Origin: Thermodesulfovibrionia bacterium
GTDB taxonomy: Bacteria > Nitrospirota > Thermodesulfovibrionia > UBA6902
NCBI GenBank assembly: GCA_963699585.1
Contig: CAVOUK010000007.1
Coordinates: 361-64,360 of the forward strand
Length of the DNA: 64,000 nt
Direction of reading: 5' to 3'
A program made the translations under genes and the position numbers. How positions within the stretch are numbered: the stretch's first letter is position 1; each line of letters opens with the position of its first letter. Shown here piece by piece: positions 1 through 64,000 of this stretch. A model generated the notes under the pieces. The model was not told the DNA's origin and made no database searches. It worked only from the letters and a program-made list of their open reading frames with translations.

Positions 1-803
1 TCTTTTAACCCGAAGGACTTGATCAAGACTTCAAAGGTGCACATATCTCCAATATGCGTAAATGTTCCTCCGCTTACATCAAAGGGAACAAAGTCACTGT
101 CCGACTTTCCAATATCATATTCATCAGCAAATCTAAAGACCGCTTTTTTATCTATAAACATTTTGATCAGCCATGCAGAAGCCATCCTGTCCACAAAAGG
201 TCTTTTTCTTGTAACCCATATTTTGCCCTGATAATCTTCGATATTTCGTGGAATTACTTCGTGAATTTGTCTTTCACCGGATTTTGATAAGCCGTCTATT
301 TCTTTCTGTAACATTCCAATTTTCTTTCTTAATTCTGTTCCTGCCTTTGACGCAAAGAAATCAATTTTCCTTATCTCTTCAAATTCCCTTACATTTTTAT
401 TGAGCTGATCTAACAGCTTCTTATGGTCCTGAGTTTCTGTCCCTTTTCTGACGCTGCTTGTTTTCCTTTCAAGCTCCTCCATGTTTTTTTCAATCAAGTT
501 GTAATCTCTTTCTCTTTGCTTATTAAAAAGATCAATGATCTCCTTATCGTTCATTGTTTCAATCTTATCCACCATTACAAAGGCCCCCTCGCCCTTCAAT
601 GAGGCAACTTCCGATGTAAGCCATTGATATAATTCATGATTTTCTTCATTGAACGGAAGGACATACACAGCGCCTTTAATCGGTATAGCCCCGGATTTTG
701 CAAGCCTTCTCCATATCTTCATCCTTGCATTTACAGGCTTTGAGGGAACGCTGTAAAAGAATATAAGCCATGCGGGATGAGATGTATTTCCATTGTGTAT
801 CAT
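1..803 (-). CDS. chrB: Chromate resistance protein ChrB (3' end runs off the window)
   Basis: Not in the ORF track. Manual translation of the minus strand from ATG 803 gives MIHNGNTSHPAWLIFFYSVPSKPVNARMKIWRRLAKSGAIPIKGAVYVLP (ChrB N-domain) and WVTRKRPFVDRMASAWLIKMFIDKKAVF...FTHIGDMCTFEVL (ChrB C-domain). Confidence 0.88.
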   Translation of the reverse strand, partial: MIHNGNTSHPAWLIFFYSVPSKPVNARMKIWRRLAKSGAIPIKGAVYVLPFNEENHELYQWLTSEVASLKGEGAFVMVDKIETMNDKEIIDLFNKQRERDYNLIEKNMEELERKTSSVRKGTETQDHKKLLDQLNKNVREFEEIRKIDFFASKAGTELRKKIGMLQKEIDGLSKSGERQIHEVIPRNIEDYQGKIWVTRKRPFVDRMASAWLIKMFIDKKAVFRFADEYDIGKSDSDFVPFDVSGGTFTHIGDMCTFEVLIKSFGLK

Positions 804-811
804 TTGCTCTA

Positions 812-840
812 AATGTAACATGTGTTACATTATTTGTCAA
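812..840 (-). promoter_or_regulatory. sigma70 promoter of chrB overlapped by a 9-bp inverted repeat (putative operator)
   Basis: On the minus strand: TTGACA (840-835), 17 nt spacer, TACATT (817-812). Palindrome AATGTAACA-TG-TGTTACATT at 812-831. Confidence 0.7.
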
Positions 841-962
841 GTGGCTTCCGGAGTGATAATATTATCTTAAGTTTTCACCTTTTAAATTCGATAGATATAT
901 TATGAGTTGAATCATTGACTAAAGCCTTCAAATTAATAAAAAATAATTGATAGAAGTCGGCA

Positions 963-3528
963 ATGTCACCTGAAAATGGAAAAGAATACGCAGCTTCACA
1001 AAAGAGTCAAATAGTCCTCTTAAGCATCAGCATTGGAGCGCTTTACTGGATAATTGATTCTCTTGTAGACTCCTTTATATTTAATAACGGAACATTTACA
1101 ACACAGCTTTTCCATCCATCTCTGCCAGACCTTTGGATGCGTTTGTTTACAATCGGTATTCTTATTTTTTTTGGTGTTTTTACTAACCGCATAATTATTA
1201 AATACAGACAAATAGGAGACTCGCTGAGGGAAAGCGAGGAGAGATATGAGAGCGTTGTGGAAAATATCGGAATCGGCATATCGGTTATTAGCCCGGATAT
1301 GGAAATACTGTCTTTAAACAGCCAGATGAAAAAGTGGTTCCCTGATATTGATATTTCAAAGAAACCGATCTGTTACAGGACCTTTAATTCCCCGCCAAGA
1401 GAAAATACTTGTTCCTATTGTCCTACCTGTAAGACCCTTTCTGACGGTCAGACACACGAATCAATAACAGAGACGCCCTCAAAGGATGAAATTAGAAACT
1501 ACAGGGTGCTTTCTTCTCCAATCAAGAATGCTGAAGGTAAAGTTATTGCTGCGATAGAAATGGTTGAAGACATAACTGAACGTTTAAGGGTTGAACAGGA
1601 ACACCAGGAAAGTGAAGAACGCTATCGCCTGCTTTTCCACCGTTCTCCGGTCGGGATATTTAACTATGACAGAGAGCTGCGTATTACCGAATGCAATGAC
1701 CGCTTTATCGATATTCTGCAATCGACCCGGGAAAAACTAATCGGCCTTGACATGAAAACGCTGCACGATCAAAGTGTGCTTCCTGCCATTAAAATGGCAA
1801 TAGATGGGAAAGAAGGAGTATATGAAGGCTATTATCACGCCACAACCAGCGCAGCAGAAATATGGGTTTCGATGCGGACCGCACCGCTTTTTGATCAACA
1901 GGGCCATATCAAAAGCGGTGTAGGAATAGTTGAGGATATTACTGAACGCAAGAAAATTGAAGAAAGGATTTTTCAGATCACCCATGACTGGGAAGACACC
2001 TTTAATTCCATTACAGACATGGTCACTATCCACGATAAGGATTTCAACATAATACACGCCAATAAGGCCGCCCAGAAAATACTCCATCTCGATTTTCTAA
2101 ACATGTCGCCTCAAAAATGTTTTCGCTTTTTTCACGGGACAGACCGCCCTCCTGACGGCTGTCCAAGCTGCGATTGCCTTAAACACCGGACTGCCTATAA
2201 CAACTGAATTGTACGAACCCCATTTAGAAATGTATCTTGAGCTGTCGGCCATACCAAGATTTGACAGCAGTAATAACATCGCAGGATTAATCCATATTGC
2301 CAGAGACATTACGGAGCGGAAAAAACTTGAAGATCAGCTCCGCCAGTCGCAGAAGATGGAGGCTGTAGGACAATTGGCCGGCGGGATCGCCCATGACTTT
2401 AATAATCTCTTAACAGCTATCATAGGATATTCAACTATATTAAAAATGAAATTAAAGGATGATCCTCTTAAGATCAATCTGGACCAGATACTTGTATCGG
2501 CTGAAAAAGGCGCTCTTTTGACACAAAGCCTGCTGACATTCAGCAGACAGCAGATCAACAGTCCTGAGCCTAAGAACATAAATGAGATCATTATGCATAT
2601 GGAAAATTTACTATTGCGGATCATCGGTGAGAATATTGAACTAAAAACAATAATGACATCCACTACTGATACCGGCGGGAAAGAAAGAAATGAAGATTTA
2701 ATTGTAATGGTAGATCCTGTTCAGATGGACCAGGTCCTGATAAATCTTGCCGCTAACGCAAGGGACGCAATGCCTGAAGGCGGGCAGTTGACCATACAAA
2801 CAAAGAAAGTCCATCATTCTGCATTGAGATTTCCAAAGGAAGATAAAGATCTTCTTAAGTTAAAAGATAAGGCCCTTTCTAACGGAGGAGAGTTTGCAGA
2901 AATTTCATTTACAGACACCGGTTCCGGGATAGATGAGAAAACCATGGAAAGGATATTTGAACCATTCTTTACAACCAAAGATGTCGGCAAAGGCACAGGA
3001 TTAGGGCTTTCAATAGTTTACGGAATAATCAAACAGCACAATGGCTACCTCGTCTGCGAAAGCAAACCCGGCAAGGGCACGACTTTTAAAATCTATCTTC
3101 CGATAATTAAAGCCGAACTGATAAGGATAAACAATGAAGAGATCCGTAAAGATGACCAAATTTCATGTACGGTCCTGTTAGCAGAGGATGAGTTTGTAGT
3201 AAGAAAACTCACGAAACAGGTGCTCGAGGAGTTCGGTCATAAAGTTATCGAAGCTATTGACGGCGAAGACGCTATAAAGAAGTTTATCGATAATCAGGAC
3301 TTTATAGATCTTCTCATATTTGATATTATTATGCCCAGGATGAGTGGCCAAGAGGCATATGAAAGAATCAAAAAGATAAGACCTGATATAAGGGTGCTGC
3401 TTACAAGCGGATACCCTTCTGATTTCATCAACAAAGAGAGGATAATTAACGAGGGGATAAGTTTTGTTTCAAAGCCGGTCTCTCCTGATAAATTGATGAA
3501 AAAAGTAAAAGAGGTCATGGCAAATTGA
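963..3528 (+). CDS. Membrane-bound multi-PAS hybrid sensor histidine kinase (HisKA-HATPase-REC); one frameshift near 2184
   Basis: ORFs 963..2207 and 2209..3528. Two N-terminal TM segments, PAS repeats, H-box [26 protein letters not shown]-terminal receiver. Removing one C near 2184 restores [13 protein letters not shown]. Confidence 0.92.
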
Positions 3529-4595
3529 ACAACAAGAATACTACTGTCCTTATTGTTGATGATGAGCCGCTCGTGCTCAATTCCCTTTCCGGACTTATGA
3601 TAGAACTGGGTTATTCTGTTATTTCCTGCAGGAACGGGCACGAAGCAATTGATAAATTCATTGAGAACAAGATAGATGTTGTGTTAACAGATATCAAAAT
3701 GCCGGAAATTTCAGGCATCGAACTGCTTGAAAAGATACATGCCATCAATAAAGAAATACCTGTAATTCTCATGACCGCATACACTCAAATGGATATGGCA
3801 GTTGCAGGGATCAGACACGGGGCTTTTGACTTTATTCTAAAACCCTACAATCCCGAATATCTCGTTTACTCAATAGAAAAAGCGGTCAAATATAACAATC
3901 TTATTCAGATGGACAAAGACTACAAACATCTGCTTGAAACTACAGTGGAAGAAAGGACCAAAGAGCTGGCAGACGCCCTGCTTTCACTCAGAAATGTAAG
4001 CAGGGAGATGATACAGCGTTTAATTGCAATGGCTGAGTTCAGGGACACTGATACAGGCGAACACATATCAAGGATCGGTCTTTATTCAAACAAAATCGCA
4101 GAATCAATGGATATGCCGATGGACTTCATTGATAATATAACATTTGCAAGCCAGATGCATGATATCGGCAAGATAGGAATACCTGACAGCATATTATTAA
4201 AACCCGGGGCACTTACTAAAGATGAATTTGAGATTATGAAGAGCCATTGTATTATTGGTGAAAAAGTCCTCGCCGGTTCATCTTATCCCAATATACAAAT
4301 GGCTGAGTCCATCGCCTTAAATCATCACGAGAGATGGGATGGGACCGGTTATCCGCGTAAATTGAAAAGCACTTCGATACCTATTGAAGGAAGAATCGTC
4401 ATGCTTACCGACCAGTATGACGCATTAAGAAGCAAAAGACCTTATAAGCCTCCGTTAAGCCACGAAGATGTCTTTAAAATAATAACAAAAGGAGACGGCA
4501 GGACCATGCCTGAACACTTTGACCCCGATGTATTGAATGCATTTATTGAAGTCGCTCCTTTATTTGACGAGATATTTCAAAGCTTTTCCGATTGA
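3525..4595 (+). CDS. Response regulator with HD-GYP c-di-GMP phosphodiesterase domain (RpfG-like)
   Basis: REC domain (IVDDE, DIKMP, KP) plus HDIGK and [11 protein letters not shown]; overlaps the kinase stop by 4 nt. Confidence 0.93.
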
Positions 4596-4702
4596 GGAAA
4601 ACTGAAGAATTCTAAATGCTTCTGTAACCCTTATTTGAATAACCGCTTTAGATTACCTTATAGTATTAAGGAGTTCATAAGTAACGCCGCATTGTAACTA
4701 TT

Positions 4703-6585
4703 ATGAAAACAAACAACGACTACGATATTCTTGTCATCGGCGCCGGACACGCCGGATGTGAAGCCGCACTTGCAGCGGCGCGCATGGGATTCAATGCCGC
4801 TATTTTCACCATAAATCTCGATACTATCGGGCAAATGTCCTGCAATCCCGCTGTTGGCGGACTCGCAAAAAGCCATCTTGTAAAAGAAATAGATGCACTC
4901 GGCGGCGAGATGGCAAAGATTACGGATAAAGCCGGTATACAATTTAAAACCCTAAACAAAAGGAAAGGCCCTGCTGTATGGGCTACAAGGGTCCAGGCCG
5001 ACCGCGCGCTTTACAGAAAATACATGAGAGAAGCGCTTGAGACGCAGACAAGACTTGACATCATACAGGAGAACGTTGAGGAAATTCTAATTAACAAGAA
5101 TCGTGTTGCCGGCATCAGAACGAGGCGAGCGCACTATACAGGTCAAAAGTTGTAATCATAGCAACAGGGACTTTCCTGAATGGGTTGATCCATATCGGAT
5201 TTGAGCATTTTCCTGCGGGAAGAATCGATGAACCTCCTTCAATAAATCTTTCAAAAAGCCTTCATGAGTCAGGCTTTAAGATCGGCAGGCTGAAGACCGG
5301 CACCCCTCCCAGGCTTGGCAAAAAGGGCATTGATTTCTCTGTAATGGAAATCCAGACAGGGGATGTCCCGCCGCAGCCCATGTCCTTATTCACAAAAGAG
5401 ATAACAAATCCGCAGCTGCCGTGTTATATGACGTATACAAATGAACGCACCCACAAAATAATATTCGACAATCTCAAATATTCCCCGCTGTACAGCGGCG
5501 TAATAAAAGGGGTCGGCCCCCGCTACTGCCCCTCAATTGAAGATAAGGTCGTCCGGTTCAGGGAAAAACCGAGACATCAGATCTTCCTCGAACCTGAGGG
5601 AATTGATGCGGATGAATATTATGCTAACGGCATTTCAACGAGCCTGCCGCGCGACGCTCAGACACAAATGGTTAAAAGCATAAAAGGTCTTGAACAGGCT
5701 GAGATAATAAAATTCGGTTATGCGATCGAATATGACTTTATCTATCCGACCCAATTGAAACCTACTCTTGAGACCAAACTTGTTGAAGGGCTTTTCCTTG
5801 CCGGACAAATAAACGGTACCTCAGGGTACGAGGAGGCTGCTGCACAGGGACTTATGGCCGGGGTTAATGCGGCGCTGAAACTTCAAAATAAAGGACCTCT
5901 TATACTTGGCAGGGATGAGGCTTATATCGGCGTCCTGATAGATGACCTTGTAACAAAGGGGACTCAGGAACCTTACAGAATGTTCACTTCAAGGGCTGAA
6001 TACAGGCTTTTACTAAGACAGGACAATGCTGATTTACGGCTTATGGAAAAGGGACATCGTCTTGGCCTTATTGATGAAGAACAATATAATGCCTTTCTTG
6101 GCAAAAAAGAGGCAATAGATACGGAATTAAAAAGGATCAGATCAACACGCATCAAGCCTGATGTTATAAATCCTGTATTAAATACCCTCGGCGGCACACC
6201 TGTTAAAGAAGATATCAGCTTATATCAACTGCTGAAAAGGCCGGAAGTAAATTATTTAAATATTACAGAGGTCCTTCCGTCAAATATAGAATTGACACAG
6301 GATGTTATGAATCAGGTCGGAATTCAGGTGAAATACAAAGGATATATTGACAGGCAGGCAGAGCAGGCGGAGAAATTCAGGAAGGTTGAAGAAAAGACTA
6401 TCCCTGATGGATTTATTTACAAAGGTATCAACGGGCTTTCAAAAGAGATCATAGAAAAGCTTGAAGAGGTCCGACCGGGCAATTTGGGACAGGCCAGCAG
6501 GATCCCGGGAGTTACCCCTGCGGCAATCTCAGTTCTGATAATAACAGTAAATAAATTTAATCGAGAGGGCAGGAAGAAAAAATAA
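4703..6585 (+). CDS. mnmG: tRNA uridine-34 carboxymethylaminomethyl modification enzyme MnmG/GidA; frameshift near 5125-5150
   Basis: [45 protein letters not shown] and [17 protein letters not shown] across ORFs 4703..5155 and 5185..6585. Confidence 0.97.
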
Positions 6586-6626
6586 AGAGGCAGCTCCGCG
6601 TGAAGCCGCCCCTTTATTAAAATAAA

Positions 6627-6944
6627 TTACTTCTTGTGGCATTTTGCACAATTTGCTTCGTCGCCTGCCTTGAAGGCCTTTGTGCCGTTATGACATTCAC
6701 CGCAGAACTTGCCTGCATTGATGTCTGCCATTGTGATCTTGGAAGAACCTTTCTTCATCTGGAAAACCTTCGGATGACAGTCATTGCATTTAAGACCTTT
6801 ATCAGCATGTGCTTTACCGTCAAATACAACCTTTCCTTTGTCTCCGCCTGCAAACTCAACTGATTTTCCACCAGGTACCGCCATTACATTACCAACAAAA
6901 GCAACAGCGATTAAAATAACCAATATTACTGTAAATTTTTTCAT
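6627..6944 (-). CDS. Small periplasmic triheme c7-type cytochrome
   Basis: Signal peptide and three CxxCH motifs (CNDCH, CGECH, CAKCH). SD AAGGAGGTG upstream favours ATG 6944. Confidence 0.9.
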   Translation of the reverse strand: MKKFTVILVILIAVAFVGNVMAVPGGKSVEFAGGDKGKVVFDGKAHADKGLKCNDCHPKVFQMKKGSSKITMADINAGKFCGECHNGTKAFKAGDEANCAKCHKK

Positions 6945-7098
6945 TCGATTCACCTCCTTTCTTTATGTATGTTGCACAGATTCATTTTCAAAAGTTACAT
7001 ATTATATATCAAAACATTGTGAAATAGTTATGAATATAATTTTTGTTTATGAATTAATTATTTATTTCTATCTTTCCTGCATACTACATGCAAAAAAG

Positions 7099-7184
7099 TG
7101 GCGGAGGGGGTAGGATTCGAACCCACGGGACTTTCATCCTGCGGTTTTCAAGACCGCCGCCATCGGCCACTCGGCCACCCCTCC
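7099..7184 (-). tRNA. tRNA-Ser (anticodon TGA)
   Basis: Minus strand GGAGGGGTGGCCGAGTGG...GCGGT-CTTGAAA-ACCGC, long variable arm GGAT-GAAA-GTCC, T-loop GGTTCGAATCC, ending GCCA with discriminator G; lies downstream of serS. Confidence 0.96.
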
Positions 7185-7194
7185 AAAATACAAT

Positions 7195-8561
<1,367 letters not shown>

Positions 8562-8579
8562 TTACAACCTTTAAAAAAA

Positions 8580-8657
8580 GTTTAATTAGTTTAATTAGTT
8601 GTATTAGTTCTATTAGTTAACCAACTCAACTAATGAAACCAATTCAACCAATCCAAC
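8580..8657. repeat. Nonamer tandem-repeat palindrome centred on GTTAAC (family A, copy 1)
   Basis: GTTTAATTA GTTTAATTA GTTGTATTA GTTCTATTA [GTTAAC] CAACTCAAC TAATGAAAC CAATTCAAC CAATCCAAC. Confidence 0.85.
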
Positions 8658-8854
8658 AGTCTTTTGTAACCAATGAAACTTGTTTGTTTTTTTGTACATA
8701 TAAGAGTAAGGCAAATGGAATGAAAAATCAACACGTTTTCAGCCGTTTTTATTATTAAAATCAAATACGCCTGTAACTAAGGCAGGTAACAATTGACTTT
8801 GTCTCTGTTTTTATGTTAAAAAATATGTCTATTTCCGAAATTGGAGGCATTTTT

Positions 8855-9163
8855 ATGTTTGCTATATTAGAAACAGGTGGAAAACAATACAGGGTTTCTG
8901 AAGGAGATGTAATAAAGATAGAAAAAGTTAACGAGACCGAAACCGTTACCTTTGATAAGGTACTGATGGTTTCAGATGGCGATAAAATTTCAGTAGGCAC
9001 CCCTTTCCTTTCTTCTGCAAAAGTTACTGCTGATATCGTGGGTACCGGCAAAGGCGATAAAGTCCTTGTGTTTAAAATGAAACCCCGGAAGAACTACAGG
9101 AAGATAAGAGGACACAGACAGCTTTATACTGAAGTGAAGATCAAAGGGATACAGGCCCAATAA
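8855..9163 (+). CDS. rplU: 50S ribosomal protein L21
   Basis: MFAILETGGKQYRV...RGHRQLYT; SD GGAGG before ATG 8855. Confidence 0.97.
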   Translation: MFAILETGGKQYRVSEGDVIKIEKVNETETVTFDKVLMVSDGDKISVGTPFLSSAKVTADIVGTGKGDKVLVFKMKPRKNYRKIRGHRQLYTEVKIKGIQAQ

Positions 9164-9185
9164 ATATTGGTTGGAGGACATATAA

Positions 9186-9455
9186 ATGGCTCATAAAAAA
9201 GGTGTAGGAAGTTCAAGGAACGGCCGTGATAGTCATTCGCAACGGCTCGGCGTAAAAATGTTCGGCGGTCAGGTTGTAAAAGCAGGCAATATCCTTGTGA
9301 GGCAGAGAGGCACTAAATTTCATCCTGGATTTAATGTCGGCAAGGGAAGCGATGATACACTGTTTGCTAAAGTCAGCGGCATACTGAAATTTGAACGTAA
9401 AGGGAAAGACAGACAGCAGATAAGCGTATATCCGGTGGCAGAACAGAGCGCATAA
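9186..9455 (+). CDS. rpmA: 50S ribosomal protein L27
   Basis: [16 protein letters not shown]...[10 protein letters not shown]. Confidence 0.98.
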
Positions 9456-9479
9456 TTACCTAATTTATATTAGCAAGCC

Positions 9480-9517
9480 AAAAGGCGGGATTTGTCCCGC
9501 CTTTTTTATTTTTTTTC
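9480..9517 (+). terminator. Intrinsic terminator after rpmA
   Basis: AAAAGGCGGGA-TTTG-TCCCGCCTTTT followed by a T-run. Confidence 0.85.
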
Positions 9518-9555
9518 ATATCCGGGATGCTATATTTAGTCAAATACGACATTGT

Positions 9556-9697
9556 TCGCAAATCTTCGCAGATTGCACAGATTAAATGAGAAAACTGATA
9601 ATACTTAGCCACGAATGAACAAAGAATTGGCATAAATAAAATGATATTCTTCATCTTGGTAATTAATGAATCTGTGTAAATCTGGTAATCTGTGGAT
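9556..9697. repeat. Family B palindromic element (CGCAGATT/CACAGATT ... AATCTGTG arms) with AT-rich interior
   Basis: Left arm TTCGCAAATCTTCGCAGATTGCACAGATT; right arm AATCTGTGTAAATCTGGTAATCTGTGGAT; homologous to 24311-24387. Confidence 0.75.
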
Positions 9698-9706
9698 CGT
9701 AAATAA

Positions 9707-10738
<1,032 letters not shown>

Positions 10739-10926
10739 ATGCAGGGCTACTGCAATACATGCGCCTTACAGATCAGGAGAAGACGAAGATATTAAACCAG
10801 AACAAATTAAAGCAATAGTAGAGGACATAAAGAGTGGGAGATACAGAAAAGCATCAAGGAAAACGTAACATGCTCTGCAAAGATGTTTTTTGAAACTCTA
10901 TGTTACTGTAATGTATAATCTTTCCC

Positions 10927-12021
10927 ATGAAACGTCTTGTCATAAAAATAGGAAGCAACATCCTCGCTTCAGCAGAGCGGGGGCTGAATACGGAACGGCT
11001 GCATGCATTGACAAAAGACATTGCCGGGGTCGTTGACCTTGGTTACAATGTTGTCATCGTATCCTCAGGCGCAGTTGCCGCAGGGCTTAAAAAACTCGGG
11101 CTGAAAGAAAAACCCAAAGACATAAAGCTGAAACAGGCTGCCGCAGCAATCGGGCAGTCAAGCCTGATGTGGGCATACGAGCAGAACTTTGCAGGTTTTC
11201 ATAAAAAGGTTGCGCAGATACTGCTTACCAAAGACGATATCACAAACCGCCAGAGATATATCAATGCAAAAAATACCCTGTTCACCCTCCTGAGCTACGA
11301 TGTAATCCCGGTAATCAATGAAAACGATACCGTAGCCGTTGACGAGATAAAATTCGGAGACAATGATATGCTGGCTGCGCTTGTGGCAAGCCTTATTGAG
11401 GCAGATATGCTTATTATCCTCTCTGATGTTGAAGGGCTTTATACAAAAAATCCTGCTTCCAAAGATGCAGAACTCATCGGATGCATTGATGAAATTACGC
11501 CTGATATCGAAAAGATAGCAGGAAGTGAAGGCAGCGCTGTCAGTACCGGCGGCATGTATTCGAAAATATTGGCGGCAAAACAGGCAAACAGTCACGGCAT
11601 CCCTGTTGTAATAATGAGCGGTAAAAAGAGCGGACTTCTTGCACGTTTTATTAATGGTGAAAAAACAGGGACGTATTTCAAACCAAAAACACAGAGGCTT
11701 TCGTCAAAAAAAGGATGGATCGCCTACGGGGTCAAGTCAAAGGGCGCCATTTATCTTGATGACGGCGCCGTAAATGCCCTGGCAACACTTGGTAAAAGCC
11801 TTCTCCCCTCCGGCATTTTGAAAATAGAAGGCGACTTTGAAGTCGGAGATTATGTAAGATGCGTAACAAAAGATGGTCGAAAGGTCGCAAAGGGCCTGAC
11901 CAATTATTCTTCAAAAGAGCTGCAGCAGATCAAAGGTAAAAAGACCTCCGAGATAGAGAACATATTGGGATATAAATATTCGGATGAAGTGATCCACCGA
12001 AATAATTTGGTTGTAGTTTAA
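10927..12021 (+). CDS. proB: Glutamate 5-kinase
   Basis: VIKIGS, VSSGAVAAG, NENDTV, FGDNDMLAA, TGGMYSK and C-terminal PUA domain. Confidence 0.97.
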   Translation: MKRLVIKIGSNILASAERGLNTERLHALTKDIAGVVDLGYNVVIVSSGAVAAGLKKLGLKEKPKDIKLKQAAAAIGQSSLMWAYEQNFAGFHKKVAQILLTKDDITNRQRYINAKNTLFTLLSYDVIPVINENDTVAVDEIKFGDNDMLAALVASLIEADMLIILSDVEGLYTKNPASKDAELIGCIDEITPDIEKIAGSEGSAVSTGGMYSKILAAKQANSHGIPVVIMSGKKSGLLARFINGEKTGTYFKPKTQRLSSKKGWIAYGVKSKGAIYLDDGAVNALATLGKSLLPSGILKIEGDFEVGDYVRCVTKDGRKVAKGLTNYSSKELQQIKGKKTSEIENILGYKYSDEVIHRNNLVVV

Positions 12022-12024
12022 TTT

Positions 12025-12050
12025 GTAGGGGCAATTCATGAATTGCCCCC
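12025..12050 (+). repeat. GTAG-type REP hairpin, followed directly by an octamer array (12051-12088)
   Basis: GTAGGGGCAATTCATGAATTGCCCCC then CTTCCAAA CTTCCGCG CTTTCTCA CTTCCGTA. Confidence 0.75.
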
Positions 12051-12108
12051 TGCTTCCAAACTTCCGCGCTTTCTCACTTCCGTACTTTTTTTGCGTTATA
12101 ATCTCATT

Positions 12109-13952
12109 ATGGATGTTAAAAAGAAATTGGAGCAGGTCCCGTCTTCTCCCGGCATTTATATCATGAAGGGAAACAAAGAACTGGCCCTTTATGTAGGAAA
12201 GGCAAAAAATCTGAAAAACAGGCTAAGGTCTTATTTTCAGGATTCCGCTGCTCTTGATGTACGAAAATCGAAAATGGTGTATGAAGTCAGGGACTTTGAA
12301 TACATTGTTACAAAAAATGAACTTGAGGCGCTGATACTTGAAGCAAATTTTATAAAAAGGCTGAAACCTCCCTACAATATAATCCTCAGGGACGACAAAA
12401 ACTATCCTTATCTCAAACTGACGATAAAGGAACAGTGGCCCCGGCTTGAAGTGGTCCGCAAAATAGAGAAGGACGGCTCACTCTACTATGGCCCGTATAT
12501 CCCTTCAGGGGGTATGTGGGAAATGCTTAAGTTCATACGGCACAATTTCCCCATCCGGCTCTGCAGATACAATCTTGATAAACCTTTCAGGCCCTGCGTT
12601 CAATACCAGATGGGAAGGTGTCTTGCGCCGTGTGCAGGTGATAAAAGAACATCAGCAGATCATAGCAGATATCTGGGAATAGTTAATGAGGTCAAATCCT
12701 TTATTCAGGGAGAAAAAAAAGAACTCCTTTGCAGTCTGCAAAACCGCATGCAGCAGCTTTCGGATAAACTGGAATTTGAAGAAGCTGCCAGGATCAGGGA
12801 CAGGTTAACGGCGCTTGAAAAGGCATGGGAGTCGCAGCGGGTCATAGCCCCCGAACTCGGAGATGTGGATGTCATAGGGCTCTACAGAGAAAAACACGAA
12901 GCATCCATATTCATGTTGTTCATACGAAACGGTATGGTTATCGGCCAGAAGGATTTCTTTCTTAAAAAGGTGAGCGATATTGAAAACGAAGAACTTGTTG
13001 AAAGCTTTATAGAGCAGTTTTATTCAAAGGAGATGCTGCTCCCGCCTCGAATAATCCTTCCCTTAAAACTACAGCTGACAACGCAGCAAAAGTGGCTGAG
13101 TAAGAAAAGAGGGGCTGCAGTTGAGCTGGATTATGCAAAAAATGAACTTGAAGTTAAAGTATTGAAGATGTCTGATGATAATGCCATCTACTCTTTTAAC
13201 AGGCATATGGAAACAAAGGTTGACGAAACGCTTCTTAAAATCAAAGAGCTGCTCAGTTTAAAAAAGGTCCCGACAAGAATCGGCGCCATTGATGTGTCAA
13301 ATATTTCCGGCTCAGAGGCGGTTGGTGCATTAATCGTCTATGAAAACGGGAAGTTCTTTAAAAATGACTACCGGTTATTTAAAATAAAAACAGTTAAAGG
13401 AATTGATGATTTTGCCATGATCGGAGAAGTGGCAGGCAGATATCTCAGGAACATGGCGGAAAATGAACAAATGCTGCCGATGTTAATTCTCATTGACGGG
13501 GGAAGGGGGCAACTTGAATCCGCATTGAAAGCCATGAAACCTTTTGACATTCCTGTTGAAATCGCTGCGATCGCGAAAGCAAAAGAACGCAGGACAGAGA
13601 AAAAGCTGTCAGGAATTCGCACAGACATGGACAGGATTTATCTTCCTTCAAAAAGGGAGCCTGTATATCTGGAGCCATTTATGGCATCAACCCATCTGCT
13701 CCAGAAGATACGTGATGAGGTCCATCGATTTGCGGTAAGTTATCATAAGAAACTTCGCAAGAAAACGGACCTTCGAATCTCCGCTTGAAAAGATCAGGGG
13801 CATAGGGAAAACAAGGAGACTCCAGCTCTTAAGACATTTCGGCAGTATTGACGGAATAAGAAAGGCGACTGTAGAAGAGATAGTATCATTAAAGGGCATG
13901 AACAGGAAGGTTGCTGAGAGTTTTAAAAGAAAATCTGGGCATAAGAATGTAG
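12109..13952 (+). CDS. uvrC: Excinuclease ABC subunit C; frameshifts near 13770 and 13920 (3' end approximate)
   Basis: GIY-YIG (PGIYIM..LYVGKAKNL), RDDKNYPY, DVSNISG, LIDGGRGQ, RDEVHRFA. The HhH tail (IRGIGKTRR..LLRHFGS) is in another frame. Confidence 0.95.
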
Positions 13953-13976
13953 GGGCGGTTCACGAACCGACAATAC
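13949..13976 (+). repeat. GTAG-type REP hairpin
   Basis: GTAGGGGCGGTTCACGAACCGACAATAC. Confidence 0.7.
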
Positions 13977-13986
13977 AAATTTAAAC

Positions 13987-15112
13987 ATGATAAACAAAAA
14001 GAACATAGAAAGATACATAAAAGGGCTTTTGGGAAGTGATCTTGTCGGGATAAAGATAAAAAAACTCGGTGAGGGGGTCCAGGGAGCCGGGTTCCTGATT
14101 GATATGAAAACAAAACAGGGCCCAAAATCGTATGTTATAAAAGGGCTCTTTCCCGAAGGGCTGGAGCATGATTATCCTTCAGACAGGGCAGGCGTATTCC
14201 TCCTTGACCTTGATGAGTTTAAGAACCTGCCAAAGCATGTTAAGGCTGTTGATGTCCTGGCTGAAATGGAAGACGGCTCCATAAAATCCATCGGCGGCGG
14301 CAGGGAATATTATCTGCTGATGGAACGGGCGGAGGGCAGACATTATTTCAACGATCTGATCTGCCTTCTCTAAAAAAGAAAGACTTGATGATACTGACAT
14401 CACTAAAATAAAAACTATGACGTCATACCTTGCTGAACTTCATTCTATGAAAAAAGAGTCAAGACATCTCTACTGGAGAAAGATCAGAGATACCATTGGA
14501 CATGGTGAATGCCTTATGGGAGTATTTGATACATATCCTGACGGAACTATCAGTTATGAAGAAATAGCGGATATTGAAAAAAAGTGCGTGGACTGGCGGG
14601 CTAAATTAAAACCAGGATTCAAAAGGCTTTGCCGGATACACGGGGATTTTCATCCGGGGAATATATGGTTCAAAGAAGTCAAAAGTCAGAAGTCAGAAGT
14701 CAGCGGTAAGCACACACAAACCCCACACCCTAAACTCAAGGGGGGGCAAGGGGGGGTTATTGATTTCATTCTCCTCGACCGCAGCCGGGGGCCATGGGGT
14801 GATGCTGCAGATGATATAACTGCGTTAACAATAAACTACATCTTTTTTTCATTAAACCATTACGGACAGGTTCAGGGGACTTATTTTGAAGCGCTGAAAT
14901 TGTTTTATAATGAATATATACAAAAAACAGGAGATGAGGAACTTCTTGAAGTAGTTGCGCCATTCTATGCATTCAGGGGTTCAGTAGTCGCCAATCCGGT
15001 TTTTTATCCTGACGTGTCACCGGAGAACAGGAGAAAGGTCTTCAATTTTATACATGGAGTTCTGGATGATGAATCTTTTAAAATTGAAAAGGTAAATGAA
15101 TATATTTTGTAG
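13987..15112 (+). CDS. Aminoglycoside-phosphotransferase/choline-kinase-fold protein; frameshift near 14360
   Basis: ORFs 13987..14373 and 14417..15112. Gly-loop LGEGVQG, VIK lysine, YLLME hinge, catalytic HGDFHPGN, LLDRSRG. Confidence 0.8.
14676..14758 (+). repeat. In-frame repeat insertion in the kinase gene: (AAGTCAR)x4 plus a C-rich/G-rich hairpin
   Basis: AAGTCAA AAGTCAG AAGTCAG AAGTCAG ... AACCCCACACCCTAAACTCAAGGGGGGGCAAGGGGGGGTT; the hairpin resembles intergenic 46344-46388. Confidence 0.75.
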
Positions 15113-15131
15113 GGGCGGGGTGCCCCCGCCC
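15109..15131 (+). repeat. GTAG-type REP hairpin supplying the TAG stop of the kinase gene
   Basis: GTAGGGGCGGGGTGCCCCCGCCC; TAG at 15110-15112 is the stop codon. Confidence 0.7.
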
Positions 15132-15164
15132 TTTTCGTGTAAATAACAACCAACGGAGTTCTCA

Positions 15165-15966
15165 ATGAAAATTCAAGCTCTTAGAAAGATCGGTAAACGG
15201 CCTAAGAAAGGAAATCTTTCTCCATATAGAAGAGTTGCGCAATGCAGCTCCAATAGGAAAAGGGGCAAGCGGCGATATTACTCATCCGATTGACAAAAAA
15301 GCTGAAGACATAGTTATTGAGGAAGCAGAGAAACTCAAAATACCGCTCACTATTGTATCGGAAGAGTGCGGTGTCATAGATATCAAAGGCGGCGGGATCA
15401 AGCTTTTATTAGATCCTATTGACGGAAGCAGAAATGCATTAAGCGGGATCCCGCTGTTTTCTACGTCAATAGCAATTATTGACGGCGATACTATAGGGAA
15501 CACTTCACTGGGTTACGTAATTAACCTGATAAGCGGAGACGAATTCTGGGCAATAAAAGGCGGGGGAAGTTTCCTGAATGGAATGCCTGTAAAAACCCAG
15601 CAGGATAATACCTTCAAGGTCCTTGCCTATGAAGCCCAGACACCGAAAGTTGATATACCGGTGATTATGCCGCTGATCTCCATGTTTTCCAGGGCCAGAT
15701 GCTTTGGTTCAACCGCACTCGATCTGGCATTTCTTGCACAGGGCGCCATAAGTGTATTTGCTGTGCCCTCTAACTCAAGAAGTTTTGATTTTGCGGCAGG
15801 GTATCTGATGGTTAAAGAAGCAGGTGGTTTTATTACGGACCTTACCGGCGGGAAAATAGAAGATATCAGAATAAGCGTTAAAAGTACAACGTCTCTGCTT
15901 GCAGCAGGGAACGAAGAGCTTCATAAAAAGGTGTTAGAAGTTTTATGCAATCAAAAAAGAAACTGA
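15165..15966 (+). CDS. Inositol monophosphatase / FBPase-IMPase family; N-terminal frameshift
   Basis: SEE, LDPIDGS, FGSTAL and FDFAAG motifs; ATG 15165 follows GGAG. Confidence 0.88.
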
Positions 15967-16100
15967 AAAAGAACCCCTGCCCTGATTGCAACTTCTGCCA
16001 GTGGTGCAGTGATGAACGGTGCAGGGTCTGCAGGCATCCCTGCAAAAGACATAAGAGGAAAAAGAAGAAACCGCATAAACCACTTTTTCTGAAGTATTAA
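15945..16100 (+). CDS. 51-aa cysteine- and lysine-rich small protein (putative metal binding)
   Basis: MQSKKKLKKNPCPDCNFCQWCSDERCRVCRHPCKRHKRKKKKPHKPLFLKY; seven Cys; start overlaps the IMPase 3' end; below the ORF-track size cutoff. Confidence 0.7.
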   Translation: MQSKKKLKKNPCPDCNFCQWCSDERCRVCRHPCKRHKRKKKKPHKPLFLKY

Positions 16101-16166
16101 ATTGTATAAACCTAAAAACGGCAGTTAGCCGCTGATTTGCGCAGATTGACACGGATTATTAAACAA

Positions 16167-16253
16167 GTTTTATTGGTTAAAACTGTTTAATTGGTTTTAT
16201 TGGTTGAGTTAGTTAACTAATCAAACCAATAGAACTAATAAAACTAATTAAAC
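16167..16253. repeat. Nonamer tandem-repeat palindrome centred on GTTAAC (family A, copy 2), nested in family B/C-like arms
   Basis: Five GTTnnnntR-type units, GTTAAC at 16212-16217, four complementary units; reverse-complement homolog of 8580-8657. Confidence 0.85.
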
Positions 16254-16328
16254 ACTCTCCGGAATAGTTGATTCCGGCTTTTGATGGCTAAATGCTTTTT
16301 ATAGGTTCAAGGGTTCAAAGAAAAAATA

Positions 16329-16899
16329 TCAATTACTGGCAGGAACAAAATCATGCAGTGTCAGGATATTATAAACCGGATAACCTGAAGCCTCTATATT
16401 CTGCCTGCCGTTTTGTTCACAACGGTCTAATAGTATAATCACTGCGTCTATGATCAGGTTGTTTTCTTTTGCAGTATTTATTGCCTTTATTGTGGAGCTG
16501 CCTGTAGTCACTACGTCATCCACGATAATAACGTGGTCCCCTGTCTTTACATCTCCTTCTATCGGTAATTTGAGGCCATGCTGTTTCGGTTCTTTTCTTA
16601 TCACAAAAGCATTGTATAGGTTCTTTTGCAATATAAGAGTGCATGGCAACTGCATAAGCGATAGGATCGGCCCCAAGAGTAAGACCGCCGATCGCATGCG
16701 GATGCAAACCAAGCCCTTTGATCTTCTCAAAAACTATTTTGCCGACAAGATACATACCGTCAGGAGATTGAGTTGTTTTTTTCAGGTTAAAGTAAAAATT
16801 ACTGACCCCGCCTGATGAAAGTTTAAATTTTGGCTCACTGCTATACTGAAAAGAGCGTTCCCGTATTATTTGAATGAGTCTCTCTTTTAGATCGTCCAT
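16329..16899 (-). CDS. pyrE: Orotate phosphoribosyltransferase; one frameshift near 16610
   Basis: FKLSSGGVSNFY, GGLTLGADP, RKEPKQHG and IVDDVVTTGSS across two ORFs. Confidence 0.93.
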
Positions 16900-16964
16900 G
16901 GCTATGAACTATACCAGATAGTAAAACAGTTTTTCAATTAAAACCCATTAGTTGGAGACGGACC

Positions 16965-17485
16965 TTATTTTCTTAAATGTTTGCTGGTCCTTGCATGAAT
17001 AAGAAGGATGACCCCGCCGGTTGCGCCGCCCACTACAGCGCCGCCTAAAACATCGGACGGATAATGGACCCCAACATATATCCTTGAGAAGGCAACAAGA
17101 AATGCCAGCAGGAACGCCGGAATCGCGCCGCTTCTGAAAAGATGCCCAATGATTGAAGCCATCGCAAAAGAAGTCGCAGCATGCCCCGAAGGAAAAGAAA
17201 ATGATCCGGAACAGGCAATAAGAAGCCTGACATTTTGAAGCTCATTACAGGGTCTTGGCCTTGCAAAATATTTTTTAAAAATTACTATGATATTATCGGC
17301 AATAAAATAATCCCGTAATGCAAAGGATGAATATAAGGATCCCTTTACGCCAGTCTTTAAAAAATCAAAGGGAACAGCACCGCCAGAAAAACAAGATAGC
17401 CCCTGTGTGTTATAAAAGGCATTGCAATATCAAAGACATTATTCTGCAGATTTTGATTGATCAGTAAAAACAGATAGGTGTCCAT
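16965..17485 (-). CDS. PAP2-family membrane phosphatase; several frameshifts
   Basis: K..FARPRP, SFSFPSGHAATSF and SRIYVGVHYPSDV motifs in different frames. Confidence 0.8.
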
Positions 17486-17521
17486 AAGTTAATGATACAC
17501 AGGGCACTCTTTACCGTGGCC

Positions 17522-17978
17522 CTACAGTCTCTCAATCACTTTTTTAATCACCTCAGATTGAAAACCCCCTTCGCTGAAGCATGCCCCAGAGTCTCCGCTT
17601 GATAATTTCTTCGGGATATTTATCAAGGCTCTTTAATTTCTTTTCTGCAAATCCCGCTGCAGATTCGGCCTCAATATCGTTTGTATAGATTGATAATTCT
17701 TTATGTATGAGTTCTTTATCGATCCCTCTTCTGGACAGGAAGGCCTCGATGCCTTTTTTCCCAAGAGATTTTCTTTCTACTGAATATCTGAAAAGCTCTT
17801 TGGTTAGAGCTTCGTCGCTGATTAAGCCTGCATTTTCAAGGAAGTGAATAGTAGCTTCAATCTCTTTAACGGAGAAGCCTTTTCTTTTCAGCCTGTCAGA
17901 TATCTCTTTTCTGCTTCTGGAGCGGTAACTTAGCAGTTTTAATGCGCAGGTTTTGGCGTCATTGCGAAAACCTTTCAA
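17522..17978 (-). CDS. recX: Regulatory protein RecX; frameshift near the 3' end
   Basis: ALKLLSYRSRSRKE..L.RKGF and LQRRGF; lies downstream of recA-pilT. Confidence 0.88.
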
Positions 17979-19116
17979 TATCAGGCCCCTTTTTATTTTT
18001 TTCTTTAGTAGCGGAACTCTGTTCCCATGATTCCTTTGTGGATAATATTCCTTTAACCTTGAGTGCAAAGTCATCCGGATTTGTGGCCCAGCTTATTGCA
18101 TTTTCATACGTTATAATCCCGCGTTTGTACAGGCTCAGGAAGGATTGATCAAAGGTCTGCATGCCGTACTGGCTGAAACCTTCCGCTATGTAATCGGAAA
18201 TAAGCTTTGTTTTATCAGGGTCCTCTATACAGCCCTTTATAGTTGCCGTTGCCACAAGCACTTCAATGGCGGGCACTCTTCCTTTTTCATCCGCCCTCGG
18301 AACAAGCCTCATGGATATGATCGCCCTTAGAATAGAGGCAAGCTGTATCCTGACCTGCTTATGCTGATAAGGAGGAAAAACAGTAATGATCCTGTTTATG
18401 GTTTCTACTGCATCAGAAGTGTGCAGCGTGCTGAAAACAAGATGGCCTGTTTCAGCTGCGATCAGGGCCGTCTGGATGGTTTCAAAATCACGCATTTCAC
18501 CGACAAGAATAACGTCAGGGTCCTGTCTTAAGGCAGCCCTCAGGGCCTTGCTGAACGATTCTGTGTCATGACCGATCTCTCTCTGGCTGATTATACTTTT
18601 TTTGTCCCTGTGTAAAAATTCTATCGGGTCTTCGATCGTTATAATATTTCTTGTTTTATTTAAATTTATATAATCGACCATGGATGCGAGGGTGGTGGAC
18701 TTCCCGCTTCCTGTTGTTCCGGTAACAAGGATAAGCCCTCTCGGCTCCAGGGCGATCTTCTTTAAAACAACCGGCAGCATCAATTCTTCAATATCCAGGA
18801 TTTCCATGGAAACAACCCTGAAAACAATGCATATAGACCCTCTCTGCATAAAACAGTTACACCTGAACCTGGCAAGTCCGGGGACGCTATACCCGATATC
18901 TATATCATGTGCCTTATCAAATTGCTCCCACTGATAGTCGTTCATTATTGATCTGGCTAAATTCAAAGTATCTTCCGGGGACAGCCTTTTTTCATCCTGC
19001 AAAGGGATGATCTTCCCATCGACCCTGACAATAGGCTGATTGCCTGCCTTTATATGCAGGTCGGAAGCCTTCATCTGAGCAGCCTTCTTTAAGAGTGTAT
19101 TAATATCAATTGACAT
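17959..19116 (-). CDS. pilT: Type IV pilus retraction ATPase PilT/PilU family
   Basis: ASDLHI, GTTGSGKSTT, TIEDPIE, ALRQDPDVILVGEMRD, TGHLVFSTLH. Confidence 0.93.
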   Translation of the reverse strand: MSIDINTLLKKAAQMKASDLHIKAGNQPIVRVDGKIIPLQDEKRLSPEDTLNLARSIMNDYQWEQFDKAHDIDIGYSVPGLARFRCNCFMQRGSICIVFRVVSMEILDIEELMLPVVLKKIALEPRGLILVTGTTGSGKSTTLASMVDYINLNKTRNIITIEDPIEFLHRDKKSIISQREIGHDTESFSKALRAALRQDPDVILVGEMRDFETIQTALIAAETGHLVFSTLHTSDAVETINRIITVFPPYQHKQVRIQLASILRAIISMRLVPRADEKGRVPAIEVLVATATIKGCIEDPDKTKLISDYIAEGFSQYGMQTFDQSFLSLYKRGIITYENAISWATNPDDFALKVKGILSTKESWEQSSATKEKNKKGPDIERFSQ

Positions 19117-19223
19117 AAGTTATCTCCGATTTAAAACCTTAATGCATAATGAATTATTCTTGTCATTTACACATCTCTCATTACACTTCACACATTACGA
19201 TTAACTTTATCGGATTTTTTTAC

Positions 19224-20219
19224 TTATTTCTTAAAATTATAGGCTTCCAGTATCTTAGATTCGATCTCTCCTGCTATCTGAGGGTTCGCCTGCAGATATT
19301 GCCTGGAATTCTCTCTCCCCTGCCCTATCCGGGTACCGTTATAAGAGTACCATGCGCCTGATTTCTCAATGATGTTCTTTTCAACGCCGAGATCAATTAT
19401 CTCGCCGTTTCTCGAAATCCCTTCATTGAAATAAATATCAAACTCAGCCTGTTTAAAAGGCGGGGCCACTTTGTTCTTGACCACCTTTACCCTCACCCTG
19501 CTTCCTATCGACTCCTGTGCGTCTTTCAGGTTTTCAATTTTTCTGATATCAAGCCTTACAGATGCGTAAAACTTGAGCGCATTTCCGCCGGTTGTAGTTT
19601 CAGGGTTTCCGAACATAACCCCGATTTTCATTCGTATCTGGTTAATGAATATAACGGTGGCCTGGCCTTTTGCAATTGCCGCTGTGAGTTTTCTCAAGGC
19701 CTGACTCATGAGCCGTGCCTGAAGTCCCGGCAGGCTGTCCCCCATGTCCCCTTCGATCTCTGCCCGTGGCACCAGCGCTGCTACAGAATCTATGACAATA
19801 ACATCAAGCGCACCGCTGCGGACCAGCGTTTCAGTCACTTCAAGCGCCTGCTCTCCGGTGTCAGGCTGGCTTACAAGAAGATCATTGATGTTGACCCCGA
19901 GTTTTTCAGCATATGCCAGGTCCAGCGCATGCTCGGCATCGATATAGGCTGCGTTGCCCCCTGCTTTTTGTGCCTGCGCTACAGCATTGAGCGCAAGAGT
20001 TGTCTTTCCTGACGATTCAGGGCCGTAGATCTCAACAACCCTTCCTCTCGGATATCCACCGATTCCAAGCGCCGCGTCAAGGCCGATCGACCCTGAGGGG
20101 ATAACCTGTATTTCCGTTATACCTTCAGAGCCGAGACGCATTATTGCGCCTTTGCCGAACTGTTTTTCTATCTGCGATATGGCTACTTCAAGAGCCTTTG
20201 AACGATCCTTGTCAGACAT
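19224..20219 (-). CDS. recA: Recombinase A
   Basis: [38 protein letters not shown]. Confidence 0.99.
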
Positions 20220-20280
20220 ATGATATCCTCCTCGTATTTAAATTTATCAGTTAAATTTTAAACTCGCATGTCAATCAAAT

Positions 20281-20367
20281 TAATAATGAGTAATGATTAA
20301 TTAACAATTATGGAATTAAAATTTGTTGTCATTAATTACTCATTGCTCATTACTAATTATTCATTGT
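20281..20367. repeat. Heptamer palindromic array (TAATGAG / CTCATTA type) overlapping the thpR stop
   Basis: TAATGAG TAATGAT TAATTAA CAATTAT ... ACTCATT GCTCATT ACTAATT ATTCATT; same type as 54007-54129. Confidence 0.75.
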
Positions 20368-20920
20368 TTCTCAATGCAATCTCAGCAACCTTCGTATACT
20401 TCGCACCTGCCGGGCTTAAATCGCTTTTCATTAAATAAACGGATTTCACATCGATAACGCCAAACTTATTGTCCTTATGCAATTCAATTTCTTCCAATAA
20501 AGTTTCCTTTCCCATTAAAGACCTGAATCTGCCGAGGGTGAGGTGAGGGACAAACTTCCTGTTTTCTTTTTCAAATCCCATAGAAGCCATCGCGTCCTCA
20601 ATTTCCTGTTGAAGCGCTGCAAAAGTCCCGTTTCCGTTAATTCCAACCCATAGAACACGTGGAGATCTCTTGTTTGGGAAAACACCTGCTCCCGCGATCT
20701 CAAGATTAAACGCTGTATACTTCCTGCACGTCCCCTCAATTATATTTACTATACTATCAACATCTTTTTCTTTAATATCGCCGAGGAATTTCAGTGTAAG
20801 ATGAATGCCCTCGGGTTTTACCCATCTCACATCCGCTCCGCACTTTTTAAGTCCATTCTGCAATTCAGAAAGAGCGGTTCTTACCGGCTCCGGCAATTCT
20901 ATAGCAATAAAACTTCTCAA
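20357..20920 (-). CDS. thpR: RNA 2',3'-cyclic phosphodiesterase (2H family)
   Basis: RSFIAI, HLTLKFLG, PRVLWVG, PHLTLGR; start uncertain (TTG 20920 or 20950). Confidence 0.93.
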   Translation of the reverse strand: MRSFIAIELPEPVRTALSELQNGLKKCGADVRWVKPEGIHLTLKFLGDIKEKDVDSIVNIIEGTCRKYTAFNLEIAGAGVFPNKRSPRVLWVGINGNGTFAALQQEIEDAMASMGFEKENRKFVPHLTLGRFRSLMGKETLLEEIELHKDNKFGVIDVKSVYLMKSDLSPAGAKYTKVAEIALRNNE

Positions 20921-21031
20921 GATTATTTTATATATCAGTTTATGTTCCAAAATAGGATACCACAGAAATGTAAAAATGTGCAGTGCCTTTGAAAAGTAAA
21001 TGTTGGCAAGTTTGAGCTAACCTTAAAACAT

Positions 21032-21060
21032 GTAGGGGCAGGTTTTAAACCCGCCCTTAC
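21032..21060 (+). repeat. GTAG-type REP hairpin
   Basis: GTAGGGGCAGGTTTTAAACCCGCCCTTAC. Confidence 0.75.
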
Positions 21061-21110
21061 GATATGGGAAACACGAAAAATGTGGGATTTGTCGCCGTTT
21101 ATTATTAATT

Positions 21111-21554
21111 TCATACTAAATATCTCCACAACTGCAAACAAATATTCGCATAAATCCCTGCCAATACATCATCCAGCATAATGCCTGCTCCTCCCGGGAC
21201 ATTCCTCTCTATCGCTCTTATCGGAGGCGGTTTGAATATATCGAATATCCTGAACAATATAAATGCCGCAATCAAATATCCGATACTTTTAGGAATAAAT
21301 ATTACAGATATCATATAGCCGCAAAGTTCATCTATTACAATATGGGTGCTGTCTTTGCCAAGTTGTTTTTCAGCGCTATGTGCGGTTAGCGTTCCTATGA
21401 AGAATACAAAGGCTGTAACTATTGAGAGGCTGATGTCATCGGTTTTCAAAATAGTACAACAAGCAAACCCGCTGCCGTGCCTGCGGTTCCCGGCGCATAC
21501 AGGCAGGTAACCAAGAAAGCCGAGGGTTGCGATGTATTTATATAAGGTTTGCAA
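21111..21554 (-). CDS. pgpA: Phosphatidylglycerophosphatase A; compensating internal frameshifts
   Basis: IATLGFLGYLP, IVIDE, LFRIFDIFKP, GIMLDDVLAG. Confidence 0.9.
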   Translation of the reverse strand: MQTLYKYIATLGFLGYLPVCAGNRRHGSGFACCTILKTDDISLSIVTAFVFFIGTLTAHSAEKQLGKDSTHIVIDELCGYMISVIFIPKSIGYLIAAFILFRIFDIFKPPPIRAIERNVPGGAGIMLDDVLAGIYANICLQLWRYLV

Positions 21555-21573
21555 GTGTAAGATTTCCCATCTT

Positions 21574-21630
21574 GTAGGGGCGACCCTTGTGGTCGCCATT
21601 CATTAGGGCAGGTACAAGACCTGCCCCTAC
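21574..21630. repeat. Inverted REP doublet (GTAG...CTAC)
   Basis: GTAGGGGCGACCCTTGTGGTCGCC...AGGGCAGGTACAAGACCTGCCCCTAC. Confidence 0.8.
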
Positions 21631-21652
21631 AAAATATTATGCAGGGGTATAT

Positions 21653-22072
21653 TCATTCCTGAATAATTTTATACGAATGTGTTATCTCTGCGGCCTTACC
21701 GAGCGTTGCACCCACTGAACAATACTTCTCCAGTGAAAGTTCAACCGCCCTTTTTACGGCGTCTTCAGAGATATCCCTGCCTGTAACGACATATTCAATA
21801 TGCATCGACGTGTACATCTGCGGATAATCCTTTGCCATTTCACCTGATACATTTATCTCAAATTTGGTCACATTCTGTTTCTTCTTCCTTAATATTGAGA
21901 TCACATCCATCCCCGAACAGCCGCCAAAGGCCATCGGGAGTAATTCCGATGGTTTTGAGCCAGTGCCTTTGCCGCCGGCTGAAAGAGGCGCATCCATAAC
22001 TACCGCATGACCTGTATCTGCTACACCTACAAACTGCATGTCCTGAACAAGAGTAATTTTAGCGCTCGGCAT
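21653..22072 (-). CDS. OsmC/YhfA family protein
   Basis: PSELL..GGCSGMDV and LSLEKYCSV. Confidence 0.92.
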   Translation of the reverse strand: MPSAKITLVQDMQFVGVADTGHAVVMDAPLSAGGKGTGSKPSELLPMAFGGCSGMDVISILRKKKQNVTKFEINVSGEMAKDYPQMYTSMHIEYVVTGRDISEDAVKRAVELSLEKYCSVGATLGKAAEITHSYKIIQE

Positions 22073-22121
22073 AATAAACCTCCTGTAAAAAAGAATCTAT
22101 CCTAGACTTCATAGGTTTTTT

Positions 22122-22186
22122 GCCACAGACTTACACTGACTTATTTATAATTCTCACTTTTTCTTTTGTCTGTGTATATCAGTGGC
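22122..22186 (-). repeat. Family C MITE-like element, shortest copy, inverted orientation
   Basis: GCCACAGACTTACACTGACTTATTT...TTTGTCTGTGTATATCAGTGGC. Confidence 0.8.
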
Positions 22187-22347
22187 TGAGAATAAATTAA
22201 ATATATGCAATCTGTGTAATCTGCGGAAATATTTTTTATCATCTTCTTAAATGTACGTAATTGTCTTTTTTTTGTCAATTAATAAGATCGTTATTGCGAA
22301 ACCTGAATTTATCATTCATAATTGTATTATCCTGTAAAAAGCAGTTG

Positions 22348-22475
22348 GCCACAGACTAACACAGAGAAGAAAAAGTGCGAAGTAGAAGTGAGAAGTAATA
22401 AGTAAGAAAAAGCTTTATACTGCCTACTCCCTACTGTTCACTTCTTAATTAAATAAGTCAGTGTAAGTCAGTGGC
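22348..22475 (+). repeat. Family C MITE-like element with internal heptamer arrays
   Basis: GCCACAGACTAACACAGA-(AAGTRAG-type)n-(CCTACTN-type)n-AAATAAGTCAGTGTAAGTCAGTGGC. Confidence 0.85.
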
Positions 22476-22521
22476 TAAATGCCATTTTTAGCTTTATACA
22501 CTTTGTAACAAAGGAGGGATT

Positions 22522-23133
22522 ATGAAAGCATTAGTTGTCTATTACTCGATGTACGGACATATTCACCGTATGGCGGAAGCTGTTGCTGAAGGAGTTAAAA
22601 GCGTGCCGGGTGCAACAGCCGAAATGCGGCGGGTCCCTGAAACGCTCCCGCTTGAAGTACTCCAGAATATGGGCGCCGTAGAGGCCCAGAAAAAATTTGA
22701 GCACGTTCCGGTCTGCACAGTTGATGCACTTGGCACTGCCGATGCCATTATATTCGGTACCCCGACGCGTTTCGGCAATATGTGCGGGCAGATGAGACAG
22801 TTCCTTGATGCAACAGGCGTGCTCTGGATGAAGGGGGCGCTTGTGGGTAAAGTCGGCAGTGTTTTTACCAGTTCCGCAACACAGCACGGGGGACAGGAAT
22901 CCACGATACTCAGCTTTCATATTACTTTGCTTCACCAGGGAATGATAATTGTCGGGTTACCGTACGCCTTTCAGGGCCAAATGCGGATTGATGAGATCAC
23001 CGGTGGTTCGCCATATGGCGCTTCCACTATTGCAGGCGGACAGGGGGAGCGCATGCCCAGTCTCAATGAGCTTGAGGCTGCACGTTATCAGGGCAAGCAC
23101 GTTGCGACAATTGCATCAAAGCTTGTACGGTAA
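22522..23133 (+). CDS. wrbA: NAD(P)H:quinone oxidoreductase WrbA
   Basis: [30 protein letters not shown]. Confidence 0.97.
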
Positions 23134-23134
23134 A

Positions 23135-23178
23135 GCTAAGTGCAAAAGCGCGGAAGTTAGGAAGCGGGGAAGTGTGCA
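23135..23178. repeat. Octamer array between convergent wrbA and ychF
   Basis: AAGTGCAA AAGCGCGG AAGTTAGG AAGCGGGG AAGTGTGC; reverse complement of the CTTCCGCR units at 12051 and 35677. Confidence 0.7.
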
Positions 23179-23187
23179 CTTTCTTCT

Positions 23188-24297
23188 TCATACATTAAAC
23201 TTGAAATTAATTATATCCCCGTCTCTGACAGGATATGTCTTGCCTTCAAGCCTTGCGAGCCCTTTTTCTTTTACCCGCACCATATCTTCTTCAGAAGCAA
23301 TAAAGTCATCATAGCCCACGACTTCTGCGCGAATGAAGCCCCGTTCAATGTCTGAATGTATCTTGCCGGCAGCCTGCTGCGCGTTTGTTCCTTTTTTTAT
23401 GGTCCAGGCCCTGACTTCGTCTTTGCCGACGGTGAAAAACGAGAGCAGCCCGAGCGCGTCGTAGGAAATCCTGCACAGCTTGTGCATGGCCGGTTCGTCA
23501 ATTCCCAGATCGTCGAGGAATGCCTTTGCCTCGTCCGCCGGGAGCTGGACAATCTCCATCTCGATCTTCCCGCAGAAAGGCAGGACCGGAGGCGTCGCGC
23601 CCTGCCCCGTCTCTTTAAAATATATTTCTATCGCATTGTGAAAATTGCCGACCTTCTCTGAGTTGATGTCATTTTCGCCGATATTGAGTACGATTATCTC
23701 AGGCATTGTCGAGAGGAACTGATAGGGAAGCATAAGCCGTTTTTCGTCCTCATTGAATTCCAGGTTCCTGAGTGATATTCCATCTTCAAGGGCTTTTTTG
23801 CATTTAATTAACAGATGCCTGTCCACCTCATCCTGTTTCTTCCCCTTTTTTGCCTGTTCTTCTATTTTCTGAAGACGTTTCTCGACAAGCTCAAGGTCCC
23901 CTAAAATTAACTCCGCCTCAAATGATTTCACATCCCTTACAGGATCAATACTATGCATGGGATGGACGATCGATTCATCCTCAAAGGCCCTTACAACATG
24001 CACGACCGCGTCAGCGTCTTTAATTAAATTGAAGACCTTTGCATTTTGAGCAATATCACCGGAGGTAATACCGGCGTAGTCCACGTATTCTACGGTTGCG
24101 TATGTGGTCTTCTTCGGATTGTAGACAGTGGTCAGCCTCTCAATGCGCGCATCAGGGACCTTGACCATTCCGATCTGCGGCTCAAGTTCAGGAGAGATCA
24201 CTGTCGGGTATGTAGTTGTGGCAAGGTTCAATCCGGTGAGGGCATTAAAAACGGTTGTCTTGCCGGAATTTGAAAAACCTGTGATTGTTAATTTCAT
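23188..24297 (-). CDS. ychF: Redox-regulated ATPase YchF (Obg family)
   Basis: GFSNSGKTT, DYAG, FFTVGKDEVRAW, AAGKIHSDIERGFIRAE, RLEGKTY. Confidence 0.93.
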   Translation of the reverse strand: MKLTITGFSNSGKTTVFNALTGLNLATTTYPTVISPELEPQIGMVKVPDARIERLTTVYNPKKTTYATVEYVDYAGITSGDIAQNAKVFNLIKDADAVVHVVRAFEDESIVHPMHSIDPVRDVKSFEAELILGDLELVEKRLQKIEEQAKKGKKQDEVDRHLLIKCKKALEDGISLRNLEFNEDEKRLMLPYQFLSTMPEIIVLNIGENDINSEKVGNFHNAIEIYFKETGQGATPPVLPFCGKIEMEIVQLPADEAKAFLDDLGIDEPAMHKLCRISYDALGLLSFFTVGKDEVRAWTIKKGTNAQQAAGKIHSDIERGFIRAEVVGYDDFIASEEDMVRVKEKGLARLEGKTYPVRDGDIINFKFNV

Positions 24298-24310
24298 AGA
24301 TCACAATTGG

Positions 24311-24387
24311 TCCGCAGATTTCGCAGATTGCACAGATTGAAATAAAATTATCTACAAATCTGTGTTAATCTGTGTAATCTGTGGATG
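24311..24387. repeat. Family B palindromic element
   Basis: TCCGCAGATTTCGCAGATTGCACAGATT...AATCTGTGTTAATCTGTGTAATCTGTGGA. Confidence 0.85.
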
Positions 24388-24392
24388 AGATT

Positions 24393-25688
24393 TTATTTTA
24401 TCTCCTTAAATGCCTCATATGCCGCGCGTGCGGTCTTGTTTATATCAGCGGACGAATGCGCAAGAGACATAAACCCTGCCTCAAACTGGGATGGGGCGAG
24501 ATTGATTCCCTTTTCAAGCATCTTTCCGAAGAATTGCGCGAACTTCTGTGCATCCGCTTTTTTAGCCGTCGCGTAATCAACAACTTCAGTATCAGTGAAG
24601 TAGGTGCAGAACATGGACCCCGCCCTGTAGAACTTTGTCTTTATGCCTGCGCGTTTTGAAGCATATCTCAGGGCTTCTTCAAGGGCCGCCGACTTGTTCA
24701 TCAGTTGTTTATATGTATCCGGCTTTGAGATAATCTTAAGCGTTTCAATTCCTGCGGTCATTGCAAGCGGATTCCCTGAAAGCGTCCCGGCCTGATACAC
24801 AGGCCCTTCAGGCGCAACCATTTTCATAATATCTTTTCTGCCGCCAAATGCTCCCACAGGCAGCCCGCCGCCGATCACCTTTCCGAGGCAGGTCATGTCA
24901 GGTTTTATTTTAAATGCCTTCTGCGCCCCGCCGTATGATACCCTGAATCCCGTCATTACTTCATCAAATATTAAAATTACTCGTACTTCTTTGTCAGCTT
25001 TCTCAGCCCTTCAAGGAATCCCGGTTTCGGCAGGACACAGCCGATGTTTCCAACAACAGGTTCAATAATAATGCATGCAATGTTTTTCGCGTTCTTCTCA
25101 AGAACTGTCTTGACCGCCTTCAGATCATTGTAAGGAAGGGTTATTGTATTTCTCGCATAATCCTTTGGAACACCCAGACTGTCAGGAACGCCGAAGGTAG
25201 CCGCACCGGAGCCTGGCTTTAACAAGCAGCCCGTCCGCATGGCCGTGATAGCAGCCCTCGAATTTTATTATCTTGTCCCTGCCTGTGAATCCGCGCGCGA
25301 CCCTGATGGCGCTCATGGTCGCCTCTGTGCCGGAGTTGACCATCCTTACGATTTCCATAGAGGGATATGCCTTGCGTATCATCTCAGCAAGCTCTATCTC
25401 AAGCGGAGTGGGCGCACCGTAGCTCGTGCCTCTTTCACAGGCTTTTTGAAGTGCCTTAATTACCGTTGGATGGGAATGCCCAAGGATCATGGGCCCCCAT
25501 GAGAGGACATAGTCTATGTATTCATTTCCGTCAACGTCATAAATTTTTGAACCTTTTGCTGATTGTATAAACAATGGACTTCCGCCAACTGCTTTGAAGG
25601 CCCTGACCGGGCTGTTTACCCCGCCGGGGATTATACGTTTGGCTTTATTAAAAAGTGCGATGGATTTTTTGTGGCTTAATTTCGACAT
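24393..25688 (-). CDS. hemL: Glutamate-1-semialdehyde 2,1-aminomutase; two frameshifts
   Basis: [51 protein letters not shown] and [10 protein letters not shown] over three ORFs. Confidence 0.96.
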
Positions 25689-25826
25689 GATTATCTCCTG
25701 TTGTTTAAAAATTATGGCAATTTTCAGCGAGTTTTATTTAACTCATAAATGACACAGGCATGTCAAAAGTAATGTATTTTCGAGAGATTATTTTTCTACC
25801 TTTGCTATTTGTAAAATATTGTTTTC

Positions 25827-26746
25827 TTATGTCGAGGAGTCGTCTTCAGCGATTTTTCTGTAGTTATTCAGCCGGGGAGGAGAACCTCTTCTTTCCTTTG
25901 ATAGTACGATTTTTCTGTGATCGGGCTTATCCTTACGGTTAAGGCCGATTAATACCTTTACCGCTTCAACATTTATTTCATTTCTCATAGGCCATTTCAG
26001 TAATCACTTCCAGGGCGGTCCTGTTGTCATACGGGACCGGACGATACGGCCTTTGTGAGATCAAGGCATCATATATATCACAAACAACGACTATTTCTGA
26101 GATCGGATTATCGAGATGTATCCCATGATGGATATCCTGTACCGTTTTTCTTTTCATGATGGTCTCTTGCCACTACAGCGGCAATATTGTCAGTATCTTT
26201 ATTGTAATGACTGAGCAGCAGGTATCCCGAAAGCGGATGTTGCTCCAATATGTCAAGTTCGTTTCTGGTAAGAGGAGATGATTTTTGCAGGATACTGAGC
26301 GGAACACTTATCTTTCCGATGTCATGAGTAGGGCTTGACATAACCTCACTGATGTGGTCCTGGTAGTTATCTATCATATATGATGCAACCAGAGTGGAAA
26401 GTGTAAAAACCGTAAGGGTATGGTGATACGTGTAGATGTCATACTGCTTGAGAAAATCAACGGTTTCCATCACCGGCTGAATAAGTTGAACTTTTCCCAT
26501 AAACTTAAGCAAAGCGCTATATTCATCTCCAAGGGAAAAGATCCATTGATAGGGCGGTTGACTTATGCAGCCGATCAGGTCCTTTTTAATTGATTCATGC
26601 TGCATAAGGGTGTAACTCTTGAAATGTTTTTTATTGTTCAACGAGACAATGTCTTTAAGCGCTGCTTCCGTTAGTTCGGTTCCGGCATGAAATAACGTTT
26701 TTTTGTCATAAGTAAATATATCGGCTTTGAGTTTCAAATAAGGCAT
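25827..26746 (-). CDS. HD-GYP domain protein; frameshifts in the 3' part
   Basis: HDIGK and HHEKKNGTGYP; continues out of frame as CDIYDALISQRPYR...NRTALE to a stop at 25827. Confidence 0.85.
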
Positions 26747-26824
26747 ATTCCTCCCTCATTTTCGAAAGGTTCCTATTCCCTTGATAGAATGATACTAACG
26801 AACAGCTCTTAAACGGATATTTTT

Positions 26825-27037
26825 TTAAACCTCATCTTCCAGTAATGAATCATCTTCAACAAGCGTTATTGCTTCAACAGGACAATTCTCCTCAGCCGCT
26901 TCGCAGCAGTCCGCAAACTCGCAGCCTTCCGGGTCAACAACCTTTGATTTATCGTCAATAAGCTGAAATACCGCCGGGCATATCTCAGCGCAATTGCCGC
27001 ATCCTATGCATAAGTCTTCGTCAACAACAGGTCTCAT
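26825..27037 (-). CDS. Ferredoxin (single-cluster type)
   Basis: CIGCGNCAEICP and CPVEAI; acidic. Confidence 0.92.
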   Translation of the reverse strand: MRPVVDEDLCIGCGNCAEICPAVFQLIDDKSKVVDPEGCEFADCCEAAEENCPVEAITLVEDDSLLEDEV

Positions 27038-27111
27038 AATCTGTCTCCATTATCGTAATCAATGTTACATTATATTATACATTTTTAGTTCCCTAACTGA
27101 TTATAAATAGG

Positions 27112-27855
27112 TTAAAACATTCGAGCCTCACCTGCGAGACCAAAATAAGGATTCTCATGGGCATTTGCCGGTATATCGGAAAGGCTTTCTACATGACCGT
27201 CGCGTGTACGCGGAAATTCTTCATCAACGTTGGTGTAGATAATATGGTAATCGCTACCACGCGTTACACGAGTCGCAACTCTCCACATTCCCGCGATTTT
27301 CTTAAGACGAAGTTCCTGATTCCAGCTACCATTTCGTCCCGTGAAAAAGATGTTTAAAGAATGGTGATCACCAACCCCGAGATTAAGATTACCTACAACT
27401 ACGACGTTTTTAGGGGGAATTGTCCCAATCGTAAGTCGTGTTTCAGAGTTCTCATGGACACGCAACTTCTCAAGATCGACGATACGCGCATTAAGATCAT
27501 ATAAAGGATACTTGCCAATGTATGAATATAACATCCGCGAAATGACTTTCTTTTTTTAATGACAGATGCAGTCGAGCAAAACGTCATCACCTGTTAATGT
27601 GCGAAGAGTCACCTCAGTGAGTCTTGAAATTTCCTCATTCTTCTGTCGAAGTTCTCTTTCAAAGTGTGTTTGGTTTTGACTAGCCCAGAATGCACCGATA
27701 GCACTAAGAATAGCTCCCAAAAAAATTAGCCATACTTTCATTTTAGAGAGGTTGTTTTTAGAGTTCTTCCCTTGAATCCAGAAGGCACTAATGGCACTAA
27801 GTAGTGCTCCTACAAGTATTAACCATATCGCAAAGTTTGAGATATCAATACTCAT
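27112..27855 (-). CDS. Hypothetical membrane-anchored protein; frameshifted near 27540-27580
   Basis: ORFs 27556..27855 (two similar TM helices plus a coiled coil) and 27112..27534 (beta-rich domain). Confidence 0.6.
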
Positions 27856-28095
27856 ATATAGTCACTAAATAATTATTATTTAGATTATTAGTAACCACTC
27901 CCCATCCACGACAACAGAAAATGATTTCAGAGTATAAAACCATAAGTGTGAACGATCGAAACGCATATGAACTAAGGCCCATAAAATTCATGAAATATCT
28001 TAACGCCGCAGGGAGGGATTTGCAAGACAAGAGAAATGCAGAAGAGCAGAAGCGCAATAGTATAAAAGCGCTAAGGTGTTAAATAAAAATTGGGG

Positions 28096-28311
28096 CTATG
28101 CCAATGCCTTGATGCCTTCGTGATGGATCGGGAGTATTTTCCGGAGGTCTACGTGAGAGGAAGCGTCAACGATTTCTATACCGACAATTTTCCCGCCATC
28201 TCCTATATCGAGAACAACGTCATCGGCAACACGCTTGTTTATTACATCCTGCCTGGTTTCATCCAGCCTGATATAAAGAAGGTCTTTTATGTCGTCATAT
28301 GAAATTTTCAT
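28096..28311 (-). CDS. DUF2283-family protein (putative antitoxin)
   Basis: MKISYD..DLLYIRL...DVVLDI...IVGIEI; ATGA overlap with the upstream gene. Confidence 0.85.
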   Translation of the reverse strand: MKISYDDIKDLLYIRLDETRQDVINKRVADDVVLDIGDGGKIVGIEIVDASSHVDLRKILPIHHEGIKALA

Positions 28312-28577
28312 CTTGTCTCCTGCCAACGGCCATAAAAAACATATACGGTTATGGTTATTATTGTATCATCTTCAATAGTATAAATCACTTCAACCTTTTT
28401 CTGTTCATAAAATACATCGAGTCGCTTCCTTGTAAAATCGAATATTCTGGCTTTCCCTCTTCGACCTTTTTTTGCAGGGATGTCGAATCCTGCATGAAGA
28501 ACATCTATTATTTCATCTTCGTTAGTGCCACGCTCCATAGCTCTTTCGAGCGTATGAGAATCGATACGGATTTTCAT
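28308..28577 (-). CDS. DUF4258-family protein (putative RelE-like toxin)
   Basis: HTLERAMERG.NEDEI.DVL...VIY..E...ITITVY. Confidence 0.8.
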   Translation of the reverse strand: MKIRIDSHTLERAMERGTNEDEIIDVLHAGFDIPAKKGRRGKARIFDFTRKRLDVFYEQKKVEVIYTIEDDTIITITVYVFYGRWQETR

Positions 28578-28691
28578 CAGCCTGCCCCCTAATCATTAAG
28601 TCAACAATATCATAACGTCGTAAGCCGGGAAATTCAAGAAGAAATACAGCTTTCAGCGATCAGCTAAAAAGTGCGGAAGAAAGAACGGTAT

Positions 28692-28714
28692 GATTCCGGA
28701 CAAGCCGGAATGAC
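28692..28714 (+). repeat. Family E hairpin (half element)
   Basis: GATTCCGGACAAGCCGGAATGAC, identical to 39859-39881. Confidence 0.8.
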
Positions 28715-28744
28715 ATCACGCAATATAATACAGACAGTACAAGT

Positions 28745-29692
28745 TTACTTATTTATCATTTCCATCACCGCTGCAGCCAGCAGCGGGAACATGATCTCGT
28801 GATGTCCGGTCAATGCATATGATTTGCCGCCTGAAAGGACAGGGCGTCTCAGGACATTCTCACGCGCCCTGTAATGCTGGATAAAATCCATATTGACCGT
28901 AGTAAAGTCCTTCACGTCATATTTAAGATTCCTTGTAACGGCAATCGCCTTTAAAAATACCTCCGGCATGATCACGGCAGAGCCGAGATTGATATAAACG
29001 CCCCCCTTAAGGTCCGAAACAACCGATGAAAAGAGCCTGAAATCCCTCAGGCTTCCTTCGCCGATTGATCTGCCGTCAGCCTCCGGATGCATATGGATGA
29101 TATCCGTTCCCAAAGCAACATGGACCGTTGCAGGGATATTTAATTGTGATGCAGCCGAGAGAATGCTCAACCCTTTGTAATTAGCCTTACTCTTTAAAAT
29201 ATATTCACCTACCGACTTACCAATCCCGAAGCCTTTTTGAACTCCTGCCTTAATTGCCCTGTTCAGGTCCCTGCCTGTCTCCTCCGCCATCCCAAATGTC
29301 CCTTTGCACAATTCAATGTCAACATCCTCGGAAGTATGCCCCATGAGGCTTAGCTCAAAGTCATGGATAATACATGCGCCGTTCATGGCAACAGCCGTAA
29401 TCACTCTATTTTCCATCAGATTAATAATAATAGGGGAGAGACCGACTTTCACCGGATGAGCGCCCATTCCGAGGATTACAGGCCTGTTATTCTTTCTTGC
29501 CTTTACGACCGCGTCAACTACCGATCTGAAATCCTTTACCGCAAGGATATCCGGCAGGCTGCTGAGAAAAGATTTCAGACTTCCTCCGCTGAAGGCTTTC
29601 CCTACCCTGTCGAGCCGTACCTTGCTCTTTCTGGATCTCAGTTTGCAGGTTTTTATGTCCTTCAGAGAGATTGGTTTGTATTTTTTCGACAC
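28745..29692 (-). CDS. Deoxyhypusine-synthase-like fold protein of unknown function
   Basis: GMGAHPVKVG, MNGACIIHDFE, GTDIIHMHP, NLGSAVIMPEVFLKA, GHHEIM. Confidence 0.75.
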   Translation of the reverse strand: MSKKYKPISLKDIKTCKLRSRKSKVRLDRVGKAFSGGSLKSFLSSLPDILAVKDFRSVVDAVVKARKNNRPVILGMGAHPVKVGLSPIIINLMENRVITAVAMNGACIIHDFELSLMGHTSEDVDIELCKGTFGMAEETGRDLNRAIKAGVQKGFGIGKSVGEYILKSKANYKGLSILSAASQLNIPATVHVALGTDIIHMHPEADGRSIGEGSLRDFRLFSSVVSDLKGGVYINLGSAVIMPEVFLKAIAVTRNLKYDVKDFTTVNMDFIQHYRARENVLRRPVLSGGKSYALTGHHEIMFPLLAAAVMEMINK

Positions 29693-29697
29693 ACAAA

Positions 29698-29726
29698 AAT
29701 ATAACCTGCAGGGAATGATTAGTCAA
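29698..29726 (-). promoter_or_regulatory. sigma70 promoter, leaderless geometry
   Basis: TTGACT, 17 nt, TATATT, then 5 nt to GTG 29692. Confidence 0.65.
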
Positions 29727-29803
29727 GAGTAAAGCAAAACAGGAAATACATCGGTTTTTAAGTAACCGTTAATCTAAATACAAATCACGAGAGATACAGA
29801 ATA

Positions 29804-29835
29804 TTGACTTTTATTAACTACTATGGTAGTTAATA
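29804..29835 (+). promoter_or_regulatory. Promoter with a perfect 10-bp inverted repeat (putative TrmB-family autoregulatory operator)
   Basis: TTGACT at 29804; TATTAACTAC-TATG-GTAGTTAATA at 29812-29835, 4 nt before the ATG. Confidence 0.72.
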
Positions 29836-29839
29836 TTAC

Positions 29840-30640
29840 ATGCAAACCGCTATATCAAAGCTAAAGGAGCTTGGTTTTTCAGAATATGAGGCAAAGGCAT
29901 ATACAGCGCTTGTCAATGAAAATCCCCTGACCGCTTATGAAATATCCAAGAATACGGGCATCCCTTCTTCAAAGGTTTATGAAGTAATACGAAAGCTTGA
30001 ATTCAAACATATGATACAGGCCGTTCATGGTGAACGTTCAAAGATATTTATCCCTGTCCCTCCGGACGAGTTTGTGCAAAATTTCAGGTCCTCGATAGAC
30101 AATAACCTTCATGCTGTTCAAACCAATTTAAACAATTTCCGGTCTGGAATGAATGTTAACTATACATGGCATATCAAGGATTATGATGCGCTTCTTCTTA
30201 AGTCGCAGAGGATGATAGAAACATCGAGGGAAAGCATTTTATTATTGACCTGGCATGAAGAGATGCATGCGCTTTTTGATGATCTGAAAAAAGCTGCTCA
30301 GCGGGATGTGAAGATCGGCGTAATACATTACGGCAAAACCGATTATAAGATTGTACAACTCTATACTCATCCTGTCGAAGATACTATTTATGCAAAAAGA
30401 GGTATCAGGGGTTTTACCATTGTTGCTGATTCTCAGGAAGCCATTAACGGCAAACTTGTCGGGAAAAAAACAGAGGCCATTTGGAGCATGAATGAGGGCT
30501 TTGTCAATATGGCGGAAGACTATATACGACATGATATTTATCTGATGAAAATAATGAAAAGATTTGATCCCGTATTAAGAAAAAAGTTTGGCGAGAGATA
30601 TGAAAGGCTCAGAAATGTTTTCAGGGATGATGCATTGTAA
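29840..30640 (+). CDS. TrmB-family transcriptional regulator
   Basis: LKELGFSEYEAKAYTAL...TAYEISKNTGIPSSKVYEV wHTH plus effector domain. Confidence 0.92.
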   Translation: MQTAISKLKELGFSEYEAKAYTALVNENPLTAYEISKNTGIPSSKVYEVIRKLEFKHMIQAVHGERSKIFIPVPPDEFVQNFRSSIDNNLHAVQTNLNNFRSGMNVNYTWHIKDYDALLLKSQRMIETSRESILLLTWHEEMHALFDDLKKAAQRDVKIGVIHYGKTDYKIVQLYTHPVEDTIYAKRGIRGFTIVADSQEAINGKLVGKKTEAIWSMNEGFVNMAEDYIRHDIYLMKIMKRFDPVLRKKFGERYERLRNVFRDDAL

Positions 30641-30765
30641 AGATAAATATTCAGTATGAGTTATGTTTATCTGAGGGACACAAAGATACCCTGTCGAATT
30701 TGACATAACTGCACCGTTAAAATTCAATCGTTCACAAGCTTTTCAGCTTGAAAATAATGTAATGC

Positions 30766-30873
30766 CTATGTTGCCCCGCATCTCGGGTTTTCATGTTTTG
30801 AAAAACTTAATATAAAAACCCAAAACACTCCTGCCGCAAGCAGCGCCAGTATACCGATCAATGCCATTAACAA
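30766..30873 (-). CDS. 35-aa single-pass membrane peptide
   Basis: SD GGAGGTG 6 nt before TTG; MLMALIGILALLAAGVFWVFILSFSKHENPRCGAT. Confidence 0.55.
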   Translation of the reverse strand: MLMALIGILALLAAGVFWVFILSFSKHENPRCGAT

Positions 30874-31127
30874 ATCAATCACCTCCCTCTTGCAATTTTT
30901 ACAGCATCAATTAATTGCGCATGATCATTATTTGCATAATTGTGCAGATATGCAAGTAATCAATGTCAATTTAAATTTTCTTTTTAATTTATTAAATTTT
31001 CTAATGGTTTTTCATGGCAAGCAGCTTCTGTCCAAAGATGATAAGCCCCGCCTATTGTCAAGATCCGGAATTTGTGCTAAAAAATTATAGAAACTAAAAT
31101 TACAATTAACCGATCGGGGGATAATTC

Positions 31128-32735
31128 ATGAATAAGTTTTTGTTCTTTTTACTTATCGCAGCTTTTACTATATCGATTGCGGTCGCTTCTACTGAAGAAG
31201 GCAAACAGATATTTGAAGGCAAGTGCAGCAAATGCCACGAACTTGAGCGTGCATTATCAGAAAGCAAAGACCTGGCGGCATGGAAGAGCACAACACTGAG
31301 GATGTCCAGATACTCAGGCGGGGCCATTACTGAAAAAGACGCGGAGGCTGTTGCGGAATACCTGGCTGGAAGGGAAAAGTCAGGCAAAATAGTTATTCCT
31401 GAAAAAGAATCTGATAACAAAGAAAAATCCATCGAAAAAAAGGAAGGCTTTGATTTTAAAAAAGTAAAGGTCGAGCAATTCATAAAGCCGGATGTGTGCG
31501 CTAATTGCCATTCTGAAATATTCAAACAATGGAACGGCTCTATGCACAGCAAGGCGTTTGTTGACCCTCTATGGCAAAAAGCCACCAAGTTGTTCAATAA
31601 AGACGTTACCACAAATGATCAAATTCTTGAAATGCAGGCATGTGTAGAATGTCATACTCCGCTTGGTTTCCGGTCATATTCGATCATATCTCCGGGCGAT
31701 GATTATGATAAGCTGTCTTATCTGCCGTCACAGGGTATCTTCTGCAACTGGTGTCATAACATCAGCGAAGTTAAACATCTTGGCGATGCCGGCTACGAAT
31801 TAGAGCCGGGGGGTGGAGAAGACAACCCGTCAACCATGCTCGGTCCTTTTAAAGATTCTGATTCGCCGTATCATCCCACGAAGTATTCCGAGTTACATAC
31901 GAAATCTGATTTCTGCGGGCTCTGCCATAATGTTTCCCATGCCGGAAATCACATGCCGATCGAGCAAACGTACAATGAATGGAAAAACAGTCCTTACAAC
32001 ACCGGGAAGCCTGAAACAACGGTTTACTGCCAGGACTGCCACATGCGACAGAAACCGGGAATTCCTTCTACAGGAAAGACAAAACGCCCCGACAACCCGG
32101 GCAAGGCGTGCGATATGGGCCCTGTCAGACAGCACATATGGACACATTATTTTGTAGGCGGCAATGCAATTGTCACCAAGCTTCTCGGCAGTGAAATGCA
32201 TGCACAGATGGCAGTTGAACGGCTTCAGAACGCTGCAGATTTGGAACTCCTGAACGACAGTTCATACAGGATGAAAGCCCTTTCACGTGTAAGGGTCAAA
32301 GTCATTAATTCCGGAGCAGGGCACTATCTTCCAACAGGGCTGACAGAGGTCAGGCAGATGTGGCTTGATGTGAAGATAACAGATGCAAAGGGGAAGATAT
32401 TGTTACGGTCAGGGGGACTGGATGAAAAAGGCGATATAGACAAAGATGCGGTGATCTACCATACAAAGCTCGGAAACGAAAAAGGCGACCTGCTTAATGT
32501 CGTACTTGCGGACAGAGTACTTTATGACCACAGGATCCCGCCAAAAGGTTATATGATCGAGAGTTACGCCTTTTATATACCTGATGATGCCGTTTCCCCA
32601 TTGAATATTGAAGTGTCTCTGAAATACCGTAGCGCCTCACAGGAACTTGCAAGGATATTGCTTGGAGAAAAAGCACCTGAACTTCCTGTGATTGATATGG
32701 CACATATTACTGAAAAAATAGAATTTCAAAAATGA
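31128..32735 (+). CDS. Periplasmic hexaheme c-type cytochrome (monoheme N-domain plus c554-like pentaheme domain)
   Basis: Signal peptide; CSKCH, CANCH, CVECH, CNWCH, CGLCH, CQDCH; GAGHYLPTG. Confidence 0.9.
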   Translation: MNKFLFFLLIAAFTISIAVASTEEGKQIFEGKCSKCHELERALSESKDLAAWKSTTLRMSRYSGGAITEKDAEAVAEYLAGREKSGKIVIPEKESDNKEKSIEKKEGFDFKKVKVEQFIKPDVCANCHSEIFKQWNGSMHSKAFVDPLWQKATKLFNKDVTTNDQILEMQACVECHTPLGFRSYSIISPGDDYDKLSYLPSQGIFCNWCHNISEVKHLGDAGYELEPGGGEDNPSTMLGPFKDSDSPYHPTKYSELHTKSDFCGLCHNVSHAGNHMPIEQTYNEWKNSPYNTGKPETTVYCQDCHMRQKPGIPSTGKTKRPDNPGKACDMGPVRQHIWTHYFVGGNAIVTKLLGSEMHAQMAVERLQNAADLELLNDSSYRMKALSRVRVKVINSGAGHYLPTGLTEVRQMWLDVKITDAKGKILLRSGGLDEKGDIDKDAVIYHTKLGNEKGDLLNVVLADRVLYDHRIPPKGYMIESYAFYIPDDAVSPLNIEVSLKYRSASQELARILLGEKAPELPVIDMAHITEKIEFQK

Positions 32736-33115
32736 AGGGAGTAAAACAATATATTCTGTTGCCGCTGATGATCATCCCGCTTTTAACGGGCGGATGTGCG
32801 CCTTCTCCATCAAAAGGCGAGATCGAGGAAACAATAGTAAAATATTTTGAAATAAAACAATATAAGGTTGCCGAGCTGAGTATAGGCAATATTGACCCGA
32901 TACCTGTAAGTAAACAACAGTATATGGGGACCCCTGGATACACGGTTAATGTAACAACCCTTATATTGGAAATACCTGAAGACACGGGAGCGCCATGGAA
33001 TTATAAAAAAGGGCAAAGGGTATCGTTCAAAAATATACAAATAACTTTCCGGCAAAGTACCGGTCAGGATAAAAAATGGCTTATAGTACATATTTCAGGA
33101 GTACCAGTTCCTTAA
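32732..33115 (+). CDS. Hypothetical lipoprotein
   Basis: Lipobox LTGGC; ATGA overlap with the cytochrome gene. Confidence 0.75.
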   Translation: MKGVKQYILLPLMIIPLLTGGCAPSPSKGEIEETIVKYFEIKQYKVAELSIGNIDPIPVSKQQYMGTPGYTVNVTTLILEIPEDTGAPWNYKKGQRVSFKNIQITFRQSTGQDKKWLIVHISGVPVP

Positions 33116-33145
33116 TTTACATTTTCAGTATTACAGGGGGAACAT

Positions 33146-33484
33146 ATGAGAAAAGTTGAAGGAGCAAAGGTCTATGGACTCTGCCTTGAAAGACTTGAGT
33201 TCCAGATCAAAAATGCCCTCGCAAGGATCAGTAAGGACAGCAGCCTGTACAAGCCGGATAAAGGGTTTGTTCTTGAAAGTTATTGCACCCGGGACATAGA
33301 CGAGATCATTGACCTGTTAGAGATCTATGATGTCCCTGACAGAACGCATGAAACAGTTATGGGCAAATTGTCTGAAATTGCTTACAGCGCTTCAATCCTT
33401 TTAGGAGAAACTGTAAGGTTCAATTTTTCTGATGAAGGTTTTTTGTGCATCTACCTTATCTTGAAGAAATCATCGGCAAAATAA
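33146..33484 (+). CDS. Hypothetical protein
   Basis: 112-aa ORF with GGGG SD, co-oriented with the upstream genes. Confidence 0.65.
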   Translation: MRKVEGAKVYGLCLERLEFQIKNALARISKDSSLYKPDKGFVLESYCTRDIDEIIDLLEIYDVPDRTHETVMGKLSEIAYSASILLGETVRFNFSDEGFLCIYLILKKSSAK

Positions 33485-33526
33485 GCATTGCCTGTTCTCC
33501 GGACTATGAAGAGTTGCGCCAATAAA

Positions 33527-34633
33527 CTACATTTTCAGAATCCTTCTTGCTGTCTTGCCGAGTACTGTCTCATGCGCACTTAAGGCCCCGTGCGGACAAA
33601 CCTCAATACAGCAGTAGCACCTGATGCATTTCTCATAGTTGAAGCGGATCTTCTTTTTCTCATGTGTTATCGCTTTTGCAGGACAATATTTCCAGCATTC
33701 TCCGCAGTGTTTACAGAGCGATTCATCACATACAGGTCTCTGAACAAGATGCCTGCGCATAAAATTATGTACTGGCCTTGGTCCAAAAACAAGAGGGACC
33801 ATTTCGGGAAATTTAAAATCCTTTACTTCAGGCAGGTCCCCGTCAACAATAAATTCTTCGGCCGCGATTCCCTGCTCCATGATGTATTTGCTGGTCAGCA
33901 CTCTATCGGGCGAAATGCCTAACATCTTACATACCGCCATATCAACTGCGAACGTGTCCCTGCTTCCGAGGAGCACTCCGATATGTCTTGGTTCACCGCC
34001 CTTTCCCGGCCCCTCCCCCTGCATTGCGAGAATACCGTCCATGATCGTAATGTCAGGATTTACTGCCTGATATATCTTCACCAAAAGCCTCGCGAACATA
34101 TCCCTGTCAACACCTGTCCTGAAATGCCATTCGGGTTTTTTCATGCCTACTATACAGCCGAACAGGTTTTTTATACCGAGCGTCAGCAGCATCTGTGCAT
34201 GGGTTTTCAATTTTGGAAGGTTGATCAGAAAGTCAGCGTTCACGGCATCAGCTGCGATCTCTATTTCGTTAAAAGGTTTCCCGACGTCAACGGATAAAGA
34301 GGTCCTGAACTCCGTGTACTCAACATTCAAACCTTCAAGCGCATCTCTGATCCCGCTTTCCTTTATGATCTTCTCAAATGAACCTATAGCAGGACTGTCG
34401 GAAATAACAGGCCTGGCGCCTTTATCAAGCACATACTCAACAGCGGCCTTTATTATCAATGGATGTGTGACGATCGCCTTGTCAGGAGAAGCAGGGGCAA
34501 GGAGATTGGGCTTGATCACAACACGGCTGTTCTTTTGGATCATGTCTTCAGCAGTACGGTCCATGATCTCAAAAAAGACCGGTTTCAGTATTTTGTAATC
34601 GTACTCAGCCTTTCTGATAAAAACTTTGGACAT
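33527..34633 (-). CDS. DUF362 protein with C-terminal 2x[4Fe-4S] domain
   Basis: IKPNLL, THP, NLPKLKTH, KNLFG, GEGP; CKHCGECWKYCP and CIRCYCCIEVCP. Confidence 0.92.
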   Translation of the reverse strand: MSKVFIRKAEYDYKILKPVFFEIMDRTAEDMIQKNSRVVIKPNLLAPASPDKAIVTHPLIIKAAVEYVLDKGARPVISDSPAIGSFEKIIKESGIRDALEGLNVEYTEFRTSLSVDVGKPFNEIEIAADAVNADFLINLPKLKTHAQMLLTLGIKNLFGCIVGMKKPEWHFRTGVDRDMFARLLVKIYQAVNPDITIMDGILAMQGEGPGKGGEPRHIGVLLGSRDTFAVDMAVCKMLGISPDRVLTSKYIMEQGIAAEEFIVDGDLPEVKDFKFPEMVPLVFGPRPVHNFMRRHLVQRPVCDESLCKHCGECWKYCPAKAITHEKKKIRFNYEKCIRCYCCIEVCPHGALSAHETVLGKTARRILKM

Positions 34634-34813
34634 ATTTGTATTTTCCTTTTTCCGCGTTTGACACTACCGGCATTCTGCCATGAAATCCGATGTTTTTCTG
34701 ATAATTATATCCGGCAGTGACTTCTATTATCCAATGCGGCTTCATTTATTTCAATATCTTCCTGCTTTCAAACTTCCGCACTTTTGCTCTATGGCGCTAA
34801 TGCGCATTTCTGT

Positions 34814-34842
34814 TTGACAGACGAAGCATTTTGTGATATACA
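34814..34842 (+). promoter_or_regulatory. sigma70 promoter of the PhoU-like gene
   Basis: TTGACA, 17 nt, TATACA with an extended -10 TG. Confidence 0.6.
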
Positions 34843-34962
34843 AAAATCAAGGAAGTAATTTAATGTTCTCTGTTATGTATGCAGAGACCTAAAAAGATTA
34901 CGGATCACGCCAACCGGCAGGCAGACGAGCCGGAATGACCCGGAAAAGGAAGGTGATCTTAT

Positions 34963-35583
34963 ATGATTACAAAAGTTGAGCTCTACAAAAAAGAAGATAT
35001 TAAGGCGGCATTAATGGCGCTGTATGATTTAGCTGAAAATGCAGAGAATTGCATACTGTCCCTGGAGACCGCTTTTATTTACAGTAAGACCACGCCATTG
35101 AAAGGGTGTCGCGAAGTCATCAAAAATATTAAAAGGGAAGGGGTTGAGTTAACAAAAAAGTTAACAGATATCGTTTATGACAATGCAGACTTAAAATGCT
35201 ATGTTTCAGTTCCGGGACATCTCCTGATAATCGGGGAGTATCTCGAAAAAATTGCTGATCTTGTGGAAGAAAAGATCCTGGGGAATATCCTTTTTTCCGA
35301 TAAAGCAGAGAAAGAAACGATGTTCCTTCTTCAGAGGCTCAGCGAAATCCTGTGGACGGCTTCATCCTTAATACTTGCGAGAAATACTTTCCTTGGTATG
35401 TACATCGAAGAGGCCACTTCAAATCTGGAAAAGATGGCAGACGAATACGCCACGCTTCATGAAGAAAGGCTGATAGAGGGTTTGTGTCTTCCCGTGGCTT
35501 CATCCGTGTATGTCAATATGCTTGATGCAATAAAAAACGTTGCGTGGCATATAAAGGAAATAGCAAGGCATCTTACCGGATGA
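34963..35583 (+). CDS. Stand-alone PhoU-like helical protein (resembles the Na/Pi cotransporter cytoplasmic domain)
   Basis: ILFSDKA.KE and HEERLIEGLC.PVASSVYVNMLD motifs. Confidence 0.72.
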   Translation: MITKVELYKKEDIKAALMALYDLAENAENCILSLETAFIYSKTTPLKGCREVIKNIKREGVELTKKLTDIVYDNADLKCYVSVPGHLLIIGEYLEKIADLVEEKILGNILFSDKAEKETMFLLQRLSEILWTASSLILARNTFLGMYIEEATSNLEKMADEYATLHEERLIEGLCLPVASSVYVNMLDAIKNVAWHIKEIARHLTG

Positions 35584-35624
35584 TCCTGTTTTATCTGGAG
35601 CAAGGCATGGCTTAAAACCAGTAC

Positions 35625-35713
35625 AGTGATGAAGTTATGAAGCGATGAAGTGAAGAAGCAACAGATGACTCCTTTACTTCCAGACTTCCGCGCTTTCGAT
35701 CTTCCGCACTTCT
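35625..35713. repeat. Octamer tandem-repeat palindrome between convergent genes
   Basis: GAAGTTAT GAAGCGAT GAAGTGAA GAAGCAAC ... CTTCCAGA CTTCCGCG CTTTCGAT CTTCCGCA. Confidence 0.75.
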
Positions 35714-36526
35714 TTACTTTATCAGACTATCGAGTTCGTCCAGATTGAATGAGCTTTCATGGGCTTTCCCCATCCATCTGGAGCACCGATTTGCATTTAG
35801 GGGAATTCCAACCGGCGGGATATCCATTTTAATGCATAACCTCATTCCGTGAACAAGTTCAGGTACGCATGCGATCCCAAGGGCGCCGACACTTTGATGT
35901 TCGGCCTTTAGTCTTTTGAAAAGTTTATCGAGATCCATTGTGAGAGAGATGTATGGATGGATGTTATATTGCTTCAACAGAAGACCTCCGAGATTTACAA
36001 AACATTCCTTAGTGCATCCCTTGCAAACCGATTCAATATCTCCAGGGACAGAGCAGCAATTCGGCCTGAAATCCCGCAGGCAATGCGCGATCAGAGCAAA
36101 TTTATACCCGCTGTTCCTGAACGCCTCCCTGTAGATCCGGTTAACCAGTTCAATCTCAAGCATGTAGAGATGGTACTGTTCTTCTTTTGTTCGTAATATA
36201 CTGTCAAATCTCTGTGAAAACGGCAGGGTCCTCAGATGCTCTTTAACTCCTGCGGTATAGAGAGAGAGGGATTCTTTTAAGGCCTTTTTTATAAAAGAAA
36301 TGAGTGGTCTGTCAACCTGCCTTTCTGAAAGCCTGCCTAATATGGTCCTGTTGCCGCTTGCTTTCTGAATTTGTGAAAGCAGTCTCTTTTCATCCGGACA
36401 CCGCTGTAAAAATAGACCTGCCAGCTCTTTAATAACACGGTAGTATTCATCCGTTGAGAATTTATCAGCAAAAAGGGAATATGTCTTCCCCTGAACAGCC
36501 TTGTATTTGATCCCTTGGGCATTCAC
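35714..36526 (-). CDS. DUF116-domain protein
   Basis: HCLR..C..C..C..C and GIACVPEL..G..GIPL...C pattern. Confidence 0.8.
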   Translation of the reverse strand: MNAQGIKYKAVQGKTYSLFADKFSTDEYYRVIKELAGLFLQRCPDEKRLLSQIQKASGNRTILGRLSERQVDRPLISFIKKALKESLSLYTAGVKEHLRTLPFSQRFDSILRTKEEQYHLYMLEIELVNRIYREAFRNSGYKFALIAHCLRDFRPNCCSVPGDIESVCKGCTKECFVNLGGLLLKQYNIHPYISLTMDLDKLFKRLKAEHQSVGALGIACVPELVHGMRLCIKMDIPPVGIPLNANRCSRWMGKAHESSFNLDELDSLIK

Positions 36527-36655
36527 TGCTTAATTATAAATAGTTTAAGGGCAATAAAGCTCGGAAGCCGGTCAGCAGTTTGCGCTTAATATTTACGGGA
36601 AATATGCCGATATGATAACTAATTCATTTATGAAAAGAGATAAAAAGGAGGATTT

Positions 36656-37291
36656 ATGATCGGATGGATACTATTAGGGACAGTCATTCTGTTCCTGTTG
36701 TGGGTGATTATAACCTATAACAGCCTTATATCGCTTCGGAACAATGTCCAGAATGCCTGGAAACAGATCGATGTCCAGTTAAAGCGCAGGCATGACCTCA
36801 TTCCCAATGTTGTCTCCGCGGTCAAAGGGGCAATGGAGTTTGAACAGGATACCCTCGAAAAAGTAATCAGCGCAAGGGCAAAAGCAGTGTCCTCGGTCGG
36901 CGCTCAGGAAAAGGCAGGCGCCGAAAATATGCTCACACAGACACTGGGTAAACTTTTTGCGGTTATGGAAAATTATCCTGACCTTAAATCAAATGCAAAT
37001 ATTATACAGCTTCAGGAAGAACTGACATCAACAGAGAACAAGATCAGTTTCTCCCGGCAAATGTACAATGACCTGGTGGCGAACTACAGGACCAGGCAGG
37101 AAGTTTTTCCAAATACGATCATCGCATCTGTGTTCAGCGGATTTCGGAAGGCAGAATATTTTGAGGTATCAGCGGCTGACCGGGCAGTGCCGATTGCAGA
37201 TACAAGTATACGGAAAAGCCATACCTGCCTGAACCAGATAAAAGAAAGACTGTATGTCTTTTCAGAAATGAATGTCCATAACATTTATTGA
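36656..37291 (+). CDS. lemA: LemA family protein (3' end may be extended by an indel)
   Basis: N-terminal TM, QIDVQLKRRHDLIPN, ENYPDLKS, TENKISFSRQ. Confidence 0.95.
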   Translation: MIGWILLGTVILFLLWVIITYNSLISLRNNVQNAWKQIDVQLKRRHDLIPNVVSAVKGAMEFEQDTLEKVISARAKAVSSVGAQEKAGAENMLTQTLGKLFAVMENYPDLKSNANIIQLQEELTSTENKISFSRQMYNDLVANYRTRQEVFPNTIIASVFSGFRKAEYFEVSAADRAVPIADTSIRKSHTCLNQIKERLYVFSEMNVHNIY

Positions 37292-38946
37292 TATCGAGCG
37301 ACAAAAGAGCTGGCGGATCGTCATATTCTTTTCTGTCCTTATTATGCTGTATTTTCTAATATCCTTTGCCCTGGTAGCCTCCTTCTATCCACTTATTCCC
37401 GTTCAGCGGTTTCTCTATGAAACTCTTTTCTTCAGGAACCGTCCTTCCTTATCGTGGTTTTTATCTCTTCAGTAATTATAGCCTCGATCCATTTCTGTCT
37501 CTCTTCCCTCAACGCAGTAGCTTATATGAAAGAAAAGTTTACCCGCCCTGGCGCCTGATACCGAAGATGAGATTCATAAGCAACTGATAAATATTGTGGA
37601 TGAGATACAGATTGCATCCGGGAGGAAAATAAACATTCAGTGTCTGGTCATACCGTCCCTTTCTGTTAATGCATTGTCGGCAGTGGACCTCAGGGGAAAT
37701 GCGATAATCGCAATTACAGAAGGGCTGCTTTCGAGGATATCAAGGGCGCAGCTTGAAACTGTAATTGCGCATGAGGCCTACCACATCCTTTCCGGGGATT
37801 GCCTTGAAACAACGATCGCTGCCAGCCTGTTCGGCATACCTTCTGCAGCCATTGAAAAGGTCTGCAATGCCTCGGAAGGCCGTATCTTTTTTGTACCGGC
37901 ATTCCTTTTCGCATGGCTATTGGTAAAGGTCAGCTACATGTTAAACATGTTCATTTCGCGGGAGCGTGAATACCGCGCAGATGCAGGAGCTGTACGTATG
38001 ACAAGAAATCCTTTGGCTCTTGCTGAAGTTCTGCACATGCTCTCCCGTCGCTGGAAAGGCATTGGACATATAGGCGCCGGAATTGAAATGCTATGTATAA
38101 TGAATACTTCTGACAGCATTCTTGATGAATCAGAGGGATGGCTTGCAGATCTTATGTCCACTCATCCCCCGGTCAATAAAAGGATAAAAATACTTTTGCA
38201 GATGGCACATACAGGAATTTCCGACGCTGACCAGGCAGATAGATGGAGGTGAAAATAAAAAACTCAACGAAGTACCTGAATACATGTTCTATGCCCTCGA
38301 TAATAAATATCAATGGCAGGGGCCTTTTACAGTAATGGAACTCGCGGTTTTACCATGGCTGTCTGCTGATACCTGGATCTCTAACAATGGGGATGCCCTG
38401 GTAAAAGCATCACAGTTACAGCTTTCCGATGTTATGCTCAGGAAGCGATTCGCAAGTGATGCGAAAGCTGTATCAGACTACCTGTGTCCGTCCTGCCGGA
38501 ATCCATTAATACCGGAGACTTATGAAAAAACAAAGATTTACCAGTGCAGATTTTGCGGCGGTTCACTGGTGGATGATGTCAAATTGCCACGGATAATCGT
38601 AAGGAAGGATGTAAAATATTCAGAGAGGATCAATGCATTGTCAAGAATAACGCTCAGTGAAAATCAGCTCAGGCAGCTTGCCAGAAATAAAAACAACTCT
38701 GCAAAGGCGAATATGAATTTATTATATTGTCCTAAATGCAAAAGCAGGATGAACAGGACCTTCTACAGCATGGCGTATTTAGTTGAACTGGACCGTTGCA
38801 GTTATTGCGGGATAAGCTGGTTTGAAAATGATGAACTCGAAATCCTGCAGTGCATGATAGACAACAGGATGGCCTCAACCCCGCTGCCGCTTCAGGATGC
38901 CTCTGAAAAAAGCAATGTCTTAAACGAGTTCCCCGGCAGCACGTAA
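37272..38946 (+). CDS. HtpX-like M48 metalloprotease fused to a GYF-like domain and two Zn-ribbons; several frameshifts
   Basis: ORFs 37272, 37596 and 38284. NA, TEGLL, HEAYH, SREREYRADAGA, STHPP; WQGPF; CPSC..CRFCGG and CPKC..CSYCGISW. Confidence 0.8.
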
Positions 38947-38989
38947 GCGGGTTAGACAATCAGTAGCCCTTTGATGGTATTTTAATCCT

Positions 38990-39793
38990 ATGAAAGCCGG
39001 TTTTTATCAATTCAATCCATCATTCGGCAAGAAAGAAGAAAATATCGGCAAAATGATCTCTGCCATAGGCAATACGGAAATTGATCTTCTTGTGCTCCCG
39101 GAGTTTTTTGCAACAGGATATCAATTTACTCATTGCAGCGAAGTGGCACAACTTGCTGAACCTGTTCCGGATGGATATACAACCAGGACACTTTCATTGT
39201 TGTCCCGTAAAAAGAACATGTACATTGCGGCAGGTCTTCCGGAAATGCATGAAGACAAATTTTATAATTCTGCAATCCTTACAGGACCGGAAGGCTTCAT
39301 AGGCGTTTACAGGAAGACCCATCTCTATCTCGAGGAAAATCTTTACTTCACCCCTGGTGATACGGGTTTCAGGGTCTGGGATACCAAAGCAGGACGTATA
39401 GGCATAATGATATGCTTTGACTGGTTCTTCCCCGAAGCCATGAGGACCCTCGCCCTTTCAGGCGCAGATATTGTGGCCCATCCGTCAAACCTTGTCCTGC
39501 CTTATTGCCCCGATTCAATGCCTCTCAGATGTCTTGAGAACAGGGTGTTCGCAATAACTGCCAACAGAACAGGAACTGAGAACAGGAAAGAAGGTCCTTC
39601 TCTGCGGTTCATTGGAAAAAGCGAAATCGTGTCACCAAAAGGAGAAATACTGATAAGGGCGCCGGAAGCTGAAGAGGCGCTGATGGTAACAGACATTGAT
39701 CCGACAGCCTCAAGAAACAAGACCCTCAATTCATTTAACGATATTTTTAAAGACAGAAGGCCTGAAATGTATCGGGTCCCGCATAAAGAGTAA
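38990..39793 (+). CDS. Carbon-nitrogen hydrolase (nitrilase superfamily)
   Basis: LPE, YRKTHL and ICFDW catalytic triad E-K-C. Confidence 0.93.
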   Translation: MKAGFYQFNPSFGKKEENIGKMISAIGNTEIDLLVLPEFFATGYQFTHCSEVAQLAEPVPDGYTTRTLSLLSRKKNMYIAAGLPEMHEDKFYNSAILTGPEGFIGVYRKTHLYLEENLYFTPGDTGFRVWDTKAGRIGIMICFDWFFPEAMRTLALSGADIVAHPSNLVLPYCPDSMPLRCLENRVFAITANRTGTENRKEGPSLRFIGKSEIVSPKGEILIRAPEAEEALMVTDIDPTASRNKTLNSFNDIFKDRRPEMYRVPHKE

Positions 39794-39812
39794 TTATAAG
39801 TGTACCCTTTGC

Positions 39813-39881
39813 GTCATTCCCGCAAGCGAAGCGCGTCGGGAATCCTCTTTGCAATCAAGATTCCGGACAAGCCGGAATGAC
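39813..39881. repeat. Family E element with GTCATTCC...GGAATGAC termini and two internal hairpins
   Basis: GTCATTCCCGCAAGCGAAGCGCGTCGGGAATC...GATTCCGGACAAGCCGGAATGAC. Confidence 0.85.
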
Positions 39882-39985
39882 AGACAAGACATTGTTCAAT
39901 AAATTCATACAAATGTATACATAAAGTATCCATTTGCACTATTTTTTGCTTGCATTTTTATTATTTAATATTATAATATTTATCA

Positions 39986-40837
39986 ATGCCGGAGGTTTTA
40001 GAAACAGAATTATCTCAGATTGAACCGCAAAAACAGGACGATTCGAGAACAGAAGCCGGCCTCGAATCCGAACCCCTGAATAATTTTCATTTTAAGCTGC
40101 CGGTCTTTGAAGGCCCGCTGGACCTGCTTCTTCACTTAATAAGAGAAAACAAAATAGACATATACGATATTCCCATCATCGAGATAACCCATCAGTACAT
40201 AAAATACCTTGAACTGATGAAAGAGCTCAACCTTGAAATTGCCGGCGAATTTCTTGTGATGGCTGCAACCCTGATCCATATAAAATCAAAAATGCTGCTC
40301 CCCCCCGATGAAGAGGAAAAGAAAGAGCCTGCTGAGGACCCGAGGGCTGAACTCATTCAAAGGCTGCTTGAGTATCAGTCGTACAAAGAGTCCTCAGGGT
40401 TTCTAAGAAAACGGGAAGAGATATGGAAGAATATTTTTCAGAAAAGTATGCCTGACAGGGAAGACATTACATTTGAGCCTGAGCCGTTACTTTTTGAAGC
40501 GAATGTCTTTGACCTTATTACAGCCTTCAAAAAACTGCTTGAGACGGCCCCTGTACAGGCCCGCGAGATAACGAGGGAGACGCTGACTGTGGCTGATAAA
40601 ATAAATTTTATCATGGAGCGCATAGAGAAGGAAGAAGGCATACGGTTCGAAGACCTGTTTGAAGACGGATTTACAAGGGTCACCCTTATTGTAATGTTTC
40701 TGGCCCTGCTTGAACTTATAAGACTTGGTTTGGTAAAAATATATCAGGAAAAGGCGTTTGGCGTTATCTGGGTCATCAACCCGCAAATTCAGGCTGATAC
40801 ATATCCGGCCGGAGTTGTTCAGGAGCTTTTGTCATAG
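39986..40837 (+). CDS. scpA: Segregation and condensation protein A
   Basis: FEGPLDLLLHLI, GEFLVMAATL, FLALLEL. Confidence 0.96.
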   Translation: MPEVLETELSQIEPQKQDDSRTEAGLESEPLNNFHFKLPVFEGPLDLLLHLIRENKIDIYDIPIIEITHQYIKYLELMKELNLEIAGEFLVMAATLIHIKSKMLLPPDEEEKKEPAEDPRAELIQRLLEYQSYKESSGFLRKREEIWKNIFQKSMPDREDITFEPEPLLFEANVFDLITAFKKLLETAPVQAREITRETLTVADKINFIMERIEKEEGIRFEDLFEDGFTRVTLIVMFLALLELIRLGLVKIYQEKAFGVIWVINPQIQADTYPAGVVQELLS

Positions 40838-41223
40838 CAGGAAAGGTGTCCTTTCTTTTTTATTTCTTCTACTGATTCCTTTATAGTCTGACGTACAAGT
40901 TCATTTTCGTCATTTAATGCCTCAGTTAAGAAAGGCATTGCATCATTATGTCCAATGATCCCGAGCAGATACGCAGCGTCTCCCCTTAATGTGGGGCTGT
41001 GATTTTTCAAGACCTCTGCGATCCCCGGGATCGCTTTTACAATATTATCTATATCTTTCCCGAGCAGCATTTCTACAAGCGCTACCGCGCCAAGCCGGAC
41101 CCGGCTCCTTTCATCTCCAAGCAACTCACCTATCATAGGGTACAGGGTTTTGTCGTGGGTGAACATATCAGCAATGTTTTCAAGGAATCCGTTCTCCATA
41201 TAATCGGATATAAGTTTTTTCAT
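40819..41223 (-). CDS. HEAT-repeat protein
   Basis: LLGDERSRVRLGA, LRGDAAYLLGIIG and ALNDENELVR repeats; likely start ATG 41223. Confidence 0.8.
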   Translation of the reverse strand: MKKLISDYMENGFLENIADMFTHDKTLYPMIGELLGDERSRVRLGAVALVEMLLGKDIDNIVKAIPGIAEVLKNHSPTLRGDAAYLLGIIGHNDAMPFLTEALNDENELVRQTIKESVEEIKKKGHLSCYDKSS

Positions 41224-41278
41224 AGGTTTAATTTTTTCAACAAAGCGAGGTGTTATACGTCTCAGCAGAATACTGATT

Positions 41279-41352
41279 GTCATTCGCGCTTTCATGAATC
41301 CGTCCGGGTTGCCCGGCATCAGAAAGAAAGATTCTGGACAAGCCAGAATGAC
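41279..41352. repeat. Family E element (variant)
   Basis: GTCATTC...GATTCTGGACAAGCCAGAATGAC. Confidence 0.75.
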
Positions 41353-41407
41353 GATTCATGCACCACGTTATGCCGAGTTGCAGGGAAACGATAACGGCTC
41401 AACTGTC

Positions 41408-42434
41408 TCATTTTATGATTATCCTGCCCTTGCCTTTCACGGCCTCACCGATAATCCAGTAGGGCATTTGCTCTCTTTTTGCCGTCCTTGCAAACACTTT
41501 TAAACCCTTTGGAGGAAGCGCAATCAGCAATCCACCCGATGTCTGGGGGTCAGACAGGACCAATATGTCTTCCCTTGCGAGATTTTTCAGGATATGTTAT
41601 ATCTTTATTGCAGAACTCAAGATTTCTCTCCGCCCCTTTCGGTACCATTCCCAATGATGCAAATTTTTTTACCCCGTCCATGACAGGAATTTTGTTATAA
41701 AAGATAACAAGGTCCGTTTTTGAGGTTTTTGCGATATTTAACCCGTGTCCCAATAAACCAAATCCCGTAACATCGGTTGCAGCCCGTGCTCCGGAGCGGA
41801 CCGCGACCTTTGAAGCGGTTTTATTGAGCTGAAGCATCGATGCAATCGCTTTGTTCAAACCTCCTTTCTGCACTTTACCGCGTTTAGCCGCAGAAGTAAG
41901 AATGCCTGTGCCAAGGGGCTTTGTAAGAATAAGGATGTCCCCGGGAGAAGCCCCGGCTACAGTTAGAACTCCTTTTTTATCAACGACACCTGTCACCGCA
42001 AGTCCGAACTTGAATTCATTGTCTTCAATGCTGTGACCGCCTATCAGGCAAGCGCCGGCTTCCTCAAGTTTGTCAATGCAGCCTTTAAGTAGTTTTTTGA
42101 TGACCGGCGCGCCAAAATCACAGGAAGGAAAGCCAAGTATGGCAAGGGCTGTAAGGGGTGTTCCTCCCATAGCGTAAACATCGCTTACTGAATTTGCAGT
42201 GCATATTGCGCCAAAGGTGTATGGGTCGTCAACTATAGGGGTGATAACGTCAACAGTCTCGACCAACAGTGTATTTCCGTAACGGAATATACCAGCGTCA
42301 TCACCCGGCCCTACGACCACATTCCTGCTTTTGCACTTGTATATATCCGCTAAAATTTCCGATAGGTCCGCCGGACCTAATTTAGCCGCTCAGCCGCCTG
42401 CTTTAACTTTCTCTGTAAGCCTTATGTTTTTCAT
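41408..42434 (-). CDS. selD: Selenide, water dikinase; selenoprotein (UGA codon 15); frameshift near 41580
   Basis: MKNIRLTEKVKAGG-U-AAKLGPADL is in frame with ORF 41550..42320 (DDAG, ANSVSDVYAMGG, GGHS, TDVTGFGLLGH). DPQTSGGLL follows the frameshift. Confidence 0.95.
42363..42392 (-). promoter_or_regulatory. Sec UGA codon plus putative bacterial SECIS hairpin
   Basis: TGA at 42392-42390; 10 nt downstream is TAGGTCC-GGC-GGACCTA (42379-42363). Confidence 0.8.
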
Positions 42435-42442
42435 ACGAATCT

Positions 42443-42471
42443 ATATTACTGAAAAAATTTTGGCATGTCAA
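42443..42471 (-). promoter_or_regulatory. sigma70 promoter of selD, leaderless geometry
   Basis: TTGACA, 17 nt, TAATAT, then 8 nt to the ATG. Confidence 0.7.
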
Positions 42472-42573
42472 AACAGCAAAATGATATTCACCCCGTTAGA
42501 AGGACGAAAATCTTTTAACAGGGTTTACCCGTTTTTTGACTTTTGAGCCGGAATTTCTGTATGTTACATAGTT

Positions 42574-43227
42574 ATGATAGATTTGCATATGCATACTCTG
42601 CTAAGTGACGGGGTACTTCTTCCATCAGAGCTTATCCAGAGGGCTTACAGCATGGGATACAGGGCGATGGCGCTTACAGATCATGTGGATATGTCCAATA
42701 TCGATTTTGTTATTCCAAGAATTGTCAATGTGATCCGGGAAATTTCAGAGTTCACCCCGTTGACTGTCATCCCCGGCGCCGAGATAACACATGTACCTCC
42801 AAAACTTATTCCGGTCATGGTAAAAAAGGCCCGGGACCTTGGCGCAAAGATTGTAGTTGTGCATGGGGAAACTCTTGCCGAACCTGTGGCAGCCGGAACA
42901 AACAGGGCCGGGATTGAAGCAGGGGCGGATATTATTTCACATCCGGGGTTGATCAGTCCGGAAGATGCAATATTAGCAAAAGAACGCGGTGTTGCACTTG
43001 AGATCACAACCAGAAAGGGTCACAGCATCTCAAATGGCCATCTTGCCAAGATCGCCCTTGAAACAGGGGCCCTGCTTGTTATTAACACAGATTCTCACGC
43101 GCCGGAGGACCTGATCACACTTGAAAGGGCCAGGATGATTCTGCGCGCCTCAGGTATTACGGAAAAAAATACAGACCATACTATCGCAAACTCAGAAAAG
43201 CTTCTATATAAAATCGGGAGGAATTAA
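42574..43227 (+). CDS. PHP-domain phosphoesterase (histidinol-phosphatase-like)
   Basis: DLHMHT..SDG, LTDH, GAEITH, HGET, NTDSH. Confidence 0.9.
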   Translation: MIDLHMHTLLSDGVLLPSELIQRAYSMGYRAMALTDHVDMSNIDFVIPRIVNVIREISEFTPLTVIPGAEITHVPPKLIPVMVKKARDLGAKIVVVHGETLAEPVAAGTNRAGIEAGADIISHPGLISPEDAILAKERGVALEITTRKGHSISNGHLAKIALETGALLVINTDSHAPEDLITLERARMILRASGITEKNTDHTIANSEKLLYKIGRN

Positions 43228-43980
43228 ATGCCTAAGGTTATCAAGAAAAAACCTTCAAAAAAGAGACCTGTTGAGAAAACAGAAGAGGTAAAAACAGCCG
43301 CCCTGCATGCATTTGATGCAATAAAGGCAAGACAAATGCAGGTGACAATACTTGTATCTGTAATTGCAGTAATCGCCATTATTGTTATTGTTTTGAAGTT
43401 ATATTCTTCTTCTCAAAACAATAAGGCCCATGAGCTTGAGATAAAAGCTAACAGTATTTATTACACTGTTAACCCAAATAACCCGCTGCCTGAAGCTGAA
43501 AAGTGGAAAAAAGCATTAGAACTTTACAAGCAGGCTGTTGATATCAAGGCAACTCCTGCGGCCCTGTTTTCACTCGGAAACTGTTATTACAATCTCGGTG
43601 ACTATGAAAATGCAATAAAACAATACAATATGTTTGCCGGTAAATTCAGCAATGATGATATTATATTGCCCCTTGTCTATCAGAAACTGGTCTCAGCTTA
43701 TTTTAAAACCGGCAAGAATGACGCAGCTATCGAGACGCTTGCCAGGCTTGCTAAAATCAGGAGCGGGGCCTTCAGGGATACAGCTTTATCGATGGAAGCA
43801 AGGCACTATGAAGAAACAGGAGATAATGTAAAAGCACAGGAAAAATACCGGGCGCTTGCCAGTGAATTCCCGAACTCACCCTGGAGCGCCGAGGCTACTG
43901 CAAAGGTATCCGGCAGCACCGGGAAAAATACAGCAACAATTGAACAAACTCAACCTGCCGCAGAGGCAGTAAAAAAATAA
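43228..43980 (+). CDS. Membrane-anchored TPR protein (YfgM-like)
   Basis: Basic N-terminus, one TM, TPR motifs (LGNCYYNLGDYENAI). Confidence 0.8.
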   Translation: MPKVIKKKPSKKRPVEKTEEVKTAALHAFDAIKARQMQVTILVSVIAVIAIIVIVLKLYSSSQNNKAHELEIKANSIYYTVNPNNPLPEAEKWKKALELYKQAVDIKATPAALFSLGNCYYNLGDYENAIKQYNMFAGKFSNDDIILPLVYQKLVSAYFKTGKNDAAIETLARLAKIRSGAFRDTALSMEARHYEETGDNVKAQEKYRALASEFPNSPWSAEATAKVSGSTGKNTATIEQTQPAAEAVKK

Positions 43981-43990
43981 AAAACATTGG

Positions 43991-44099
43991 GCCACAGATT
44001 AACACAGACAAGAAAAAATGAGAAGTTAAAAGTAAGAAGTGAGAAGTAAAGAAAAAACTTTATACTTCTTACTTAAATAAGTCAGTGTAAGTCAGTGGC
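43991..44099 (+). repeat. Family C MITE-like element
   Basis: GCCACAGATTAACACAGA...AAGTAAG AAGTGAG...AAATAAGTCAGTGTAAGTCAGTGGC; the last 27 nt are identical to the copy at 22348. Confidence 0.87.
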
Positions 44100-44118
44100 T
44101 AAAATGCTGTTTTTAGAT

Positions 44119-45135
44119 TTAATAAATTGCGACACCCCACGGCGAACCGGAATATGTACTGTCGGTTGAGGGAGAAAGCTTCACGGTCCCTGTAATTTTA
44201 TTGTTTGTAGTGTCCATTATTGCAAGCGAAACATCGCCATGATTAGCTACATAGACCCTGTTGTTTTCCGGGTCGACGGCAACTCCGATCGGCTCTTTAC
44301 CTATATTGATTTTTTCAATTACCTTGTCAGTGGCTGTATCGATGACCACTAACATATTTTCTTCTCTTATCGTCACATAGGCCCTGTTTTTTGCAGGATC
44401 TGTCGCTATATACCACGCTGTCTTGCCGACGTCTATTGTGGTTGTCTCCTTGTTGCTCCTGGCGTCAATTACCGACACCTTTCCTTTACCATGAATGGCT
44501 ACATAAACTTTCTTCCTGTTCTGGTCCACTGCTATACCTAAAGGAGTATCAACCATCTTAATTGTATCTACGACCTTGTTATCTGCCATGTTAACCACTG
44601 AAACTGTCCAGTCACCGGAATTACTTACAAAAAGTTTATTGTCCATGGTATTCATATCAAAAGGCCCAACGCCCACCTCAATTTTACCTTTAACGGTATT
44701 GGTCTTAAGGTCAATAACAGAGAGGGTTTTGTTTACGTTCTTTCCGTCAACTATATGCTCTGTATCCGCGGCATAACCTGTCCCTGCGCCCGGATTAAGC
44801 GCCATGCTCATCGGGCCGAGGCCGACTTTTATTGAGGCAATTATAGAATGGCTGTCAGTGTCAATAACAGAAACCGTGCTGTCCCCCTCATTTGAGTTAA
44901 CAACATAGGCCCTTTTGGCTGCGGGATTAATTGTTATGCCCGCCGGCCATACGCCTACCCTGATCGTATCGACAACTTTATTGGTTGAAGTATCAACAAT
45001 TGAAACTGTACCGCTGCCGGCATTAGTAACATATACATGTTTGGATGCAGCGTGTATATCAGATACTGATATTGCAAACGCTGCAACAACACTCATGATA
45101 ACTACTGGAATTTTTAGGCTTTTTGATCTTAGCAT
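44119..45135 (-). CDS. Secreted YVTN/YncE beta-propeller protein
   Basis: Signal peptide and about seven YVTN..VSVID..I.VG..P repeats. Confidence 0.92.
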   Translation of the reverse strand: MLRSKSLKIPVVIMSVVAAFAISVSDIHAASKHVYVTNAGSGTVSIVDTSTNKVVDTIRVGVWPAGITINPAAKRAYVVNSNEGDSTVSVIDTDSHSIIASIKVGLGPMSMALNPGAGTGYAADTEHIVDGKNVNKTLSVIDLKTNTVKGKIEVGVGPFDMNTMDNKLFVSNSGDWTVSVVNMADNKVVDTIKMVDTPLGIAVDQNRKKVYVAIHGKGKVSVIDARSNKETTTIDVGKTAWYIATDPAKNRAYVTIREENMLVVIDTATDKVIEKINIGKEPIGVAVDPENNRVYVANHGDVSLAIMDTTNNKITGTVKLSPSTDSTYSGSPWGVAIY

Positions 45136-45214
45136 GTTCTTCTCCTTTTATTTTGATCTTGTATTTTTACAGGTTCTATTTATAAAACTTTCCTTCATGA
45201 AATGTCAAACCTGA

Positions 45215-45312
45215 AGGTCAGAAGCAAGGGATAAGGATTAAGGGGTAAGGGGCAAGAAGTCAGGAGGAAGGAGGTGCTTTTTGCTGTTTTCTGTCTACTG
45301 CCTACTTATAGT
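45215..45312. repeat. Heptamer palindromic array
   Basis: AGGTCAG AAGCAAG GGATAAG GATTAAG GGGTAAG GGGCAAG AAGTCAG GAGGAAG ... TCTACTG CCTACTT. Confidence 0.7.
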
Positions 45313-46245
45313 TATCTCTTCTTGTTTTTCTTGTGCTCGTACATTTTCAATTCAGCATTGGAAAGCATTTCATCAATAGAGACAGAGAGTTCAGGATTGT
45401 TGAACGAAGTGCCGAAGCTCATAGACACCCTGGAAGAACCGGTCTTATTTGCATTGTACATATCAATATTCTCTTTTAAACGTCTCATGATCATTTCCTC
45501 TGTGTTTCTTGAAAATACGAGTGTAGAGACCACGAATTCATCTCCGCCTATCCTCGCAAGAATATCCGCTTCCCGAAAGGTCTTCCTGAGAATATTTGCA
45601 ATGTCAATTAATCTCTGGTTCCCGGTATCGTAGCCCAGTTCATCATTTATCATCTGCATATTGTCCACCCCGATATATATTATCAGCATCCCCTTCTTTT
45701 CCCGGTGGGCCGCCTTTATCTGCTGCTCTGTCATACTCATGAATGTATGAAGATTATAGAGGCCTGTCAGTTCATCTTTTGCGCTGATATATTGAAGCAA
45801 TTCATCGGCATGTTTCCGTTCTGTGATATCATAGGCAACCCCCTGTGTGCCGATAATATTGCCATTGCTGTCATAAATCGGGATCATGTTGATAACAAGA
45901 TGCACCTCATCCCCATTTTTTGAGAATAAAGTTGTTTCGTGCCCTATGACCACTTCGCCTATACGGCAGTTCCTGAATTCGTTAATGTAAAACTCTGCCG
46001 CTTCAGGTATCTGGAAATCAGAAAAAGGCTTGCCGAGCATGTCCTCTGCTTTATAGCCGTAGCTCTTTTCCCATGCCGGATTGAGAAACGTAAATTGTCC
46101 CCCTGTCATCAGTACGCCATATGAGGATATTGGCTGTATTAACAATATCACGGTAAAGGTCCTCCGCCTTCATCAGTCCATTGTCAGGGCCTTTTGTGGA
46201 TAACTTTTTATTTTTTGCTGTTTTCATAGTCTTTCTCCTTATCAC
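45312..46245 (-). CDS. PAS-GGDEF diguanylate cyclase; frameshift near 46105
   Basis: PAS (FLNPAW...DITERK), DELTGLYN, RxxD I-site READ, RIGGDEF. Confidence 0.88.
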
Positions 46246-46343
46246 TAAGGTTTTACCATAAATTCATTTAAATTTCTACATGATGAATTGTCCAGTCTGC
46301 TTTTCAGTATATATATTATACGGCTTTTTATAGTACTTCTTTA

Positions 46344-46388
46344 GACCCCTCTTTCCCCCTTAATTTAAGGGGATGAAAGGGGGTTACC
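46344..46388. repeat. C-rich/G-rich hairpin element
   Basis: GACCCCTCTTTCCCCCTTAATTTAAGGGGATGAAAGGGGGTTAC; related to the insertion at 14719-14758. Confidence 0.6.
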
Positions 46389-46530
46389 GGACATGCCGCA
46401 ATGACATTCTAATTCAATCAAGCATCTTAAAATGTCATTCAGGTTATTTAGAGTTCATTGATTAAATTTAATTTTATTAGCCATTATGCCGATATATTGA
46501 TATAGCTATTATTGTAACTGGTGGATATTT

Positions 46531-48181
46531 ATGGAAATCTGTGAACAGCTTACAGTTGTAAGAAACATAATTCAGGCTATCCTGAAGGCCAAGAAAATAC
46601 TGCAAATGTATCCGGCCAACAACCCGATATACATAAAAACCCTCAAAGATTTATCGGAAAAGTTCGATGAATTTTTCGAATCCGGGGAGATTTTAAAGTT
46701 TCGTATCGGCAAGAATGACATTTTTTATGATTCTGAGTCTGTCTATCAAAACACTGAAATGCATGACAATCTTGCCCTTTTATTCTTTAAAGACGGGCTG
46801 CGTGAGCTGACATTTAAAAATGGATTAACTACAAAAGAAACAGAAGATTTTATTAAGATCATTTCTATCGATTTTGAAAGGGACGAAATTGAGGAAGATA
46901 TCATAACATTGTTCTGGGAGAAAGATTTCGAGAACATACATTATATTGTTGAAGACATCTTTTTATCTGATGGAGCTGATTATGAAAAAAAGGCAATGAA
47001 TGAATTACAGCAAAAATCATCCGGTCCTGACAGTATAGAGGAGATTTACACCAGTATATCAAGTGAAGAGGAGGGGGCAGCAACTGAGATCATACTCCCC
47101 ATAACAGATGATGATATTCGTCAGCTACTGGAAGAGTTTCAAAACTACTCGCAGGATAAAACATACAAATATTTCAACATGCTGTTTGAATGCCTTAATG
47201 AAGTTGAACACGAAAAAGAGTATCAAAACATCGTCAATTATTTCATGATGGCCATAGAATTTGCGATAAATAAAGGAAATCTTCTTGCAGTTGTAGATGT
47301 GCAATCAAAATTAAAAGATCTGATCGATGATGAAAAAGACAGATGAAACAATCAGGCAACTGGCTGCAAAAATTCTTTCTTTTACCGGCGGCTATTCGAT
47401 TATTGAGCTCATCGGAAATATGCTTAACAACGGTTACCCAGTTTGAAGAAACTGTTTTCAGGAGGTTTTGCCGGTTTCCTTAATACAAATGCGGTCCCGC
47501 CGCTTATCAATATACTCGGGGAGTTAAAAACCATACATACAAGAAAACTGGTCATTGACGCTCTGGTAGATTTAGGCAAAAAAAATACTTCATTTTTCTA
47601 TGAGGGACTGAACGATTCAAGATGGTATGTTGTCAGGAATATGGTTCATATACTTAGAAAGATCGGGGAAAAAAGTGCAATTAATTATCTTCTGAAGCCT
47701 TTGGAACATGAAGATATCCGGGTGAAAAAAGAGGTCATCAGGACCCTTGGGGACCTTGGCGGTGATAAAGCATTAACAGCCCTGAGAAAGTGTATCCACG
47801 ATAATAATATACATTTAAGAAGGACCGCACTAAACGCTCTCGTGAATATGGGTACCGAAGCGGCAAAACAGATCATAATGGAACAGATCTCAGACAAGCA
47901 GTTTAATGAAAAATCTTTTTACGAAAAAAAATCGCATTTTGAAGCCCTGGCAAACTGGAAGGGACCGGGATGTCCATGATTTTCTTGTAAAAATATTGGC
48001 CCGGAAATCACTTTTCAATAGTTCAAAGGATTATGACAAAAAGGCCTGCGCTGTTTACTGTCTCGGGTTGCTTGGCAGTAAAGACGCCGTTCCTATACTA
48101 AGTGCATACAAGAAAGCATCTAATAAAATATTACGTGAATTTTCATTCAGTGCGATACAGAGGATAGAAAATGGGATATAG
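46531..48181 (+). CDS. HEAT-repeat protein with a conserved N-terminal domain; frameshifts
   Basis: ORFs 46531, 47443 and 47906; LNDSRWYVVRN, LEHEDIRVKKE and HDNNIHLRRTA HEAT repeats. Confidence 0.8.
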
Positions 48182-49571
48182 TATAAATTTTGAACATATT
48201 AACAAATATACAGAGGTAACAAATCAACTCGCAATATTTCTGCGAACAGCCAAGATACATAATATGAACAATACCGCTGTTACCTCAGCTACTGATAAAT
48301 TCGTATCTCTGGTAAACGATATAATACGCCTTGAAAATTGTATAGTTATTGAGATAAGGGGGGAATATTTTTATTTTAATGATCACAGGATACGTTATTC
48401 CCCTGAATATATCCTCAATCTTGATTACCTTATCAGAGAATTTAAAAAAACAGAACTTGGGACCATTCTCATCAAAGACAAAATAATCCCTAAAGATATC
48501 AGTGTTTTTATTGACGTATATCTTAAATCACATTTATCAGAAGACCCTTTTGATTATTTACAAGAAGGATTGTCGGGTTTGTCAGGCATTGAAGTAAAAA
48601 AAATTCAAAACATCTCAGAAGAGATCCTTGATAAAAGAAAGGTCGCCAGAAAGACATATTTTAATGCTGTATCTTCTTATAAGGAAATATTTAATACAGT
48701 CAAGATTGATGAAAAAATAAATCTGAAAAAGGCAAAAAGGGTAATTACATCGGTGATCAATCAGATCATCGACCAGGAACAGATCCTGCTCGGAATGACA
48801 ACAATAAAAGACTACGATGAATATACTTTTCATCATTCAACCAATGTCAGCATCCTGTCTGTCGCTTTAGGCCGGAGAATGGGAATGAACCATAAGATGC
48901 TGATCGAACTCGGCATAGTGTCCCTTTTTCATGATATCGGCAAGATCGATGTACCTAACGAACTACTGAATAAACCGTCGAATTTGACAGACAGTGAATG
49001 GCATGTTATCAGAAACCACCCTAAATGGGGATTAACTGCACTATTAAAAATGAGGGACCTTGATGACCTTACAATTAACTCTGCCATAGTCGCCTTTGAG
49101 CACCATATGAATATTGATCATTCCGGTTATCCTCAGGTAAAAAATCCTTCAACACTTGATCTGTTCAGCAGAATCGTTAGCATTACTGACCAATATGATG
49201 CCATGACCTCCAAACGTATTTATACAGTCAACCCGCTGTCGCCGGAAGCGGCCTTAAGAGAATTAATGGAAAAAAGCCGTGAAAAACTGGACCCGCTTAT
49301 TTTCAAATTTTTTGTAAATATGATCGGCATTTATCCCATCGGAACACTTGTTATGCTCAATTCAGGAGAGCTTGGACTTGTTTTTGAGAACAATCAGGAC
49401 TTTCTGCACAGACCCCGTGTAATAATCATTTCTGATAATAAGAGCAATTTTATCAAAGGACATATTTTGGACCTCGCTGACAAAAATGGAAATGAAACAT
49501 ATTTGAGGACAATAATAAAAACTATGGATCCAAGAAAATATAATATCAATCTCGCGGAATATTTTCTATAG
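48171..49571 (+). CDS. HD-GYP domain phosphodiesterase
   Basis: YTFHHSTNV, HDIGK, EHH...SGYP, DQYDAMTS, GIYPIGTLV. Confidence 0.9.
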   Translation: MGYSINFEHINKYTEVTNQLAIFLRTAKIHNMNNTAVTSATDKFVSLVNDIIRLENCIVIEIRGEYFYFNDHRIRYSPEYILNLDYLIREFKKTELGTILIKDKIIPKDISVFIDVYLKSHLSEDPFDYLQEGLSGLSGIEVKKIQNISEEILDKRKVARKTYFNAVSSYKEIFNTVKIDEKINLKKAKRVITSVINQIIDQEQILLGMTTIKDYDEYTFHHSTNVSILSVALGRRMGMNHKMLIELGIVSLFHDIGKIDVPNELLNKPSNLTDSEWHVIRNHPKWGLTALLKMRDLDDLTINSAIVAFEHHMNIDHSGYPQVKNPSTLDLFSRIVSITDQYDAMTSKRIYTVNPLSPEAALRELMEKSREKLDPLIFKFFVNMIGIYPIGTLVMLNSGELGLVFENNQDFLHRPRVIIISDNKSNFIKGHILDLADKNGNETYLRTIIKTMDPRKYNINLAEYFL

Positions 49572-49615
49572 CATGTCCGGGTCGCACCGGCAAAGCCGGC
49601 AATTTTTTGAAAAAC

Positions 49616-51347
49616 TTATGCAAAGTGCCAGCAATATGTAATTACGCCTGTGAGTATGAAATTACTGTCTATGATCGCCTCGAATAACCTGCTTGCCTGA
49701 ATTCTTCTTTTCTGGAAAATATATAAACATGCTACCATGAAGACCGGTGATATAACTAAATAATACCCGAGTGAAGGCACAAGACCAAAGCCAGCGGATA
49801 AAGACATGAACAGGCCTATAATTACAGTAAGAATAAGCAGCATGGTTTGTGTATGCTTCGGACCTAATAGTATCGGGATGGTTTCCCTGCCGACTATCCT
49901 GTCTCCCTCTATACTCACGATATCAAAGACTACCGACCTTATAAACACTGTTAGAATGACAAACAACAAAACAGATATTGACTTGTAAGAGAAATAAATT
50001 CCCTGGTTCAGCATGGGAATGATGACAATAACCCAGGCCCAGGCGAGTGATACAAAAATATCCTTTGATCCCGGCAGGTCCCTGAACCTCTTATACCGCG
50101 TGAGATGCTGCAGCCTTTCAGGCACGATCCTTAACCTGTAAAGGATTCCCATAAGATAAGAAAACAGCAGGAGGATAAAATCCCTCATACTAAGCACGTA
50201 TGACAGATACAGACAAACTAAAGATGCTATCATAGCCGATATTATCAGGGCTTTCCCGTAATCCCTGAAGAATCTCATTCTTGCCGGATCAGAAAATTCG
50301 TCTTTCAATCTTTCATTATAACGGTTGAAAACATGCACTCCAAATACATAAAAAAAGGCGATCAGTAAAATGGTGGAAGAAGGCCTGTCACATAAAAATA
50401 TCATGCTAACATAACACATGCTTACAGCGCCGAGGCTTAAATACAGAGTGCTTTCCACCATAAATCCGCCGACACTTTCGAGAAATCTGTACAACCTGCC
50501 GCGCCTTTTTTTCAGGAGATGCTTTATTCTGTCTATTACTTTTATGATGACCCAATTGGGAGTTGAAGCTCCGGCCATTACGCCGATGTTTTCATATTGT
50601 TCAAGGCCGATATTATCAAGTTCATCTTCGTTCTCGATATGAAACGACGGCGTGCCTGTAGTGTGGGATATTTCATATAACCTTCTGGTATTTGCGCTGT
50701 TCTTCCCTCCTACAATGATCATTGCGTCAACTTCCCCTGCAAGCTCCAGGACTTCCTTTTGACGCATATTTGTTGAATCACAGATTGTATCAAATATTCT
50801 GACGTCAGGGACCTTCTTCCGTATTTTTTCAATTACTGCCTGAAAGAGCGTCCTGTCCTGTGTAGTCTGTGCAACAACACAGGCTTTATCCATATACGGC
50901 AATTTCTCTACATCATCAATATTTTCAACAACAAAACCCTCCCCGTCCGAATATCCGAGCAGCCCGTTCACCTCGGCATGTCCCCTGTCGCCGACAATAA
51001 TTGTCCTGTACCCATCCTTGACTTCTTTTTTAATTATTGCCTGTGCCCTTGCAACATGAGGGCATGTTGCATCACATACCACATTGCCTGTTGCTTTTAA
51101 TTTTCTCCTCTCATGAGGGAGCAACTCCATGTGCCCTTAATATTACCGTTGCATCCGAGACAGAACTGTTTTTATCAAGGACCTCCACCCCTTTCTGTTT
51201 CAGCATTTCTATGGCCTGTGGGTTGTGAACAAGAGGCCCGTAAGTAAATAAGGCGCCTTTCTTTTTATGGGCTGCGTCAAGGACTATGTTCATGGCCCGC
51301 CGGACTCCCATGCAGAAACCGGCGGTCTTGGCAAGCTTAACCTTCAA
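49616..51347 (-). CDS. ispH: IspH (HMBPP reductase) fused to a C-terminal UbiA-like multi-pass membrane domain; frameshift near 51115
   Basis: AGFCMGV, RAHG, DATCPHV, QTT, DTICDST, SANT, AGASTP, followed by about 290 aa with about eight TM helices and DIVSIEGDRIVGRETIP. Confidence 0.9.
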
Positions 51348-51387
51348 TTAATGATCTCCTTAACCTAAATCATATAAAAAAGCATTG

Positions 51388-51497
51388 GCCACAAACTGAC
51401 ACAGACAAACAAAAGTAATAGAAGGTAGTAAGAAGTAAGGCAGCTAAAGCCTTTTCTTACTTCCTGCTTAATAATTAAGTCAGTGAAAATCAATTGC
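51388..51497 (+). repeat. Family C element, degenerate copy
   Basis: GCCACAAACTGACACAGACAA...AAGTCAGTGAAAATCAATTGC. Confidence 0.7.
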
Positions 51498-51511
51498 TCA
51501 AGTTATGAATA

Positions 51512-52399
51512 TTATCTTTCAGGAGTAACGGCTCTACTTATGTCTGCCGTGATGTACTCAGCTACTTTTTTCTTATACGCCTGATGCAGCGCTTTGGTGG
51601 TCCTGCCCGGCTCTTTGCCTATTTTCATATTGTCTATCACTGAAACAGGCAGGACCTCCATTGTTGTATTTGATATAAAAACCTCACTGGCGCGACAGAG
51701 TTCATTTTGCCGGAAATGTCCTTCCTTGACCTTAATCCCCAACTCTGTCGCAGCGTCCAGTATTATTCTCCTGGTGATTCCATCCAGTATTCCAACATCG
51801 AGACCGGGGGTGCATAATTTGCGTTCCTTTATAAAAAAGATATTTGTTATCGTTCCTTCCGCAATATATCCCCTGTAATCAAGCATTACTGCTTCATAGG
51901 CGCCCCTCTTCTTTGCCTCGATCTTTGCAAGTATATTATTTAAGAAATTAAGAGATTTTATTTGAGGATCAAGCGCCCCTTTATAATTACGCCTTGTATT
52001 AACTATCGCTATGTTCACCCCTTTTATATAATAAGTTTTCGGATACCCTCTGAATTCATTTGAAATAATCACAAAGGTCGGCCTCGGACAAAGCCCCGGA
52101 TCCAGACCTATCGGCCCTGCGCCTCTTGAAATTGTTATACGGATAACCGCTTCATTTTGGTCATTTGCTTTAAGAGTGTCATAAACAGCTTTCTTTATCG
52201 ATTCATGGGTCTTTGGTATTTTCAGATCAAGCATTGAGGCCGAGCGGAACAGACGCTCAATATGTTCGTCAATTTTAAAAACGATGCCTTTATAAACCCT
52301 TAGAGTTTCGTAGATCCCGTCACCATAAAGAAAACCATGGTCGAAAACAGAAACAAGGGCTTTGCTTTCAGGGACAATCTTTTCATTAAGATAAATCAC
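51512..52399 (-). CDS. ilvE: Class IV aminotransferase (branched-chain amino-acid aminotransferase / ADC lyase)
   Basis: DHGFLYGDGIYETLR, KSLNFLNN, EGTITN, LDGITR. Confidence 0.85.
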   Translation of the reverse strand: MIYLNEKIVPESKALVSVFDHGFLYGDGIYETLRVYKGIVFKIDEHIERLFRSASMLDLKIPKTHESIKKAVYDTLKANDQNEAVIRITISRGAGPIGLDPGLCPRPTFVIISNEFRGYPKTYYIKGVNIAIVNTRRNYKGALDPQIKSLNFLNNILAKIEAKKRGAYEAVMLDYRGYIAEGTITNIFFIKERKLCTPGLDVGILDGITRRIILDAATELGIKVKEGHFRQNELCRASEVFISNTTMEVLPVSVIDNMKIGKEPGRTTKALHQAYKKKVAEYITADISRAVTPER

Positions 52400-52586
52400 G
52401 AATCAGTTTATCACGGCAACAGGCTATTTTCCAATGATGGTATCCGCGATTTATTGACGTATTGGTATTTAATAACTACAATATTCATATCGCAAAGGAC
52501 ACCGCTATTTGCTTAGGATTCATGAAGGACCCCTGCGGCAGAGACCTCAGGGGGGTAATAATCATAAAATTTAGCCGGAACGCCAT

Positions 52587-54008
52587 ATGACCAGAAAAAG
52601 ATTGGGGATATTTTTACTATTTTGCTCGGATATGATATCAATTATTTTTCTCCTTCAATGTTCGATGGTGATCAGAAAAAATATCCTGCCGTATTTTTTC
52701 CATTTTCCGCCGTTCCCCCCGATAAATTTCACTTTTTTCTGGTGGGTGTTCCCGGTATGGCTCTTTTTTTTCGTTTACGAGGGATTGTATTCCAAAAGAT
52801 TCTCTTTCTGGGACGAAGTAAAAACCTTGTGGAAGGCTGTCTTTTTTTCAACGCTCGGAGTATTTACTATTCTGTACCTCGGGAAATCCGGTGAAAAAGT
52901 ATCCAGAACAGTATTGGTCCTAATGGGTTTTATTTCTTTCCCGCTTTTACCAATTATCAGGATCAATGTAAAAAGATTCCTGATATGGACAGGGTTGCTG
53001 AAAAGCAAGGTGCTTATCATCGGGGCCGGCAAGACAGGAAAACTTATCCTTAATGCATTTAAGAAAGACACGAACTTCGGGCTTAATGTTGTCGGATTCC
53101 TTGATGACGACCCGGATAAAATCGGGGGGGAAATAGAGGGCATCAAGATACATGGCGGAGTGGATAAGGCGCAAAAATACATTGGCAAGAGCGGGATAGA
53201 AGATGTTGTCATCGCAATGCCGGGTTGTGAAAAAAATAAAATTATCTCTCTTATCAACAAACTTCAATACAAAACTCAAAATATATTGCTGATCCCCGAT
53301 CTCTTTGGAATAACCGTGCTCGGGACCAACCTGCAGCATTTTTTCCAGGAACAGGCCATAGGGCTTGAAGTAAAAAACAATCTTGCAAGACCGGTCAACA
53401 TCATTATAAAAAAGATTTTTGACATCATTGGCAGTCTTATTTTATTTATTCTCCTTGCTGCTCCTATGCTGATAATCGCCTTTATCATCAGGAGCGGTTC
53501 AAAGGGGCCTGCAATATTTTCACAGGAGCGGATAGGTAAAAATGACAGGCCTTTCCGATGCTACAAATTCAGGACTATGTACGCTGACGCGGAAGAAAGA
53601 TTTAATACATTACTGGGAAACAATCCGGGCGCGCAGGATGAATGGAGAAATCATTGGAAACTCAGGAATGATCCGAGGATAACAAAGATCGGCAGGTTTC
53701 TCAGGAGAACGTCCCTTGATGAGCTGCCTCAAATATTTAATGTACTAAAGGGCGATATGAGCCTTGTCGGCCCCAGACCCGTTACAAGAAGAGAGATAAA
53801 TGAGTATTATAAAGATCATGCAATACTCTGCTTTGGCGTGCCGCCCGGAATAACCGGTTTGTGGCAGGTCAGCGGGCGGAGCAATACAAGCTATGACTAT
53901 CGAATTACCCTTGATTCATGGTATGTAAGAAACTGGAATCTGTGGTTAGATGTCGTAATTCTCCTGAAAACTGTCAGATCCGTAATTAAACAGGAAGGAG
54001 CGATTTGA
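52587..54008 (+). CDS. wbaP: Undecaprenyl-phosphate hexose-1-phosphate transferase (WbaP type)
   Basis: Four N-terminal TMs, KFRTM, DPRIT, SLDELPQ, GDMSLVGPRP, PGITGLWQVSGR. Confidence 0.9.
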   Translation: MTRKRLGIFLLFCSDMISIIFLLQCSMVIRKNILPYFFHFPPFPPINFTFFWWVFPVWLFFFVYEGLYSKRFSFWDEVKTLWKAVFFSTLGVFTILYLGKSGEKVSRTVLVLMGFISFPLLPIIRINVKRFLIWTGLLKSKVLIIGAGKTGKLILNAFKKDTNFGLNVVGFLDDDPDKIGGEIEGIKIHGGVDKAQKYIGKSGIEDVVIAMPGCEKNKIISLINKLQYKTQNILLIPDLFGITVLGTNLQHFFQEQAIGLEVKNNLARPVNIIIKKIFDIIGSLILFILLAAPMLIIAFIIRSGSKGPAIFSQERIGKNDRPFRCYKFRTMYADAEERFNTLLGNNPGAQDEWRNHWKLRNDPRITKIGRFLRRTSLDELPQIFNVLKGDMSLVGPRPVTRREINEYYKDHAILCFGVPPGITGLWQVSGRSNTSYDYRITLDSWYVRNWNLWLDVVILLKTVRSVIKQEGAI

Positions 54009-54129
54009 ATTAGTAATGAACAATGAATAATTAAGGAAGATTTATTCATAAACAATTGCTCATTATTAATTGATAATCATTTAGAGTAATCCTTAATTAC
54101 TCATTACTCATTGTTAATTGTTAATTATT
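54007..54129. repeat. Heptamer palindromic array (TAATGAR / CTCATTA type)
   Basis: GAATTAG TAATGAA CAATGAA TAATTAA ... ACTCATT ACTCATT GTTAATT GTTAATT. Confidence 0.75.
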
Positions 54130-54142
54130 TAAAGGGGGTGTT

Positions 54143-54301
54143 ATGGAAAAATGGAAATGCAGTGTATGCGGCTATGTTTATGATCCTGCGGCAGGAGACC
54201 CTGACGGCAATGTGCCGCCGAATACGCCGTTTGAGAAATTACCCGATGACTGGGCCTGTCCTGTATGCGGGGCCTCAAAAGATCAGTTTGAAAAAGTCTG
54301 A
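54143..54301 (+). CDS. Rubredoxin
   Basis: Not in the ORF track: [52 protein letters not shown]. Confidence 0.97.
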
Positions 54302-54325
54302 TCTGTGTCCCTGAATGTAACAGGA

Positions 54326-54368
54326 TAAAATAAGCCACGGATACTTTTGGTATACGTGGCTTATTTTA
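54326..54368. terminator. Bidirectional intrinsic terminator
   Basis: TAAAATAAGCCACG...CGTGGCTTATTTTA between convergent genes. Confidence 0.8.
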
Positions 54369-54381
54369 GTTTCTTCACCCT

Positions 54382-54575
54382 TTACTTTGGAACGTCGGTT
54401 GCCTTTGATGTTACCTTGTAGTCAATTCCCGCATCGGCAGGGGTCTTCATCTTGATGACTTTAATAAAACCGTAGCCCATACCGGCATGACAGTTATTAC
54501 AGTGAGAAATCACAGCGTCATGCTCCTTTTCGAAGGCTTTCATGTCCTGGGCCTGTATTGCATTATACAACCCCG
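54382..54575 (-). pseudogene. 5'-truncated c-type cytochrome (cytochrome c'-like C-terminal CxxCH)
   Basis: LYNAIQAQDMKAFEKEHDAVISHCNNCHAGMGYGFI; no signal peptide or credible start; the upstream DNA is the promoter of the next operon. Confidence 0.6.
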
Positions 54576-54615
54576 AATGAAGCCTCTGGTTAATAAAATG
54601 TGTTATCATAATCCT

Positions 54616-55525
54616 ATGAATAAACTTTTCATTTCAATGTCTTTGCTGATATTTCTTTTTGCCGGGTGTGATAACGTTGATGAACCCGCCCCTCAAGAGT
54701 GTAAAATCAGACAAACCGCTAATTATAGGACTTCTGCCTGAGCAAAACATCTTTCATCAGCTTGAGAGATATGACCCTCTTGCCAAATACATTTCCAGTA
54801 AGATAGGGATGAAAATAGAACTGAAGGTCCTTCCCCGATACGGAAATATCATCAACAACTTTGTCTCTGAGAATATGGACGGCGCCTTTTTCGGAAGTTT
54901 CACTTATGCGTTAGCACATTCAAAATTGGGACTTGAAGTCATCGCAAGACCCGAGGGCACTGAAGGTATATCAACCTATCACGGTCTGCTGTTTGCGAGA
55001 AAAGACAGCGGGATAAGAAACATAAAAGACATGGCAGGGAAAAGGCTTGCCTTTGTGGATAAGGCAACAACCGCCGGATACCTTCTACCGCTGGCATATT
55101 TCAAAAAGCACGGGATCGATAATTACAGGAACTACCTCAAAGAAACCTATTTTGCCGGCACTCATGAAGACGTGATCAATGATGTGCTTGACAGGAAAAC
55201 GGATATAGGCGCCGCAAAAAACACCGTGTTTTACCGGCTTGCAGAACAAGACAAAAGAATACTGAATGATCTGATCATTTTTGAAAGGTCACCCGAGGTG
55301 CCTGAAAACGGACTTGCCATGAGAAAAGACATCGACATATCAGTCAGGACCAAAATGAAAGAAATACTCCTTGATATGCATAATGATCCGGACGGCAAAA
55401 AGGTTTTAAAAGATTTCGGCGCTTCGAGGTTTGTTCCCACAAGCAATGATGACTACAAACCTGTTTTTGAATATGCAAAAGAGATAGGATTAAATCTTGC
55501 CACCTATGACTATATAAACGAGTAA
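54616..55525 (+). CDS. PhnD/PtxB/AioX-family periplasmic binding lipoprotein; frameshift near 54690
   Basis: MNKLF...FLFAGC lipobox in one frame, then IIGLLPEQ, DGAFFGSFTY, FVDKATTAGY, FAGTHED. Confidence 0.88.
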
Positions 55526-57363
55526 TGAGAGCAAAAATAATTATAGGTCTCAGCATCTTTGCCTTGGTCCTCTCCCTGTCCTGTATTTATATAATAAGCA
55601 CTATCGAAAAAACTACTTCAGGACTTGAAAGACTTATACTGCTTCACCAGGTAGAAATACTCAGAGAGCATCTTTTAATTCAGATTAAACGTGTTCAATC
55701 AGACCTCAGTCTCAGAAATACCCGGTTTGCCAAGGGTTTTAACGCCATGATAAATGATGTCAATACCATGGTAGATACAGCTAACACGTGTTTTCGCTGT
55801 CATCACGAAAAGGATGTTGAAAAAAGACTCACTGACTTAACCAGCCAGATTCATTCATATCAGGGCGCCTTAAGCAGGGTGTCAACGATAAGGGCCAATA
55901 CAGAAAGATTAACACTGGAAGAAGACAATACCTTTAGGATAGGTTCGGATTTAATTGCAACTGTAAATGACATGATAGCTATGGCGGGAAGCAAGCTTGA
56001 AGAGAAAACACAAGCCGCCCTTGTAAAAATAAGATACACTAAAATGGTACTTTATGTGCTTATCTGCGTCGGTCCCCTTATTTCAGCAATTTTAGGAATA
56101 GTATTAATACGGGGGATCTCAAAACCTATGAGCGAACTCCTTAATGCGACAAGGAAACTAAAAGATGGCGATTTAAACTACCATATCCGGCCGTTGAAGA
56201 ATGAATTCGGAGAGCTGGCATTGTCTTTTAATGAGATGGCCGGTTCCCTGAAACAATATCTCTCTAAAATAGAGGAGAGCGAAAAGCGCTACAGGACGCT
56301 TTTCGAAAATGCGGAGGAGGCAATTTTTATTCTCGAAGCTGAAGGAGAAAAAGCTGGCCGGATCGTTGCCGCCAACAGGGCGGCGGCAGAAATGCACGGT
56401 TATACAGTTGATGAACTGCTGACATTGAACATAAAAGATCTCGATTCGCCTGACGCCGCCCGTAACGTGCCTGATAATATTAAAAGGATATTAAACGGGG
56501 AGCAGATAAAAGCAGAGATTACACATCATAAGAAGGACGGCACTGTTTTCCCGGTTGAAATAAGCGCCGGACTGCTCGATCTCTCAGGTCATAAATACAT
56601 ACTCGCCTTTGACAGGGACATCACCGGGCGCAAGCTGGCGGAGGAACAATTCCTTCGCACCGAACAAATGGTGGTATGCGGTGAGGTGACAACAGGACTG
56701 GCCCATGAAATTAAAAATCCCCTCGCAGGCATCAAGGCATCAATACAATTATTCTCCGGGATATCAACACTTCCGGAGGAAGAAAAAATTATTTTAGGGA
56801 AGATTGTCGGGGAAATAAAACGGATTGAATTATTGTTAAAGGGGATCCTTAATTTTGCCAAACCTCCTAAACCTGACTTTATTTCTGTGAATGTAAATAG
56901 TATACTTGAGACAGCCCTTACTTTCTCACTTACGTCTTCATCTTTACATCAGGGTTCAAAGGGGGAAATAAAGCTTTTAAAAGACCTTGACCACAATCTT
57001 CCCGAGATCATAGCGGACCCGATGCAACTAAGCCAGATATTTCTTAATCTGTTGCTCAATGCAAACGAGGCTATGAAGGATGGCGGTATTTTAACTATAA
57101 AAACTTCATATAATCCAATGGAAAATTCAATATTCATTACAATATCAGATACAGGTACGGGTATAAAAAAGGAATTGCTGGAACAGGTGTTTCATCCTTT
57201 TTTTACTACCAAACCCAAGGGGACCGGACTTGGGTTAGCTATTACTAAACGACTGACGGAACAGCATAATGGTCAATTAACTTTTGTAAATAATCCGGCT
57301 GGAGGAGCAACATTTACTATAAAACTCCCCGTTAAACAACATCAAATGGTGCAATCAGCATGA
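55525..57363 (+). CDS. Sensor histidine kinase with a periplasmic heme-c motif, HAMP and PAS
   Basis: TM, periplasmic CFRCH, TM, HAMP (EFGELA.SFNEM), PAS, LAHEIKNPL, FFTTK, GTGLGL. Confidence 0.92.
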   Translation: MRAKIIIGLSIFALVLSLSCIYIISTIEKTTSGLERLILLHQVEILREHLLIQIKRVQSDLSLRNTRFAKGFNAMINDVNTMVDTANTCFRCHHEKDVEKRLTDLTSQIHSYQGALSRVSTIRANTERLTLEEDNTFRIGSDLIATVNDMIAMAGSKLEEKTQAALVKIRYTKMVLYVLICVGPLISAILGIVLIRGISKPMSELLNATRKLKDGDLNYHIRPLKNEFGELALSFNEMAGSLKQYLSKIEESEKRYRTLFENAEEAIFILEAEGEKAGRIVAANRAAAEMHGYTVDELLTLNIKDLDSPDAARNVPDNIKRILNGEQIKAEITHHKKDGTVFPVEISAGLLDLSGHKYILAFDRDITGRKLAEEQFLRTEQMVVCGEVTTGLAHEIKNPLAGIKASIQLFSGISTLPEEEKIILGKIVGEIKRIELLLKGILNFAKPPKPDFISVNVNSILETALTFSLTSSSLHQGSKGEIKLLKDLDHNLPEIIADPMQLSQIFLNLLLNANEAMKDGGILTIKTSYNPMENSIFITISDTGTGIKKELLEQVFHPFFTTKPKGTGLGLAITKRLTEQHNGQLTFVNNPAGGATFTIKLPVKQHQMVQSA

Positions 57364-58751
57364 CAACCAAAAAGAAAATATTTCTTATAGACGATGATGA
57401 GCTGATCGTCTCTGTACTGAGCAAGGCATTAATCGCTGAAGGATATGAGGTGCTCGCCGAGTCCACTGAATTCAAAGATATTACCGATAAGATCGGAGCT
57501 TATTTCCCTGATGTAATATTGCTTGATAATAAACTTGCGGGATTAAGCGGTCTGGAGATTCTTAATGATATAAAACAAAGCGGAATAGATGCTCAGGTGA
57601 TTATGCTGACAGCAGACGACACCGCAGAGACAGCTGTGAAGGCGATGAAATTAGGCGCTGCAGATTATTTGACCAAACCTTTCAATATAGAGGAAATGAA
57701 GATAGTCATAAGCAATATCATCGAGAAAAAATCTCTCAAACAGGAAGTTGCTGTTCTTCGGAGGATCAGCAGTGAGTATTTCGATGAAAATATCATCGGG
57801 GAGTCAAGCATTGTAAGCGAATTGAAAACAAAGATAAAAAAGTTGGCAGATGCACATGTTTCGAGTATTTTAATCACAGGAGAGAGCGGGACCGGCAAGG
57901 AGCTCTTTTCAAGGTACATACATCGCTTAATGTTCGGTGATGACAAATCAAGGAGCAAGCCGTTTGTTGCAATTAATTGTGCTGCGTTACCGGAACAGTT
58001 AATGGAGAGTGAACTGTTTGGACATGATAAGGGCTCATTCACTGATGCAAAAACAGATAAAAAAGGCGTTTTTGAACTTGCAAACGGAGGGTCTCTCCTG
58101 CTTGACGAGATAGGCGAAATGAGACCAAATCTGCAGAGCAAATTATTAAGGGTCCTTGAGGAAAGGACCGTAAGACGCATCGGAGGGAAATGGGACATGC
58201 AGGTGCATGTAACGGTGCTCGCCACCACAAACAGAAACCTCTCCGAGGCTGTAAAAATCGGCGATTTCAGGTCGGATTTATTTTTCAGGTTAAGCAACTT
58301 TTACATGCACATACCGCCGCTCAGGGAAAGACCTGAAGATATTCCTCTGCTTACCAGGCACTTTTTGTCCTATTATTCCACGCAGTATAACAAGAAGACC
58401 ATTAAAGGATTTTCCGCCGAAGCCCTAAAAAATATGACTTCTTATAAATGGCCCGGCAATATAAGGGAGTTGAAGAATCTCATTGAACGGCTTGTGGTGC
58501 TTGAAAATGCAGAAGAGATTCTTCCTGCACATCTCCCGAATTGGCTGACAAATGTTTCGATCTCTGAAGCCCATGCTCCCGATAAAAAATTTATTATGCC
58601 CGACGAAGGCATATCTTTAGACGATCTGGAGAAAGACCTCTTTGTACAAGCGCTCAAAAAAGCAGACAATAACAAGGTGGCTGCGGCAAAGCTCCTTAAT
58701 ATCAGCTATGATTCTCTCAGGTATGGGATTAAGAAGTTCGGGTTGAAGTAG
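57360..58751 (+). CDS. NtrC-family sigma54-dependent response regulator
   Basis: REC, GESGTGKE, ESELFGH-GSFTDA (GAFTGA variant), LDEIGE, WPGNIREL, Fis HTH. Confidence 0.95.
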   Translation: MTTKKKIFLIDDDELIVSVLSKALIAEGYEVLAESTEFKDITDKIGAYFPDVILLDNKLAGLSGLEILNDIKQSGIDAQVIMLTADDTAETAVKAMKLGAADYLTKPFNIEEMKIVISNIIEKKSLKQEVAVLRRISSEYFDENIIGESSIVSELKTKIKKLADAHVSSILITGESGTGKELFSRYIHRLMFGDDKSRSKPFVAINCAALPEQLMESELFGHDKGSFTDAKTDKKGVFELANGGSLLLDEIGEMRPNLQSKLLRVLEERTVRRIGGKWDMQVHVTVLATTNRNLSEAVKIGDFRSDLFFRLSNFYMHIPPLRERPEDIPLLTRHFLSYYSTQYNKKTIKGFSAEALKNMTSYKWPGNIRELKNLIERLVVLENAEEILPAHLPNWLTNVSISEAHAPDKKFIMPDEGISLDDLEKDLFVQALKKADNNKVAAAKLLNISYDSLRYGIKKFGLK

Positions 58752-58774
58752 GGGCTGGTTTCAAACCCGCCCGT
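58748..58774 (+). repeat. GTAG-type REP hairpin supplying the TAG stop of the NtrC gene
   Basis: GTAGGGGCTGGTTTCAAACCCGCCCG. Confidence 0.72.
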
Positions 58775-59447
58775 TTATATATACTCTATTCCGGCCCTGA
58801 ATTCATTATTGCCCGTCATTGAGATCCATTTAACAATCCCCGCCTTATGCTCTGCCCCTTCGATCTCAATGGTCTGGCCGGCATGGAGTGAGTACTCTGT
58901 AAGGATACCAATTCCCCCATCACTGATATCAACTATATTCCCTTTCAGGTTCAGTATCCTTGATTCTGCAAGTTCAGCGGCTTTTATGGAAAAATCAAAG
59001 GTTTCTTTTAATGGCCTTCTCTCATGCCTTCTCTTGCTTCTCCTGCTTTTCCATATTAATTAGTGGTTCGGACGATCCATCTTTCTCCAGAGCATTCTTC
59101 AGAATAAATTTGACCTGATAGAAATCAAAAGGTTTGGATATGAATTGATAGGCCATCTCTTCCACCTTTTTCTTGCACTCCTCATCAAGGTCTTCTGCTG
59201 TCATGATAATAACCGCGGTCTTCGGTGAAATCTTTTTTATCTTTTTCATGACGTCTATGCCGTTTGCATCGGGCAGGTGTATGTCTAAAAAACAGACATC
59301 ATAAAAACTGGAGGCTATTTCAGATGCAGCCTCAGTGCCGTTATCTATGGATTTAATTTCAACAGGACAGTTACAAAACGCAGGGATATGCTTTGACAGT
59401 CCCCAGCGGATCAGGTTATCGTCATCAACTATCATTATTCGCTTCAT
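58775..59447 (-). CDS. Receiver domain fused to a PilZ domain; frameshift near 59040
   Basis: REC ORF 59022..59447. An alternative frame reads KRRHERRPL...IVDISDGGIGI...GIVKW...FRAGIEYI to a stop at 58775 (RxxxR and DxSxxG). Confidence 0.8.
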
Positions 59448-59574
59448 AAAATATTTGCAATCAGCATATCATTTTTATCGTTTCTGCCAAGGTTAACTCG
59501 CGCTTGATGCGGCACAACTAATGCTTTAAAAGTAATGTCCGTGATAAGCGCATAATTTATCGTATAAAATATAA

Positions 59575-59590
59575 TGCAAATTCTGTACCA
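59575..59590 (-). promoter_or_regulatory. sigma54 (-24/-12) promoter
   Basis: TGGTACAGAATTTGCA (GG-N10-GC) about 130 nt upstream of the REC-PilZ gene. Confidence 0.75.
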
Positions 59591-59761
59591 ACTCTATTAA
59601 TATGTTCTTTTTTTATAAGAGTTCTGTTTTTCTCGAAGGGTTAGCAAGCAATAACGGGTCCGGCGGTCTTAAAAACTTTAACTCAGGAAGATCAGTTTTT
59701 GGTGATATGACCAGATACGATTGGTAGTTTTTTCTATTAGATAGATAGCCTGGATGATGTC

Positions 59762-61612
59762 TTACGGATAACTCTCGCCGGTATGGGTCCTACCATGGCA
59801 AACAAGCGTACAGTTTCCCGAAAAAGTGCCTGTATCATTGAATTCAGGGAATTGCTTGCCGGATGCCGGCATAACAACTCTTGTATCGAAATTTATCAGA
59901 TGCGTGTGACTTCCTGAAAGACCGTTGTCTGTTATTCCGTGGGGATCGTGACATACGGAACAGGGAGTGCCTTTTTAGGTCCGCAATGCGTTTTTTGTGT
60001 TCAACGTGAAACTCAAATCGCTCAGTATGCTCGTCCGGTCATGACACCTGTAGCAGAGCGCGTAATTCTGGTAGCTCTCCGGGGTATTGTCCAGGGTCTC
60101 GTATTGGTCCCTTAAGATAGGGGCGTAGGATGAACCATGAGGGCCTCTTGATCCGCCTGAATCATCACTATGGCAGTCGGTGCAATAGATGATACTTGAT
60201 GTTGTGAGGGACGGATTAAATGATGATGGTATGCTGGGTACATTAGGGTTTCTACCTGCTCCGACAACAGGGTGATAAGATGGATTTGTTATGGAAAAAG
60301 CATCCTGCATGTTCGTATTGTCAATAACTCTCGGGATGAAAGGCGTCCGCTGGAATAATTCCGCATGGCACTTAAAACAGATCTCATATTCATAATTGGC
60401 AGGATCAACAGCAGCCCTTTCGGCAGTCATTCCGGACACCTTTTCAAGCCTTCCGGATACATCGGGAGCTGATGCAGTCCGGTTGTTCGCGGCATGCGGA
60501 TTATGACAGTCTGCACATTCTACATGGCGGTTAGCAATAAATGTAGGTGATTCCGTCGGGTCGTGGCTACACCGGTGTACATAGCTCCACAGGATGCCTC
60601 GAAAGTTTCTGGAAATTTGAGAATATATGTTTTTCCCGCTACAGTTCCGTTATGGCATAGTATAGCAGGTATCTTCTTCATTAAGATGTATAGCAGCCGT
60701 TGAGGACCCCCTGCTGAATGGGGCGTATGACAGCCCTCACAAGCCCAGTCTGAGACAAGCGGCCAGGTCGGCCATGACCTTGGAGCTATGGGCAAAACAG
60801 TGCCCGTGGAGCTTGTAGATGTTTTATGGCTTGACAGCATCCAGCCGTCGATATTGCTGTGGCATGTGATGCATAATGCCGAGGCCCGGTTATCCATGAC
60901 AAGAAATTTCCCCGTCAGCTGGCCGTTCTTGTCCGACGACCTGTAGGCGTCCTCGTGCGCGTCATGACATGTCGAGCATTCAATAAACATGCTGCTGCCT
61001 CCGTAAAAAGGGAGGTCTGTAGGGAGAAGTGCCGGATTAAGTCCGGCATAAGGGTTCGGCAATGCATCGAGATACGAAAATGAGAAAGGGTGGTCGTCCG
61101 ACAGCACAACGCCGATATATGACGGCCTCCCCAGCGTGATCTGTCCTGTTGTTGCGATCCCGCCTGACGGCTGCAACACGGCTCCGAGTGCGAGGGTGCC
61201 GTCATGGCAACTGAGGCAGAGCCTTGACGGGCCATTCGGTTGTGAAGGCGTCACGCTCTGGGTCGTGCTTGTGTAAAGGATATAATTTACAGGGTCTATG
61301 GATTTATTCCACAAGCGGGGTCCTCGGAGTAGCATTATGCGGCGTATGACAAAAAATACAGATGCTGGTCTCGACCAGCGCCTTAGCTCACCCGGCCCTG
61401 ATACGGACATGTTATGCTTTGAATTAACGATCCCCACCTTTGAAACTGCGTCAGATGGAGAAACAGAAAACAGAATACAGAATACAGAAAACAGAATACA
61501 GAATACAAAATACCGAATTGCCTCCCGGCCCTGCGAACAGATTGTTAATCCGGTCAAATGCGTCGTGAGACGATTGACTGATGCCTCCTGTTCTATACAT
61601 GTTCATTTTCAT
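59762..61612 (-). CDS. Large periplasmic multiheme cytochrome c (about 11-12 hemes, doubled-CxxCH type); many frameshifts, start uncertain
   Basis: Across frames: CIFCHTPH, CLSCH, CSTCH, CITCH, CEGCH, a probable broken motif near 60660, CADCH, CFKCH, CTDCH, CYRCH, CSVCH and a terminal CTLVCH; stop at 59762. Confidence 0.88.
61464..61519. repeat. Heptamer tandem array encoding the cytochrome signal-peptide core
   Basis: (CAGAAAA CAGAATA CAGAATA)x2 CAAAATA CCGAATT; the minus strand reads YFVFCILFSVFCILFSV. Confidence 0.9.
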
Positions 61613-62674
61613 TGTTTGATTCTCATGATCTCAAATACCTGGATCCTATGATTGTACGTATCGCACACATATAGTCTATCACTTTCGTCGATGAAGATTC
61701 CAGACGGCAGCCAGAACTCTCCCTGATCAACACCCCTGCTGCCGAGCGTCAAAAGGAATTCTCCTCTTTCGTCAAAAAGCTGGATGTTATCGAAAAGACT
61801 GTCGACGACGTAAATAGTGCCCTTTCTATCAACAGCCACGCCTTTGGGCATTGCAAAATCTCCGGAGCCGTCGCCGTGATGACCGATTGCAGCATGGAAT
61901 TTCCCTGAGCTGTCGAATATCTCCACCCTGTAGTTCATTGAATCCGTCACATATATCAGCCCGGCCGGAGACCAGAAGATATGTGTCGGAAAATTGAATT
62001 GCCCGTCGCCGTTGCCCCTTAACCCGAATGAAAAGAGGCGCTCTCCCTTAGAAGTGAAAACATGAACCTTGTGCGAGGCTGTGTCTACGGCAAACAACCT
62101 CTTTTCGCCCGGGTCGTAGGCAAGGCCGGTCGGCCGTTTCAGGTCGCCTTCAAGCTTACTGCCGATAGAAAAAAGGTATCCACCCCTGTTGTCATAGACA
62201 GCGATCTTTTCAAGAAACGAATCGGATACATAGAGTCTTAATTCATCATCAAAGGCAACACTCACCGGGGATATCATAGGCTCTCCGGCGCCAAGGCGGA
62301 AGATGTCGATATACTGGTCCTCTTTGGGTATGTAAAGGTGAACGCTCTTTGTGCCTGTATCGGCTATTGCGATCCTCCCGTCAGTTCCGGTTGCAACTGC
62401 AACCGGCCTCATGAGCCTGTTTTCTTCATTTCCCATGAAGAACCCTCTCAGCGATCTCCCCCTTCTCTCTGAACCCCTGTATTGTCATGACATGACGGAC
62501 CCTCTGTTCTTCAGGCGGCAGCGGCCATGCAAGCTGCACCACCTGAGGCTGCACATTCAGGGTCCCACTTACGGGCACACCCCGCAGTAATAAGGACTGC
62601 GAGACATATTAAGACACACAGCTTCCTGTTCAATTTTCCCAGGTTTCTCATTTTCATTTTTCCCTTACTGCCAT
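61609..62674 (-). CDS. NHL-repeat (6-bladed beta-propeller) lipoprotein; N-terminal frameshifts
   Basis: F..P..VAVD..G.IYV.D..N.R.QVF repeats; upstream LITAGC lipobox and WPLPPEEQRV in other frames. Confidence 0.87.
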
Positions 62675-62696
62675 GTAGACTGACGCGTACTGCTTC

Positions 62697-63721
62697 TTAC
62701 TGTTTGCTTTTATTCTCTCCTGTTTCCATTATCTCAATCCTGGCGTCCTTTTTCAATTCCGCCTCCCATTCCTGCAAACGCTTTTTCTGGGCTTCCGCCC
62801 TCGCTTTTCTCTCGATCACGTTTTTCACCTCTTCAAAAGTGAATTGTTTAAAGGCGGCATATTCCTTCAGCTTGATGATATGGAAGGTCCCGGACGAAAG
62901 AAATACGCCCGAAAGCTCCCCGACCTTAATCTTCTTTGCCTCTTTATATATATCTTCTTCCTGACTGCTGTCTTTTATCTCAAGGTCCCTTACTATAAAA
63001 GTGCCGTCGAGGACGAGATTCCACGGGTTTTTTTCTTCATCAGCCTGGATCTTCTTCAGGGTCTCTTCAGCCTTCTTCGGAGACTCCGGATCATCGGCGC
63101 TCAGGAAAAAGACAACGTCAACAACGACTATCTTCTCGGGCTTGGTATATTTATCTTTGTCCTGTTCGTACTCCTTTTTCAATGCCTCCTCCGATACCGT
63201 TGACTTGTCAAGTATCTCCCTTATAAAGATACGCTTGAGGAGGAGATTCCTTTGAACACGCTTCTGCAATTCAGCTTCCGAGATGTTTTCTTTATCGAGA
63301 AATTCCCTGTATTTCCCCTCATCCCCCAATTTTTTCTTTATGCCGGCTATTGCATTATCAATATCTTGTTGTTCCACGAGTCAGTCCTTCAGATATTGCC
63401 TTCTGATATGTGAGTTCCTGCAGGATCAATTGATTCAGGGCCTCCTTATGAAAATCTCCGGGATTCTCCTGCTAACGCAGGCCCGTGTCCTTGCCCTTTA
63501 CCCAGGCTCTTTATCATTATTTCGACTGCTTCCTTTGTTATCTCAACGCCGTTAACCAGCGCAACGACTGTTTGCCCCTGCCCTTTGCCGTCCGCCTCCG
63601 GTTTTTGTGCCTCCACAGATGATGAAGACTGCGGATCCCCTTCAGCAGCCGGCGTGGTATCCGGGAGAAAGAGAATAACGGATAAAAGCACAACCGCAAG
63701 CTGCAAAACCTTTTTCATCAT
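62697..63721 (-). CDS. SurA/PpiC-type periplasmic chaperone-rotamase; frameshifts
   Basis: Signal peptide, VALVNGVEIT, KVGELSGV...FHIIKL, LKKDARIEI. Confidence 0.82.
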
Positions 63722-63762
63722 AGTCCTCCAAAAAAATAAAAATACATGGTCAATACAAACAC

Positions 63763-63778
63763 AACAAATATGTTGCCA
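63763..63778 (-). promoter_or_regulatory. Possible sigma54 promoter (non-canonical -12)
   Basis: TGGCAACATATTTGTT upstream of the PPIase gene. Confidence 0.4.
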
Positions 63779-63824
63779 TATTCAGAGCAGTTTGTCACTC
63801 CGCGATAACAATTATAGCAATTCA

Positions 63825-64000
63825 TCAAAACAGCTTTCTCTTTAATGTAAGATAGTAGGTCTGGCTCGTTGTCTCCGCTTTTCCTGTATCGAACTCGAAC
63901 TATCTATCAGGGACATATTCGCCCCGAGACTGAGATCGAGCTTTGCTACTTTCCAGGTAACAGCTGCGCCCAATGAGTATGTATTTGTTGTAAAAATCAG
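63825..64000 (-). CDS. C-terminus of an outer-membrane beta-barrel protein (5' part outside the window)
   Basis: YSLGAAVTWKVAKLDLSLGAN and, after an indel, QTYYLTLKRKLF-stop: alternating beta-strands and a terminal Phe. Confidence 0.7.

Follow-up and report, generated by a model that had tools for sequence, protein, structure and literature searches.

Repeat-derived insertions in an active-site turn of a predicted small-molecule kinase from a Thermodesulfovibrionia bacterium

A putative small-molecule kinase encoded in a Thermodesulfovibrionia genome carries a 26-codon insert, composed of heptamer direct repeats followed by the remains of a hairpin element, between its catalytic loop and its metal-binding aspartate. 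Sequence comparison with relatives, some of them near-identical, indicates that this insert is derived, having replaced a turn of just four residues, and that the same turn has repeatedly gained, lost, and exchanged repeats in related genomes. Probably, repeat DNA invaded the turn and was read through in frame, as one instance of a high flux of repeats filtered by what the protein tolerates.

Results

Source DNA and host gene

The stretch of DNA analyzed (64,000 nt, referred to here as the window) comprises forward-strand positions 361-64,360 of contig CAVOUK010000007.1, from the assembly GCA_963699585.1 of an uncultured, anaerobic Thermodesulfovibrionia bacterium (Nitrospirota; Thermodesulfovibrionia; UBA6902). 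The assembly totals 2.42 Mb in 12 contigs. Features of the kinase gene and its insert are listed in Table 1.

Table 1. Features of the kinase gene, its insert, and a related intergenic hairpin (window coordinates).
Feature	Position	Strand	Remarks
Kinase N-terminal part (N-lobe), frame 1	13987..14373	+	early TAA after +1 shift
Extra T, +1 frameshift, own assembly only	14355..14361	+	own GATCTGATCTGCC, orthologues GATCTGACTGCC
Kinase C-terminal part: catalytic loop, insert, C-lobe	14360..15112	+	open frame of 250 aa
Catalytic loop HGDFHPGN	14639..14662	+	His 14639-41, Asp 14645-47, Asn 14660-62
Four AAGTCAR heptamers, coding (K)SQKSEVS	14676..14703	+	motif count, TRF
Stretch swapped for TGGCGGC in near-identical relatives	14677..14761	+	net +78 nt = 26 codons
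Worn hairpin element, coding GKHTQTPHPKLKGGQGGVI	14704..14761	+	homologous to intact copies elsewhere
Worn hairpin, C-arm remnant (after CGGTAA)	14710..14732	+	A/C-rich, with short C-runs
Worn hairpin, loop	14732..14739	+	
Worn hairpin, intact G7-CAA-G7 arm	14740..14756	+	followed by TTATT
Metal-binding Asp codon (LLD of DFILLDRSRG)	14777..14779	+	aligned with DLD of YihE; invariant D262
G+C-rich hairpin and T-run directly after the kinase stop	15112..15136	+	sequence reading
Intergenic C/G hairpin CCCCTCTTTCCCCC...GGGGATGAAAGGGGG	46344..46388	.	sister sub-family, 3-4 genome copies

By its motifs and predicted structure, the gene product is a conserved kinase of small molecules with the APH/choline-kinase/MTR-kinase fold, to which no substrate is assigned. 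The PF01636 (APH) profile scores 22.6 bits against the C-terminal part, where the Pfam cut-off is 23.2, and is precomputed in many of the full-length orthologues; no NCBIfam subfamily scored above its cut-off. A homologue search gave 1495 matches; the 120 best of them, 231-400 aa long, are proteins of Nitrospirota type. The catalytic columns H218, G219, D220, and N225, as well as D262, are invariant in all 92 homologues aligned. The closest solved sequence is that of E. coli YihE (E 0.0056), whose HGDCHAGN...DLD motifs align with HGDFHPGN...LLD of the kinase. An AF2 model of a close orthologue, P0003, which itself bears a homologous array-plus-hairpin insert, has a mean pLDDT of 81.5 and a pTM of 0.79; Foldseek matched this model to MTR kinase (2pyw), choline kinase (3mes), PsiK, YihE, and APHs, with E values from 5e-7 to 8e-6 and TMq from 0.36 to 0.57.

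Of 29 related loci, 23 have an IMPase/FBPase-family gene beside the kinase. The hairpin and T-run that follow the stop codon look like a terminator, and resemble the GTAG-type palindromes of this genome. A plasmid collection contained no match, and Rfam had none at the insert: its only two matches, both at chance level, lie close to the 3' end of the gene.

The kinase open reading frame is split near 14358, where its orthologues (P0002-P0009) read ...HYFNDLTAFSKKERL... without a break. The contigs from all four sequencing runs compared (95-99% alike) omit one base at 14360. Six of ten genes sampled from the assembly are broken across frames, one of them uvrC, at its 3' end within the window; this, and a completeness estimate of 84% despite the small number of contigs, point to consensus errors in the assembly, and the +1 shift in the kinase is probably one such indel error. 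Were it real, the insert would lie outside any full-length kinase in this strain.

Composition of the insert

The translation passes from HGDFHPGNIWF through KEVKSQKSEVSGKHTQTPHPKLKGGQGGVI to DFILLDRSRG. The initial annotation of this DNA had described four AAGTCAR heptamers and a C-rich/G-rich hairpin between these motifs, and a spacing of 39 residues between the catalytic Asn and the metal-binding Asp; both are as described, the repeats occupying 14676-14761 and the spacing running from the Asn codon at 14660-62 to that of the LLD aspartate at 14777-79. A search of the window for double AAGTCAR units gave three overlapping matches where 0.16 would be expected, and none of 100 shuffles reached three; at 14676-14703, TRF reports a period of 7 with 4.3 copies.

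The second module is homologous to intact hairpin elements in two related loci (L002 and L004) and in an AroC-like gene (G000:C10:41807). In the kinase gene it is worn: folded as single-stranded DNA, it has a dG of -7.1 (z -0.55), no better than shuffles. For comparison, dG is -21.9 (z -4.65) for the intact chorismate synthase copy and -13.5 (z -2.92) for an intergenic hairpin at 46338-46394. A resemblance to the intergenic sequence at 46344-46388 had also been proposed. This stands as far as the type of hairpin is concerned, but not for the element itself: the intergenic hairpin belongs to a sister sub-family, and the kinase copy no longer folds as it does. The exact allele of the insert was found in none of the sequencing runs (the best share of sampled words was 0.34), so that the worn C-arm is known only from an assembly rich in frame errors.

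Relatives without the insert

In metagenome contigs of two sequencing runs, X1 and X5, position 14676 is joined to 14762 by TGGCGGC alone. Their base state, AAAGATGGCGGCGAT, encodes a KDGG-D turn and is exactly 26 codons (78 bases) shorter, which matches the expectation of the initial annotation that orthologues would show a clean gap of some 25 aa. The X1 contig differs from the window at 15 of 715 bases (about 98% identity). The base loop is shared by L032, another metagenome locus. In more distant homologues (L064-L110, 40-48% identity), the spacing from Asn to Asp is 12-13 residues in 47 of 47, and no gap is needed to align the YihE sequence WRDGPMFVDLD with the short form, FKDGGDFILLD. 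Since all 47 of these distant homologues have a short turn, the comparison shows the insert to be derived, at the level of sequence, from an ancestral turn of four residues.

Genomes with 0-3 heptamer-array matches all have a short kinase turn, although kinship among them means that they are not independent samples; the case that would speak against a repeat origin, a long loop in genomes free of these repeats, did not occur. All 15 insert-bearing genomes have at least 8 array matches, with the same reservation about their relatedness. A wealth of repeats is not sufficient for an insert, since the turn is short in four genomes with many array matches (G026 with 28, G022 with 22, G024 with 16, and G005 with 13).

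Recurrent change at the turn

In an alignment of 112 full-length homologues the turn is the only internal site of insertion or deletion, with at least three extra residues in 64 of them. A FastTree tree from which the loop columns had been left out has at least 22 changes in the presence or absence of an insert; 28 of its 108 branches are starred, amounting to modest support. One clade with branch lengths of no more than 0.04 contains four different loop states. The heptamers in relatives' inserts include AAGTCAG, CGGTCAG, GAGTCAG, AGAATAC, CAGTTCA, GGGGCAA, and AAACTCT, in arrays of which some are accompanied by a C/G hairpin or a GTAG-type palindrome. Among 10 other genomes of the same genus (g1), nine have inserts of 14-29 aa, in seven different make-ups; the remaining one has KEEGT.

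The closest comparisons span the same range. L031 has the same array as the window but a different second module (dS 0.134 from the window sequence), while L032 is insert-free (dS 0.133); the dS values of these three among themselves are about 0.09-0.13. Relatives separated by dS values of up to about 0.13 have at least four alleles of the turn. In near-identical contigs the alleles are the base state, a hairpin alone (in two forms), and CGGTCAG repeats with a hairpin, and in a DNA alignment, whose L004 row was miscut and is disregarded, the middle of the window's own insert resembles both sister alleles. Taken as sequence comparisons, these results show the turn to be a recurrent hot spot of repeat gain, loss, and replacement.

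Constraint on the protein

The dN/dS ratios of the kinase are 0.03-0.17 in all pairs, including those in which both genes have inserts, and 0.12-0.17 for the window sequence with L031 and with L032. In 14 other insert-bearing genomes the kinase frames are 365-436 aa long, and stop-free in 14 of 14. As measured by substitution ratios, then, insert-bearing kinase genes are shown to be under purifying selection, and we infer that the insert is read through into protein. In the P0003 model, the insert residues (233-254) have pLDDT values below 50 and lie between two strands, 226-230 and 256-260. This suggests that the insert forms a disordered, hydrophilic surface loop of 26 residues at the tip of a hairpin, with the catalytic residues kept in place. 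It may well be neutral.

Dispersed repeat families

The genome to which the window belongs has 53 period-7 arrays of at least 21 nt, the commonest unit being AAGTCAG and most units fitting NNGTCAG. Their size range is narrow, with 45 of the 53 having 4-5 units. Among perfect runs of at least three copies, 43 have period 7, compared to 0, 2, 6, and 0 for periods 5, 6, 8, and 9, respectively. The pattern GTCAGNNGTCAGNNGTCAG (NNGTCAG type) has 42 matches in this genome against 2 for a reversed control, and most of a set of 41 related genomes are also enriched in it. The AAGTCAG strand is free of stop codons, while its complement includes TGA; with stops on one strand and the other open, a single orientation of the array is possible inside a gene.

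The C/G hairpin can be written as C5-7 AT C6-7, a short loop, and G6-7 NNN G4-7, with palindromic ends (TAAC...GTTA) that the kinase copy shares. This specific pattern is found in 18 of the 41 related genomes, with up to about 20 copies in some, and has no control matches; the window's own genome has one other exact copy, in frame within the chorismate synthase gene. The hairpin has one open frame, which both genic copies (kinase and chorismate synthase) use. A stricter regular expression gave 5 matches in this genome against 3 for the reversed control, and so no enrichment by itself; it is the specific pattern, with its 0 control matches, that defines the family. With these counts, the view that two repeat families contributed to the insert holds up for both.

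Arrays and hairpins are weakly associated: with stems of at least 9, 9 of the 53 arrays in this genome lie beside a hairpin, while for random places the figure is 36 of 530. Of the 41 related genomes, 37 contain Y1_Tnp genes, whose numbers have no visible relation to those of heptamers across the 41. Insert junctions in relatives have neither a conserved target motif nor a consistent target-site duplication. Set beside the definition of a MITE, which combines terminal inverted repeats with such a duplication, the hairpin thus shows palindromic ends but no consistent duplication.

In-frame repeats in other genes

When 20 open reading frames spanning arrays were tested, the array fell within the envelope of a Pfam domain in at least nine, the genes concerned being MqnA-like, CbiA, MurC-like, MurD-like, HlyD, HATPase_c, chorismate synthase, ThiL, and PurL. 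In seven more of the 20 it is in an N-terminal leader, six times at the position of a signal peptide and once just before a pilin methylation motif. Three loops of chorismate synthase are filled with different repeat peptides across relatives. GTAG-type hairpins (GTAGGGGCG...CGCCCCTAC) are found beside arrays, and inside loops of MurD, ThiL, and kinase orthologues. The search for repeat-encoded peptides suggested by the initial annotation found 18 of the SQKSEV type in open reading frames of at least 100 aa, and three occurrences of KGGxGG: the kinase, chorismate synthase, and one native motif.

Discussion

Origin of the insert

The alleles of near-identical relatives suggest an order of events for the reading that we favor, an invasion of the turn by repeat DNA. 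A palindromic C/G hairpin element of about 48 nt would have entered the four-residue turn, and about four NNGTCAG heptamers would then have arisen at its 5' flank; in the lineage of the window, the C-arm would later have decayed or been partly replaced, which would be why this hairpin folds no longer. The surviving insertions would be only those that kept the frame and were free of stops. The turn may be one of very few sites at which this tightly conserved kinase tolerates added residues, and such scarcity, together with a high flux of repeats throughout the genome, could produce the repeated gain, loss, and replacement seen there. Tolerance alone may not explain why sequence-variable parts of the protein are free of indels, and a mutational preference for the site is possible as well.

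Such a preference would be central if the insert were a mobile cassette targeted to its site, either by an enzyme recognizing sequence or structure (e.g., of the Y1, IS200/RAYT type) or by microhomology-templated copying between repeat loci. Precise excision would then be possible, and the hot spot would reflect mutational targeting more than protein tolerance. We regard this as doubtful, in the mechanism as in what it implies for the hot spot, but as deserving some weight: the changes counted on the tree all fall at the turn while the rest of the protein has none, near-identical relatives have clean base-state alleles, period 7 is specifically enriched with a narrow range of array sizes, the insert has a middle part resembling a mosaic of two sister alleles, most of the genomes have Y1_Tnp genes, and the first 33 nt of the array are identical in an orthologue (L050) that is only 64% identical to the kinase. 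Against it, the junctions lack a conserved target motif or duplication, Y1_Tnp numbers do not track those of heptamers, arrays are only weakly associated with hairpins, and chorismate synthase is similarly affected at three unrelated loops, which fits a filter of tolerance. In a stronger and somewhat less probable form, Thermodesulfovibrionia-type Nitrospirota would have an active, sequence-specific system able to insert, exchange, and cleanly excise cassettes made up of about four heptamers beside a mini-hairpin, in coding DNA as elsewhere, giving rise to housekeeping-enzyme loops that are hypervariable at the population level and to ready-made signal peptides. Such loops would then occur even four residues from a catalytic Asn.

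If the frameshift were real, the kinase would be dead in this strain and the insert junk in a decaying gene; the split frame and the unusually worn C-arm of the hairpin are what a recent pseudogene might show. It is nevertheless an unlikely one, as the extra base is absent from the contigs of every run compared, frame breaks in other genes (uvrC among them) and the shortfall in completeness point to consensus indels, the dN/dS ratios to L031 and L032 are low, and homologous inserts lie within intact genes of 14 other genomes. Slightly less probable still is a selected function, whether as a docking or regulatory loop, rich in Ser and Thr, beside the active site or as a switch operated by heptamer slippage, conceivable since 7 is not divisible by 3. 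Nine orthologues of one distant clade all keep an array and hairpin over branch lengths of up to 0.25, and the inserts lie 4-5 residues from catalytic residues. Close relatives, however, have inserts of unrelated sequence, many lineages have none, and the model predicts disorder; the compared contigs include no array-length variants that are out of frame, although they are poor evidence on that point. Finally, the family might have had the long loop from the start, with the short turn a product of deletion, since the counts on the tree do not separate gain from loss. This is hardly credible, and we have rejected it: the outgroup homologues, 47 of 47, and YihE are short-turned, the short turns differ between lineages as ordinary diverging codons do, and the inserts are composed of dispersed repeats. 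Invasion of the turn by repeat DNA, with tolerance by the protein as the filter, remains the reading on which the following paragraphs are based.

Implications

Judged from these sequences, repeat DNA appears to generate novel protein sequence within a few residues of an active site while leaving the enzyme functional, and to do so repeatedly and fast, with several alleles among strains that have a dS of about 0.1. The variants form a naturally occurring insertion series at a single turn of defined structure, suited to testing tolerance and possible new functions. Heptamer arrays and mini-hairpins are a class of bacterial repeats long noted and unexplained, and the kinase turn offers a tractable marker locus for following their spread. 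There is also a consequence for annotation: such inserts lengthen proteins and lower their profile scores (the kinase falls just below the Pfam cut-off), and may mimic the novelty of a new domain.

Comparison with known repeat systems

In a literature search that covered subscription journals only to a small extent, no paper was found on NNGTCAG-type repeats in Thermodesulfovibrio-type Nitrospirota, nor on enzyme loops that repeatedly receive heptamer cassettes in frame. Work of Elhai and colleagues from 2008 reportedly describes small dispersed repeats, hairpin-like and mobile, nested in tandem heptamer arrays of Nostocaceae.

Three categories of known repeats have properties in common with those of the kinase insert. 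The heptamers themselves are most like the heptanucleotide simple sequence repeats (SSRs) of other bacteria, for which an excess of heptamers, and the repeats of Calothrix, are described in work cited in PMC4692102, and TAACTGA repeats in Beggiatoaceae, cyanobacteria, and Bacteroidetes in PMC4679880. As in those accounts, the unit is 7 nt, arrays are of about four units, and period 7 is over-represented (PMC4692102, PMC4679880); stops are likewise confined to one strand, leaving the other open. As published, however, heptanucleotide SSRs are mainly intergenic and possibly regulatory, whereas a large share of those considered here lie in conserved domains or signal peptides; the unit family (NNGTCAG) and the host, a Nitrospirota lineage, are also different from those in the published descriptions.

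The hairpin invites comparison with REP or GTAG palindromes and their associated RAYT transposases (PMC3733652), as both are small, G+C-rich palindromes that are dispersed in the genome, and Y1_Tnp genes are present in most of the related genomes. In contrast to those elements, the kinase hairpin has TAAC...GTTA ends and arms of C/G homopolymers, no GTAG tag, and an intragenic position, while REPs are by definition extragenic (PMC3733652). Assignment of the kinase hairpin to the REP/RAYT elements was for these reasons rejected, the GTAG/CGTC tag being absent and its position intragenic.

The closest parallel in kind is with the palindromic elements of Rickettsia, which are described as about 150 bp long and as falling into a few defined families with a conserved peptide (Ogata et al., 2000, via PMC10969869). 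In both cases dispersed selfish repeats are found in frame in unrelated metabolic genes and are read through, in the present case presumably, as added peptide, with the fold apparently kept (PMC10969869). The present inserts differ from the Rickettsia elements as characterized there in being mosaics of 40-120 nt, made of about four heptamers and a hairpin of about 48 nt that is of the C/G or GTAG type. They also turn over between near-identical strains, striking one loop repeatedly. The likeness proposed is one of kind. By analogy, then, the kinase case is one of Rickettsia-palindromic-element-like insertion, built from heptamer arrays.

Repeats at the kinase locus

The gene for the APH-fold small-molecule kinase adjoins one of the IMPase/FBPase family, and the two are adjacent in 23 of 29 related loci; they are possibly a functional pair, in which case the neighbor could hint at the kinase substrate. 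Immediately 3′ of the kinase stop codon is a G+C-rich hairpin followed by a T-run, similar to the GTAG-type palindromes of this genome; from its sequence, it may be a terminator.

Tails with a repeat-encoded look (e.g., KGFKGSRGRGF) are found at the C-terminus of 19 of the 112 kinase orthologues aligned, including the proteins P0020, P0032, P0033, P0073, P0103, and P0109. The C-terminus may be a second site where repeats are appended.

Features of the window and of the source assembly (G000)
Feature	Location	Details
Paired 9-mer arrays	window 8579-8657; window 16167-16253	
Hairpin with T-run	window 15112-15136	immediately 3′ of kinase stop codon
IMPase/FBPase-family gene	window 15235-15966	adjoins kinase
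Intergenic composite repeat	window 22340-22480; window 43990-44110	two copies, ~130 nt
Leader-array gene (L142)	window 60523-61602	array 61459-61518
Chorismate synthase gene	G000:C10:41763-42725	loci L132, L143

Repeats elsewhere in the genome

The chorismate synthase gene of the same genome contains, in frame, an intact C/G hairpin (the dispersed palindrome with one C-rich and one G-rich arm) and a TCAGCGG array. Among relatives (L144-L172), three loops of this enzyme hold differing repeat peptides. The gene also has an in-frame TAA, accounted for by two compensating indels. In six of 10 genes sampled from this assembly, the coding sequence is broken across frames, suggesting that consensus indel errors are pervasive in it. 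The 3′ end of uvrC (window 13760-13940) runs on in a different frame.

Each copy of the intergenic composite repeat contains CCACAGAYTAACACAGA as well as heptamers of the GAAGTAA type; TAAGTCAGTG is also present, in duplicate. At both 9-mer sites, two different 9-mers lie back to back, with about four copies apiece.

Heptamer arrays of the TTACTGC/AGAATAC type occur in the N-terminal leaders of six proteins (loci L136, L137, L138, L140, L141, and L142): BamA, a TolB-like protein, HlyD, an M16 peptidase, an M23 peptidase, and a multihaem cytochrome. Since the peptide these arrays encode is hydrophobic (LLLTAYCLL-like), repeat DNA seems to have supplied the signal-peptide cores.

Follow-up and report, generated by a model that had tools for sequence, protein, structure and literature searches.

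A recurrent gene trio for a PhnD-type lipoprotein, a CxxCHH four-helix-bundle kinase and an NtrC-type regulator, a probable three-part signalling unit of uncultured anaerobic bacteria

Results

The operon and its frame breaks

The window, a stretch of 64,000 nucleotides from a Thermodesulfovibrionia bacterium, contains at 54616-58751 a PhnD-family gene, a sensor kinase gene and a sigma54 response regulator gene arranged head to tail, with coordinates overlapping by 1 base and 4 bases at the two junctions (Table 1). The original prediction had described a translationally coupled trio headed by a PhnD-family lipoprotein. The trio and its short overlaps were borne out, but the lipoprotein signal sits in another frame than the PhnD domain, two frames that had been merged in that prediction without saying so.

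Table 1. Features of the operon and its surroundings in the window
Feature	Position	Strand	Remarks
Lipoprotein signal peptide MNKLFISMSLLIFLFAGC... of the PhnD-like protein	54616..54741	+	Frame 1; separated from the mature domain by an extra base
Mature PhnD-family binding domain	54659..55525	+	Frame 2; PF12974, E 4.9e-59; pocket of Tyr, Tyr, Thr-Thr-Ala and His, Asn cap, no Cys
Sensor histidine kinase, 612 aa	55525..57363	+	TM1, periplasmic four-helix bundle, TM2, HAMP, PAS, HisKA, HATPase_c
Periplasmic four-helix-bundle sensor domain, residues about 25-175	55597..56049	+	AF2 pLDDT 83.3; predicted docking loops 72-79 and 113-128
CFRCH, c-type heme attachment motif, then a second invariant His (CxxCHH)	55789..55803	+	Kinase residues 89-93
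NtrC/AtoC-type sigma54-dependent response regulator	57360..58751	+	REC, AAA+, HTH_8; domain search
Convergent REC-PilZ gene, predicted conserved target	58775..59447	-	REC ORF 59022-59447 plus PilZ frame 58775-59059 (25.7 bits)
Sigma54-type -24/-12 element TGGTACAGAATTTGCA	59575..59590	-	128 nt upstream of the REC-PilZ start
Near-palindrome TGGTGATATGACCA	59700..59713	.	About 110 nt upstream of the sigma54 element; candidate regulator binding site
NHL beta-propeller gene and two multiheme cytochrome genes	59762..62656	-	Upstream of the sigma54 element, not driven by it; context

The signal peptide begins at ATG 54616 in frame 1 and runs into a stop at 54741, and the PhnD domain is read in frame 2. 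One base too many is present in the window near 54685-54687: the contigs of four out of four related runs, drawn from 3 samples in 3 studies, have one base fewer at 54685 or 54687, and all four carry an A at 54682 where the window has a G. Among the runs compared, the largest share of the sampled words present in any one was 0.47. Relatives of the binding protein with 95-96% identity are unbroken lipoproteins, 295-302 aa long. Because signal and domain are in different frames and the related contigs are without the extra base, the binding-protein gene is frame-broken as assembled, and it is devoid of a signal peptide if its start is ATG 54680. The convergent REC-PilZ gene is likewise split, by an 8-base deletion at 59044, behind which X1, X2 and X6 carry 8 extra bases. 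These breaks might mean that the module is a decayed remnant, in which a real frameshift cost the lipoprotein its signal peptide and a real 8-base deletion broke REC-PilZ, leaving the kinase partnerless or inactive. In favor of decay, neither the extra base nor the 8-base loss is found in the related contigs, a cytochrome gene has an in-frame TAA at 59975-59977, and the NHL signal peptide lies in a different frame from the NHL gene. We nevertheless consider it rather unlikely, as broken genes are very frequent across this assembly (completeness 84% on 12 contigs), where one PhnD paralog is in 3 pieces, another in 2, kinases are in 2 and large cytochrome genes are spread over at least 6 frames, a pattern that fits assembly indel errors better. 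Furthermore, the kinase and regulator (463 aa) have the full length seen in their relatives. The frame breaks in both genes are thus most likely assembly errors.

A PhnD-type binding protein without transporter genes

The domain encoded by ORF 54659..55525 matches Pfam Phosphonate-bd over the full profile (positions 1-242 of 242) and passes the TIGR01098 subfamily cut-off, but with 172 bits it does not reach the cut-off of the PhnD equivalog TIGR03431 (261.1 bits). Its closest solved structures are PtxB and PhnD, and the corresponding scores are 110 bits for PtxB, 106 for PhnD, 64 for ArrX and 53 for AioX; by these scores it is closer to PtxB and PhnD than to AioX and ArrX. The DGAFFGSFTY and KATTAGY segments singled out in the original prediction were found in the sequence, and the mature domain has no Cys. 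Aligned to 5jvb, the pocket keeps both Tyr and the His, with STS replaced by TTA, the capping Tyr208 by Asn and Asp22 by Glu; it therefore departs from the STS-H motif that goes with a capping Tyr (phosphite) or Asp (aminoethylphosphonate). As had been proposed, arsenite bound through Cys is not the ligand because the protein lacks Cys. Judging from these pocket residues, the ligand is most likely a small oxyanion-bearing compound, neither arsenite nor phosphite.

A PhnD-like gene abuts the kinase gene in 25 of the 30 best loci. When loci were collected by the sensor domain within one phylum, it was found directly upstream in 52 of 86 scorable loci (4 more being undecidable), and species genomes of all phyla gave 53 of 76 (4 undecidable), a set that partly overlaps the former; among the loci counted, L044-L047 are near relatives, which raises the counts. 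At most loci, the stop codon of the binding-protein gene overlaps or directly adjoins the start codon of the kinase gene. Since the arrangement recurs in dozens of genomes, it is far beyond chance. The sensor bundle can also work without a PhnD-like gene, because 34 of the 86 sensor-domain loci have none upstream.

Could the PhnD-like protein be an ordinary phosphonate or phosphite transport binding protein, serving an ABC transporter encoded elsewhere and standing beside the kinase for regulatory reasons (like PstS with PhoR) or incidentally? The full-profile Pfam match, the TIGR01098 score, PtxB and PhnD as the nearest solved structures and the largely kept oxyanion-binding residues would all suit a transport protein. 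By contrast, no ABC permease or ATPase domain was detected among the 18 ORFs scanned at 42574-63377 (E at most 1e-3), and PhnC/E-type genes were found within 6 kb in 0 of 21 loci (20 relatives at E at most 1e-8, plus the window), which upholds the earlier statement that ABC transporter genes are absent from the vicinity. The best PhnE hit in the 84%-complete genome itself reached 34 bits against a cut-off of 216.7, and all six PhnD-family genes of this genome adjoin signalling genes, several of them in paralogous PhnD-kinase modules. Together with the coupled stop and start codons, the score under the PhnD equivalog cut-off, the replacement by Asn of the capping Tyr needed for phosphite binding, and a predicted complex with the kinase that passes (see below), these observations make a transport role highly improbable.

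A periplasmic four-helix bundle with an invariant CxxCHH motif

Pfam searches (E up to 0.01) matched nothing within the N-terminal 190 residues of the kinase. The AF2 model of the periplasmic domain is all-helical, with four helices and no beta sheet. Structurally it is matched best by the LytS N domain of XylFII-LytS (5xsd_L; Z 15.7, rmsd 2.0 over 117 aligned residues; TM 0.80 in Foldseek, normalised to the target), although high Z scores are common for helical bundles generally. The CFRCH sequence that had been noticed in this domain was located there, and CxxCH is kept in 120/120, 90/90, 80/80 and 145/147 relatives in four sets, with the extended CxxCHH in 90/90, 80/80 and 142 of the 147. 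Across 90 sensor domains, the invariant residues are R47, L50, C89, C92, H93, H94 and L158. In the model, CxxCHH lies at the lower end of helix 2 and faces the nearly invariant His41 of helix 1.

Within the periplasmic bundle, such a motif might instead bind a metal or act as a redox-active dithiol, with no heme involved. In cytochrome c', the heme motif is typically C-terminal; here CxxCHH stands at the end of a bundle helix, and cytochrome c' resembles the bundle weakly (Z 10.9, rank 49). However, Cys-x-x-Cys-His with an always kept His is the canonical c-type heme attachment motif, and a dithiol switch does not need the His. The bundle is also periplasmic, the compartment of heme attachment; many c-type cytochromes are encoded by the host genomes, and ResB/CcsA-type assembly genes are present near two loci. 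A heme-free site is accordingly improbable to us, and, going by the motif, CxxCHH most likely carries a covalently bound c-type heme that would add a redox or gas input.

When the binding protein was modelled with the bundle, as protein chains without heme ligand and with alignments made in this analysis, the complex reached an ipSAE of 0.84 (three runs of 0.83, 0.85 and 0.84) versus 0.00 for the best of 3 controls; in calibration, the mark was reached by 116 of 157 solved complexes and by 2 of 215 mismatched pairs. Contact agreement between runs was at least 94%, and partner pLDDT at least 88. On the kinase side, the predicted interface comprises residues 72-79 and 113-128 at the bundle tip, which contacts both lobes of the binding protein, lobe 1 at the PEQNIF loop and KVLPR and lobe 2 at YFAGT. 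The binding protein is thus predicted to dock on the tip of the kinase bundle. Tip residue N125 occurs in 87% of PhnD-linked sensors versus 24% of unlinked ones, and the binding-protein tree tracks the sensor clades with 2 changes, the minimum possible.

The regulator, its putative promoter and the multiheme neighbours

Profile searches identified REC, Sigma54_activat (E 1.5e-60) and HTH_8 domains in the regulator, and with REC, a sigma54-interaction AAA+ domain, a Fis-type HTH and sigma54 in the genome (rpoN was found) it falls into the NtrC/AtoC class. Its sigma54-interaction loop reads GSFTDA, versus the consensus GAFTGA. In the orthologous loci L034 and L050, the regulator gene is not adjacent.

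The sigma54 element at 59575-59590 is the only good sigma54 promoter beside the operon. An equivalent element was found in 13 of 13 loci having the convergent REC gene, at most 130 nt upstream of that gene in 12 of them and, in the thirteenth, upstream of a PilZ gene lying ahead of the REC gene. A TGGTGA/TCACCA hexamer, read by eye, occurs upstream in 9 of 12 loci. From this position, we infer that the regulator uses the REC-PilZ promoter. The other sigma54 regulators and other PhnD-kinase modules of the genome could use the same sites.

The original prediction had the module probably controlling the adjacent multiheme conduit, and in that form this was not supported: the promoter faces REC-PilZ, away from the cytochrome genes; the closest relatives do not share the NHL/cytochrome synteny, their contigs diverging from the window beyond 59429; and of 21 loci, only 11 have multiheme genes within 6 kb. 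A weaker form of multiheme control survives, in which sigma54-driven operons of some relatives, or sites further along this contig, would be involved. Two loci (L039 and L040) have a second sigma54 promoter before an NHL/multiheme/beta-propeller operon, and similar repeats with sigma54 promoters precede multiheme genes 9-13 kb further on in this contig.

Discussion

We consider it likely that the trio forms a binding-protein-dependent three-part phosphorelay of PhnD-type lipoprotein, CxxCHH kinase and NtrC-type regulator. The lipoprotein would bind an oxyanion-bearing ligand with two Tyr, Thr-Thr in place of Ser-Thr and His, in a pocket that also has Ala in place of the third Ser and an Asn cap, and its ligand-closed form would dock, through both lobes, onto the end of the kinase bundle farthest from the membrane. 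A heme at CxxCHH, on lower helix 2 opposite His41, would give the bundle a redox or gas input, and the kinase may, as originally proposed, integrate ligand and redox state. The kinase would then phosphorylate the NtrC-type regulator, which would activate the sigma54 promoter, with its GGTGA-type repeats upstream, before the convergent REC-PilZ gene, and which in some relatives may also drive NHL/multiheme-cytochrome or TPR/glycosyltransferase operons.

Several known systems share part of this layout. The tetrathionate sensor kinase TtrS has a PhnD-like periplasmic domain that is fused to the kinase and senses an oxyanion; our binding protein matches the TtrS model weakly and locally (E 8.9e-4, 17.9 bits), and, unlike TtrS, our system has a free-standing lipoprotein for binding and a kinase with a heme-motif bundle of its own. 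XylFII is a sugar-binding type protein, and in XylFII-LytS-YesN (PDB 5xsd) a free binding protein sits on the periplasmic four-helix bundle of a kinase, as is predicted here by docking. By contrast, sequence identity to XylFII-LytS is 8%, the binding proteins come from different families, XylFII-LytS is devoid of a heme motif, and the two output regulators differ in type. The sCache_heme domains of GSU0582 and GSU0935, described in the accessible text of a 2026 preprint (PMC12889525) as extracytoplasmic domains of kinases and chemoreceptors enriched in Nitrospirota and Desulfobacterota, share with our bundle a strictly conserved CxxCH in an extracytoplasmic sensor domain; however, they are reported there to adopt a Cache/PAS-like fold in which an inserted helix bears the motif, unlike the all-helical bundle paired with a binding protein here. 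In Geobacter sulfurreducens, according to the available portion of 10.1101/2021.04.15.440034, the sigma54-dependent response regulator BccR turns on a cytochrome operon as redox potential falls. As far as compared, BccR is not homologous at the sensor level, that portion mentions no binding protein, and in our module only some relatives show a cytochrome target.

The three-gene layout resembles that of AioXSR, ArxXSR and ArrXSR, as the original prediction had recognized: a PhnD-fold protein is encoded beside a kinase and a regulator with no transporter genes, and the regulator is of AtoC type as in Aio and Arx. In the excerpted text of the paper defining the AioX subfamily (Badilla 2018), AioX is a sensor and not a transport protein, the PhnD family has no signalling members other than AioX orthologues, the Aio and Arx regulator is sigma54-dependent and of AtoC type, and Cys106 is part of a pocket conserved in AioX, ArxX and ArrX; the table of a 2021 review, likewise seen as an excerpt, lists AioX alone for the PhnD fold and the AioS sensor as sCache-like. 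Orthology to these systems, with arsenic oxyanions as ligands, would account for the three-gene order and the AtoC-type regulator, but it is barely credible: the mature protein lacks the pocket Cys and scores weaker against ArrX and AioX than against PtxB, the kinase sensor is a CxxCHH four-helix bundle instead of an sCache-like domain, and none of the 18 window ORFs (42.5-63.4 kb) or of the neighbourhoods within 6 kb in 20 relatives contains Aio, Arx or Arr type molybdoenzyme genes. Also unlike AioXSR, the conserved target here is a REC-PilZ gene, and there are several paralogous modules per genome.

A full-text literature search found no description of the module, in agreement with the earlier claim of an undescribed system, and the trio is apparently a conserved, undescribed signalling unit of uncultured anaerobic bacteria. 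More tentatively, the bundle may represent an undescribed heme-c sensor family acting as a coincidence detector, in which a basal heme, through redox state or gas binding, gates whether the signal from a ligand-loaded PhnD-type protein docked at the tip crosses the membrane. The PhnD fold would then have been recruited into signalling a second time, at larger scale than AioX, and co-duplicated pairs would read different oxyanions in anaerobic Nitrospirota and Desulfobacterota, steering c-di-GMP-linked (REC-PilZ) and extracellular-electron-transfer genes. Such a second, larger set of PhnD-type sensors would offer a testable case of one kinase that reads both a chemical ligand and the state of a cofactor in the periplasm, for which the predicted interface names residues; we did not find the combination of a PhnD-type sensor with a helical domain carrying a c-type heme motif described. 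The binding proteins could become scaffolds for oxyanion biosensors, and having the sensor, promoter and operator defined could shed light on how the hosts switch respiratory or surface lifestyle. These hosts are groundwater and sediment anaerobes rich in multiheme cytochromes, and the relatives are all uncultured.

A translationally coupled signalling operon with a frame-broken binding-protein gene

Three plus-strand open reading frames (ORFs), each overlapping the next head to tail, encode a PhnD-like binding protein, a kinase and a sigma54-type response regulator (see table). The nearest NCBIfam models, AtoS for the kinase and AtoC for the regulator, were both matched under cut-off, and the binding protein, with 172 bits against a PhnD equivalog cut-off of 261, stayed under it as well and passed the broad phosphate/phosphite/phosphonate subfamily. 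The strings CFRCH, DGAFFGSFTY and TTAG named in the original prediction are all present, and Cys is absent from the mature binding domain. The lipoprotein proposed there does possess a signal (ATG 54616), but, as had gone unnoticed, the signal lies in another frame than the PhnD-like ORF and ends at a stop at 54741. Relatives of 95-96% identity carry a single frame of 295-302 aa, reading MNKLFISMSLLIFLFAGCDNVDKPPLKSVK....

Positions of the operon and associated features in the window, and of further PhnD-kinase sets on contigs C2, C7, C10 and C11 of the same genome (C7 is the contig that holds the window)
Feature	Position	Strand	Details
PhnD-like ORF	54659..55525	+	Pfam Phosphonate-bd, E 4.9e-59, full profile
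Kinase, 612 aa	55525..57363	+	HAMP, PAS, HisKA, HATPase_c
Regulator, 463 aa	57360..58751	+	REC, Sigma54_activat, AAA_lid_14, HTH_8
REC-PilZ gene (one gene in relatives)	58775-59447	-	REC ORF 59022-59447; PilZ frame 58775-59059
Near-palindrome TGGTGATATGACCA	59700-59713		Upstream of sigma54 element, with GGTGA half-sites
Second module: PhnD-like gene (three pieces), CNNCH kinase (two pieces), sigma54 regulator	C7:92089-96020	-	About 28 kb past the window end
PhnD-kinase pair	C10:154775-157491		CTGCH, without adjacent regulator
PhnD-kinase pair	C2:532304-536316		Kinase without CxxCH
PhnD-kinase pair	C2:429929-433544		
PhnD-kinase pair	C11:227077-229744		

Contigs for comparison were taken from four runs (three samples, three studies) and represent relatives mostly 90-99% identical to the window; the highest share of the window's sampled words in any run was 0.47, no RNA run was listed as containing the stretch, and 59549-59700 occurred in no run. 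Contigs of all four runs lack one base at 54685 or 54687 and those of three carry 8 extra bases behind 59044, indicating that the window's binding-protein gene contains one inserted base and that 8 bases are deleted from its REC-PilZ gene. The missing 8 bases correspond to a single unit of GCTTNTCC, an imperfect tandem repeat located at 59044, where the REC-PilZ gene encodes a linker rich in Glu and Lys. The binding-protein gene is thus frame-broken in this assembly, which contains many further split genes (completeness 84%, 12 contigs), and assembly error is a more likely cause of the frame breaks than decay. A 504-aa ORF farther upstream (49616-51130, minus strand) combines a LytB match without the first 69 profile positions and a UbiA prenyltransferase domain, and may be an uncommon gene fusion or one more artefact of assembly.

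Just upstream of the operon lies a rubredoxin gene (54143-54301, plus strand; NCBIfam RubredRD, 90.7 bits). A 75-aa minus-strand ORF (54382-54609) with CNNCH and without a signal peptide adjoins the start of the PhnD-like gene. It had no NCBIfam match at E <=0.01 and was dropped as a gene because its 9 substitutions against relatives showed no third-position bias; it is probably a non-gene, or else a cytochrome remnant.

A conserved helical sensor domain with a CxxCHH motif

Residues 1-200 of the kinase gave no Pfam match at E <=0.01, and a search of 5.8 billion proteins returned 507 matches to the sensor region. The best 120 of these are 49-100% identical over the sensor residues (the 100% row being the window's own protein), and most of those with a name carry the label Nitrospirota or Thermodesulfovibrionia. 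When 1.84 billion cluster representatives were searched with a profile, 355, 284 and 161 clusters were reached at E 1e-3, 1e-10 and 1e-30, respectively; each of the 150 matches listed is N-terminal and begins within the first 21 residues. The CxxCH motif, originally proposed to mark a heme-c kinase, recurs in these sets: exactly one lies within the first 230 residues in each of the best 120 of the 507 matches, and it is present in 80 of 80 loci from species genomes scanned across all phyla and in 145 of the 147 new matches of at least 110 aa among those listed, 142 of them reading CxxCHH and one of the two exceptions being N-terminally cut. The domain was found in 119 of 401 sampled genomes of one phylum, often in several copies.

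AlphaFold2, run with a 30-row alignment, gave helices at residues 2-62, 72-90, 96-121 and 126-199 (pLDDT 83.3), which would correspond to a first transmembrane segment, a periplasmic four-helix bundle and a second transmembrane segment, with the CxxCHH motif predicted at the lower end of helix 2. R47, L50, C89, C92, H93, H94 and L158 are invariant over 90 domains, and H41 is conserved in at least 80% of them. Foldseek against the PDB found no match at E <=0.001 and only weak generic helical sensors, and a protein atlas search yielded nothing beyond clusters without names and generic families of helical sensors. In an exhaustive structural search, rank 1 was the LytS N-terminal domain of the XylFII-LytS complex (Z 15.7, rmsd 2.0, 117 residues), with McpS, NarQ, Adeh_2942 and QseE among the helical sensors ranked lower and cytochrome c' at rank 49 (Z 10.9); because helical bundles score high in general, these matches indicate fold class and not homology. 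The motif and its conservation suggest that the kinase probably carries a heme cofactor.

DcrA is one known heme-c sensor domain. Others, namely GSU0582, GSU0935 and those of 2026 preprints, have a Cache/PAS-like fold. No description of a helical-bundle heme-c sensor was found in full-text literature searches, whose coverage left out most subscription journals.

The binding protein and the sensor occur as pairs

A PhnD-like gene adjoins the kinase in 25 of the best 30 loci. After 60 more distant matches were added, a PhnD-family ORF on the same strand was found directly upstream in 52 of the 90 loci (hereafter linked) and was lacking in 34 (unlinked), 4 being undecidable. An initial expectation that paralogous sensors have no binding protein proved wrong, as about half of the loci of more distant sensors have one. 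Linkage appears in both deep clades of a tree of the 90 domains, where 6 to 10 changes are needed and a single large unlinked subclade makes up 24 of 29 rows. The all-phyla scan, which shares some genomes with the 90-locus set, gave a PhnD-like gene upstream in 53 of 80 loci, absent in 23 and undecidable in 4; among the names in this set are Nitrospirota, Thermodesulfovibrionia, Dissulfurispiraceae, Desulfobacterales, Syntrophobacterales, Syntrophorhabdales and one Deferribacteres MAG. When the 52 linked binding proteins were placed on a tree, it matched the three sensor groups with only 2 changes, the fewest that are possible, and two of its splits have SH-aLRT values of 100. Because the binding-protein tree follows the sensor groups, the two proteins appear to have duplicated and diverged as pairs, for which the trees are support and not proof, since some clustering is expected from kinship alone.

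All six PhnD-family genes of the genome stand beside signalling genes, and three of the partner kinases carry CxxCH. No PhnE was found in the genome at cut-off, and PhnC/E-type genes were absent within 6 kb in 20 of 20 orthologous loci (about 10 kb of flank), in agreement with the lack of nearby ABC transporter genes reported originally. One relative's locus, L038, has a MacB/FtsX efflux set about 5 kb away.

Predicted docking of the binding protein on the sensor tip

A single complex prediction was made for sensor residues 26-176 and the mature binding protein, with a separate alignment for each. The model's confidence, as ipSAE, was 0.83, 0.85 and 0.84, whereas the best of three controls had 0.00; contact agreement was at least 94% and partner pLDDT at least 88. 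In calibration of the tool, the mark was passed by 116 of 157 solved complexes and by 2 of 215 mismatched pairs. The predicted kinase contacts (residues 72-73, 76, 79, 113-114, 116-118, 120-125 and 128) form the membrane-distal tip. This tip contains a motif, S117-R118-x-x-T121-x-R-A-N125-x-x-R128, that had been seen to be better conserved in linked sensors before the complex was predicted. As a mark of PhnD-linked sensors alone, SRVxTxRAN was only partly true, in that just N125 differs strongly within 117-128 (87% of linked versus 24% of unlinked sensors). On the binding protein, contacts are predicted on both lobes around the cleft, at P19, N22-F24 and L27 of the PEQNIF loop, at K48-R52 immediately before the ligand Tyr and at Y156-T160 immediately before the ligand His. 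Such two-lobe contact is what a partner reading the closed, ligand-bound state would need. We know of no solved complex of a PhnD-type protein with such a sensor bundle.

The ligand pocket and the relation to AioXSR

The pocket was mapped by HMMER alignment to Te_PtxB (5jvb) and the residue list of Bisson 2017. Tyr occupies the positions of Te_PtxB Y55 and Y100, Thr, Thr and Ala those of S130, T131 and S132, and His that of H160; Asn stands in place of the capping Y208 and Glu in place of D22. The mapped residues are invariant or nearly so in 25 orthologues. By this alignment the putative oxyanion cradle is largely retained and the region predicted to select the fourth substituent is altered, and the ligand is most likely an oxyanion or an oxyanion-bearing small molecule.

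The original prediction had compared the module to AioXSR, the arsenic three-component system, whose AioX is the sole entry under PF12974 in the table of a 2021 review. The layout works alike. However, four of the five membership features tested differ, namely the AioX-type Cys (absent from the binding protein), sequence affinity as judged by score, gene neighbours and kinase sensor type, so that the module is not an AioXSR member. The feature is real and conserved: a novel form of binding-protein-dependent two-component sensing in which the kinase probably has a heme cofactor.

A sigma54-type promoter conserved before the REC-PilZ gene

A REC gene convergent to the regulator directly follows the regulator gene in the window and in 12 of 20 relatives, and a PilZ domain forms the C-terminal part of its longer versions and of the window's second frame. 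In 12 of 13 loci the convergent REC gene is preceded, within 130 nt, by a sigma54-type -24/-12 element that scores 9 of 11 or better with GG and GC held constant (59575-59590, minus strand, in the window); in the locus L049 the element stands ahead of a PilZ gene, which in turn precedes the REC gene. Among other ORFs of the 13 loci, only about 8 of about 320 have such an intergenic site within 150 nt. Across the window as a whole the pattern shows no enrichment, with 38 matches versus 50.4 expected, so that it takes its meaning from position and conservation only. GGTGA half-site repeats upstream of the element are common to the loci, and a TGGTGA/TCACCA hexamer was read by eye in 9 of the 12 loci with enough sequence, four loci being near relatives. 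An autoregulatory sigma54 promoter before the operon was rejected: a weak sigma54-like site at 54388-54403, inside the stretch of the 75-aa ORF, scores 9 of 11, with a comparable site in the relative's locus L033 only.

From these sequence patterns, the predicted conserved target is the REC-PilZ gene and not the adjacent cytochromes. Control of the adjacent multiheme genes, which the original prediction had considered probable, was not borne out: in the window, the NHL and cytochrome genes share the strand of the sigma54 element but stand upstream of it and are therefore not driven by it. Of 21 loci, 11 have multiheme genes within 6 kb. Beyond 59429, contigs from the closest relatives depart from the window sequence.

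In two relatives (L039:9025-9271 and L040:6202-6572), back-to-back sigma54-type promoters were found, one directed toward the REC-PilZ (or REC) gene and the divergent one toward an operon of an NHL propeller, a multiheme cytochrome and a beta-propeller (YNCE propeller). In Geobacter, BccR is described as a sigma54 regulator that switches on a cytochrome operon as the potential falls. In three loci of one family of the phylum (L044, L046 and L047), the divergent sigma54-type promoter faces TPR and GtrA/GT2 glycosyltransferase genes, not cytochromes, which suggests a different output, possibly surface polysaccharide.

Past the window, C7:64000-75000 contains a tandem pair of large multiheme cytochrome genes together with an NHL/cytochrome cluster, each in at least 6 frames; 11 of 12 ORFs there had no Pfam match at E <=0.001, and the ORFs were read by heme-motif counts. 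Strong sigma54-type elements precede the broken cytochrome/NHL genes (C7:72574-72589 and 69216-69231, minus strand). Upstream of these elements are near-palindromes of the GGTGA type at C7 72732 and 69375, and these sites may belong to the regulon of this module or to that of the paralogous one at C7:92-96 kb.

Within the window, the multiheme cytochrome ORF at 59762-60439 (minus strand) ends at a TAA at 59975-59977, beyond which the frame goes on for 70 residues with a further heme motif, CSVCH, the TAA being either an in-frame stop or an error. A lipoprotein signal, MKMRNLGKLNRKLCVLICLAVLITAGC, at about 62575-62655 is out of frame with the NHL domain ORF (61609-62436, minus strand) and presumably belongs to that NHL-repeat gene (within 61609-62656), with another frame break.

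What the first reader, a model, noticed from the sequence alone, without database searches (positions are those of the whole stretch)
61464..61612. Cytochrome signal peptide written by a heptamer array: possible phase-variation switch
Seen: the hydrophobic core YFVFCILFSVFCILFSV is encoded by eight tandem heptamers including a perfect 21-bp duplication, and the array reads hydrophobic and stop-free in all three minus-strand frames. The natural coupled start (ATGA overlap with the NHL stop at 61612, with in-frame ATGs at 61606 and 61600) is one base out of frame with the cytochrome and terminates just after the array. Deleting exactly one 7-mer, or one base, restores the frame. Inference: either a repeat co-opted as a signal peptide plus a sequencing indel, or a slipped-strand ON/OFF switch for the conduit.
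Basis: partly seen in the sequence, partly recalled or inferred. Interest (0 to 1): 0.7.

Follow-up and report, generated by a model that had tools for sequence, protein, structure and literature searches.

The report
Repeat-written signal peptide, not a switch
Eight copies of a 7-base repeat really do spell the greasy core of a cytochrome's export signal, but the repeat is old and stable in relatives, and the broken reading frame lies outside it and is most likely an assembly error.

Summary
Window 61459-61518 (minus strand) is an array of about 8.7 TTCTGTN heptamers. It includes a perfect 45-nt stretch of 21-bp repeat and encodes the hydrophobic core of a multihaem cytochrome's signal peptide. 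The ATGA-coupled start at 61612 is one base out of frame.

The switch reading is not supported:
- Four intact orthologs (G009, P0002, P0003, P0004) carry the same array-derived core, in frame from their start codons and within 0-3 codons of the same length.
- All three metagenome contigs that span the array (90-95% identical) show no 7-nt length change.
- The frame break lies upstream of the array: one surplus base at 61590-61597.
- It is one of at least 13 frame-breaking indels in the NHL-cytochrome pair, and the relatives checked lack them.
- In this assembly, 28 of 137 genes compared are frame-broken in the same way, mostly by 1-nt insertions.
- Substitutions against relatives sit mainly at third codon positions.

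So this is a co-opted repeat plus probable consensus errors. A real, recently decayed operon remains possible.

The array is one case of a genome-wide and genus-wide habit: 14 of 27 strong N-terminal heptamer arrays encode hydrophobic cores. This scan has noted the same phenomenon before on other DNA (183 notes, at least 152 genomes). Two literature searches found no paper on it.

The parts
61459..61518 (-). Heptamer tandem array (about 8.7 x TTCTGTN), translated as the hydrophobic core YFVFCILFSVFCILFSV of the cytochrome signal peptide
   Evidence: TRF; translation; ungapped alignment to the same array in G009
61463..61507 (-). Perfect 21-bp (three-unit, seven-codon) repeat, 2.1 copies, inside the array
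   Evidence: Exact run of 24 nt at offset 21; direct-repeat family D1
61590..61597 (-). Site of the one surplus base (TATAGAACAGG against G009's TTCAG-ACAGG) that puts the coupled ATG out of frame with the cytochrome
   Evidence: Downstream of it, frame A reads QEASVNRL, matching QEASVSRL of G009
61609..61612 (-). ATGA overlap: stop of the NHL gene and the ancestral start of the cytochrome gene
   Evidence: same overlap in G009 (L003 1117-1120)
61451..61612 (-). 53-codon ORF produced by reading from the coupled ATG in the shifted frame; judged an artefact of the surplus base
   Evidence: no Pfam family
59762..61612 (-). Multihaem c-type cytochrome gene (Paired_CXXCH family; about 600 aa in relatives), cut here into pieces in three frames
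   Evidence: Pfam; indel list; frame chain against P0004; intact orthologs of 592-628 aa
61609..62657 (-). NHL-repeat beta-propeller lipoprotein gene, upstream partner, broken by 1-nt insertions near 62563 and 62452
   Evidence: Pfam; intact 343-aa ortholog; indels
61557..61559 (-). TTG, the first start codon in the cytochrome frame as assembled. It is a possible fallback start, two codons downstream of the position that aligns with P0004's ATG (window ACG 61563-61561)
   Evidence: 345-aa ORF; P0004 N-terminus; my alignment by eye

Best explanation
The array is a domesticated member of a genome-wide class of heptamer tandem repeats. It is translated and supplies the hydrophobic h-region of the Sec signal peptide of a roughly 600-residue multihaem c-type cytochrome (11 CXXCH motifs in the intact ortholog) encoded just after an NHL-propeller lipoprotein gene. 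Inferred mechanism: a positively charged n-region, the repeat-written h-region, and a small-residue cleavage site (SDA or AAA) a few residues before the conserved SKHN motif. Export is needed because haem is attached outside the cytoplasm. The array arose before this clade diversified and has since kept its length. It changes by point substitution and by in-frame (21-bp) homogenisation, so it does not act as a frame-switching tract. The frame break in the window is not in the array. It is one surplus base at 61590-61597, one of at least 13 frame-breaking indels in the NHL-cytochrome pair. These are most likely consensus errors of an indel-prone assembly.
For: Shown:
1. The array is real and far beyond chance.
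2. G009, a congener with 81% DNA identity here, has an intact 614-aa gene with the ATGA-coupled start in frame through an array of the same unit number, aligned without gaps.
3. Three more intact orthologs from the protein collection (P0002, P0003, P0004) read from Met through an SVFC/LLxS-periodic core into SKVGI(I/V)NSKHN. Core length is equal or within 1-3 codons.
4. Contigs of three independent metagenomes, 90-95% alike, span 61459-61518. Their record lengths equal the window length apart from single-base gaps, so there is no 7-nt change (table 8: X1 record 4, X3 record 8, X4 record 16).
5. More distant orthologs have ordinary signal peptides in the same slot before the KHN motif.
6. Against G009 the pair carries 11 frame-breaking insertions and 2 deletions in well-aligned coding sequence. 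Relatives' contigs lack them wherever listed: 61312 and 62454 in 4 of 4 runs, 60659 and 60569 in 3 of 3 covering runs, and others (table 4).
7. 28 of 137 G009 ORFs of >=200 aa that have an ortholog of >=60% identity in this assembly match it in more than one frame. In 11 such genes the breaks are mostly 1-nt insertions outside homopolymers.
8. Of 25 listed substitutions against relatives in 59975-60439, 19 are at codon position 3, 4 at position 1 and 2 at position 2. That pattern indicates purifying selection, not neutral decay.

From general knowledge (recalled, not tested here): bacterial pseudogenes show a deletion bias, which is the opposite of the excess of insertions seen here.
Against: - No reads of the source sample were available, so the indels are not proven to be errors.
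- Broken genes cluster: five consecutive genes, C7 59138-69094. Real decay of one operon would also look like this.
- Three of the indels are 2-nt insertions within 35 nt, an odd error pattern.
- The array is not inert. The seventh unit base is mostly A in this genome and mostly C in G009, and a perfect 45-nt 21-bp repeat exists here. Slippage or conversion has therefore acted since the split.
- No signal-peptide predictor was run. The tripartite structure was judged by eye.
- NCBI's own call of the G009 protein (P0005, 553 aa) starts after the array.
- The surplus base is placed from the G009 alignment alone. The 90-95% relatives have 43 other letters in place of 61543-61624 (table 5).
Confidence: 0.72

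Rival explanations
1. Real pseudogenes. The NHL-cytochrome cluster has truly decayed in this strain, the indels are genuine mutations, and the array is a relic of a formerly working signal peptide.
For: Five consecutive genes are broken while the adjacent histidine kinase (612 aa) and sigma-54 regulator (463 aa) are whole. Relatives keep the genes intact.
Against: About a fifth of compared genes, on 7 of the 12 contigs, are frame-broken (28 of 137), which is unusual for a free-living bacterium. Breaks are mainly 1-nt insertions, against the deletion bias known for bacterial pseudogenes (recalled). Substitutions against 90-95% relatives are 19 of 25 at third positions, so there is no sign of neutral drift to match 13 or more indels.
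Confidence: 0.2
2. Slipped-strand phase variation. Gain or loss of one heptamer toggles the cytochrome between ON and OFF, as CTCTT repeats do in Neisseria opa genes.
For: The architecture fits: a unit that is not a multiple of three lies between the start codon and the mature protein, and is stop-free in all frames. Loss of one unit would restore the frame from the coupled ATG. Units are homogenised within each genome, so slippage or conversion happens on evolutionary time.
Against: Unit number is identical in G009 and in 3 of 3 spanning metagenome contigs, and core length is within 0-3 codons in four intact orthologs. The frame break maps upstream of the tract. The longest exact run at offset 7 is only 13 nt, against 24 nt at the in-frame offset of 21, so the easiest slip keeps the frame. 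The gene has at least 8 further frame switches that no heptamer change could mend. In 19 of 19 orthologs of two other genes with repeat-written signal peptides, the frame stays open through the array.
Confidence: 0.04
3. The assembly is right at the 5' end, and this strain starts the cytochrome at the in-frame TTG at 61557. That gives a short n-region like the one in P0004. The coupled ATG is then a dead relic.
For: P0004 and the 90-95% relatives have a short N-terminus. P0004's ATG aligns with window ACG 61563-61561, two codons before the TTG. The 345-aa ORF from that TTG is open through the array.
Against: No Shine-Dalgarno-like sequence precedes the TTG (by eye). The n-region would have a net charge of about +1. 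Frame A upstream still reads the ancestral QEASVNRL. The gene is broken many times downstream in any case.
Confidence: 0.04

Closest known systems
Neisseria opa genes: CTCTT pentamer coding repeats in the leader-peptide region (passage read in PMC3960869)
   Same: A short tandem repeat whose unit is not a multiple of three lies inside the signal-peptide coding region and is translated as its hydrophobic part. It is stop-free in every frame.
   Different: In opa the repeat number varies at about 10^-3 per generation and switches the frame. Here the number is the same in every relative examined, the tract is imperfect at period 7, and the frame break lies outside it. The organism is an uncultured anaerobic Nitrospirota bacterium, not a host-adapted pathogen.
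Heptamer direct repeats of non-pathogens: TAACTGA arrays of Beggiatoaceae, Cyanobacteria and Bacteroidetes (MacGregor 2015, PMC4679880, passages read), and the long simple sequence repeats of Mrazek et al. 2007 as summarised there; cyanobacterial STRR (recalled)
   Same: Many short arrays of 7-nt units are spread over the genome, mostly between genes and occasionally translated (LSVISYQ in that paper).
   Different: That paper describes one dominant unit and suggests roles in translational regulation. Its text contains no 'signal peptide'. Here there are 159 different canonical units, and arrays in gene 5' ends are read as n- and h-regions of signal peptides.
Earlier notes of this scan on heptamer-written signal peptides (e1-3881595 and e1-3881593 in another Nitrospirota genome; e1-7313842; e1-2878993)
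   Same: Same phenomenon: genome-wide heptamer arrays translated as the hydrophobic core of export signals, with related species carrying different arrays in the same slot.
   Different: Several of those notes describe arrays as arms of hairpins. Here no inverted partner exists and the RNA fold is unremarkable (z -1.2). They are unreviewed AI notes, not publications.

Membership tests
Phase-variable contingency locus (coding simple-sequence repeat, opa type) | Repeat unit not divisible by three, placed between the start codon and the mature protein | tested here: met
   Period 7, inside the signal-peptide coding region
Phase-variable contingency locus (coding simple-sequence repeat, opa type) | Long uninterrupted perfect tract that favours slippage by single units | tested here: not met
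   87% matches. The longest exact run is 13 nt at offset 7, against 24 nt at offset 21
Phase-variable contingency locus (coding simple-sequence repeat, opa type) | Unit number differs among strains or reads and changes the frame | tested here: not met
   Same number in G009 and in 3 of 3 spanning contigs of other metagenomes. Four intact orthologs are in frame. Reads of the source population were not available
Phase-variable contingency locus (coding simple-sequence repeat, opa type) | The OFF state is caused by the tract itself | tested here: not met
   The break maps to 61590-61597, upstream of the tract
Sec-type (signal peptidase I) signal peptide | Charged n-region, hydrophobic h-region of about 10-25 residues, small residues at -3 and -1 | tested here: inconclusive
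   Seen by eye in G009, P0002, P0003 and P0004. The array peptide has a mean Kyte-Doolittle value of 2.23. No predictor was available
Sec-type (signal peptide I) signal peptide | Occupies the position of the signal peptide in orthologs | tested here: met
   Orthologs without the array have ordinary signal peptides directly before the conserved KHN motif
Heptameric long simple-sequence repeats (STRR-like) | Period-7 tandem arrays over-represented across the genome | tested here: met
   377 period-7 rows against 45 in a locally shuffled genome; score >=40: 156 against 0
Heptameric long simple-sequence repeats (STRR-like) | Mostly intergenic | tested here: met
   92 of 156 strong arrays lie in the 18% of the genome outside greedy ORFs. 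Density is 21.1 per 100 kb there, 6.7 in the first 180 nt of ORFs and 2.3 in the rest
Multihaem c-type cytochrome with doubled CXXCH domain (Pfam PF09699, TIGR01905) | Match above the curated cut-off | tested here: met
   PF09699 scores 37.5 and 33.4 bits (cut-off 20.6) on the two window pieces. TIGR01905 scores 48.2 bits (cut-off 25.2) on the G009 ortholog. DmsE and GSU2203 decahaem models score far below their cut-offs, so this is not a member of those families

The most novel reading that the evidence does not exclude
In this Nitrospirota genus, and independently in other sediment bacteria such as a Geobacteraceae MAG, heptamer tandem arrays may be a regular raw material for signal peptides. 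Purine-rich arrays such as AAGTCAG are read as charged n-regions (KSEVKSQ). Pyrimidine-rich, stop-free arrays such as TTACTGC or TTCTGTN are read as h-regions. Arrays are replaced between species but held at fixed length between close relatives. Repeat expansion at gene 5' ends would then be a mechanism that creates and renews protein-targeting sequence. A low-rate ON/OFF or length-tuning effect is not excluded.
Probability: 0.45. Interest if true: 0.65.

Novelty: new variant of a known kind. Interest (0 to 1): 0.4.

Why it matters
For this locus the practical message is caution. The apparent switch is a frame error in an assembly where about one gene in five is frame-broken, so other odd frames in this genome deserve the same suspicion.

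The positive result is that simple repeat DNA is stably translated as working-looking export signals. It occurs in an electron-transfer cytochrome and in at least a dozen other envelope proteins of this genome. It is conserved in sister species and replaced by other arrays in more distant ones.

Two literature searches found nothing relevant. If general, this shows how targeting peptides can arise from non-coding repeats. It also explains why gene callers truncate such genes: the NCBI call of the G009 ortholog starts after the array.

Tried and rejected
- Source reads: the look-up of sequencing runs found no run holding more than 15% of the words, so unit numbers in individual reads of the source sample could not be counted.
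- Other contigs on the array: the depth spike at 61417-61517 in all four laid runs comes from short pieces of unrelated contigs with similar repeats (tables 2, 7, 8). It says nothing about this locus. The single backward joint in X6 (61495 to 61460, depth 4.2) was not interpretable.
- Close orthologs in JGI metagenome contigs: the best of 80 loci kept was 61% identical, so none was usable for unit counting.
- Hairpin partner for the array, suggested by earlier notes: no inverted repeat in 61300-61750. The RNA fold of 61430-61625 has z -1.21, with 25 of 200 shuffles folding as well.
- Conservation of intergenic arrays between G009 and this genome: both flanks could be placed for only 6 of 11 strong arrays in a 342-kb sample. 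The two coding arrays kept their length and the intergenic ones did not. The sample is too small for a rate.
- Homopolymer association of the indels: not seen, so a simple homopolymer error model is rejected. The errors look like scattered insertions.
- Programmed ribosomal frameshifting: considered and dropped, because all four intact orthologs are in one frame.
- Mrazek et al. 2007 could not be read (not held). It is cited only as summarised in PMC4679880.

Full report
**What is there**

On the minus strand, window 61459-61518 holds about 8.7 tandem heptamers of the form TTCTGTA/TTCTGTT (TRF score 85, 87% matches). Inside it, 45 nt form a perfect 21-bp repeat: the exact run at offset 21 is 24 nt, 61507-61484 (direct-repeat family). 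In the frame of the downstream cytochrome it reads AIRYFVFCILFSVFCILFSVSPSDA.

The array is far beyond chance. A locally shuffled copy of the 2.42-Mb genome gives no period-7 array with score >=40, against 156 in the real genome. This array is the second best of 377 period-7 rows.

One correction of emphasis is needed. "Hydrophobic and stop-free in all three frames" is automatic for a 7-nt period, because three units make seven codons and every frame reads the same seven codons. It is not extra evidence for a switch.

**The gene**

The pieces 60520-61557 and 59975-60439 both match Pfam Paired_CXXCH_1 above its cut-off. The upstream ORF is an NHL-repeat propeller. Whole-genome searches of 40 relatives found intact orthologs of 570-617 codons. 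The closest, in congener G009, has a 343-aa NHL lipoprotein gene followed, with the same ATGA overlap, by a 614-aa cytochrome with 11 CXXCH motifs. By its public record G009 is a groundwater Nitrospirae MAG.

**The array in relatives**

- G009 carries the same array at the same place (CTTCTGT x 7, period-21 signal). It aligns to the window's array without a gap and is in frame from the coupled ATG...ESRELVLLSSVFCLLSSVFCLLFFVCQAAADSKVGIINSKHN.
- A search of the large protein collection with the N-terminal 130 residues found three more intact orthologs with the same periodic core. All read from a Met into SKVGI(I/V)NSKHN:
  - P0002: ALLYSVFCILLSGFCVLFFVF
  - P0003: VLSPLFSLLFIVCYLLSSV
  - P0004: AIRYFVFCLLYTFFCLLFSV
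- Core length is equal or differs by 1-3 codons, never by a frame-changing amount.
- Contigs of three independent metagenomes (X1, X3, X4; 90-95% alike) span the array. Their record lengths equal the window span apart from single-base gaps, so no unit was gained or lost. A fourth (X6) covers only part of it (table 8).
- More distant orthologs have ordinary signal peptides in the same slot.

The array is therefore old, translated and length-stable. It is not inert. The seventh base of the unit is mostly A here and mostly C in G009, and the 21-bp repeat here is perfect. That points to in-frame homogenisation since the two species split.

**Where the frame breaks**

Downstream of 61590 the cytochrome frame of the window reads QEASVNRL, matching QEASVSRL of G009. 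Upstream, the window has 22 nt between the ATG and that CAG where G009 has 21 (TATAGAACAGG against TTCAG-ACAGG). The break is therefore one surplus base at 61590-61597, about 70 nt before the array.

It is not alone. Against G009, the well-aligned coding parts of the NHL-cytochrome pair carry 11 frame-breaking insertions and 2 deletions:

- Insertions near 62563, 62452, 61592, 61316, 60659, 60637, 60581, 60569, 60004, 59979 and 59972.
- Deletions near 61384 and 60687.

Against P0004 the reading frame changes at least seven times along the gene. Relatives' contigs lack these indels wherever the table lists them. One base is left out at 61312 and at 62454 in 4 of 4 runs, and at 60659 and 60569 in 3 of 3 covering runs. 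Two bases are left out at 60583, 60000 and 59978 in two runs each. Twenty-one further rows were not shown (table 4).

**Error or decay?**

Three results point to consensus errors.

1. I took 218 ORFs of >=200 codons from 342 kb of G009. Of these, 137 have an ortholog of >=60% identity in this assembly, and 28 of the 137 match it in more than one frame, on 7 of its 12 contigs. Another 98 match in a single piece covering >=90%, and 11 are partial.
2. In 11 such genes aligned at the DNA level, the frame-breaking indels are mostly single-base insertions outside homopolymers. Bacterial pseudogenes are known for a deletion bias (recalled).
3. Of the 25 substitutions against relatives listed within 59975-60439, 19 are at third codon positions, 4 at first and 2 at second. 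Neutral decay long enough to collect 13 or more indels should have spread substitutions evenly.

Against this:

- Broken genes cluster: five consecutive genes, C7 59138-69094.
- Some indels are 2-nt insertions.
- No reads of the source sample could be found.

I therefore keep a real, recent pseudogene at about 0.2.

**A possible fallback start**

P0004 and the 90-95% relatives have a 39-nt shorter junction: 43 letters replace 61543-61624 (table 5). P0004's ATG aligns with window ACG 61563-61561. The window's first in-frame start, TTG 61557, lies two codons further on. If the surplus base were real, this TTG could give a short N-terminus. However, it lacks a visible ribosome-binding site, and the gene is broken downstream anyway.

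**The wider pattern**

The array is one case of a habit of this genome.

- Of 156 strong heptamer arrays, 92 lie outside greedy ORFs (21.1 per 100 kb), 27 in the first 180 nt of ORFs (6.7 per 100 kb) and 37 in the rest (2.3 per 100 kb).
- 14 of the 27 N-terminal arrays encode hydrophobic stretches, against 3 of 37 elsewhere.
- Examples are lipoprotein signals ending in a lipobox, such as LLLTVYCLLFTAYCLLFFPAC in an RND-adaptor-like gene, and pseudopilin leaders written by AAATTTC arrays.
- For two such genes I looked at all ten congeners. In the closest species (G000, G006, G009 for the adaptor; G000 and G009 for an ApbE-like lipoprotein) the array-written h-region has the same length.
- More distant congeners have other arrays or none in the same slot. 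Charged n-regions are written by AAGTCAG-type arrays (KSEVKSQ).
- In all 19 orthologs the frame stays open through the arrays.
- Among 168 orthologs of this cytochrome from many phyla, heptamer arrays also sit in the N-terminal region in a Geobacteraceae MAG (ACTTTGC x 14.6, L052), in L155, L199/L201, L021 and L080. These look like independent origins.

**Comparison with what is known**

The architecture is that of Neisseria opa genes, where CTCTT repeats in the leader-peptide region switch the frame at about 10^-3 per generation (PMC3960869, passage read). Of the defining features of such a contingency locus, only the placement is met. Tract perfection, unit-number variation and a break inside the tract were tested and not met.

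The repeat class resembles the heptamer direct repeats of Beggiatoaceae, Cyanobacteria and Bacteroidetes (PMC4679880, passages read). That paper does not mention signal peptides.

Two full-text searches for heptamer or heptanucleotide repeats together with "signal peptide" returned only Haemophilus phase-variation papers and two eukaryotic parasite genome papers.

This scan has recorded the same phenomenon before on other DNA: 183 notes in at least 152 genomes, including another Nitrospirota genome. I reached the pattern here from my own before reading those notes. The hairpin feature some of them describe is absent at this locus.

**Verdict**

The "co-opted repeat plus indel" alternative is supported and the phase-variation switch is not. 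I rate it a new variant of a known kind, of moderate interest. The interest lies in the stable translation of repeat DNA as export signals, not in a switch for the cytochrome.

Noticed in passing
whole genome G000 (all contigs): About one gene in five is frame-broken relative to congener G009 (28 of 137 compared). The breaks are mostly scattered 1-nt insertions and often fall in runs of neighbouring genes. Any odd frame, split gene or 'pseudogene' reported from this assembly should be read with that in mind.
   Followed up: partly
G000 outside the window: C8:170360-171532, C3:122320-123537, C2:153080-153586, C2:520024-520830, C2:763880-764614, C2:633540-634643, C2:489043-489753, C2:338042-339067: Other envelope proteins (RND adaptor-like, lipoproteins, TolC-like, LolA- or TolB-like by their N-termini) have signal-peptide cores written by heptamer arrays such as TTACTGC, CTACTGT and ACTTGTC. 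The protein names are my impressions, not searched.
   Followed up: partly
G000 C9:97056-98596 and C5:6523-6930: Pseudopilin-like genes (GFTLIE motif) have leaders written by AAATTTC, CAAATTA and CAGAAGT arrays (KFQISNF, RSQKSEV).
   Followed up: no
L052 (Geobacteraceae MAG) and L155 (soil metagenome contig), N-terminal region of the orthologous cytochrome: An unrelated heptamer array (ACTTTGC x 14.6; CTTTGCA x 7.4) writes LHFALCT repeats in the signal-peptide slot of the same cytochrome family. This looks like an independent origin in another phylum.
   Followed up: no
P0005 (public annotation of the G009 ortholog): The deposited protein is 553 aa and starts at the residue after the array, so it has no signal peptide. 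Gene callers seem to avoid starts upstream of such repeats.
   Followed up: no
window 59022-59447 (-): A receiver-domain gene of 141 codons ends in a 9-mer array (CTTCTCCTG, read as EKQEKQEKA). Its G009 ortholog is 223 codons and matches here in two frames, so it is also broken.
   Followed up: no
window 8579-8657, 16167-16253, 24313-24383: Pairs of adjacent 9-mer tandem arrays (for example AGTTTAATT x 4.4 next to AACCAATTC x 4.3). The pair at 24313-24383 looks like inverted copies. Period-9 arrays are also over-represented genome-wide (303 against 55 in the shuffle).
   Followed up: no
window 22364-22473 and 44021-44097: Two loci each combine an AGAAGTA-type heptamer array with a perfect TAAGTCAGTG x 2 about 50 nt downstream. 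They may be two copies of one small repeated element.
   Followed up: no
G000 C2:153080-153586: The ApbE-like lipoprotein ORF is 168 codons here but lies in open frames of 358-434 codons in nine congeners. It is probably another frame-broken gene.
   Followed up: no
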